Assembly: GCF_900187275.1 (NCBI RefSeq) | Contig: NZ_LT906458.1 | Span: 2,220,001-2,252,000, forward strand | Length of the DNA stretch: 32,000 nt | DNA from: Pasteurella multocida | GTDB lineage: Bacteria > Pseudomonadota > Gammaproteobacteria > Enterobacterales > Pasteurellaceae | Reading direction: 5' to 3' | Notes under the pieces: generated by a model | Database searches by the model: none | Told to the model about the DNA's origin: nothing | What the model saw: only the letters and a program-made list of their open reading frames with translations | Shown here: positions 1 through 32,000 of the stretch, one piece after another | How the letters are laid out: each line of letters opens with the position of its first letter | Numbering within the stretch: position 1 is the stretch's first letter | Position numbers and translations under genes: made by a program

Positions 1-2555
1 CCCGGTACATAGATGGTTTTCACAATGTTTAAACCTTCTAAGTGTTTGGCTACATTGCTATCTGCTAATGCGACTTGCTTGATATCGTCTTCTGACATTT
101 CTGCAGGGACGGTCACTTTGGCACGCACTTTACCATTCACTTGTACCACAACCAATTTTTCATCGTCAACCATCGCTGCTGCATCGGCTTCTACCCAAGG
201 GGCAAAGTCAATCGCTTCTGTATTACCTAAGTCTTTCCATAATTGGAAACAAATATGTGGTGTGATTGGGTAAAGCATACGTACGACGGCACTTAATGCT
301 TCTGCCATAATCGCGCGATCTTGTACTTCCACTAATGGCGCTTTAGTTAATTTATTCATTAATTCCATAATCGCGGCAATGGCAGTATTGAAGGTTTGAC
401 GACGACCGATATCATCACTCACTTTAGCAATCGTTTTGTGTACATCACGACGTAAAGCTTTTTGTGCGCTTGAAAGTGCGGTCGGTTCTACGGCAGTTTC
501 TGCGGGATGTTTGTTATATTCAAACACGAGATTCCATAAACGTCCTAAGAAACGTTTTGCCCCTTCGACGCCTGATTCTTGCCATTCAAGGGTCATTTCT
601 GCTGGTGACGCGAACATCATGAATAAACGCACGGTATCCGCACCGTATTTTTCCACCATTTCTTGTGGGTCAATGCCGTTATTTTTCGATTTTGACATTT
701 TGGTCATGCCAGAATGCACTAATTCACGTTCCTCTTTGTCGTAGGCTTTTAAAATACGCCCTTTTTCATCACGTTCAAGGGTCACTTCCGTTGGGGACAC
801 CCAAATACGCTCATTGGTTGGTGAGGTGTAGTAGAATGCATCGGCTAACACCATGCCTTGGCACAATAATTTGTCTGCGGGCTCATCGCTCGTGACAAAA
901 CCTGCATCACGCAATAATTTGTGGAAGAAACGGAAGTACAACAAGTGCATGGTGGCGTGTTCAATTCCGCCGATATATTGATCCACGGGTAACCAATAGT
1001 TTGCTTCGTCCGCATCTAACATGGCTTCCGCAAATTTTGGTGAGGTATAACGGGCGTAATACCATGAAGACTCCATGAAAGTATCAAAGGTATCCGTTTC
1101 TTTCAGTGCTGGCTGACCGTTGTAAGTGGTTTTTGCCCATTCTGGATCGGCTTTAATTGGACTTTTCACGCCGTCCATCACCACATCTTCTGGTAATTCA
1201 ATTGGCAGATCTTGCAATGGCGCAGGCACCACCTCACCATTTTCTAAGGTAAGCATTGGAATTGGCGCTCCCCAGTAACGTTGACGAGAAACACCCCAGT
1301 CACGTAAGCGGTAATTCACTTGACGTTTTCCTTTGCCAAGCGCTTCTAATTTGTCTGCGATCGCATTAAATGCGGCATCAAAGTCTAGACCATTAAATTC
1401 ACCTGAATTAAACAAAATACCATGCTCACAATAAGGTAATTCATGTTCAAGTAAAGGCTCACCATTAATCGGCTTAATGACATTAAGCAGTGGTAAACCA
1501 TATTTACGAGCGAACTCAGCATCACGTTCATCGTGTCCAGGCACTGCCATTACTGCCCCGGTACCGTAGTGCATTAACACAAAGTTAGCCACCCAGACCG
1601 GCACTTTTTCCCCTGTTAATGGATGAATGGCATACACACCAGTCGCCATGCCTTTTTTCTCCATTGTGGCAAGCTCAGCTTCAGCCACTTTGGTATTTTT
1701 GCATTCTTGAATAAATTGGGCTAATTCAGGATTATTTTCTGCCGCTTTTTCTGCTAAAGGATGTGCAGCGGCCACGGCCACATAAGAGACGCCAAAGAAG
1801 GTATCTGGACGTGTCGTATAAACGGTTAAATTGTCTTCTGAATTGGCTAACTGGAAGGTGATTTCCACCCCTTCAGAACGCCCGATCCAGTTACGTTGCA
1901 TGGTTTTTACTTGATCTGGCCATGATGGAAGGTGATCTAACCCGCCTAATAATTGTTCGGCATAATCTGTGATTTTGATAAACCATTGTGGAATTTCTTT
2001 TTGTTCTACTGGGGTATCACAACGCCAGCAGCAACCTTCATGCACTTGTTCGTTGGCTAAGACAGTTTCATCATTCGGACACCAGTTTACTGTTGAGGTT
2101 TTTTTGTACACTAATCCTTTTTTATATAACTCAGTGAAGAACCATTGTTCCCATTTGTAGTAGTCGGGTTTACAAGTGGTCACTTCACGATCCCAGTCAA
2201 AACCAAAGCCCAAAATTTTGAGCTGATTTTTCATATAATCAATATTCTCGTAGGTCCATTTTGCGGGTGCCGTTTTGTTTTTGATCGCTGCGCCTTCTGC
2301 GGGCAAACCAAAAGCGTCCCAGCCCATCGGTTGTAACACATTTTTGCCGTTCATACGTTGATAACGTGACACCACATCACCAATGGTGTAGTTACGCACA
2401 TGTCCCATGTGCAGACGACCAGAGGGGTAAGGGAACATTGAGAGGCAGTAATATTTCGGTTTATTAGTATCTTTAATCGCTTTAAATGTTTTATTTTCAG
2501 CCCAGTATTGTTGAACTTCCGCTTCAATCAAATCGGGACGGTATTGTTCTTGCAT
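1..2555 (-). CDS. leuS: leucyl-tRNA synthetase; the last ~8-10 codons lie beyond the window start
   Basis: Absent from the ORF track because there is no stop in the window. Manual minus-strand translation from ATG 2555-2553 gives [52 protein letters not shown], which includes the class-I HIGH motif (HMGH). The frame is still open at nt 1 and reads ...[43 protein letters not shown], a typical LeuS C-terminus. Confidence 0.95.
474..482 (+). repeat. uptake signal sequence (USS) core AAGTGCGGT, inside leuS
   Basis: Exact 9-mer read on the + strand. Confidence 0.9.
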
Positions 2556-2574
2556 AATGTTACCTTTGATTTTA

Positions 2575-2583
2575 ACCGCACTT
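2575..2583 (-). repeat. USS core (ACCGCACTT on the + strand) in the leuS 5' leader
   Basis: Exact 9-mer, 20 nt upstream of the leuS ATG. Confidence 0.9.
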
Positions 2584-2769
2584 TGCGGGACGAATTTACT
2601 TAAGAAAATGTGATATAGGATAGCGTAAAATTGCGAAAATTGACAGTGAAAAGCATGATAAAGTTAGGGAAAAGTCGCTTATTTTATTGGAAATAAAGAG
2701 AGTATACTGGTTAACATCACGCCAGTTTGGGGGGAAGTAAACATAACTGTGTACGTTTTGTTTCCTCAT

Positions 2770-2799
2770 AAAAATCCACCTAAAGTGCGGTGGATTTTT
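2770..2799 (-). terminator. rho-independent terminator after the merP-like gene, with a USS in the loop
   Basis: AAAAATCCACC (2770-2780) pairs with GGTGGATTTTT (2789-2799). The 8-nt loop overlaps the USS core at 2783-2791. It lies 10 nt downstream of the stop at 2810. A/T runs on both sides mean it could act in both directions. Confidence 0.6.
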
Positions 2800-2809
2800 A
2801 TGTGGTTTT

Positions 2810-3115
2810 TTAAGGATGTTGATTGAGAATTTCTGGGGTGTATTTCAGCTTATGAATGGCGTCAATAAAGTGCTGATTATCCACAGACTGTTTTGCCACA
2901 ATATTGACTACGCGATCTTTAAAATTGGCTTTAGTGGACATCACGCCTTCAATCTCTCGTAATTCTTTATTGACTAAATACACACAAAGCTGGCAAGTCA
3001 TCTCTTTAATCTGAATGGAAACCTGTTTCTCGTCTGGATTCAGGCTCGGTGTTGCGGCATAACTCAAATTAAATAGTGAGAATAGAAATAAAAATAGACC
3101 GAGAATGTTTTTCAT
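2810..3115 (-). CDS. periplasmic heavy-metal-binding (HMA domain) protein, MerP-like
   Basis: 101 aa from ATG 3115; the track ORF starts one codon earlier at GTG 3118. AAGGAA Shine-Dalgarno (SD) sequence upstream. Signal peptide MKNILGLFLFLFSLFNLSYA. Single HMA fold with the metal-binding motif MTCQLC (MxCxxC). Confidence 0.75.
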   Translation of the reverse strand: MKNILGLFLFLFSLFNLSYAATPSLNPDEKQVSIQIKEMTCQLCVYLVNKELREIEGVMSTKANFKDRVVNIVAKQSVDNQHFIDAIHKLKYTPEILNQHP

Positions 3116-3124
3116 CACAGTTCC

Positions 3125-3478
3125 TTATGCTAAAAAGTAAGGCAACAACGTGGGATAAAATAAGAAAAACAGCATGAGTACAAACATAACGCTGTATAAC
3201 CCAATCAAGCCTTTACGTGAGAAGTATTTAGTGCAGAGCATTTTCTTGGAAAAGGTGAGCAACCAGAAACCATAGCCAAACGAGATCAAGGCGATGATTA
3301 ACATCGGTAAGCGTAAATATTCCAGCTCATTGAGGCTCACTAACCAAGAAGATGACACACCAAACACCAGATACACCAATGGTGCAATGCAGCAGAGTGT
3401 CGAGGTCACGGCAGCAATCACTGCCGTGACGCCACTGGCAATCAAGCTTTTACTGGCGTTGTTGTGCTTTGAATTCAT
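3125..3478 (-). CDS. MerT-like membrane transport protein
   Basis: 117 aa from ATG 3478; the track ORF starts at TTG 3499. It has about three hydrophobic helices. The vicinal Cys pair in helix 1 ([16 protein letters not shown]) aligns with MerT ...ACCLGPLVLIALG, followed by W..L..LE..R as in MerT. Only one later Cys (MLCTKY) is present instead of the second MerT Cys pair. Confidence 0.65.
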
Positions 3479-4556
3479 AGCCGAATGCTTTTGGATCAAA
3501 AGAGTTTAATGGATCACCGCCCACTTCTGCATACGGATAACCAAAGTTATTCAGAGGCGCGATTTCTGGCATTGGATACAGATCAAAATCACGTGCGTGA
3601 TTATAAGCAATCCAATTCATTTCCCAGTTACCAAATAAGTAATTTGATACTGCTTGCGTATCGGGATCATTAACGGCTTTGTTTTCGGCTAAACGCATCT
3701 TGGTCACATCAGCAGAATCCACAGGTACCCAACCAAAGCCGGCTAAATAAAATTCTGCACGGCAATGTTGTCCGCCACTGACATTCGCCAGTTTGTTTTC
3801 ATCAGCACTACCAAAAGCCCCTTTAGAATATTTGCCCATTTTCACCGCTTGTCCTAAGCGTACACCAAAAATCTCACGGGCAGGAATACCTGACGCACGT
3901 GCCAAGGCGACAAAGACGGAGTTAATGTCGGTACATTTTCCTTTTAACACGCCGGTTGTTAAGATTTTTTCCACATCCCCGTCACCACAACCTAGAACAG
4001 AATTATCCCGTTCCATATTGTTAACGATCCATTGGTGGATACGTTCTGCTTTTTTCAGTGGATTACTTTCTTGACCTACGATTTTATCGGCATAGTCTTT
4101 TACGATACCGTCTGTTTTGATGTGGGCAGTAGGTTTTAAGTATTCCAATACATCAACGGAATAGTGAATTTTTTCAGGTGGTTGATAGCCTTGTAATACC
4201 CCTTGTTGCATCGGTTCACGATCTTGGGTTTCCAGCACTAATTTGATGGTTAAAGCACGTTTGTTGGCATTTTCATCCCAATTGGCAAACAAGGTTTTTG
4301 CACCATAACGGTTATTTTCCGTGATATAGGCGGTGTTGTAGTTGCCTTCAAATTGGATGGATTTAACGGTTTGGTAATCTGCATTAAAAGGTAAGGGTAC
4401 CCATAAATTGGTTTCACCGTGCGATCCTTTCGGCACAACCAAATCAAAGGATTTAGTCAGTTCGTAAGTATGGGTTTCAGTCAAAGTATTTGGGATTGTT
4501 GTTGCGAAGGCAACGGTAGAGTAGCCCACAATGAGTGCGATAAGTCGTTTTTTCAT
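3450..4556 (-). CDS. secreted transglutaminase-like (Cys-His-Asp) protein
   Basis: 368 aa from ATG 4556, with an AGGA SD upstream; the track ORF starts at 4601. Signal peptide [18 protein letters not shown]. Transglutaminase-core residues are [10 protein letters not shown] (Cys), [10 protein letters not shown] (His) and WVPVDSAD (Asp). The 3' end overlaps the merT-like start by 29 nt. Confidence 0.75.
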
Positions 4557-4676
4557 GGAATTGTCCTGTGTAGATAGATAAACATAACATGTTATATGCA
4601 TCTTGCTTATTCAGTTTTAACAATGAATAAACGTGGCACAGGTTACCTGAAAACGAATAGGAAATAAACAGATTAA

Positions 4677-5504
4677 TTAAAAATCGCGATAATTTTTTAC
4701 CGCACGTTGGCTAAAGTATTGTTTGTCTTCCCAACGTAACATAGTCATGTGATTACCCCAGACACAACCTGTATCCAACGCATAGATATTGTTTGGAGTT
4801 GTCGTATTGACTAGACTTGCCCAATGTCCAAACACAATGGGGATTGTTTGATAAAGTGGGTTGGCTAAATTAAACCAAGGCGTGAGCTCTTCTGGGGCGG
4901 ATTCTGGTGGCAGCTTACAGTCGAAATCTAAGCGGTGATCCCAATAGCAAAAACGCATACGGGTAAAGACATTAATGCTATACCGTAAACGATCTAAAAC
5001 TTGTAAATCATCATGCCAACGATCAGGGCGATTGTCATACATATTTTCAATTAAATTGTGGTAATCACCATGACGTAGCACGTTTTCCACTTCGTGCGCA
5101 CATTGTTTCGCCGTGGCAAGATCCCAATCCGGCGAAATGCCGGCATGGGTCATTAAAAAGTTCTGTTGCTCATTGTGTACAAGTAAAGGTTGATGACGTA
5201 GCCAATCAATTAATTCTTCAAAATCAGGAGCATGAAAAATGGCATCCACTCGATCTCTCACTTTCACTTTTTTAATACCCAGTGCAGTGGAAATCAAGTG
5301 TAAATCATGGTTGCCTAACACCGTTTTGGCAGATTTACCCAGAGATTTGACAAAGCGCAAGCATTCGAGAGATTTATCCCCGCGTGCCACTAAATCCCCA
5401 ACCAAATAAAGTTGATCTTGTGTTGAATCGAACTGCACTTTTTCCAGTAAACGTTGCAATTCATCGTAACAACCCTGTAAATCGCCTACTAAATATGTTG
5501 CCAT
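4677..5504 (-). CDS. apaH: bis(5'-nucleosyl)-tetraphosphatase, symmetrical
   Basis: 275 aa. N-terminus [20 protein letters not shown] and metallophosphatase motifs GDLVARG and GNHD. Sits in the conserved surA-rsmA-apaH context. Confidence 0.95.
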
Positions 5505-5510
5505 TTTTAC

Positions 5511-5519
5511 ACCGCACTT
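5511..5519 (-). repeat. USS core between rsmA and apaH
   Basis: Exact ACCGCACTT on the + strand. Confidence 0.9.
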
Positions 5520-5525
5520 ATGCCA

Positions 5526-6392
5526 TTAATCGTCTAGATGTTCAATCATTTCGTCTTTGTTAACATCGGCTGGTGGATTGTCTGTTAACCAGTTAGCTAA
5601 GCGTGCATAATCAGCGATCGATAAGTTTTCCGCGCGTGCGGTGAGATCGATACCCAATTCCGTTAATTGATCCGCACTAAATAAAGTTGATAACGCATTG
5701 CGTAAAGTTTTACGGCGTTGATTAAAAGCTTGGCTACATACGCGGTTTAACCAATATAAGTCTTTCACGGGATGCGGTAATACTTTGTGTGGTACTAAGC
5801 GTACAACAGCAGAATCCACTTTCGGCGCGGGTTTAAATGCCGTCGGCGGTACTTCAAGTACCGGCATCACTTGGCAGAAATATTGCGCCATAATGGTTAA
5901 GCGCCCATAAGCTTTGCTGTTTGGACCTGCACATAAACGTTTTACCACTTCTTTTTGCAACATAAAGTGCATGTCCTGAATGCAATCGTGATATTTAAAT
6001 AAGTGGAACATTAATGGGGTCGAAATGTTGTAAGGTAAGTTACCAAACACTCGCATTTTTTGCTTTTTTTCTGCTAAATTTGCATCACGATAAAGCTGTC
6101 CAAAATCAAACTGCATCGCATCTGTTTCAATCACGGTGATTTTATGGTGCAAGAACGGGTGGTGGCGTAAACGCTCAGCTAAATCACGGTCTAATTCCAC
6201 CACGGTTAAATGATCGACCAATTCGCCCACAGGCTCAGTTAATGCCCCTAAACCGGGACCGATCTCCACTAAAAATTGATCTTTTTGGGGATAAATCGCG
6301 GAAACAATGCCATGAATGACATTATTATCATGTAAAAAGTTTTGTCCGAAACGTTTACGGGCGGTATGACCTAAATGTTTTTTTGAATTCAT
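5526..6392 (-). CDS. rsmA: 16S rRNA (adenine1518/1519-N6)-dimethyltransferase
   Basis: 288 aa from ATG 6392 ([20 protein letters not shown]); the track ORF starts at 6416. SAM motif [11 protein letters not shown]. Confidence 0.93.
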
Positions 6393-6429
6393 ATTTTCTC
6401 GATTAATGGTTCGCACAATGCGATATCAA

Positions 6430-6438
6430 AAGTGCGGT
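6430..6438 (+). repeat. USS core between surA and rsmA
   Basis: Exact AAGTGCGGT. Confidence 0.9.
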
Positions 6439-6450
6439 CTATTATAAAGC

Positions 6451-6478
6451 AAAATCCCAGCATTTGGGCTGGGATTTT
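6451..6478 (-). terminator. rho-independent terminator downstream of surA
   Basis: AAAATCCCAGC (6451-6461) pairs with GCTGGGATTTT (6468-6478) around a 6-nt loop. It lies 17 nt after the surA stop. Confidence 0.65.
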
Positions 6479-6494
6479 AAGTTTTATTGATTTG

Positions 6495-7430
6495 CTATTT
6501 TAGATAACGAATTTCTGCGTTTTTACGTAATGCCTTGACCCAATCTTTTTCCACATCTTTAACTTGTTGATTTACTAACTGTTCATAGGCTTTTTGGCGA
6601 TAGACATCAATCGTTTTATCCCCTTCACGAGTGTTGGTCACTTCTAAAATATGCCAACCAAATTCGGTTTTAAATGGGGCAGAAATCACACCTTTTTTCG
6701 TTGTCAGAATCGCTTTTTGGAATGCGCCCACATAGGCCTCAGGGAAGGCAAAGCCTAGGCTACCGCCATTGGCACCAGAAAGGTAATCTTTCGAATAGTG
6801 TAACGCCGCATCGGCAAAGCTCATTTTACCCGCAATAATATCGGCACGAATTTGGGTTAATTGTGCTTTTGCTTGTGCATCATTTAATAACGGGTTTAAT
6901 TTTAACAGAATATGTCTTACTTCATATTGTGGGGCAGAAATTTTCTTTTCTGTTCCTGCTTGTTTTGCTTGATTTAGCAGTTGTTTACTCAAGGCTTCAA
7001 CTTGCTCTCGAGTCACATCAATACTTTGTCCAATCGCTTGGTTACGGATTTCTCCCATTAAGATTTGATTAGCAATTTGTTGACGATAAGCATTGTAGCT
7101 AATGCCTTGATAATCTAAGGCATCCAATAATTGTCCATAAGTCAAGCCATTTTGTGCAGCAATGCCTTCAATGATTTGATCGACTTGTGCATAATTGACT
7201 TTAATGCCTGAATTTTGAATGGCTTGTTGCACTAAAATATCATCAATCACTTTATCCAAAGCAACTTGATATTGACCTTTTTTCCCCATATTTTTTTTGA
7301 CTTGGCTTTCTAACACTGGCACACCATTAACGGTGGCAACAACGCGTTCTGCGGCCTGCGCAGTAGAAACATAGATAAAAAGCCCTAGTATTGCCCAGAA
7401 AATAGATTTTACATTAATCATTTTCATCAT
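6495..7430 (-). CDS. surA: periplasmic chaperone / peptidyl-prolyl isomerase SurA (short form with one parvulin domain)
   Basis: 311 aa. Signal peptide ...FIYVSTAQA. SurA N-terminal chaperone region plus a parvulin segment (RHILLK ... FGWHILEV). Located upstream of rsmA-apaH as in enterobacteria. Confidence 0.85.
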   Translation of the reverse strand: MMKMINVKSIFWAILGLFIYVSTAQAAERVVATVNGVPVLESQVKKNMGKKGQYQVALDKVIDDILVQQAIQNSGIKVNYAQVDQIIEGIAAQNGLTYGQLLDALDYQGISYNAYRQQIANQILMGEIRNQAIGQSIDVTREQVEALSKQLLNQAKQAGTEKKISAPQYEVRHILLKLNPLLNDAQAKAQLTQIRADIIAGKMSFADAALHYSKDYLSGANGGSLGFAFPEAYVGAFQKAILTTKKGVISAPFKTEFGWHILEVTNTREGDKTIDVYRQKAYEQLVNQQVKDVEKDWVKALRKNAEIRYLK

Positions 7431-7497
7431 CTATTCCATTATGTTGGTTAAAAATTACATTTGTTAGAGTATCAATTTTACAAAAGGTTCACAAACT

Positions 7498-8043
7498 TTA
7501 TTTTGTCGGCGAAAGTAGTGCAACTTCATAACAATTGTCGAACTTCAGGGTGCGCACTTGCACTTCTTCACTGCGACTGGTTGGAACGTTTTTACCGACA
7601 TAATCCGCGCGAATTGGCAGTTCACGGTGCCCTCTGTCCACAAAAATAACAAGCTCAATTTTTGCGGCACGACCGAAATCCACTAATGCATCGAGTGCTG
7701 CACGAATGGTTCTGCCGGTATAAAGTACGTCATCGACTAAAATCACTTCTTTATTGTGGATACTAATAAAACTGGAGGCACCGCTATAGGTAGGCGATTT
7801 GGAGTCAGGTTCAGCATATTCTAAATCATCACGGTAAAAGGTGATATCCAGATCAATTGAGGGTAACTCAACGTTTGCGAGGTCAGCAATTTTTTTCTTA
7901 ATTAACTCCGCAATTTCCGCACCACGTCGTTTAATGCCTACAATGACAATATTGTCTAAACGTTGGTGTTTTTCGATAATCTCGTGTGAAATACGGGAAA
8001 TGGTGCGGAGAAATTGGTTTTCATCAATAATGATTTTTTCCAT
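7498..8043 (-). CDS. pyrR: bifunctional pyrimidine regulatory protein / uracil phosphoribosyltransferase
   Basis: 181 aa. PRPP-binding loop VILVDDVLYTGRTIRAAL. N-terminus MEKIIIDENQFLRTISRISHEI is typical of PyrR. Confidence 0.9.
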   Translation of the reverse strand: MEKIIIDENQFLRTISRISHEIIEKHQRLDNIVIVGIKRRGAEIAELIKKKIADLANVELPSIDLDITFYRDDLEYAEPDSKSPTYSGASSFISIHNKEVILVDDVLYTGRTIRAALDALVDFGRAAKIELVIFVDRGHRELPIRADYVGKNVPTSRSEEVQVRTLKFDNCYEVALLSPTK

Positions 8044-8140
8044 AATATTGACCTACATATAGTGAAGAAATGTTGGCGTTAAAATAGCATAAAAGCCAAT
8101 AATCTCCTAGAGTGAAATCAGATACGGGAAACAACCTCAT

Positions 8141-8184
8141 AAAAAATAAACCGCACTTTCGGTAGGCGAAGAAAAAGTGCGGTG
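8141..8184 (-). terminator. his operon terminator formed by an inverted USS pair
   Basis: On the minus-strand RNA, ACCGCACTTT and AAAGTGCGGT form a 10-bp stem with a 14-nt loop, followed by TTATTTTTT. The USS cores are at 8150-8158 and 8175-8183. It starts 8 nt after the hisI stop. Confidence 0.75.
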
Positions 8185-8191
8185 CTTTTTG

Positions 8192-8797
8192 TTATTTTAT
8201 GTGACGTTCTTTTAATTTATGAATCACATCTGACCAGCTTAAATCGGCATCTTGCAACAAGACTGTTAAATGATAAACGAGATCCGCAGCCTCACAAATG
8301 GTTTCTGCTTTGTCTTTCACAGTTGCGGCAAGAGCGGTTTCCACCCCTTCTTCACCGACTTTTTGTGCAATGCGTTTAGTACCTTTAGCATACAGTTGTG
8401 CGGTATAAGAACTTGCAGGATCGGCACCTTTACGACTGGCAATTAAACGTTCTAATTTGCTCAAAAAAATCCAATCCGGCGGTGTTGTCTTTTCAAACTG
8501 ATAAAAACAGCTTTCCGCCCCAGTATGACAGGTTTCACCAATCGGATTGACTAGAATCAGTAGGGTATCGTTATCACAATCTAAACTCATATCCACTACG
8601 TTTAAAAAATGTCCAGAAGTTTCACCTTTTGTCCATAAACGGTTTTTGGTACGTGAAAAAAAGGTCACTCGTTTTTCCGCCAGCGTTTTTTCTAATGCCT
8701 CTTGATTCATATAACCGAGCATTAACACTTCACAAGTCGCCACGTTTTGGATAATGACGGGCAACAAATTATCGACTTTTTGCCAGTTGATCTTCAT
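8192..8797 (-). CDS. hisI: bifunctional phosphoribosyl-AMP cyclohydrolase / phosphoribosyl-ATP pyrophosphatase
   Basis: 201 aa. Cyclohydrolase half (...[33 protein letters not shown]) plus pyrophosphohydrolase half (...EEGVETALA...EAADLVYHL). GAGG SD sequence. Confidence 0.93.
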
Positions 8798-8809
8798 AGA
8801 TACCTCAAA

Positions 8810-9187
8810 TTAATTTCGTAGTTCTAAGTTACGTTTAACTCTCATTATTTGTTGTATAAACGCATCATTCAACCTTTCTTTAGTTAATTGATTTTTAGGG
8901 GTGCTTGCCCATCGATAGATTTGTTCTATACTCCCGTAGCCTCTACCAAATATTTTGGCGAATTTAAGACAATTTTTTTTCGTTGCAGGTAAAGAAAGGA
9001 TCAGTTCTAATTGATGATCATTCCATGGCTGACCTTTATTAACTGGAGTTCTGTCCGTTTTATCTTTTTCTATCTCATACTCTGTTAGTATTTTTTTGAT
9101 AAAATGAATTTTTTCATCATAATTTAAGTTATCAATATTATTACTAAGTAATTCTATAAAACTATTTTTGAATTCAGACTTTTTCAT
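8810..9187 (-). CDS. hypothetical 125-aa protein inserted between hisF and hisI; possible Myb/SANT-like three-helix DNA-binding C-terminus
   Basis: ATG 9187 is preceded by TAAGGT. It is AT-rich: hand counts on 60-nt lines give 17-40% G+C, mostly about 30%. W55/F76/W93 spacing within PWNDHQLELILSL...FAKIFGRGYGSIEQIYRW resembles a Myb-type repeat. I recognise no family. Confidence 0.6.
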   Translation of the reverse strand: MKKSEFKNSFIELLSNNIDNLNYDEKIHFIKKILTEYEIEKDKTDRTPVNKGQPWNDHQLELILSLPATKKNCLKFAKIFGRGYGSIEQIYRWASTPKNQLTKERLNDAFIQQIMRVKRNLELRN

Positions 9188-9220
9188 GAATTTACCTTAT
9201 TAATTTAGTTTAAATATTTT

Positions 9221-10767
<1,547 letters not shown>

Positions 10768-10768
<1 letters not shown>

Positions 10769-11358
10769 TATTTAATGTTTTCCACAAAATTACGCAAAAA
10801 TAACGCGCCTGCTTTGCCTGAACGCTCAGGGTGGAATTGTGCACCATAAAAATTGTTATGTTGGATTACTGCAGAAAATGGCACGCCATAGTCGCAGGTG
10901 GCGACAGTGTGTGGATTGGGCAACACGCCGTAGCTGTGCACAAAATAGAAATAGCTGTCTTGCTCAATGCCTGCAAATAACGGGTGATCGGCGACATAAT
11001 GCACCTTATTCCAGCCCATATGCGGTAATGGCAACTGACAATCCGGTAATTTTTCGGTTTTGCCTGACATCAGTTTTAATAAGTCCAAATTGCCTTCTTC
11101 GGAATAGTCGGTCATTAATTGCATTCCCAAACAAATCCCCAAAACAGGTTGAGTTAGGCTTTGGATAACCTCAATTAAGCCTAAATCCGCCAAATTTTGC
11201 ATCGCTGCTTTTGCCGTTCCCACACCAGGTAAAATCAACTTGTCGGTGGATTGGATTTGTTCGATATTATCGGTAATTTCTGCGCGATACCCTAAGCGGT
11301 CAAAAGCAAATTTGACGGAAGAAAGGTTAGCACAGCGGGTGTTGATGATGGTGATCAT
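10768..11358 (-). CDS. hisH: imidazole glycerol phosphate synthase, glutamine amidotransferase subunit
   Basis: 196 aa. Class-I GATase triad context (GICLGMQ ... FHPERS). Confidence 0.95.
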
Positions 11359-12410
11359 TTGGAGTTTTTCTCCTTAAAATAGTCATATTTTAAGATTTTG
11401 AATGCATTATAATTTTTAGCTCTTACTGAAGCTAAGTTATGAGAAAAAGTTTCTTCCCTTTTAGTATTTATTTCTGCCTTTTGTTTTTCATTCAATGAAT
11501 TCCACCATACGGGAGAAAAAAAAGTATTTTCAAAGAATGAGAATACAAATCTAACTAAAGAATCTTCCTTTTTTTTATTTGTTCTTATATTTAAGAAAGA
11601 CTTGATAAAGTTATAGTAGAATTCATTTGCATCATCTTTAACCCACGAGAATATAATATAACCCCTGTTACTAGAGTTTATAATATTAAAAAACATCTGA
11701 TGAATTCTTATGGATGAGTTTTTTAGATCAAAAATTTTCTCATTAGAAAATGAAATGTTTGGAATAAATGTCCCACTAGATAAAATCTGAGCAGGAGAAG
11801 ATAGTTCAATTATAAATGACTCTAGTCTATTGAAATCCTTAGTTTTCCACATTGTATGCATATTAGCTTGAGTATCAATTAATTCATTAAAGCCCAAATT
11901 TGCATAACTCTCAAAAATGGAAATATTTCTTTCCCAGTATTTATATTCTTCAGAGAGTTGTTTAATCAAATTACCTCCATTTAAAATGCATTCTTTTAAT
12001 CCACTATTTTTTTGATAACCTTTGGTATAAATCTCTCTACAAAGTCCTCTATATGAAAATAAAAATATTTGTTCTAGATCAGGGATGATTTCCTCATCTT
12101 CTATCCTAGAAAATAGTAATTTATCATGTTCAGAGCAAAATCCTGTAAATGTTGAAGCGTGATTTACCCCTATTTTCCTAGGCTCCCCAAGACCATTATT
12201 TTCTATTAATTTACAAAGTGATAAATCGTTTCCCATAACTTCATTTTGTTTATCCATAATTGTTGATAAAGAACTACTTTTAGATATAGTATGAGCTTTA
12301 ATAATCTTTCTACTACATTCAATATTTAATAATTCTTTAGCACTGCAATACTTCTTTTGTCTCTTCCGTTTTAGATTTTCTTCAATAGTTCCAAGAATAT
12401 TTTTTTCCAT
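11355..12410 (-). CDS. hypothetical AT-rich protein (351 aa from ATG 12410; 368 aa if TTG 12461 is used) inserted between hisB and hisH
   Basis: A long open frame in very AT-rich DNA: hand counts give 23-30% G+C per 60-nt line, against 47% in a neighbouring hisH line. Its TGA overlaps the hisH ATG (ATGA at 11358-11355). The only pattern is near the N-terminus: C-x9-C-x7-AHTISKS and, about 45 aa later, GFCSEHDKLLF. I recognise no family. Confidence 0.7.
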   Translation of the reverse strand: MEKNILGTIEENLKRKRQKKYCSAKELLNIECSRKIIKAHTISKSSSLSTIMDKQNEVMGNDLSLCKLIENNGLGEPRKIGVNHASTFTGFCSEHDKLLFSRIEDEEIIPDLEQIFLFSYRGLCREIYTKGYQKNSGLKECILNGGNLIKQLSEEYKYWERNISIFESYANLGFNELIDTQANMHTMWKTKDFNRLESFIIELSSPAQILSSGTFIPNISFSNEKIFDLKNSSIRIHQMFFNIINSSNRGYIIFSWVKDDANEFYYNFIKSFLNIRTNKKKEDSLVRFVFSFFENTFFSPVWWNSLNEKQKAEINTKREETFSHNLASVRAKNYNAFKILKYDYFKEKNSK

Positions 12411-12504
12411 TTTTATAACTTTGCCTATGGTGTAACTATCCACGTTTTTGTCAGAACTCAAACGCTTAGTCCAACTATGGATTTCAATTATCCTTAACTT
12501 TGCT

Positions 12505-12532
12505 AATTATCAAATGCCCAAGAAATTTGCAA
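12505..12532 (-). promoter_or_regulatory. candidate sigma70 promoter for the AT-rich insert ORF
   Basis: On the minus strand, TTGCAA (12532-12527) is followed by 15 nt and GATAAT (12511-12506), or by 16 nt and ATAATT. It lies about 95 nt upstream of ATG 12410. Confidence 0.35.
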
Positions 12533-12635
12533 AATTCCAGCACACTTTTGTAATTTGGTTGTAGAGATATACTACCTAAATCATTGGATACATAAAGAAT
12601 GCCCTACAGATTACATTATGTGATATTGCTTAAAA

Positions 12636-13727
12636 TTACAGTACACCCTTACTACTAGGCATTGCATTCCCTTCCACCTTAATACACTGTCTTAACGTGC
12701 GCCCAAACACTTTAAACAGGCTTTCGATTTTGTGGTGGTCGTTATCGCCTTTGGTTTTAAGGTGCAAGGTTGCCATTAAGGTATAAGCGAGAGATTGGAA
12801 AAAATGCTCGGTCATTTCGGTGCTGAAATCGCCCACTTTGTCGCGTTTAAATTTGGCTTTGAATTTGAAATACGGGCGACCAGACAGATCCATTGTACAT
12901 TCCGCCTTGCATTCGTCCATTGGTAACACAAAGCCAAAGCGTTGAATGCCTCGTTTGTCGCCAAGGGCTTGTTTTAATGCGGTGCCGAGGGCGAGAGCCG
13001 TATCTTCGACGGTGTGATGTTCGTCGATCCAAAGATCGCCTTTACAACTTACGTTCATTCGGAAACCACCGTGGGTAGCGATTTGATCGAGCATATGATC
13101 GAAAAAGCCCACGCCTGTTTTGATGTCGTTCATGCCGGTTTCATCCAACCACACTTGCACTTTAATATCGGTTTCTTTGGTAGTACGTACTACTTCAGCA
13201 TAGCGTGGTTTACGATCAACAAGTGCGGTCTGTTTTGGCAACAATTTTTCCACAATCAGATCCCAATTGAGCTTTTCACGATCATATTGCAAGGCACGAA
13301 TACCGAGATTTTCTGCCAGTTGCACGTCAGTGGCACGATCACCAATCACAAAGCTGGTGGCAGGGTCGAACAATTTTTTATCAATGTATTTTTTCAATAA
13401 TTTAATTTTCGGCTTACGGCAATCGCATTCGTCTTCAGGTTTGTGAGGGCAAATTAACACCTCATCAAACTCGATACCTTGTGATTTAAATAACGCCATC
13501 ATCGTATTGTGCGGTTTATCAAAATTTTCCTGTGGGAAAGATGCCGTGCCTAGCCCGTCTTGGTTACTGACCATTACGAAACGGTAATAGGGTTTGAGCT
13601 TTAATAACGCGGGGATAACATTCGGCTCAAATTGTAATTTTTCTAAACTGTCGATTTGAAAATCGGTTTTTGGTTCATCAATTAAGGTACCGTCACGGTC
13701 GATAAAAAGAATGGCTTGTTGTGTCAT
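12636..13727 (-). CDS. hisB: bifunctional histidinol-phosphatase / imidazoleglycerol-phosphate dehydratase
   Basis: 363 aa from ATG 13727 ([16 protein letters not shown], the HAD DxDGT motif), with an AGGA SD upstream. The IGPD half contains ...[13 protein letters not shown]... and ...[13 protein letters not shown]. Confidence 0.95.
13221..13229 (+). repeat. USS core inside hisB
   Basis: Exact AAGTGCGGT. Confidence 0.9.
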
Positions 13728-13776
13728 AGAGTTATCCTGTTTTTTCATTTTAATCTGTTGGTTTTTTGTTAGTATC

Positions 13777-15844
<2,068 letters not shown>

Positions 15845-15859
15845 TTTACTTCCTTAGTT

Positions 15860-15879
15860 AACTGTATAAAAATACAGTT
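15860..15879. promoter_or_regulatory. LexA (SOS) box upstream of the Fic/Doc gene
   Basis: AACTGTATAAAAATACAGTT contains an exact CTGT-N8-ACAG core with an all-A/T spacer. It matches the gammaproteobacterial consensus TACTGTATATATATACAGTA at 16 of 20 positions. It is part of a perfect 10-bp-arm palindrome, TTAACTGTAT-AAAA-ATACAGTTAA (15858-15881). Confidence 0.7.
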
Positions 15880-15880
15880 A

Positions 15881-15908
15881 ATTATGCACAATTCTGCTTT
15901 CCTTGCAA
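15881..15908 (-). promoter_or_regulatory. candidate sigma70 promoter inside the hisD 3' end, reading into the Fic/Doc gene
   Basis: On the minus strand, TTGCAA (15908-15903) is followed by 16 nt and CATAAT (15886-15881). The LexA box begins immediately downstream of the -10 element. Confidence 0.5.
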
Positions 15909-17180
15909 CTTTCTCCAACGAATTTCTACTGCTTGCTTATGCGCTTCTAATTGTTCTGCTTCTGCCATTAACATCACCGTGTTAGCGAGATCTTTAAAGC
16001 CTTGTGGGGTGAGTTCTTGTACTGTCATCCGCTTGCTAAAATCGGCTAAACCTAAACTTGAATGGGTGCGAGTATAGCCGTAGGTCGGTAGAACGTGATT
16101 GGTACCACTAGCATAATCGCCCATACTTTCAGGTGAATAGGCACCTAAGAAAATCGAGCCGGCGTTATCTAAAAACGGCAGTAAGTTACGCGCATTTTCC
16201 ACCTGTACGACCAAGTGTTCAGGCGCATAAGCATTACTAATTTCTACACATTGTTGCAGATCTTCGGCGATAAAGGTGCGACTGTGAGCAAGTGCCTTAC
16301 GAGCCGTTTCTGCTCTTGGTAAACGAGCCAGTTGTTGCTCAATGGAAAGTGCGGTCTGTTTTGCCAACGTTTCACAGTTAGTGACTAAAATCACTTGGCT
16401 GTCTGCGCCATGTTCCGCTTGGGAAAGTAAATCACTGGCGACAAAATCTGGATCGGCAAATTCATCGGCAATCACTAACACTTCAGAGGGACCGGCTGGC
16501 ATATCAATCGCAGTGCCTTGTTGTAATACTTGACGTTTGGCTTCAGTGACAAAGGCATTGCCCGGACCGAAAATTTTATCCACTTTCTGCACGCTTTCCG
16601 TGCCGTTTGCCATGGCAAAAATGGCTTGAGCACCTCCAATGGCATAAATGGTTTCAACACCACATAAATTGGCGGTGTAAAGAATTTCATCGGCAATAGG
16701 TGGTGGGGAACACAGCACAATGGTTTTACAGCCAGCAATTTTGGCAGGGACGGCAAGCATTAACACTGTGGAAAACAGTGGAGCAGAGCCACCGGGGATA
16801 TATAAACCGACGTTTTGAATGGGGCGAGTAACGACTTGGCAACGCACACCGGCTTGGGTTTCCAGATCCACCGTTTGGTTTTTTTGTGCTTGGTGGAAAC
16901 GTTCAATATTGCCTTTGGCGGTTTGAATCGCTTGTTTTAATTCCGTCGCAATACGCTGGCTCGCCTGCTCAATTTGGACTTTTGAGATGACAAGGCTTTC
17001 TAATGTGGTCTTATCGAATTTTTCCGCAAGTTCAAATAATGCCTTATCCCCATTGTTGATGACATTGCTTTTGATCGCATTCACGGCTTGCGTAATTTGT
17101 TCACCAACGGCTTGAGCTGGGCGAGAAAGTGCAGCTTGTTTTTGTGCTGAATTTAACGTATTCCAAATAAGTGTTTGCAT
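15882..17180 (-). CDS. hisD: histidinol dehydrogenase
   Basis: 432 aa from ATG 17180 (MQTLIWNTL...), with an AGGAAA SD upstream; the track ORF starts at 17210. Conserved segments include ...[10 protein letters not shown]... and ...SQAEHG.... Confidence 0.95.
16347..16355 (+). repeat. USS core inside hisD
   Basis: Exact AAGTGCGGT. Confidence 0.9.
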
Positions 17181-17193
17181 ATTGTTTCCTTGA

Positions 17194-17817
17194 TTACTCA
17201 ATCGGGTCACTGATTTTGCCAGTTAAAAAGTCAAGATTACGCGTGATTTTCTCAATCTCCCAATCCCACCATTTTAATGCTAATAATTGTTCAATTTTTT
17301 CAGGTGAGAAACGTTTTCTAATCACGCGAGCGGGATTTCCTGCGACAATCGCATAAGGTGGCACATTCTTGGTGACAACCGAATTTGTGCCAATGATCGC
17401 GCCATCGCCAATTTTTACGCCTGGCATAATCGTGGCGTTATAGCCAATCCAAACGTCATTCCCAATAACCGTATCCCCTTTGCTCGATAATTCGGCTTTC
17501 TCCGGTAACGCTTTTGCCCATTCATAACCAAAAATCCCAAATGGGTAAGTGGAGATGGCATTCATTTGATGATTGGCGCCATTCATAATAAATTTCACAT
17601 CCGATCCAATCATGCAAAATTTACCGATGATCAATTTATCGCCTAAAAAGTCAAAATGGTATTTCACATTTTTCTCAAAATTTTCCACATTCTCTGCATC
17701 ATCGTAGTAGGTAAAATCCCCCACAATAATATTAGGATGACGAACTAAGTTTTTTAAAAAGCACAGTCGGTGATAATGTTTGATAGGGAAAATCTGATCT
17801 TTATCAGGAAATCGCAT
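17194..17817 (-). CDS. xenobiotic (hexapeptide-repeat) acetyltransferase of the Vat / streptogramin A acetyltransferase type
   Basis: 207 aa. It is collinear with Vat(D)/SatA-type enzymes as I recall them: ...VGDFTYYDD..., [71 protein letters not shown]....GNPA..I..RF......LL..KWWDW. Confidence 0.8.
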
Positions 17818-17841
17818 AGCATACCTAACCTTGTTGTGTTG

Positions 17842-18096
17842 TTATTTTTCTGTTGTTACATCGCATTGTGTTTTTGCCCAATTCACTGCCGTTTCTATTG
17901 CTTTACGCGCCTGCTGGCTATTACGCCAGCAAGTGGACCCTGTGAGTTCCGCCCCACGTTCTAAAATAAATGCAGGATCTGTCTTTGCAAGCTGTTTGAC
18001 ATCATCTAGCCCCATCTCTTGCAAGCGTTTGAGAATGGTGGTGCCGATGCCTTTTTGTGCTAACAGCGATTGTTGTTGTGAAAGTGTAAATGGCAT
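17842..18096 (-). CDS. small helix-hairpin-helix protein (Cdd1 / pathogenicity-locus-like family)
   Basis: 84 aa from ATG 18096; the track ORF starts at TTG 18099, 1 nt after the hisG stop. HhH signature LLAQKGIGTTILKRLQEMGLDDVKQL. It is G+C-rich relative to its surroundings (a 60-nt line hand-counted at 53%). Confidence 0.55.
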   Translation of the reverse strand: MPFTLSQQQSLLAQKGIGTTILKRLQEMGLDDVKQLAKTDPAFILERGAELTGSTCWRNSQQARKAIETAVNWAKTQCDVTTEK

Positions 18097-18100
18097 CAAG

Positions 18101-19000
18101 TTACCCCATCATTTTCTCAATTGGTAGCACTAAAATCGAACTGGCGCCAGCATCTTTCAGCTGTTCCATGGTTTCCCAGAACAGATTTTCTTGACTGACG
18201 ACATGCATAGCGACTTTCGAATTGTCGTGTGCTAATGGCAAAATAGTGGGGTTTTCCACGCCGGGTAAAAGTGCGGTGATTTCTTCCAGTTTTTCTTTTG
18301 GGGCGTGAAGCATGATGTATTTTGATTCTGCCGCTTGTTGTACACCTTGGATGCGTGTGAGTAACTTATCCACTAAGGCTTGTTTTTCTGGGCTAAGTTC
18401 AGCGGCACGTTGAATGAGGCAGGATTTTGAGCGGTAAATGATTTCCACTTCCTTTAAGCCATTAGCTTCAAGTGTTGCACCAGAAGACACTAAATCACAA
18501 ATCGCATCGGCAAGTCCGGCACGGGGCGCGACTTCCACTGATCCTGTGAGTGAACAGGTTTTAAAATCCACACCTTGTTGTTGCATATAACGTTTGAGTA
18601 AATTCGGGTAAGAGGTAGCAATACGTGCATTTTTGAGATCACTTATGCCATTGTAAGCTTCGTCTTGCGGTATGGCGATTGATAAACGGCAACCGCCAAA
18701 ATCTAAACGGCGTAATTTTTTGTAATTGACTGTTTCACCCGCAGCTTGACGAGTGAGTTCTTCCTCTTCTAAGACGTTTTCACCAATGATCCCGAGATCA
18801 ACCACACCATCAAAGACGAGACCGGGAATATCATCGTCACGCACCCGTAAAATATCAATCGGCATATTTTCAGCGTAAGCAATTAGGCGTTGTTCCTGTA
18901 AATTTATTTTTACACCGCATTGTTTCAATAAGGCTTGTGATTCTTGGCTTAAGCGTCCTGATTTTTGCATCGCAATGCGCAGTCTTTTACTTTCAATCAT
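18101..19000 (-). CDS. hisG: ATP phosphoribosyltransferase (long form)
   Basis: 299 aa. [21 protein letters not shown]... and the C-terminal regulatory domain are present. Confidence 0.95.
18269..18277 (+). repeat. USS core inside hisG
   Basis: Exact AAGTGCGGT. Confidence 0.9.
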
Positions 19001-19037
19001 AATTCTTATCCTAGTAGATGTTGTTAATTTTAGTGAT

Positions 19038-19070
19038 AAAAAAACCTCTCGAAATGGCTTCCGAGAGGTT
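19038..19070 (-). terminator. his attenuator terminator
   Basis: The minus-strand RNA AACCUCUCG-GAAGCCAUUU-CGAGAGGUU is followed by a U run that continues the stem. It lies between hisL and hisG, 38 nt upstream of the hisG ATG. Confidence 0.85.
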
Positions 19071-19145
19071 TATATTGTTCGTCATTTTATCGCACACTCG
19101 GAAGATTTGTTATCTTCCAAGCATCACAAAATACCCGAAAGATAA
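19071..19145 (-). promoter_or_regulatory. his leader alternative (anti-terminator / pause) structures
   Basis: Hairpin GGAAGAU-AACAA-AUCUUCC at 19118-19100. The CUUCCGAG segment (19104-19097) is complementary to CUCGGAAG in the 5' arm of the terminator (19065-19058). GUGAUG is complementary to the CAUCAC His codons. Confidence 0.7.
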
Positions 19146-19187
19146 TCAGGGTAGATGGTGATGATGAGTCATGCGAGTAAAAATCAT
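19146..19187 (-). CDS. hisL: his operon leader peptide (13 aa, MIFTRMTHHHHLP)
   Basis: ATG ATT TTT ACT CGC ATG ACT CAT CAT CAC CAT CTA CCC TGA, with an AAGGA SD 7 nt upstream. It has four consecutive His codons and is followed by the attenuator structures. Confidence 0.85.
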   Translation of the reverse strand: MIFTRMTHHHHLP

Positions 19188-19216
19188 AGCGTTTCCTTAT
19201 TGGTCAATTGCTATTC

Positions 19217-19245
19217 AAATTACTGTAAAAAAAATAAACTGGCAA
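19217..19245 (-). promoter_or_regulatory. candidate his operon promoter
   Basis: On the minus strand, TTGCCA (19245-19240) is followed by 17 nt and TAATTT (19222-19217). It lies about 30 nt upstream of the hisL ATG. Confidence 0.5.
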
Positions 19246-19263
19246 GGATTTTTTACAAAAAAT

Positions 19264-20019
19264 TTATATTTTTTTTGCTTTAATAAATAACAGCACAGGG
19301 CGGTGCTGTAAATCTTTAAATTCCTGTTGCCATTCTGGTTGATCGGCAAGCATGGGTTCTGCCATCTGCTCAATCTGAAAACCGGCTTGAATCAGTTGAT
19401 TGACAATCGTTGCCGTAGTGCGATGATAGGTTTTAAACGGTTGTTTAAACCAATTACGCTCACGTTCACCTTCATCACGATAATAGTTCAACCGATATGC
19501 CACTTGGCGTTTGTGTTGATCTTTTTCCCAACGATCTCCTTCTTGATAGCAGGTGACGATCGGATGTTCTTGCGAGAAAATCAGATAACCATTAGGGGTG
19601 AGTTTTTGGCGAATATCTTGCAGTAACTTGGCAAAATCTTGCACATAATGAAAAGCAAAAGAGCTGGTGATGACATCAAAATTACTTTCTGGTAAATCCG
19701 CCAGTTGCTCCATGGACAATGGGTGGAGGGCAAAGTGCGGTCCATTTTGAAAATGTTTTGATAGATCATGCTCAGCTTGCTTCAACATGTTATGAGAAAG
19801 GTCAATGCCCACGACAAAGCGGGCATGACGTTGCAAATACAGCAGTAGATGACTACCGGTGCCACACCCCAGATCGAGCAATTTTTTATTGGTCAGATCG
19901 GGGAGCAAAGACAACATGGTCGGTTTTTCTACCACTTCATTTAAGCTGAGGGGATTTTCCCGCAATTTTTGATACAACTCGAAAAATTGCGGGGCATCAT
20001 AGACGCTTTTTTTCGTCAT
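19264..20019 (-). CDS. class I SAM-dependent methyltransferase
   Basis: 251 aa from ATG 20019 (MTKKSVYDAPQFFELYQKL), 1 nt after the ushA stop; alternative in-frame ATGs are at 20040 and 20064. SAM motif LLDLGCGTG. Confidence 0.8.
   Translation of the reverse strand: MTKKSVYDAPQFFELYQKLRENPLSLNEVVEKPTMLSLLPDLTNKKLLDLGCGTGSHLLLYLQRHARFVVGIDLSHNMLKQAEHDLSKHFQNGPHFALHPLSMEQLADLPESNFDVITSSFAFHYVQDFAKLLQDIRQKLTPNGYLIFSQEHPIVTCYQEGDRWEKDQHKRQVAYRLNYYRDEGERERNWFKQPFKTYHRTTATIVNQLIQAGFQIEQMAEPMLADQPEWQQEFKDLQHRPVLLFIKAKKI
19733..19741 (+). repeat. USS core inside the methyltransferase gene
   Basis: Exact AAGTGCGGT. Confidence 0.9.
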
Positions 20020-20020
20020 C

Positions 20021-21670
20021 TTATTTGAAGATGATGTCATCTTTTGGATCGTATTTAGACGCATCTAACACTTTGTTTTCTTCAAAGTATTTTTTCAGCA
20101 TCTCCGCATCGATAAAACCCGTATTGACATAACTTGGGTGTTTTTTCAAGACAGGATAGCCATCACCACCACCGGCGCAATAGTCTGGTACAGATACTTT
20201 ATAGGTTTTGTTTAAATTCAGTGCTTTGCCACCGACTTTGACATCCGATACTTTTTGTGCGGTACGGTCCACTACCATGGAAAGCCCAGCAAATTGTGGG
20301 TAAGCACCGCTATCTACTTGTTTTAATGCCACCACATTGAGGTAGTCTAATAGCTCTTGCCCCGTGAAATCGACAGTGGCAATCATATTACCGAAAGGTT
20401 GTACGGTAAGGAGATCTTTATATGTCGTTTCTCCTTCGTTGATGTCGGTACGAATCCCGCCTGAGTTCATGATCCCCACATCCGCTTTCACACGCTCCAT
20501 TTGTGACTGAGCAATTAAACGTCCTAAGTTCGTTTGGTGGAAACGGATAATTTTACGATCACCGATAAATTTCCCTTTTACTTCCCCCACTTTCACGCCT
20601 AATAAACGATCGCCTTCGTCTTGGTATTTCTTCAAATGGGCAAAGACGGCTGGATCTTCAGCAATTTCAGGCTGATACAGTTTGTATTCTGATTTGCCGT
20701 CTTCCAATTTGATTTTTTGTTTTAAGTTAATTGGAATTAACTCGTATTTCACCAATTTAGTTTCGCCATTTTTGAATTCAAAATCTGCACGACCAATGTA
20801 TTTTCCCCATTCGCCCGCTTGGACAATCCAAGTGCCGTTTTGGAAATCAGGTTTACATGCTTCACCCGGCGTGTATTTCAGTTTGAATTGACCTTGTTCA
20901 TCAATACACACCGTGTCGTGTGTATGACCACCGATAATTAAATCAAATGCGCCTTTATCTAGAGTACGTGCCATGGTGACATCGCCCGGTGCATTATGTC
21001 CGTGTTTACCATCAAAATAGTAGCCCATGTGGGTTAACGCAATACGGATATCCGGTTTTTCGGTTTGGTTAATTTCAGCCAAGGTGTTTTTGGCGGTTTC
21101 AATCGGGTTGTTAAAGATCACGTGATCAACCACATCAGGATTACCTAATTTAGCGGTATCTTCTGTGGTCAAACCAACGACAGCAATTTTGACATCCTCT
21201 TTGTTTAGTATCACATAAGGTTTGACTAAAGGTTTGTTGGTTTTTTTATTGATGACGTTAGCTGAAATGAGGGGGAACTTCGCCCATTTTTCTTGCATTT
21301 CAAGCAATTGCATCGGGAAATCGAATTCATGGTTACCGAGTACTGCTACGTCATAACCAATCATGTTCATACCCTCGATATCAGGTTTCGCATTTTGCAT
21401 ATCAGATTCAGGCACGCCTGTGTTGAAATCACCTGCATGCAGCAAAATCACTGAGCCACCTTTGCCTTCGACTTCTTTACGAATGTTATCAATTAAAGTT
21501 TTATGTGCAGCAAAACCATACTCGCCGTGACTGTTTTTCCAGAAATGACCGTGTGTGTCGTTGGCATGTAATACCGTAATATTGTAGGTTTTGTCTTGGG
21601 TATAAGCGTAAGCTTGACTGATTAACCCTAATGACAGGGCGATTGCACTCAATTTTGTTAATTTTTTCAT
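20021..21670 (-). CDS. ushA: periplasmic bifunctional UDP-sugar hydrolase / 5'-nucleotidase
   Basis: 549 aa from ATG 21670, with an AAGAGG SD upstream. Signal peptide MKKLTKLSAIALSLGLISQAYA. Collinear with E. coli UshA (YTQDKTYNITVLHANDTHGHFW..., GNHEFD, ...GAYPQFAG..., ...GGDGYP...GYVNTGFIDAE). Confidence 0.85.
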   Translation of the reverse strand: MKKLTKLSAIALSLGLISQAYAYTQDKTYNITVLHANDTHGHFWKNSHGEYGFAAHKTLIDNIRKEVEGKGGSVILLHAGDFNTGVPESDMQNAKPDIEGMNMIGYDVAVLGNHEFDFPMQLLEMQEKWAKFPLISANVINKKTNKPLVKPYVILNKEDVKIAVVGLTTEDTAKLGNPDVVDHVIFNNPIETAKNTLAEINQTEKPDIRIALTHMGYYFDGKHGHNAPGDVTMARTLDKGAFDLIIGGHTHDTVCIDEQGQFKLKYTPGEACKPDFQNGTWIVQAGEWGKYIGRADFEFKNGETKLVKYELIPINLKQKIKLEDGKSEYKLYQPEIAEDPAVFAHLKKYQDEGDRLLGVKVGEVKGKFIGDRKIIRFHQTNLGRLIAQSQMERVKADVGIMNSGGIRTDINEGETTYKDLLTVQPFGNMIATVDFTGQELLDYLNVVALKQVDSGAYPQFAGLSMVVDRTAQKVSDVKVGGKALNLNKTYKVSVPDYCAGGGDGYPVLKKHPSYVNTGFIDAEMLKKYFEENKVLDASKYDPKDDIIFK

Positions 21671-21757
21671 GGTAAACCTCTTAAGAGAAAAAAATCCGCT
21701 AACTATATACTTAAAATTTTGTGTCAAGCCAAGTACTTTGCATTAAATTTGTGAGCT

Positions 21758-23014
21758 TTAACCTAAAAATGTCGGTAAAACACCAAATTGAGCAGCAATT
21801 TGTGCCAAAATATTTAACAAACCAAATAAAATCACAAAATAAATCATGAAGTTACCACCATAAACAGTATAGTGGGACTCCGTGAAACGCTGGCGTGTGG
21901 CTTTCGCTAATAGGGCTGGGACAATCGCTGCCCAAATGGTGGCGGCTAAGCCAGCATATCCAATTGCCACGACAAACCCATAAGGGAATTGTAAGCTGAG
22001 CAAGAGCGGTGGCAGAAAGGTCACTAACGTGGTTTTAGTTCGCCCTAAGCTACTGTCATCAAATTTTAATAAGTCCGCAAGGTAATCAAATAAGCCCAAA
22101 CTGACGCCTAAAAATGAGCTTGCAATCGCCATATAAGCAAAGAAATTAAGTACGACGCCCATGTAATCGGTTTGGATATATTGCGATAAGGCTTTTAGTA
22201 AGGCAGCAATATCACCCCCTTTTTCAATGACTGGTGCAAATTGATGGCGAGGTAAATTCCCTTGTACCGCAAGCTGCCAAAATGCATAGATCACGAAGGC
22301 GATACCGGTACCGAGGAAGATTGCTTTGACCACAGATTGAGCATGACGATCGTAGTATTTTACTAAGCTTGGTACATTACCGTGAAAGCCAAAGGAGACT
22401 AAGCAAACAGGAAGTGCAGTGAGAAGATAAGGTAAATAGTGTGTTTCTCCTTGCGCAAGATTATTGAAAAGCACATCACTTCTGACAGAAGCCATGAGTC
22501 CACTCGTGGAAAGAAGAAAGGCGATGATCATGCCACCGATCAGTACAGTGGTAAAACGATCCACGGCTTTAGTTGATAACCAGACAAATCCAGCGAGCAC
22601 GCAACAAAAAAGTAAAGACCCCACGCCGCGTCCAATTTCCACCGTATTGTCAGGGCGGCTGAGAACTTGATTTAAGAGATGTTGGGTAATGCCACCACCA
22701 GATGTGATATAAGCATACGTTAAAATATATAATACAAAAGCGATAGATAAGCCATTGATGAGATTCCAGCGTTTGCCGAGTAAATCTTTCACGATGGTGT
22801 CAAAACTCGCCCCTGTTGGGTAGTGTAAATTGGCTTCAAGGATCATTAAGCCTGACGTGGTCATGCAAAACCAAGTGTAGGCTAATAGAAGAAGAGAACC
22901 GATAAACCAAACGCCTGCTGTAGCAGTTGGATTGGCTAACATACCAGCACCGATCGCTGTACCGGCAATAATCATGGCGCCACCTAAAAGAGAAGGCAAT
23001 TGTTTTGTTGTCAT
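21758..23014 (-). CDS. mtr: aromatic amino acid (HAAAP family) permease, closest in pattern to the tryptophan-specific transporter Mtr
   Basis: 418 aa with about 11 TM helices. SFDTIVKDLLGKRWNLINGLSIAFVLYILTYAYITSGG and FGFHGNVPSLVKYY closely track E. coli Mtr. A TrpR-type operator lies upstream. Confidence 0.8.
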   Translation of the reverse strand: MTTKQLPSLLGGAMIIAGTAIGAGMLANPTATAGVWFIGSLLLLAYTWFCMTTSGLMILEANLHYPTGASFDTIVKDLLGKRWNLINGLSIAFVLYILTYAYITSGGGITQHLLNQVLSRPDNTVEIGRGVGSLLFCCVLAGFVWLSTKAVDRFTTVLIGGMIIAFLLSTSGLMASVRSDVLFNNLAQGETHYLPYLLTALPVCLVSFGFHGNVPSLVKYYDRHAQSVVKAIFLGTGIAFVIYAFWQLAVQGNLPRHQFAPVIEKGGDIAALLKALSQYIQTDYMGVVLNFFAYMAIASSFLGVSLGLFDYLADLLKFDDSSLGRTKTTLVTFLPPLLLSLQFPYGFVVAIGYAGLAATIWAAIVPALLAKATRQRFTESHYTVYGGNFMIYFVILFGLLNILAQIAAQFGVLPTFLG

Positions 23015-23052
23015 AAAAGTACCACTGTGTTGTTATGAGTTCATAAAAAATT

Positions 23053-23072
23053 TGCACTATTTTAATAGTGCA
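23053..23072. promoter_or_regulatory. TrpR-type operator upstream of mtr
   Basis: TGCACTATTTTAATAGTGCA sits within a perfect palindrome, TTTGCACTAT-TTTA-ATAGTGCAAA (23051-23074). The GNACT...AGTNC half-sites have the same 18-bp span as the E. coli trp operator GTACTAGTTAACTAGTAC. It overlaps the candidate -10 element of mtr. Confidence 0.45.
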
Positions 23073-23086
23073 AAAATAAAAAGCAA
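23059..23086 (-). promoter_or_regulatory. candidate mtr promoter
   Basis: On the minus strand, TTGCTT (23086-23081) is followed by 16 nt and TAAAAT (23064-23059). Confidence 0.4.
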
Positions 23087-23147
23087 TGGATTTTTGTTAA
23101 ACAACGCAATTATTTTGGGCGTCTGTTGAGATGAACAGGGCGATATC

Positions 23148-23177
23148 TCGACAAGTTTGTGCGAATAACGCTATAAT
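23148..23177 (+). promoter_or_regulatory. candidate ppa promoter
   Basis: TCGACA (23148-23153) is followed by 18 nt and a perfect TATAAT (23172-23177), 44 nt upstream of the ppa ATG. Confidence 0.5.
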
Positions 23178-23221
23178 TGAGTGCTTTTATTTATAATTAA
23201 CTTGAAATAAGGAATACGAAA

Positions 23222-23749
23222 ATGGGTTTAGAAACCGTACCGGCAGGTAAAGCATTGCCAGATGATATTTATGTTGTGATTGAAATTCCTGCTAATTCAG
23301 ATCCAATTAAATATGAAGTGGATAAAGAAAGTGGCGCGTTGTTTGTTGACCGTTTTATGGCGACAGCGATGTTCTATCCAGCAAACTATGGTTATGTGAA
23401 TAACACATTGTCTTTAGATGGTGACCCTGTTGATGTATTAGTCCCGACGCCATACCCATTACAACCGGGCTCGGTGATTCGTTGCCGTCCAGTTGGGGTA
23501 TTAAAAATGACAGATGAAGCTGGAAGTGATGCGAAAGTGGTGGCAGTACCACACAGCAAATTAACCAAAGAATACGATCATATTAAAGATGTGAATGATT
23601 TACCGGCATTATTAAAAGCACAAATCCAACACTTCTTCGAAAGCTACAAAGCATTAGAAGCGGGTAAATGGGTGAAAGTAGATGGTTGGGAAGGTGTTGA
23701 TGCCGCCCGTCAAGAAATTTTAGATTCATTTGAACGTGCAAAAAAATAA
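23222..23749 (+). CDS. ppa: inorganic pyrophosphatase (family I)
   Basis: 175 aa with an AAGGAA SD. ...[29 protein letters not shown]...[19 protein letters not shown]... is typical of Ppa. Confidence 0.95.
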
Positions 23750-23762
23750 CATTTTTGTTTTA

Positions 23763-23790
23763 ATACCGCTTGAAAGAGCGGTATTTTTTT
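23763..23790 (+). terminator. ppa rho-independent terminator
   Basis: ATACCGCT-TGAAAG-AGCGGTAT followed by a T run. Confidence 0.85.
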
Positions 23791-23812
23791 ATCTAAATTG
23801 AGTGAGGACTTT

Positions 23813-24586
23813 ATGATGAAATTGACTAAAAGGTTACTATGGGTGCCTGCTTTCGCCTTGATATTGCATGCTTGTGCGGATTCTGCCAGTATTAATCAAT
23901 ACTCTGCGTCTTCTTATCGACAAACGATTAATGAGGCTCGTAGTAAAGGTGTGTTAGATACGTCCTCTGCTACGGCCAAACGTATCCATGCGATATTCAA
24001 TAAAATGGTGCCTTATGCGAATGCAGAAAATCAGACAGGGCAACCTTTCCATTGGCAGATGAGTGTAATCAAATCAAAAGAATTAAATGCTTGGGCGATG
24101 CCGGGTGGCAAAATGGCATTCTATACGGGATTAGTGGATACATTGCAATTAACCAATGATGAAATTGCGACGGTGATTGGTCATGAAATGGCACATGCGC
24201 TGAAAGAACATGGCAAGAAAAAAGTCAATATGGGGCAATTTACGGATGTGTTAGCACAAGTCAGTCATATTGCACTTTCTAGTGCAATTGGTAGTGATGG
24301 CAGTGCGATGGTGGTTGGTTTGACCAAAGATTGGGCGTTAGATAAACCTTATTCACGTAGCAATGAAACCGAAGCGGATGAGGTCGGACTTATGTTGATG
24401 GCAAAATCCGGCTTTAATCCACAGGCTGCTCCTCGTGTGTGGGAAAAAATGCAACGGGCATCATCAGGCAGTCGTGGTGTATTAGCTGCGTTATCTTCTA
24501 CCCACCCAAACGATGCAGAACGCCAGAAAAATTTATTACGCCTCATGCCAAAAGCCATGGCACTCTACCAGAACGCAGCAAAATAA
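23813..24586 (+). CDS. M48-family zinc metallopeptidase lipoprotein (YcaL/LoiP-like)
   Basis: 257 aa from ATG 23813, with a GAGGA SD upstream; the track ORF starts at TTG 23798. Lipobox LILHAC. Zinc motif HEMAHALKEH and a downstream ...ETEADEVG... segment. Confidence 0.8.
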   Translation: MMKLTKRLLWVPAFALILHACADSASINQYSASSYRQTINEARSKGVLDTSSATAKRIHAIFNKMVPYANAENQTGQPFHWQMSVIKSKELNAWAMPGGKMAFYTGLVDTLQLTNDEIATVIGHEMAHALKEHGKKKVNMGQFTDVLAQVSHIALSSAIGSDGSAMVVGLTKDWALDKPYSRSNETEADEVGLMLMAKSGFNPQAAPRVWEKMQRASSGSRGVLAALSSTHPNDAERQKNLLRLMPKAMALYQNAAK

Positions 24587-24615
24587 TTATTTCGCTTCGC
24601 TTTGATAAATAAAAG

Positions 24616-24658
24616 AAAATGGGTTAATCCAAATTTTATGGATTAACCCATTTTTATT
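24616..24658. terminator. bidirectional terminator between convergent genes
   Basis: AAAATGGGTTAATCC (24616-24630) pairs with GGATTAACCCATTTT (24640-24654), with T-rich tails on both strands. Confidence 0.7.
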
Positions 24659-24680
24659 ATAAGCTATCGATAAATCCTTG

Positions 24681-25151
24681 CTAGGCGATCCGACTAATCA
24701 AAAAACCAATGATAAAACTGACAACGACAGTAAATAAGGCACTTAATACCAGTGCACGAGTAGCGGTCTTAGTAAAAAAGTGAGGTTTAAATAATGCAGG
24801 ATAAACTCCAGCCAGTGCAGCACCAATAAGCCAGAAAAAATAAATCACCCATATTGCGGCAGCGCCTTTAGGATCATCCATAGTACTGCTTGTTATCGCG
24901 AAGAAAAGAAACAATCCAAACGCAGATAGGGCGCTTCCTGTTACCGCGGCAGGACGGACAAAAAGATAGGGGAACCAAGCGCAAACGAAAGGCAAGCTAA
25001 GAGAGAGAAGATTGGATAGCGCAAAGTACATTAAGTCAGCAGAAGACAAATTGAGTGGCTTATTTAAAAAATAGCTACTGAGAAAAGCATAAGTCATGAT
25101 GATGATTGTACTCAGTACAACACTGATTTGGGCAAGCCGTTTTTCAGTCAT
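24681..25151 (-). CDS. hypothetical integral membrane protein (156 aa, about 5 TM segments)
   Basis: The ORF is hydrophobic throughout and I recognise no motif. It is bounded by terminators on both sides. Confidence 0.5.
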   Translation of the reverse strand: MTEKRLAQISVVLSTIIIMTYAFLSSYFLNKPLNLSSADLMYFALSNLLSLSLPFVCAWFPYLFVRPAAVTGSALSAFGLFLFFAITSSTMDDPKGAAAIWVIYFFWLIGAALAGVYPALFKPHFFTKTATRALVLSALFTVVVSFIIGFLISRIA

Positions 25152-25277
25152 TTTTTATTTACCTTATTGATGAGCAGAAGATAATCGTTAGATATCCTAA
25201 TAGGAAGATAAAAAATGCACAAGTTTTTATGAAAGATGTCCTAGATAAGTACACAAATGAGAGGAATTCTAATAGAG

Positions 25278-25310
25278 AGAAAAAAGTGCGGTAAATTTTA
25301 CCGCACTTTT
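25278..25310 (-). terminator. tonB terminator formed by an inverted USS pair
   Basis: AAAAGTGCGGTAAA pairs with TTTACCGCACTTTT as a near-perfect hairpin, immediately after the tonB stop and followed by a T run. The USS cores are at 25284-25292 and 25300-25308. Confidence 0.8.
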
Positions 25311-26081
25311 TTAATTTGTGATTCTGAAACTGACAGGAACGCTCACTTCATTTGGCATACCAACAGGCAGTGGACCAATTGGACGGGCATTATTGACAGC
25401 TACCAGTGCAGCGTTATCTAATTCTTCTGAGCCGGAAGATTTGCTGATTCGCGCATTACTAATTACGCCGGCATTATTAAGATGGAACGTGATTGTTACC
25501 ACACCTTGTTTGCGCATCATGCGTGCACGGTTTGGATAGCGTTTATGTTTTTCAATTTCTCTGCGTAAAGCCGAGCGATAAGCATTGACTTCATCTGTGC
25601 TATTACCTTTACCGACCAGATTCGGATTATTGGTTGTGATGTTGCCTGTTGTGGTCGCTTGTTGATTGATCGATGAATTAGAATCAATTTGGCGATCTGA
25701 CTTTGGTAAATCACGTTGTTCTTTCTTCGGTTTTTTCGGCTTTTCTTTTGGTTTTTCTTTCGGTTTCTCTTTTGGCTTTTCAGGCTCTTTTGGTTTTTCG
25801 GGTTCTTTTGGTGGCTCAGGTTTTACCGTCGGATCTGCGACTACTTCTTTTGGCAGTTCAGGTTCTACTACCGGAGGCGCCGGCTCTGGTTCCGGCTCTG
25901 GTTCTTCTAAAACGGTAGCCGCCAGCATTTCCATGGAAATATGAGTTGAGATGATATCGGCAGCAAATCCATTCGCGCTGTCATCGTCTTTTTGTACAAT
26001 CCAATACAGGAAAGAGACAAAACTTGCGTGAAAAAGCAATGAAATTGCAAACCCGATGCAAGAACGACTTTTATCTATCAT
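25311..26081 (-). CDS. tonB: TonB energy transducer
   Basis: 256 aa. N-terminal anchor with SLLFHASF, a Pro-rich (EP)n/(KP)n spacer, and the C-terminal TonB domain (...[21 protein letters not shown]...). The start overlaps the exbD stop (ATGA). Confidence 0.9.
25722..25907 (-). repeat. degenerate short tandem repeats encoding the TonB Pro-Glu / Pro-Lys spacer
   Basis: [12 protein letters not shown]...[34 protein letters not shown]. At the DNA level these are reiterated CTTTTGG(T/C)TTTTC-like units. Confidence 0.8.
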
Positions 26082-26467
26082 TGAGATGCCTTTTCTTTAA
26101 CCGTCACGATAGCGACATTTTTAATTTCATTTTTAGCCATAATATCAGTGATAGAAACGAAATCTTGGAAACTGGATTTTGCATCTACCTTCAAGGTGAC
26201 TTTTTGATCTTTTTCCCAATTACTGATTTCTTGTTCCAATGCCTCTATCGTAATCGGTTTATCGTGATAAAAAATTTCACCGCTTTCCGTAATAGTCAGC
26301 AATTTGGCTAAATCATCTGAACGAAACGCAACTGTTGAACTTGCTTTTGGTACATTCACTTGGATTTTACCTTGTGAAATAAAAGAGGCTGTAATCAGAA
26401 CGATAGCCAATAGTACCAACATGATGTCAATAAAAGGGATAATGTTGATTTCATCAAACTTTTTCAT
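26078..26467 (-). CDS. exbD: ExbD biopolymer transport protein
   Basis: 129 aa. [25 protein letters not shown] is the ExbD/TolR signature. Confidence 0.9.
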
Positions 26468-26476
26468 GACGGCTCC

Positions 26477-26935
26477 CTATGCTTGTTGTTTGGCTTTTTT
26501 CTCATTTAAGGCAAACCATTTCAAACGATTAACTTCGACTTTACGTCCTAAACCGTTGTAACACACCATTGCAGGAATGGCGACTAAAATACCTACTGCT
26601 GTGGCTTTTAAGGCTAATGATAAGTGCACCATAATGGCCGCCGCATCAATATCGCCACCGGAGTGACCTAATTCATAGAAAGTTAAGAGAATACCAATGA
26701 CGGTACCAAGCAAACCTACATAAGGTGCATTAGAACCGATTGTAGAGATAGCTGTGAGGTGGCGTTGTAAGTCAATGTCTAATTCATGTATGCTTTCATA
26801 AGATGCCACGTTGACGCGACTTAAGAAAAGAAAGCGTTCAATCACAAGCCAAACCATAATAAAGCTCATGAAGGCAAGTAAGCCTAGAATAATGTAATCA
26901 ATATATTGTTGTAAGAATTGGAATAATTGTGGCAT
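26477..26935 (-). CDS. exbB: ExbB (MotA/TolQ/ExbB proton channel)
   Basis: 152 aa. ...[22 protein letters not shown]...[16 protein letters not shown]... is the family signature. Located upstream of exbD-tonB. Confidence 0.9.
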
Positions 26936-26976
26936 TTTAATAATCCTTTAATTTGTATCGCAAAATAAGGTTGAAC

Positions 26977-27004
26977 ATTATACGGTATTGAGAATTAATT
27001 TCAA
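26977..27004 (-). promoter_or_regulatory. candidate exbB-exbD-tonB promoter
   Basis: On the minus strand, TTGAAA (27004-26999) is followed by 16 nt and a perfect TATAAT (26982-26977), 41 nt upstream of the exbB ATG. Confidence 0.5.
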
Positions 27005-27121
27005 TTGCAAGATTCTAGCAAAAGCCAAAAACGGGGTAAATAAGAAATTCGTGCGATTTAGGATGATTATTTATCCAATGTTGAATAAATGTTGTGTTGG
27101 ATCAAACATTCATGTACGGAA

Positions 27122-27151
27122 TAAAAAAGCGATGTCTTGATGACATCGCTT
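27122..27151 (-). terminator. terminator after yfjD/corB
   Basis: On the minus-strand RNA, AAGCGAUGUC-AUCAA-GACAUCGCUU is followed by UUUUAUU. It lies 15 nt after the stop at 27166. Confidence 0.7.
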
Positions 27152-27165
27152 AGCCAGATGTTGAA

Positions 27166-28425
27166 TTAAAGTTTAATGACTTTGGCTTGTTTAATCATGT
27201 TGTCATTCACTTCTAGAATCGTGATTTGTAGCCCATTAATTTCACATACCGTTCCTTCTTCTGGAATTTCTTCTAAATGCTCTAAAATTAAGCCGTTGAA
27301 GGTACGTGCATCTTCGGTATCGAGATTCCAGTCAAATAATTTATTCAAATCACGTAAATTGGCGGATCCCTCAATGATAAGCGAACCGTCTGATTGTGGG
27401 ATAACTTCATCGTTAATTGATGGGGCTGTTGAAGTGGTAAATTCACCGACAATCTCTTCTAAGATATCTTCTAAGGTGACTAAGCCTTTAATATCACCAT
27501 ATTCATCTACAACTAAACCAATCCTTTCTTTATTGTTGCGGAAATTTAATAATTGGCTATTCAGTGGCGTACCTTCAGGAATAAAATACACTTCATCGGC
27601 GGCACGGATTAAAGTTTCTTTGTTAAATTCATTTTTATCGAGCATTAAGCGATAGGCTTCACGTACACGTAACATCCCCAAAATATTTTCATCCATATTT
27701 CCTTTATACAGTACAACACGCCCGTGCGCTGCATGGTTAAGTTGACGCATAATGGCTTTCCAATCATCGTCAATATCAATACCCCCAATGTCATTACGTG
27801 GCACCATAATGTCATCTACGGTGACCCCTTCTAAATCCAAAATAGATAACAGCATTTCTTGGTGGGCGGAAGGAATAAATTTACCTGATTCATTTACGAT
27901 GGAACGTAATTCCTCTGGGCTTAATGAGGTTGATTTATTATCTGATTTTAGACGTAATAGTGCCAAAATCCCCTGAATAATTAAATTCATTAAATAGACC
28001 AGCGGGGTAAAAAGTCGCAGAAAAACGGACAACAAATGACTGGACGTGAATGCCACTTTTTCTGGATAACGGGCGGCGATAGTTTTCGGCAAAATTTCGG
28101 CAAAAATAAGCATCACAAAGGTTAATGCCCCAGTTGCAATGGCGACTCCCGCATCGCCATATAAGCGCATGCCGATAATCGTGGTAATGGCAGAAGCAGT
28201 AATATTGACTAAGTTATTACAAATTAAAATCAGGCTAAGCAAAACATCTGTTTTTTTCAGTAATTTTTCCGCTTTTTTCGCACCTCTATGCCCTTTTTCG
28301 GCTAAATGGCGTAGTCGATAACGATTGGCAGACAACAAACCGGTTTCAGAGCCTGAAAAATAAGCAGAGATGATCAATAAGATGATGAGTGTAATAAAGA
28401 GGGTACTAAGGGGAATACTGTCCAA
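27166..28425 (-). CDS. yfjD: CNNM/CorC-HlyC family transporter (CNNM TM domain + CBS pair + CorC_HlyC)
   Basis: 419 aa. The N-terminus ...ISAYFSGSETGLLS... is the DUF21/CNNM signature, with a CBS pair in the centre and a C-terminal transporter-associated domain. It neighbours ypjD and ffh as in E. coli. Confidence 0.85.
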   Translation of the reverse strand: MDSIPLSTLFITLIILLIISAYFSGSETGLLSANRYRLRHLAEKGHRGAKKAEKLLKKTDVLLSLILICNNLVNITASAITTIIGMRLYGDAGVAIATGALTFVMLIFAEILPKTIAARYPEKVAFTSSHLLSVFLRLFTPLVYLMNLIIQGILALLRLKSDNKSTSLSPEELRSIVNESGKFIPSAHQEMLLSILDLEGVTVDDIMVPRNDIGGIDIDDDWKAIMRQLNHAAHGRVVLYKGNMDENILGMLRVREAYRLMLDKNEFNKETLIRAADEVYFIPEGTPLNSQLLNFRNNKERIGLVVDEYGDIKGLVTLEDILEEIVGEFTTSTAPSINDEVIPQSDGSLIIEGSANLRDLNKLFDWNLDTEDARTFNGLILEHLEEIPEEGTVCEINGLQITILEVNDNMIKQAKVIKL

Positions 28426-28455
28426 AATGCATCCTTTTGCGAGTTAATCAAAAAT

Positions 28456-28499
28456 CGAAAAGTGCGGTCATTTTTTCGTTTTTTGAACCGCACTTTTAC
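28456..28499 (-). terminator. inverted USS pair hairpin after ypjD
   Basis: The USS cores at 28460-28468 and 28487-28495 form an 11-bp stem (plus a bulge), followed on the minus strand by CGATTTT. Confidence 0.55.
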
Positions 28500-28525
28500 T
28501 ATGGCGTAGCATAAATAAATCTTGT

Positions 28526-29329
28526 TTATATTTCAAGCATTACACGACTACCAAAATAGGCGATAGTCAGGAGAATGATACCTAAAAGCGCATAATACAC
28601 CACTTTTTTTCCACGCCAATGGAGCTTCCAATGACCAACCAGTGCACTCCCAAAGACTATCCAAGCCAAGAAAGAAAAAACAGCTTTCTGGATGTCTTGT
28701 GGGGCAAAGGTTTTCGATAAATGGTAGCTCCCTGAAATGAGGACAATCGTGAGTAATATTTCACCTATCAGCATTAAACGAAAAAAATGGCGCTCTACGG
28801 TCATTAACGGTGGAATCATTGGTGAAAAAGGCAGTTTTTTATTTTTTAAGGCGCGATCGATCCAAACTAACTGAATGGAATATAACGCGACAATCGAACA
28901 GACCGAATAAGTCAACAGTGATAAGCCTACATGAATAAATAAGCCCATATCTTGATTAAGATGATATAAAAAATGCGCCGGCATTAAGGTACTGAGGACC
29001 AGATTAATGATGGCGAAAGAATAAATAATCGGTAATAAAAACCATAAAGTGTGTATGCGAAATAAAAACGCTAATGTGGCGATCGTTGCTGTCATAACAC
29101 TGATTAAGGAACTGATTTCGATAACCGAGAAATTTTGACCGCTGGTTAAATCGGTAAAAAGAGGAATAAGATTGATAAAGTGCAGAAGAATGGCGAGTAA
29201 TGCTGCCGTTAAAAAAGGCATCCTATTGGGAACCGATGCGGGTTCGCCCGCTTGAATTTTTAACAACATAGGGGTAATGAGTAAGACACTCAATAGATAA
29301 AAAAACACGGAAAAAATTGAAAGCCACAT
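28526..29329 (-). CDS. ypjD: inner-membrane protein of the cytochrome c assembly (CcsA-like) family, YpjD homologue
   Basis: 267 aa from ATG 29329, with a GAGGGA SD upstream; the track ORF starts at 29374. It is polytopic and divergent from ffh, as ypjD is in E. coli. Confidence 0.75.
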   Translation of the reverse strand: MWLSIFSVFFYLLSVLLITPMLLKIQAGEPASVPNRMPFLTAALLAILLHFINLIPLFTDLTSGQNFSVIEISSLISVMTATIATLAFLFRIHTLWFLLPIIYSFAIINLVLSTLMPAHFLYHLNQDMGLFIHVGLSLLTYSVCSIVALYSIQLVWIDRALKNKKLPFSPMIPPLMTVERHFFRLMLIGEILLTIVLISGSYHLSKTFAPQDIQKAVFSFLAWIVFGSALVGHWKLHWRGKKVVYYALLGIILLTIAYFGSRVMLEI

Positions 29330-29468
29330 TGAAATTCCCTCACCTTTGTTCTCCGTCCATTCTAACTTTCTCACTGTGAAATCGCTATAAATTTATTACA
29401 AAGGATGAAAATCTATGGGATTTCAGTATAATTAGGGCAATTTTTTCGAGATTAAATAGGAAGATTGC

Positions 29469-30845
29469 ATGTTTGAGAATTTGTCGGATCGCTTGTCAAA
29501 AACGCTACGTAACATTAGTGGACGTGGACGTTTAACTGATGACAATATTAAGGAAACGCTACGTGAAGTCCGCATGGCATTATTAGAAGCGGATGTGGCG
29601 TTACCAGTGGTACGTGACTTTATTAATAAAGTGAAAGAACGCGCAATTGGGGTGGAAGTCAATAAAAGCCTCACACCAGGTCAAGAATTCGTTAAGATCG
29701 TGCAAGCGGAACTTGAAGCAGCAATGGGAGAGGCGAATGAAAGTTTACATCTTTCGACCCAACCACCTGCAGTGATTTTAATGGCGGGTTTACAAGGGGC
29801 GGGTAAAACCACCAGTGTGGGGAAACTGGCAAAATTTTTAAAAGAGCGGCATAAGAAAAAAGTGTTAGTGGTGTCTGCTGACGTATATCGCCCTGCTGCG
29901 ATCAAGCAATTAGAAACGCTTGCACAAGCCGTCGGTGCCGATTTCTTTCCTTCCGATGTCTCACAAAACCCAGTGCAAATTGCCCAAGCGGCATTAAGTG
30001 AAGCAAAATTAAAATTCTACGATGTGTTAATTGTGGATACCGCAGGTCGCCTACACGTCGACGGCGAAATGATGGACGAAATTAAGCAAATTCATGCCGC
30101 ACTTAACCCAATTGAAACACTCTTTACTGTGGATGCGATGACGGGGCAAGATGCTGCAAATACGGCAAAAGCCTTTAATGAAGCGTTGCCTTTAACAGGG
30201 GTGGTATTAACGAAAGTAGATGGTGACGCGCGTGGAGGTGCTGCCTTATCAATTCGTCAGATTACTGGTAAACCGATTAAATTCTTAGGGGTAGGCGAAA
30301 AAACCGATGCACTAGAACCCTTCCATCCAGAACGTGTGGCATCACGTATCTTAGGCATGGGTGATGTGCTGTCGTTAATTGAAGATCTTGAACGTTCTGT
30401 GGATCGTGAAAAAGCGGAGAAAATGGCGCAGAAGTTCAAAAAAGGTGATAATTTTACCCTTGAGGATTTCCGTGAGCAGCTTATCCAAATGAAAAACATG
30501 GGTGGGATGATGTCGATGTTAGATAAATTGCCTGGTGCCAAAAATCTACCGGATCACATCAAGAATAAAGTAGATGACAAAATGTTCAGTAAAATGGAAG
30601 CCATGATTAATTCCATGACGTTGAAAGAGCGTGCAAATCCAGAAATTATCAAAGGTTCTCGCCGTCGTCGTATTGCAATGGGTTCAGGTACGCAAGTGCA
30701 AGATGTGAATAAATTACTCAAACAGTTCGATGAAATGCAACGTATGATGAAAAAAATGCGCAAAGGTGGCATGGCAAAAATGATGCGCGGCATGCAAGGC
30801 ATGATGGGCGGACTCGGCGGTTTAGGCGGGATGTTTAGACGCTAA
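29469..30845 (+). CDS. ffh: signal recognition particle protein
   Basis: 458 aa. MFENLSDRLSKTLRNISGRGRLTDDNIKETLREVRMALLEADV, the GTPase motifs GLQGAGKTT / DTAGR / TKVDGD, and a Met-rich M domain. Confidence 0.97.
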   Translation: MFENLSDRLSKTLRNISGRGRLTDDNIKETLREVRMALLEADVALPVVRDFINKVKERAIGVEVNKSLTPGQEFVKIVQAELEAAMGEANESLHLSTQPPAVILMAGLQGAGKTTSVGKLAKFLKERHKKKVLVVSADVYRPAAIKQLETLAQAVGADFFPSDVSQNPVQIAQAALSEAKLKFYDVLIVDTAGRLHVDGEMMDEIKQIHAALNPIETLFTVDAMTGQDAANTAKAFNEALPLTGVVLTKVDGDARGGAALSIRQITGKPIKFLGVGEKTDALEPFHPERVASRILGMGDVLSLIEDLERSVDREKAEKMAQKFKKGDNFTLEDFREQLIQMKNMGGMMSMLDKLPGAKNLPDHIKNKVDDKMFSKMEAMINSMTLKERANPEIIKGSRRRRIAMGSGTQVQDVNKLLKQFDEMQRMMKKMRKGGMAKMMRGMQGMMGGLGGLGGMFRR

Positions 30846-30860
30846 TGTAAAAGTATAGAA

Positions 30861-30889
30861 AAAGGGAAAATGTGTATTTTCCCTTTTTA
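30861..30889 (+). terminator. ffh rho-independent terminator
   Basis: AAAGGGAAAAT-GTGT-ATTTTCCCTTT followed by TT. Confidence 0.8.
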
Positions 30890-30930
30890 TCAGAAACCCG
30901 CGGTTTCATGGGCGGGCATGAGAGGAATAC

Positions 30931-30971
30931 TAAAGTGCGGTCAAAATTTAGATTTTTTTGACCGCACTTAT
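30931..30971. terminator. inverted USS pair hairpin between ffh and plsB
   Basis: AAGTGCGGTCAAAA (from 30933) pairs with TTTTGACCGCACTT (to 30969) in a 14-bp stem. A T run (ATTTTTTAT) follows on the + strand only, so it is better suited as a second + strand terminator than as the plsB terminator. Confidence 0.55.
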
Positions 30972-30995
30972 TTTTTATCAGATAGGTATCACAGA

Positions 30996-32000
30996 TTATT
31001 CTTCTTCAATTTTGGCAATCGCCCCTTTAATCGTTAAGCAAACTTCAGTGGAGATCACTTGATTTAAGATCTCTGTGATTTCATTGAGTTTTTCTGTATT
31101 GGCAATACCTTCTTCATTGAAATAGCCTTCTTGTTTTAAGCTCGCGATAAAGGCAGAAAATACGGCTTTATCAAAAAACTCCGGCGCGTTGATGCCATGT
31201 AACACAGATAGACGTTGTGCCACAGATTGACTGTCTTTTTCTAGGCTTGCACGTGGTGTGGCAGGATCTTTTTCTAAAATACTGACGGTGATGTAATAGC
31301 GCTGTAAAATCTCTCTGACACCGGATGACCAGAGTTGTAACATGCGAACACGCGGTTTATTAATTGATAACATATTCGCGTTACATTTAATCACTTCTTG
31401 ACGTTCAAATTCAGTAATAATGTGATTCACTCGATCTTGTAATTCTTCATAAGAGAAAGACAGGAAAAGTTCACTTTTTAAGAACGGATAAATCTTACTT
31501 ACCGCTTCGAGTACCAGTGGTTTTTGAATGGCTTCATAATGCAGCACAATACTGGCGACCAATGACGGTAGTACAAACAGATGCTGAATGTTATTTCGAT
31601 AATAGGTCATTAACACCGCAGAATTTCGTTCTAAGCGAACAATTTCACCAAAGTTATCTTTTTCAACAATAATGCCTACTCGTTCTAATTGCAGAATATG
31701 TTCTAACATTTTTTCTGGTGATTCTGTTGGCACCACAATATCTTGTGAATAAGGCACATTTTGTAAGAATTGTTGATAACTTTCTAACTGTTCAAGCAAT
31801 TGCTCACGCGAAAGAGCACGTTGACGTGAAGAAAGTAACGCAGTACCTGTCAAGTTCATCGCATTGACAGCAGCCGCTTTATTAATATTCACCATTACTT
31901 GATGAGATATGCTATCAACGGCTTGATTAAACCACTTCGCACGCTCCTCTGCTTGGGTATTTTCTTTCCACTCGGGATAGTGTTGATTGAGGTAGTTACT
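30996..32000 (-). CDS. plsB: glycerol-3-phosphate acyltransferase, C-terminal ~335 codons; the 5' part lies beyond the window end
   Basis: The track ORF (from Met at 31895) contains ...[23 protein letters not shown]..., which is typical of PlsB. Manual translation shows the frame stays open from 31896 to 32000 (...[50 protein letters not shown]). Confidence 0.85.

Follow-up and report, generated by a model that had tools for sequence, protein, structure and literature searches.

A Rugutis-family gene without the SEC-C motif in a variable cargo slot of the Pasteurella multocida histidine operon: a probable defence cassette

Introduction

In Pasteurella multocida the genes hisB and hisH of the histidine operon are held apart by a long AT-rich reading frame, and the locus raises the question of what kind of gene has settled inside a biosynthetic operon and why it is kept there. 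The current annotation of the gene reads only "cytoplasmic protein". The window analysed here is a stretch of 32,000 nucleotides (contig NZ_LT906458.1, positions 2,220,001 to 2,252,000), and all coordinates below refer to it. A first-pass annotation of the window had described an orphan ORF inserted alone between conserved genes, and proposed either a free-standing homing endonuclease-like selfish gene or a single-gene defence or abortive-infection module.

Anatomy of the hisB–hisH gap

The features of the gap and its borders are listed from the upstream side.

12636–13727, minus strand: hisB, the upstream boundary gene of the slot
12411–12635, minus strand: AT-rich untranslated leader of 225 nt, from the hisB stop to ATG 12410, including the less likely TTG 12461
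11355–12410, minus strand: cassette coding sequence, 351 aa plus stop, SEC-C-less Rugutis-family protein, 27% GC
11370–11375, minus strand: AAGGAG, Shine-Dalgarno-like hexamer for hisH, within the last codons of the cassette
11355–11358, minus strand: ATGA, in which the cassette TGA (11357–11355) overlaps the hisH ATG
10768–11358, minus strand: hisH, the downstream boundary gene of the slot

The hisB stop (12636–12638) and the hisH ATG (11358–11356) enclose a gap of 1,277 nt, which holds one co-oriented ORF (11355–12461) of 368 aa when read from the TTG and 351 aa when read from ATG 12410. The coordinates and anatomy of this AT-rich ORF stand as first described, with a GC content of 27.3% as against 43.5% for hisH and 43.3% for hisB. 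ATG 12410, which had been preferred over TTG 12461, is the better start, since the DNA homology shared with the A. pleuropneumoniae copy starts 9 nt before this ATG, at 12419, and the 351-aa form is called on 673 contigs versus 44 for the 368-aa form.

The overlap of the cassette TGA with the hisH ATG is confirmed in the window sequence and is also found in A. pleuropneumoniae and in 25/25 informative P. multocida contigs. The last codons of the ORF had further been taken for the native ribosome-binding region of hisH, into which the cassette reads. This finds no support: the tail is homologous to that of the A. pleuropneumoniae cassette, the AAGGAG hexamer is not conserved in species with other cassettes, and the sequence of those species is unrelated right up to hisH.

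Protein family, conserved residues and predicted fold

The protein had been thought impossible to place in any family. HMMER retrieves 2,572 related clusters at E<=1e-3, and the protein is, as described in the next section, a homologue of Rugutis. Profiles of Pfam, PADLOC 2.0, NCBIfam and PHROGs gave nothing at E<=10; the lack of a match in PADLOC 2023 is expected, because that release predates Rugutis. The predicted fold is confident (pLDDT 93.5), and Foldseek found no match in the PDB for either the full model or the N-terminal region that bears the Cys/His residues. When the family profile was compared with PDB sequences, only the SEC-C peptide of distant members was matched.

Three conserved motifs stand out in the family alignment.

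12291–12347, minus strand: Motif I, C22-x9-C32-x7-H40 (…YCSAKELLNIECSRKIIKAH…), its three residues family-invariant
12099–12158, minus strand: Motif II, A85-S-T-F-T-G-F-C92-S-E-H95-D96-…-F100-…-E104, from the alignment
11502–11531, minus strand: C-terminal motif FENTFFSPVWW, with E294, N295, W302 and W303 nearly invariant in the alignment

The invariant columns of the 86-sequence alignment are C22, C32, H40, C92, H95 and D96, plus F100 and R121. The N-terminal Cys/His landmarks picked out at first reading are thus real and are exactly the residues that the family holds invariant. Motif I is kept in Rugutis, where the cysteines have C-x7-C spacing, and Motif II is predicted to form a beta strand leading into the N-terminus of a helix. 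The cluster of C22, C32 and H40 with C92-x2-H95-D96 has the look of a metal or active centre. The remainder of the protein, described earlier as having no motif, contains the conserved FENxxxSPxWW segment with the four residues listed above.

The SEC-C zinc motif is present in 75 of the 86 family members. The eight Pasteurellaceae-type sequences form a clade of their own, which begins after this motif in the alignment and lacks it in 8/8 cases; PF02810 (SEC-C) has no match in the cassette protein at E<=10, and no SEC-C remnant was detected in any frame of the 225-nt leader. As a few members from outside the Pasteurellaceae also lack the motif, it is not essential to the family.

Relatives occur beside the integrase of a prophage, on plasmids and in variable islands, away from any his genes. 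Each of the contexts examined has different neighbours (his genes, prophage integrase, IS elements, gyrB, HTH/NYN), and in these contexts the gene is a single-gene system with no conserved partner. On viral contigs the relatives are enriched at contig ends, 20/48 lying within 1.5 kb where 6.8 would be expected, and only two phage records, both unannotated Listeria phages, encode a relative.

Relationship to Rugutis

BLASTP aligns the cassette protein with the 359-aa SEC-C protein of pUCCL633A over 308 aa (E=7e-29, 26% identity), and hhalign of the family profile against the same protein gives a probability of 100% (E=6.3e-46, 323 columns). The pUCCL633A protein was equated with Rugutis by strain, plasmid, length and motif. 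By these alignments the cassette ORF is an intact, near full-length Rugutis homologue. The first-pass annotation had named a confident match to a characterised family as a point against its reading, and such a match was found in so far as the Rugutis family has been described.

Rugutis is pUCCL633_059 of the Lactococcus plasmid pUCCL633A (Grafakou et al., NAR 2024, PMC11381338; PNAS 2025, PMC12184496). It is a validated single-gene antiphage protein, which is Abi-like and acts after DNA injection (PMC11381338). Escape mutants of phage c2 map to the ATPase domain of TerL, and expression of TerL is toxic together with Rugutis; the identity of TerL as the trigger is not fully settled, as mutated TerL stayed toxic (PMC12184496).

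The two proteins share homology across essentially the whole ~320-aa core, the invariant C…C…AH[TS]I, TFTGFCxxHD and EN…W motifs, a stand-alone single gene on mobile or variable DNA, and a high-confidence AlphaFold model that has no PDB relative. They differ in that identity is only 26% and in that Rugutis has an N-terminal SEC-C zinc motif, its sole recognised domain, which is missing from the cassette protein. Rugutis is encoded on a plasmid between IS elements, whereas the cassette is chromosomal and part of a biosynthetic operon, its stop overlapping the hisH start. The host of Rugutis is a lactococcus; that of the cassette is a Gram-negative member of the Pasteurellaceae, where we infer a defence role from homology. 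Database names of the SEC-C/YecA/YchJ type among distant relatives refer to the ~20-residue zinc-binding SEC-C motif, N-terminal in those proteins and absent from the window protein; YecA and SecA are unrelated to the ~310-aa core of the cassette family.

A variable cargo slot between hisB and hisH

Across ~29 Pasteurellaceae loci, the hisB–hisH slot holds 30 cassette ORFs belonging to 20 unrelated families. The occupants include PDC-S02, PDC-S18, putAbiC (AbiC-like), HEPN and HNH_5 proteins, the last in [Haemophilus] felis, as well as Acyl_transf_3 and GNAT proteins, which are not defence genes. In Avibacterium volantium the slot is near-empty (129 nt) and the operon is retained. The slot is thus a variable cargo site of the Pasteurellaceae his operon, with many defence-like occupants; since some occupants are clearly not defence genes, the neighbourhood argues only moderately for defence. 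In the set of papers searched, no earlier description of interlopers in the Pasteurellaceae his operon was found.

Homologues of the window gene with known context lie directly 5' of hisH in 5/5 cases, from five Pasteurellaceae lineages, even in Exercitatus, where the upstream neighbour is not hisB. Constant position and host-like composition had been named together as a point against the first reading. The position next to hisH is indeed constant, but the composition is foreign in every host (26–28% GC).

No junction sequence is conserved at the slot across species with different cassettes, the cassette ends show no repeats and no att-like or palindromic junction elements, and the his operon contains no integrase. 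An integron gene cassette was considered and set aside for want of an integrase in the operon and of a conserved or palindromic junction element (attC).

Conservation in P. multocida and horizontal transfer

The intact cassette looks fixed in P. multocida: ~737 contigs carry an intact allele, whereas fewer than 10 carry a null allele, and the hisB–hisH arrangement is identical in 25/25 informative contigs. Decay of the frame in close relatives, which would have spoken against a working gene, is not what is seen. The intact allele prevails, and comparison of P. multocida with A. pleuropneumoniae gives a dN/dS of 0.285, with dS unsaturated at 0.405. The cassette is under purifying selection, several-fold more relaxed than that on the his genes (dN/dS 0.05–0.08). 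Allelic variation was noted at two homopolymers.

11569–11576, minus strand: A8 on the coding strand, shortened to A7 in a few P. multocida isolates, with a frameshift as the result (…NKKRKIL, then stop)
11516–11523, minus strand: T8 on the coding strand; T7 and T9 occur in two isolates

A decaying gene was rejected: three near-identical isolates have the A7 frameshift, against the large majority of contigs with an intact allele. Phase variation at the two tracts was considered and set aside; variant isolates are too few, and assembly error is possible.

The history of the cassette departs from that of its flanks. Between P. multocida and A. pleuropneumoniae, dS is 0.41 for the cassette versus 2.9 for hisH and 1.6 for hisB, which shows horizontal transfer into the same slot. 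The cassette is 79% identical to that of A. pleuropneumoniae but 50% to that of Bisgaard Taxon 45, where HisH identity reaches 90%, and the cassette phylogeny is at odds with that of the his genes. No donor-like tracts were seen in the flanking his genes; up to ~60 nt from the cassette, both flanks (the hisB end and the hisH start) remain closest to the own relatives of P. multocida. The cassette entered the P. multocida lineage, or left it, by transfer between Pasteurellaceae at this slot, and now looks fixed in the species. The window contains 19 Hin-type uptake signal sequences (USS).

Expression and probable coupling to the his operon

Two control elements bear on transcription of the cassette.

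12506–12533, minus strand: sigma70-like TTTGCA-N16-GATAAT, a possible cassette promoter, 9/12 positions matching
19035–19164, minus strand: his operon leader/attenuator, which governs the transcription unit of the cassette (RF00514, 74.3 bits, E=3e-10)

The sigma70-like match proposed at first reading exists, but such matches are no commoner in the region than in shuffled sequence (9 found vs 8.9 expected), and a promoter of the cassette's own was rejected as not above chance. The 225-nt leader of the cassette cannot be aligned with that of A. pleuropneumoniae, matches no Rfam family and shows no excess RNA structure (z=+0.62), which gives no sign of a structured RNA or riboswitch. The attenuator hairpin of the his leader lies at 19071–19042, and no convincing terminator was found before hisIE. 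The cassette would be transcribed at least through read-through from the attenuator-controlled his promoter, and translation of hisH is likely to be coupled to that of the cassette because the cassette stop is fused to the hisH start. The his operon in the window carries four interlopers, so that "inserted alone" understates the context.

Function and alternative explanations

It is probable that the ORF is a functional gene for a SEC-C-less, single-protein defence system of the Rugutis family and of Abi type, carried as an exchangeable cassette in the his operon. The suggestion of a single-gene defence or abortive-infection module is supported by the full-length homology to Rugutis and by the other defence-type genes of the slot. 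By homology with Rugutis, the protein would show no activity before a late phage function comes into play; with Rugutis and phage c2 the triggering function would be the ATPase domain of the large terminase. The triggered protein would then halt the growth of the infected cell or kill it, with an effector chemistry that probably relies on the C22/C32/H40 and C92-x2-H95-D96 cluster as a putative metal centre. The gene is the present occupant of the hisB–hisH slot, with homologous recombination in the flanking genes as a possible route of exchange. As the cassette protein lacks SEC-C, its sensing or localisation may differ from that of Rugutis. Defence genes usually vary between strains, and species-wide fixation at a constant place beside hisH is less typical of them.

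This last point bears on a different reading, which we hold to be unlikely, that a protein derived from Rugutis has left phage defence or now acts on something else. Variants of such an exaptation could include stress-induced growth control, an anti-plasmid or anti-transformation role, an addiction toxin, or a silent passenger coupled to hisH. The absence of SEC-C throughout the Pasteurellaceae-type clade, fixation in P. multocida, an ATGA fusion that would penalise deletion, and a dN/dS of 0.29 against 0.05–0.08 for the his genes would all fit. Nevertheless, the protein keeps the C-terminal motif and every invariant core residue, purifying selection is clear, and the few non-Pasteurellaceae members without SEC-C show that the family can do without the motif; a mere passenger would gather null alleles, which are observed on less than ~1–2% of contigs.

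The defence reading can be extended, in a form that we consider quite unlikely as a whole, to the Pasteurellaceae his operon as a multi-slot carrier of exchangeable defence cassettes, transcribed under the His attenuator and welded translationally to essential biosynthetic genes, with a slot-bound SEC-C-less Rugutis clade that circulates only among his operons and whose fold and Cys/His metal-centre effector are both new. If this were true, expression of the cassettes would rise with amino-acid starvation or uncharged tRNA-His, either of which may arise during phage infection, and cassette loss would be penalised through polarity on histidine synthesis.

It is very improbable that the protein has adapted to its host as an accessory in making histidine or in regulating that pathway, with a position that reflects a functional link with HisH/HisF. 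The place directly 5' of hisH in all five homologues with known context, even in Exercitatus, would suit such a role, as would the translational fusion to hisH in two species and transcription under the His attenuator. It is contradicted by the 19 other unrelated families and the near-empty slot of Avibacterium volantium with which the operon is kept, by relatives on plasmids, in prophages and in islands away from his genes, and by a composition foreign to every host and a phylogeny that disagrees with the his genes.

We give least credit to a free-standing homing endonuclease or selfish nuclease that cleaves an unoccupied hisB–hisH junction and enters it as the break is repaired: one family recurs at the same site in several lineages with transfer into it, and a single AT-rich gene has an invariant Cys/His cluster, but no HNH, GIY-YIG, LAGLIDADG or PD-(D/E)xK profile matches at E<=10 (Pfam, NCBIfam, PHROG), although the HNH_5 cassette of [H.] felis, which served as a positive control, was easily detected (E=8e-18), and Foldseek found no resemblance to a nuclease fold for the whole protein or for its Cys/His region. 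The resemblance to HNH/His-Me finger modules, noted at first reading, extends to a Cys/His-rich N-terminal region and a beta-hairpin followed by a helix carrying His-Asp; no catalytic His stands at the end of the first strand, its usual place in such modules. The cassette also lacks a homing-site signature. Slot occupancy is not driven by site specificity of the cassette protein, since 20 unrelated families, most not nucleases, share a slot with unconserved junctions; distant members occur in many genomic settings and not at a single target gene, and the validated relative is an Abi-like defence protein.

Wider significance

With the assignment to the Rugutis family, a "cytoplasmic protein" gene of essentially all P. 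multocida genomes gains a name and a testable function, in a pathogen of veterinary importance against which phage therapy is under consideration. The family, which is without a known mechanism or solved fold, is extended to Gram-negative hosts; the SEC-C motif appears dispensable for its conserved core, and eight invariant residues are pinpointed as mutagenesis targets. A single housekeeping-operon junction with ~20 cargo genes across a bacterial family is a compact comparative resource, and several of these genes have no detectable relatives among known defence systems, which makes them candidates for new ones. A further question is why an essential biosynthetic operon tolerates defence genes in its midst and in fusion with its own genes.

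Comparison with mobile cassettes and defence hotspots

The slot resembles the minimal mobile elements (MMEs) described in Neisseria and in further bacteria capable of natural transformation (Saunders & Snyder 2002; Snyder et al. 2007; as presented in PMC3082526). In both, two conserved genes flank whole-gene cassettes that differ between genomes, integrase, transposase, repeats and att sites are missing at the cassette, and the host takes up DNA by natural transformation and has many uptake sequences (here 19 Hin-type USS over 32 kb). In contrast to MMEs, the variation here is between species, whereas P. multocida has a single fixed state of the slot, and the cassette is part of an operon, fused translationally to the next gene. 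MMEs are incorporated by homologous recombination in the flanking genes, which leaves donor tracts there; such diagnostic tracts were sought in hisB and hisH and none found.

A second likeness is to defence hotspots. Such hotspots are reported in prophages and satellites, P2-like ones among them (Rousset et al. 2022). The shared features are a fixed position, conserved flanks and AT-rich defence systems, mostly of one gene, that replace one another; here, however, a housekeeping amino-acid operon and not a mobile element provides the conserved frame. A SEC-C-bearing member of the family adjoins the integrase of a P2-like Providencia prophage.

Anatomy of the hisB-hisH cassette

The his operon of the window lies on the minus strand, and the 1,277-nt gap between hisB and hisH contains a single ORF in the orientation of the operon, referred to here as the cassette.

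12636, minus strand: end of hisB
11355..12461, minus strand: cassette ORF, longest form
11375-11370, minus strand: AAGGAG hexamer inside the final cassette codons
11358, minus strand: start of hisH

The cassette has a G+C content of 27.3% versus 43.5% in hisH and 43.3% in hisB, and its stop TGA overlaps the hisH start ATG in the sequence ATGA. Coordinates and composition thus agree with the AT-rich, lone, co-oriented ORF described in the first-pass annotation. The start is probably ATG 12410, which predicts a 351-aa protein, because DNA similarity with the Actinobacillus pleuropneumoniae copy starts at 12419 and because public annotations give the 351-aa form on 673 contigs versus 44 for the 368-aa form (and 20 for a 362-aa form). 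The 225-nt leader 5' of this ATG has no family match in Rfam, no excess of RNA structure (z=+0.62), no notable repeats and no encoded remnant of SEC-C, a short N-terminal zinc motif (PF02810). The sigma70-like promoter sequence proposed earlier is present as TTTGCA-N16-GATAAT, but equally frequent matches are found in shuffled sequence.

Protein family and relationship to Rugutis

The cassette protein has no match in four profile libraries (Pfam, PADLOC 2.0, NCBIfam, PHROGs). An indexed sequence search returned 57 related clusters, and an exhaustive search returned 2,572 representatives at E<=1e-3, of which 1,303 at E<=1e-10; the label "orphan" gives way to a large family, whose closest members are named merely 'cytoplasmic protein' in the database. 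Homologues from A. pleuropneumoniae, Mannheimia haemolytica, Bisgaard Taxon 45 and Exercitatus varius are 79%, 59%, 50% and 45% identical to the cassette protein, respectively. Remoter relatives (30-40% identity, ~370 aa) bear an SEC-C motif, located N-terminally in the family alignment, which the Pasteurellaceae members do not have.

In an alignment of 86 sequences, C22, C32, H40, C92, H95, D96, F100 and R121 are invariant, and the N-terminal Cys/His pattern flagged at first reading falls on these columns. The remainder, described then as devoid of motifs, carries a conserved C-terminal FENxxxSPxWW. No Pfam model covers the ~310-aa core, and the PDB contains no protein related to it in sequence. 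An AlphaFold2 model built with the family alignment (pLDDT 93.5, pTM 0.92) gave nothing convincing in Foldseek searches of the PDB (best E=0.12, TM 0.15) or BFVD. Residues 16-140, the span containing every invariant Cys, His and Asp, were modelled separately (pLDDT 91.7) and have no match in the PDB (best E=1.7).

The first-pass annotation offered two readings, a homing-endonuclease-like selfish gene and a single-gene defence or abortive-infection module. The former is not borne out, with no match in the profile libraries and no convincing PDB match by Foldseek. The latter is supported through homology to Rugutis, a single-protein antiphage system of the lactococcal plasmid pUCCL633A. A tblastn search of a plasmid collection with a family member as query revealed SEC-C proteins encoded by lactococcal dairy plasmids, among them pUCCL633A of strain UCCL633, whose SEC-C CDS is exactly 359 aa. 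The cassette protein aligns with this protein by BLASTP over 308 aa (E=7e-29, 26% identity), and the family profile by hhalign over 323 columns (probability 100%, E=6.3e-46), with all invariant motifs in common. PADLOC 2.0 (2023) yields no match because the release is older than Rugutis.

Rugutis protects against skunaviruses and phage c2 (PMC11381338, PMC12184496), and acts after DNA injection in an abortive-infection-like manner (PMC11381338). Expression of the c2 terminase is more toxic with Rugutis in the cell, and a mutated terminase is still toxic (PMC12184496). Rugutis contains the SEC-C motif, whereas the P. multocida protein does not. The cassette is a SEC-C-less variant of a known, mechanistically unsolved defence family, and by homology a role in defence is predicted for it. 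The Rugutis family is already described, and it is the architecture of the cassette that is a variant. Experimental handles are offered by this architecture, by a fold that resembles no solved structure, by the eight residues that are invariant and by the hotspot of 20 families described below.

SEC-C-bearing relatives are found in a P2-like Providencia prophage adjoining the integrase, in a variable Cronobacter island, and in Herbaspirillum downstream of gyrB, beside transposases and a HEPN gene. They also occur on 27 plasmids and on 57 IMG/VR contigs; on the IMG/VR contigs they cluster towards contig ends, 20 of 48 lying within 1.5 kb of an end versus 6.8 expected. Such a distribution is that of a mobile accessory gene. 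In all four Herbaspirillum contexts (L011-L014), a 207-aa ORF without a Pfam match lies ~140 nt downstream of the SEC-C member; it could be a lineage-specific partner or part of the same inserted element.

The hisB-hisH gap as a cargo site

Genomic context is known for five Pasteurellaceae homologues, and each of them lies directly upstream of hisH. The gap, or slot, was surveyed with HisH as probe and one genome per species. Species close to P. multocida, whose HisH is 84-95% identical, lack the Rugutis-like gene but have AT-rich gaps of 0.5-2 kb with a different co-oriented ORF in each. The 30 cassette ORFs cluster into 20 families unrelated to one another, and the commonest occupant is the Rugutis-like family with five loci. 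Other occupants include PDC-S02/YhcG (E=1e-146), PDC-S18 (E=9e-134), a putative AbiC, a RiboL-PSP HEPN protein, an HNH_5 endonuclease, an acyltransferase and a GNAT protein, and several have no detectable relatives. The slot is a cargo site in a housekeeping operon, and deserves attention on its own.

Candidates for new defence or cargo genes are the following cassettes.

L018 (Pasteurella oralis) and L024 (Pasteurellaceae bacterium 15-036681): related 354-/362-aa proteins with C-terminal transmembrane helices, no match in Pfam or PADLOC
L029: 227 aa, unassigned
L015 and L034: weak CorA-like match
L032, L036 and L040: unassigned

In Avibacterium volantium (L033, 3872-4001), a near-empty slot of 129 nt keeps the final ~45 nt of the YhcG/PDC-S02 cassette that is present in A. 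gallinarum and A. paragallinarum. This is a deletion scar, showing that a cassette can be lost. Similarity between species ends at the hisB stop codon and restarts about three codons inside hisH, with neither a conserved junction nor an att or attC-like element.

Horizontal transfer and status in P. multocida

The SEC-C-less Pasteurellaceae sequences form an exclusive clade, and the cassette tree is at odds with the host tree. Relative to P. multocida, HisH and HisB are 71% and 89% identical in A. pleuropneumoniae (cassette 79%), and 90% and 96% in Bisgaard Taxon 45 (cassette 50%). Between P. multocida and A. pleuropneumoniae, the Nei-Gojobori dS is 0.405 for the cassette versus 2.9 for hisH and 1.6 for hisB. 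The cassette is therefore far younger than its flanking genes, which demonstrates horizontal transfer into the same slot. The dN/dS of 0.285 for the same pair indicates purifying selection on the cassette. Its composition is not host-like, with 26-28% G+C in all five copies versus 43-53% in the hosts' his genes. No donor-like tracts are found at the end of hisB or the start of hisH. A 'minimal mobile element' route, in which transformation is followed by homologous recombination in flanking genes (PMC3082526), is plausible in this naturally transformable family rich in uptake signal sequences (USS); the window contains 19 of the Hin type.

The exact cassette protein is that of Pasteurella multocida. 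Since the order hisB-ORF-hisH is uniform in 25/25 informative contigs, retrieved by look-up of the exact HisH protein, the gene appears to be fixed in the species. The frame varies as follows.

11569-11576: A8 tract; an A7 allele gives a truncated protein ending '…NKKRKIL*'
11516-11523: T8 tract of variable length, T7 or T9

A second null allele has a stop following K309. The A8/T8 length differences occur in three isolates (L154-L156) that are otherwise 99.8-100% identical; slipped-strand switching could explain them, as could null alleles of low frequency or errors in assembly. Null and length variants are on fewer than ten contigs; the frame, for which decay in relatives had been considered, is not decaying, and phase variation by homopolymer slippage is at most a weak possibility.

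Other insertions and expression of the operon

Besides the cassette, the his operon of the window has three interlopers.

17194-17817, minus strand: hexapeptide-repeat acyltransferase, 207 aa, at hisG-hisD; the end of the gene runs into the start of hisD (overlap 17194-17210)
14846-15844, minus strand: RhuM-family and Fic/DOC domain protein, 332 aa, at hisD-hisC
8810-9187, minus strand: orphan ORF, 125 aa, ~29% GC, at hisF-hisIE

The RhuM/Fic gene is also at hisD-hisC in Bisgaard Taxon 45 (L157), joined by GFA and His_Phos_1 genes. The 125-aa ORF has no match in Pfam or PADLOC and keeps its place in other P. multocida contigs. Other species have further interlopers at other junctions: a Y1_Tnp (IS200/RAYT-type) transposase gene at hisC-hisB in A. 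pleuropneumoniae (L001, 4000-4440) and M. haemolytica (L005, 4259-4699) and, in various Pasteurellaceae, DUF559, Bro-N and MOSC genes at hisH-hisA and glyoxalase or DUF2726 genes at hisF-hisI. All his operon junctions are permissive.

19035-19164, minus strand: canonical His leader (RF00514, 74 bits)
19071-19042, minus strand: attenuator hairpin
8150-8183: inverted pair of Hin-type USS (AAGTGCGGT at 8175+, complement at 8150), directly downstream of hisIE

The USS pair probably doubles as the operon terminator. Because the leader and attenuator are upstream and no convincing terminator is found on the coding strand from the His leader to hisIE, the cassette is inside an attenuator-controlled transcription unit of ~11 kb. 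Judged from this arrangement, expression of hisH, hisA, hisF and hisIE requires transcription through the cassette, and the overlap at ATGA suggests that the translation of hisH is coupled to that of the cassette. We also note like USS pairs elsewhere in the window, at 25284/25300, 28460/28487 and 30933/30961.

Follow-up and report, generated by a model that had tools for sequence, protein, structure and literature searches.

A probable LexA operator in front of a RhuM-N/Doc gene inside the his operon of Pasteurella multocida

Introduction

How is a toxin-like gene controlled when it lies in the middle of a histidine biosynthesis operon, and what is the palindrome directly in front of it for? 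The question arises at the hisD–hisC junction of Pasteurella multocida, where a gene for a protein of the Fic/Doc family is preceded by a sequence closely resembling a LexA (SOS) box. We analyzed this locus within a 32,000-nt stretch of P. multocida DNA (referred to below as the window; all coordinates count from its first base), starting from an earlier note on the same DNA that had proposed an SOS-controlled promoter at this position. Below we consider the box itself, the LexA operators of the species, the gene and operon on either side of the box, the promoter that it may overlap, and the occurrence of the same arrangement in other genomes.

A near-consensus LexA box in the hisD–fic spacer

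The Fic/Doc-family gene, which we call fic, is separated from hisD by a 37-nt spacer (15845–15881), bounded on the minus strand by the hisD stop codon (15882–15884) and the fic ATG (15842–15844). Within the spacer lies the 20-mer AACTGTATAAAAATACAGTT (15860–15879, no strand assigned), whose core CTGT-N8-ACAG (15862–15877) has an internal spacer made up of A and T throughout. Compared with the gammaproteobacterial SOS consensus TACTGTATATATATACAGTA, the 20-mer agrees at 16 of 20 positions, with the core exact; having four mismatches, it is not returned by a search for the consensus that allows up to three, which gave no match. The box is enclosed by a perfect palindrome, TTAACTGTAT-AAAA-ATACAGTTAA (15858–15881, likewise unstranded), with 10-bp arms around a 4-nt center. 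The earlier note had described the box, its core, its agreement with the consensus, the spacer length and the palindrome, and each is present where it was placed.

The site was scored with a symmetrized position weight matrix (PWM) whose training set comprised 25 E. coli LexA boxes known from earlier work; of these, the dinD box alone was verified (in NC_000913.3). The fic box reaches 22.7 bits, in the upper part of the range covered by the 25 training sites (12.8–24.8 bits), a value slightly inflated by the presence in the training set of the dinD box, which is nearly identical to it. No other site in the window comes within 11 bits of it, the runner-up scoring 11.3; the earlier note, too, had seen no comparably good box in the other intergenic regions it inspected. 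Over 300 shuffles of the window, the top match per shuffle averaged 11.95 bits and never exceeded 20.2 bits, and a chance origin of the box can be excluded. In other P. multocida assemblies the box is identical or carries a single change in its flank. The core pattern CTGT-N8-ACAG itself occurs twice in the 32 kb (0.24 expected); the second copy, in the mtr/ppa intergenic region (23123–23138), is ruled out as a LexA site by its score of only 6.0 bits.

Comparison with the LexA operators of the species

The P. multocida lexA gene was traced through its linkage to plsB, which it adjoins in NZ_CP020346.1 about 2 kb past the right end of the window, and both gene and promoter were read in that assembly. 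A search of the plasmid collection with E. coli RecA showed no P. multocida hit among the matches listed, and the comparison here is with the lexA operators. The promoter has the form TTGCAA-16-TATAAT and carries two boxes spaced 21 bp apart, CTGTATATAATAACAG and CTGTATAAAAAAACAG, which score 16.2 and 14.9 bits, respectively. The core of CTGTATAAAAAAACAG differs from that of the fic box at one base, and the E. coli dinD box (AACTGTATATAAATACAGTT, read from NC_000913.3) likewise differs from the fic box at one base. The earlier note had suggested comparing PWM scores with the species' own lexA boxes; with the E. coli-derived matrix, the fic site outscores both autoregulatory operators of lexA and is the better LexA box. 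The P. multocida and E. coli LexA proteins are 73% identical, and the block covering the DNA-binding helix-turn-helix is identical between them. P. multocida has a working SOS response: under enrofloxacin, lexA rises 9.9-fold and impA, recA, recN, recX and uvrD are induced as well (PMC2966327), and an SOS response also appears in a 2026 transcriptome study of enrofloxacin treatment (PMC12883784).

The RhuM-N/Doc gene

The proposed regulated gene (14846–15844, minus strand) encodes a protein of 332 aa, recognized as a RhuM-N/Fic-Doc fusion by Pfam, TIGR01550 and PADLOC profiles. Residues 62–132 align to positions 2–72 of the 252-position RhuM profile (PF13310, E 1e-28); the rest of that profile is unmatched, and a Doc domain stands in its place. 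The Fic profile PF02661 covers residues 200–280 (E 7.7e-14), while the score for TIGR01550 (DOC_P1), 38.8 bits, barely clears the cutoff of 38.65. The motif H262-PFADGNKR-270 is invariant in 20 homologues, fits the signature HxFx(D/N)(A/G)NKR and, judged by its sequence, is the Doc (kinase) variant of the Fic motif. The PADLOC profile PDLC04964 (PDC-S23) matches over its full length, residues 1–329 aligning to positions 1–330 of 331 (E 1.2e-175). PDC-S23 is a candidate single-gene phage defence system, and defence by fic is accordingly a prediction.

The catalytic half of the protein recalls that of the Phd-Doc system of phage P1, with which it shares the Fic fold and the Doc signature (HPFADGNKR in fic). 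There is, however, no phd-like antitoxin gene beside fic: the gaps to hisD (37 nt) and to hisC (13 nt) leave no room for one, and the locus is therefore not a Phd-Doc pair. In addition, fic has an extra N-terminal region of 190 aa of the RhuM type, which may have taken over the regulatory role of the antitoxin, and its proposed regulator is LexA rather than Phd/Doc.

Fusions of RhuM and DOC domains have been proposed to act as toxins in multi-layer restriction-modification (R-M) defence loci (Anantharaman et al. 2013, PMC3710099). Nitrosomonas and Marinobacter have fic homologues, 48–75% identical, placed between hsdS and hsdR; unlike them, the P. multocida gene has no R-M genes nearby. According to one report (PMC6529018), the streptococcal RhuM-Fic protein BifA promotes phosphorylation of the host protein moesin.

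The fic protein is unusually conserved, with 75% identity to proteins of Marinobacter, Halomonas and Cellvibrio. Its AlphaFold2 model is poor (pLDDT 48), having been built on a shallow alignment of 20 sequences that are 74–88% identical; in this low-confidence model, residues 30–100 form a helix-helix-beta-hairpin arrangement with a winged-helix look. A sequence search of the PDB with the protein returned nothing at E<0.01. Our scan of viral contigs found no relative, and the gene is thus not evidently phage-borne. A limited literature search turned up nothing on PDC-S23, nor any account of fic within the his operon of Pasteurella.

A presence/absence polymorphism within the his operon

The window is 95–99% identical to P. 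multocida strain CIRMBP-0884, and the his operon lies on its minus strand in the order his leader, hisG, an 84-aa ORF, a Vat-type acetyltransferase gene, hisD, fic, hisC, hisB, an ORF of about 350 aa, hisH, hisA, hisF, a 125-aa ORF and hisIE. The leader (19035–19164, minus strand) matches Rfam family RF00514 at 74.3 bits and encodes the leader peptide MIFTRMTHHHHLP, followed by a stop codon. This attenuator, which the earlier note had already assumed, is the primary control of the operon. On the same strand, hisD occupies 15882–17180 (its start taken from a 432-aa gene call in identical assemblies), and hisC (13777–14832) begins 13 nt past the fic stop codon.

Comparison with NZ_CP020346.1 by blastn delimits a haplotype-specific segment (14834–15909, minus strand), 1076 nt long where fic-less P. 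multocida has 17 nt. The segment brings a new hisD C-terminus that encodes the −35-like hexamer described below, the −10-like hexamer, the box, the ribosome-binding site and fic. In CIRMBP-0884, hisD ends ...AIRLEKLTQE-stop, and hisC starts 3 nt further on. Against the reference, the flanks are 99.1% identical next to hisD and 95.1% identical over hisC–hisB, an inequality that points to two recombining haplotypes.

Within P. multocida, then, fic is a presence/absence polymorphism. The exact protein occurs in 452 blocks of the assembly collection, and over 1200 contigs that carry the P. multocida label have near-identical variants. A second allele, whose protein is 87–88% identical, keeps the box unchanged; single substitutions fall in the promoter spacer and directly downstream of the box.

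A promoter-like element adjoining the box

If the box is an operator, it should be accompanied by a promoter. A promoter scan of the minus strand identified a −35-like hexamer, TTGCAA (15903–15908), within the final codons of hisD (K-L-Q), and 16 nt further on a −10-like hexamer, CATAAT (15881–15886), that overlaps the hisD stop codon. The 20-mer box begins 2 nt downstream of CATAAT; its position just past the −10 element of the presumed promoter is thus as the earlier note had described it. Beyond the box, a Shine-Dalgarno sequence, AAGGAAG (15849–15855, minus strand), precedes fic.

The earlier note had called this a good sigma70 promoter. The hexamers are indeed as it gave them, but they match the consensus at only 9 of 12 positions, and a scan of the region yielded 13 promoter-like matches against 8.9 expected, so that the match taken alone is not above chance. 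It gains weight only because it is conserved in Avibacterium, where TTGCAA occupies the equivalent place and AATAAT stands where the window has CATAAT. The promoter spacers of the two have diverged in sequence and differ in length by one base; the HisD proteins are 76% identical. TTGCAA is also the −35 hexamer of the P. multocida lexA promoter, and other box-bearing loci have a −10-like hexamer 2–9 nt upstream of the box.

These observations bear on the strongest alternative to a LexA-repressed promoter, namely a genuine LexA site that lacks a functioning promoter: a relic of the free-standing promoter once carried by the cassette, or a roadblock that lowers his read-through into fic and hisC to hisIE until the SOS response sets in. 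The modest match of the hexamers would fit such a site, as would the fact that the surrounding his operon already supplies transcription, and the element appears dispensable in at least one relative, Necropsobacter, in which a decayed box (...AGTTAACTCAGG...) is all that remains at the homologous position. Against this, both hexamers have been kept in Avibacterium despite the diverged spacer between them, TTGCAA is missing from the fic-less allele, and the −10-like hexamer recurs just before the box at the other loci. On balance, we regard a site without its own promoter as unlikely.

Conservation of the box in front of fic homologues

We scanned fic homologues from one genome per species with the LexA matrix (80 loci, 564 kb of sequence). 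Sites of at least 14 bits in these loci lie only upstream of fic homologues and in the lexA promoter; in about 840 kb of related DNA, all sites of at least 16 bits likewise precede fic homologues or lie in the lexA promoter. Boxes before fic homologues were found in seven Pasteurellaceae species including P. multocida, and on four environmental contigs. The P. multocida loci score 21.9–22.7 bits, Avibacterium endocarditidis 22.3, Avibacterium paragallinarum 19.4, Actinobacillus indolicus 20.0 and Glaesserella australis 18.1. In Rodentibacter abscessus the box (18.4 bits), at a thi locus, precedes a Bro-N ORF which is followed by fic, and in a Pasteurellaceae metagenome-assembled genome (MAG; 16.2 bits) fic lies between era and recO. 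An Actinobacillus MAG carries two tandem boxes (20.8 and 16.0 bits) 20 bp apart, close to the spacing of the two boxes in the lexA promoter.

In an alignment of the upstream regions, the invariant positions are CTG and CAG with the adjacent A/T positions, and spacers and flanks vary. In six of the eight Pasteurellaceae loci that have the box, its core begins 33–35 nt ahead of the ATG; the distance is 46–47 nt in A. indolicus and the Actinobacillus MAG. Loci with the box are scattered across the fic tree; the simplest reading of this distribution is an ancestral unit of promoter, operator and gene that would have been lost repeatedly. Most fic homologues lack a box, including copies within the his operons of Bisgaard taxon 45, P. 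langaaensis and Mannheimia, and because of these SOS control in the RhuM-N/Doc family appears to be common but not obligatory.

The position within the his operon is itself shared. In at least eight taxa besides P. multocida, fic either occupies the hisD–hisC junction or immediately precedes hisC: Bisgaard taxon 45, Pasteurella sp. PK-2025, Lonepinella, Necropsobacter, P. langaaensis, Avibacterium (two species), Mannheimia (two, one of them a remnant) and Testudinibacter (a remnant). The identity of these his-junction fic proteins (67–84%) parallels that of HisD and HisC (74–95%), which suggests that the association of fic with the his operon is old. In Gallibacterium, fic lies between ilvM/N and ilvD; further copies occupy unrelated sites, and outside the Pasteurellaceae copies are found between hsdS and hsdR of type I R-M loci.

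An unbiased metagenome scan covered 80 loci (275 kb) with homologues 66–75% identical and a GC content of 51–56%. Only five sites in these loci reach 12 bits, and four of the five (20.1–22.1 bits) lie upstream of fic homologues. These four boxes are placed 158–189 nt before the gene, ahead of a common leader of about 170 nt in which no Rfam match was found, and they occur in at least three different flanking contexts. Among all the non-proteobacterial loci fetched, no Firmicutes-type box (GAAC-N4-GTTC) was convincingly placed.

The pattern of conservation also speaks to whose operator the palindrome would be. Loci of type II toxins are usually autoregulated via palindromes, and the winged-helix-like arrangement of residues 30–100 in the predicted model could make the N-terminal domain of fic such an autoregulator, with the palindrome the operator of this or some other repressor. 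Yet the conserved positions are exactly the LexA half-sites CTG and CAG, the spacers being free to vary; the tandem boxes of the Actinobacillus MAG resemble in their spacing those of the lexA promoter; loci without a LexA box have no alternative palindrome in common; and a model with a pLDDT of 48 is too poor for a claim of DNA binding. A repressor other than LexA therefore strikes us as quite improbable. Finally, a mere AT-rich palindrome in a genome of 41% GC, or an RNA hairpin serving mRNA processing, stability or termination (the RNA folds at −12.2 kcal/mol, z-score −2.5), is hardly credible, given that the score tops all 300 shuffles, that sites of this kind occur nowhere but at fic homologues and lexA in the roughly 840 kb scanned, that the palindrome has neither a T tail nor an Rfam match, and that the hairpin potential is gone in Avibacterium and in the Pasteurellaceae MAG with fic between era and recO, where the CTG/CAG half-sites are kept.

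Proposed regulation of fic and the distal his genes

Taken together, we consider it likely that the palindrome is a functional LexA operator over the start region of a sigma70 promoter of the RhuM-N/Doc gene, and fic is very probably switched on by DNA damage. We infer the following sequence of events. In the undamaged cell, a LexA dimer would sit on 15860–15879, just past the −10 hexamer, and occlude RNA polymerase; upon DNA damage, or another trigger of RecA filaments, LexA would cleave itself and the promoter would fire, leading to production of the Doc-type kinase. The likely action of the protein would be phosphorylation of a translation factor, as by P1 Doc, with growth arrest or abortive infection as the outcome. 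Promoter, operator, ribosome-binding site and gene would thus form an old unit, common to other Pasteurellaceae and present with a different leader in other gammaproteobacteria.

The effect would probably extend beyond fic. No terminator-like site was found on the minus strand from fic to hisIE, and the fic stop codon is followed after only 13 nt by hisC, which would be the first gene co-transcribed from the internal promoter; the his genes further down, hisC–hisB through hisIE, should therefore be co-induced, atop the attenuator-controlled transcription from hisG. The earlier note had proposed such read-through, which the lack of a terminator-like site makes plausible, and co-induction would be its predicted consequence. 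Conversely, fic lies in the path of read-through from the attenuator-controlled his promoter, and because this read-through also transcribes fic, LexA could contribute no more than an extra SOS input, unless it blocks elongation as well.

A broader reading, which we put forward tentatively and consider rather doubtful, is that the RhuM-N/Doc gene (PDC-S23) is a single-gene cassette, with free-standing copies wired to stress regulators across the gammaproteobacteria: to LexA in many lineages, and to a CRP-S/Sxy-like competence site in several Pasteurellaceae. The cassette would then encode a kinase that serves as a checkpoint or in abortive infection and responds to DNA damage or DNA uptake, while in P. 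multocida its SOS promoter would also induce hisC–hisIE and bound LexA might throttle his read-through. If true, this reading would tie histidine biosynthesis and translation to the SOS response.

Relation to known systems and implications

LexA boxes, SOS-induced toxins and one in vitro link between LexA and rhuM were already known. In our limited searches, the conservation of the LexA link across the Pasteurellaceae and other gammaproteobacteria, the long residence of fic at the hisD–hisC junction and the implied SOS input into hisC–hisIE appear to be undescribed. The closest precedent is a rhuM/death-on-curing gene from human-gut Firmicutes, whose upstream LexA box was bound by B. subtilis LexA in an electrophoretic mobility shift assay (EMSA; Cornish et al. 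2014, PMC3998124). Both genes belong to one protein family (COG3943, RhuM, death-on-curing) and stand behind a LexA site, by EMSA there and by sequence here; the Firmicutes gene differs in having the motif TCGAACAAATGTTCGA at −96 and in lying on a metagenomic scaffold, outside a his operon. The earlier note had called an SOS-controlled Doc-type enzyme within an amino acid operon unusual. This precedent, and the residence of fic between hisD and hisC in many Pasteurellaceae genera, temper that view, but an SOS promoter inside an amino acid operon would still be a rare example.

As a site, the fic box has the usual make-up of gammaproteobacterial SOS boxes: a 20-bp palindrome in which CTGT-N8-ACAG encloses an AT-rich spacer, here located around −10/+1 of what would be a sigma70 promoter. 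It departs from the dinD and lexA boxes in being located in a biosynthetic operon, with its presumed promoter partly within the hisD coding sequence, and in having behind it an accessory gene rather than a repair gene. The chromosomal toxins of E. coli that are induced in the SOS response include tisB, symE, hokE and the dinB-yafNOP operon. The logic predicted for fic is similar to theirs, a growth-arresting toxin gene silenced by LexA and freed by DNA damage, but the E. coli products are either membrane peptides or RNases, countered by antitoxins that are RNAs or proteins, whereas fic encodes a 332-aa Doc-type enzyme of the Fic fold with no separate antitoxin gene.

If borne out, the proposed regulation would add to the SOS response an accessory Doc-type enzyme present in well over a thousand P. 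multocida assemblies. The repeated pairing of a LexA box with RhuM/Doc genes, in the Pasteurellaceae, in other gammaproteobacteria and, from the literature, in Firmicutes, ties a phage-defence candidate to DNA damage and hints at when the protein would be active: after exposure to fluoroquinolones or mitomycin C, or upon prophage induction, a point of relevance to the fluoroquinolone treatment of pasteurellosis and to persistence.

Internal promoters as such are familiar from enterobacterial his operons, in which P2 and P3, located in hisC and hisF, are weak and constitutive. The predicted fic promoter would resemble them as a secondary internal promoter able to transcribe distal genes independently of the attenuator; unlike them, it arrives together with an inserted gene and a LexA operator.

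Placement of fic and other cargo within operons

Outside the his operons, we found fic between the acetolactate synthase small-subunit gene and ilvD/ilvA in Gallibacterium salpingitidis (L091:2754-4012), and between era and recO in a Pasteurellaceae metagenome-assembled genome (L003:2898-3998). Taking these insertions and the his and thi cases as a whole, the gene seems to lodge in intergenic gaps inside operons, always in the sense orientation. In further genera, too, the hisD-hisC junction is a hotspot for cargo: Bisgaard taxon 45 carries one gene each of the GFA and histidine-phosphatase families together with fic (L002:2035-3001), and GNAT acetyltransferases adjoin fic in P. langaaensis (L014:2579-2980) and Mannheimia (L012:4005-4445).

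The his operon in the window holds additional non-his cargo at other junctions. Between hisG and hisD lie an 84-aa ORF and a gene for a streptogramin acetyltransferase of the Vat family (17194-18099), the hisB-hisH gap holds a cassette that varies among strains (11355-12642), and hisF is separated from hisIE by an unknown 125-aa ORF (8810-9187). The product of the hisB-hisH cassette is an unknown protein, ~350 aa long in the window; in other strains it has 220, 177, 146 or 128 aa. The unknown ORFs of the P. multocida his operon gave no Pfam or PADLOC matches.

Regulatory contexts of fic homologues

In Mannheimia glucosida, the his leader peptide MNLNYTLHHHHTLT* is combined with an attenuator terminator (L012:2836-3003); fic follows as the first gene, and then come a GNAT gene, hisC and hisB. 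A LexA box is absent at this fic. Given its position directly after the leader and attenuator, Mannheimia fic is predicted to be controlled by histidine attenuation, without a LexA box.

Several other homologues are preceded, at a distance of ~90-215 nt, by sequences such as TTTGCGATCTAGATCGTAAAA and TTTTGTGATCTGCGTCGAAAAA, which resemble TGCGA-N6-TCGCA, the consensus of the CRP-S sites that act in Sxy-dependent competence. These sites lie at L013:2444-2463 (Rodentibacter abscessus), L020:886-905 (an Actinobacillus metagenome-assembled genome), L065:2895-2914 (Glaesserella australis), L092:2785-2804 and L103:1411-1430. The pattern TG[CT]GA-N6-TCG[CTA]A matched only 8 times in the 919 kb scanned, 5 of them upstream of fic, and none of the CRP-S-like sites falls in the window. 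In R. abscessus and G. australis, a TATAAT follows the centre of the CRP-S-like site at a distance of 47 nt, as counted by eye, and a LexA box adjoins the site, an arrangement which suggests that fic may be under dual control by competence and the SOS response in some species.

Rodentibacter loci place a 138-aa Bro-N-domain ORF between the LexA box and fic (L013:2474-2953 and L094:2698-3585). E. coli DinD is a Bro-N protein too, and its SOS box hardly differs from the site in the window; a Bro-N module under SOS control may thus be a recurring one.

On environmental gammaproteobacterial contigs, a conserved leader of ~170 nt separates the LexA box from fic (L115:1330-1500; also L116, L128 and L155). 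It begins with a GTTAAG-GTTTA-CTTAAC hairpin overlapping a 5-codon mini-ORF (MLRFT*), and had no matches in Rfam; a role as a regulatory RNA or leader is possible.

A second CTGT-N8-ACAG sequence in the window (CTGTTGAGATGAACAG, 23123-23138), in the divergent mtr-ppa intergenic region, was rejected as a LexA site and probably arose by chance, since it scored only 6.0 bits with the LexA weight matrix.

History of the insertion

Relative to the fic-less reference strain P. multocida CIRMBP-0884 (NZ_CP020346.1), the window is 95.1% identical on the hisC-hisB side (12643-14833) as opposed to 99.1% on the hisD-hisG side (15910-21300), a difference that indicates a recombination mosaic surrounding the presence/absence polymorphism. 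The 20 nt preceding the fic ATG in the window (CAGTTAACTAAGGAAGTAAAATG; window 15842-15866 set against L001:3984-4007) resemble both the fic-less junction between the end of hisD and the start of hisC (AAATTAACTCAGGAGTAAGTCATG) and the Necropsobacter region ahead of fic, and loss or gain of fic may have been mediated by short junction repeats. The Aggregatibacter copies (L004, L010 and L011), which have no LexA box, are closely preceded, at ~80 nt from fic, by the DNA uptake signal sequence of the Hin type, AAGTGCGGT, which is consistent with natural transformation as a route of spread of the gene.
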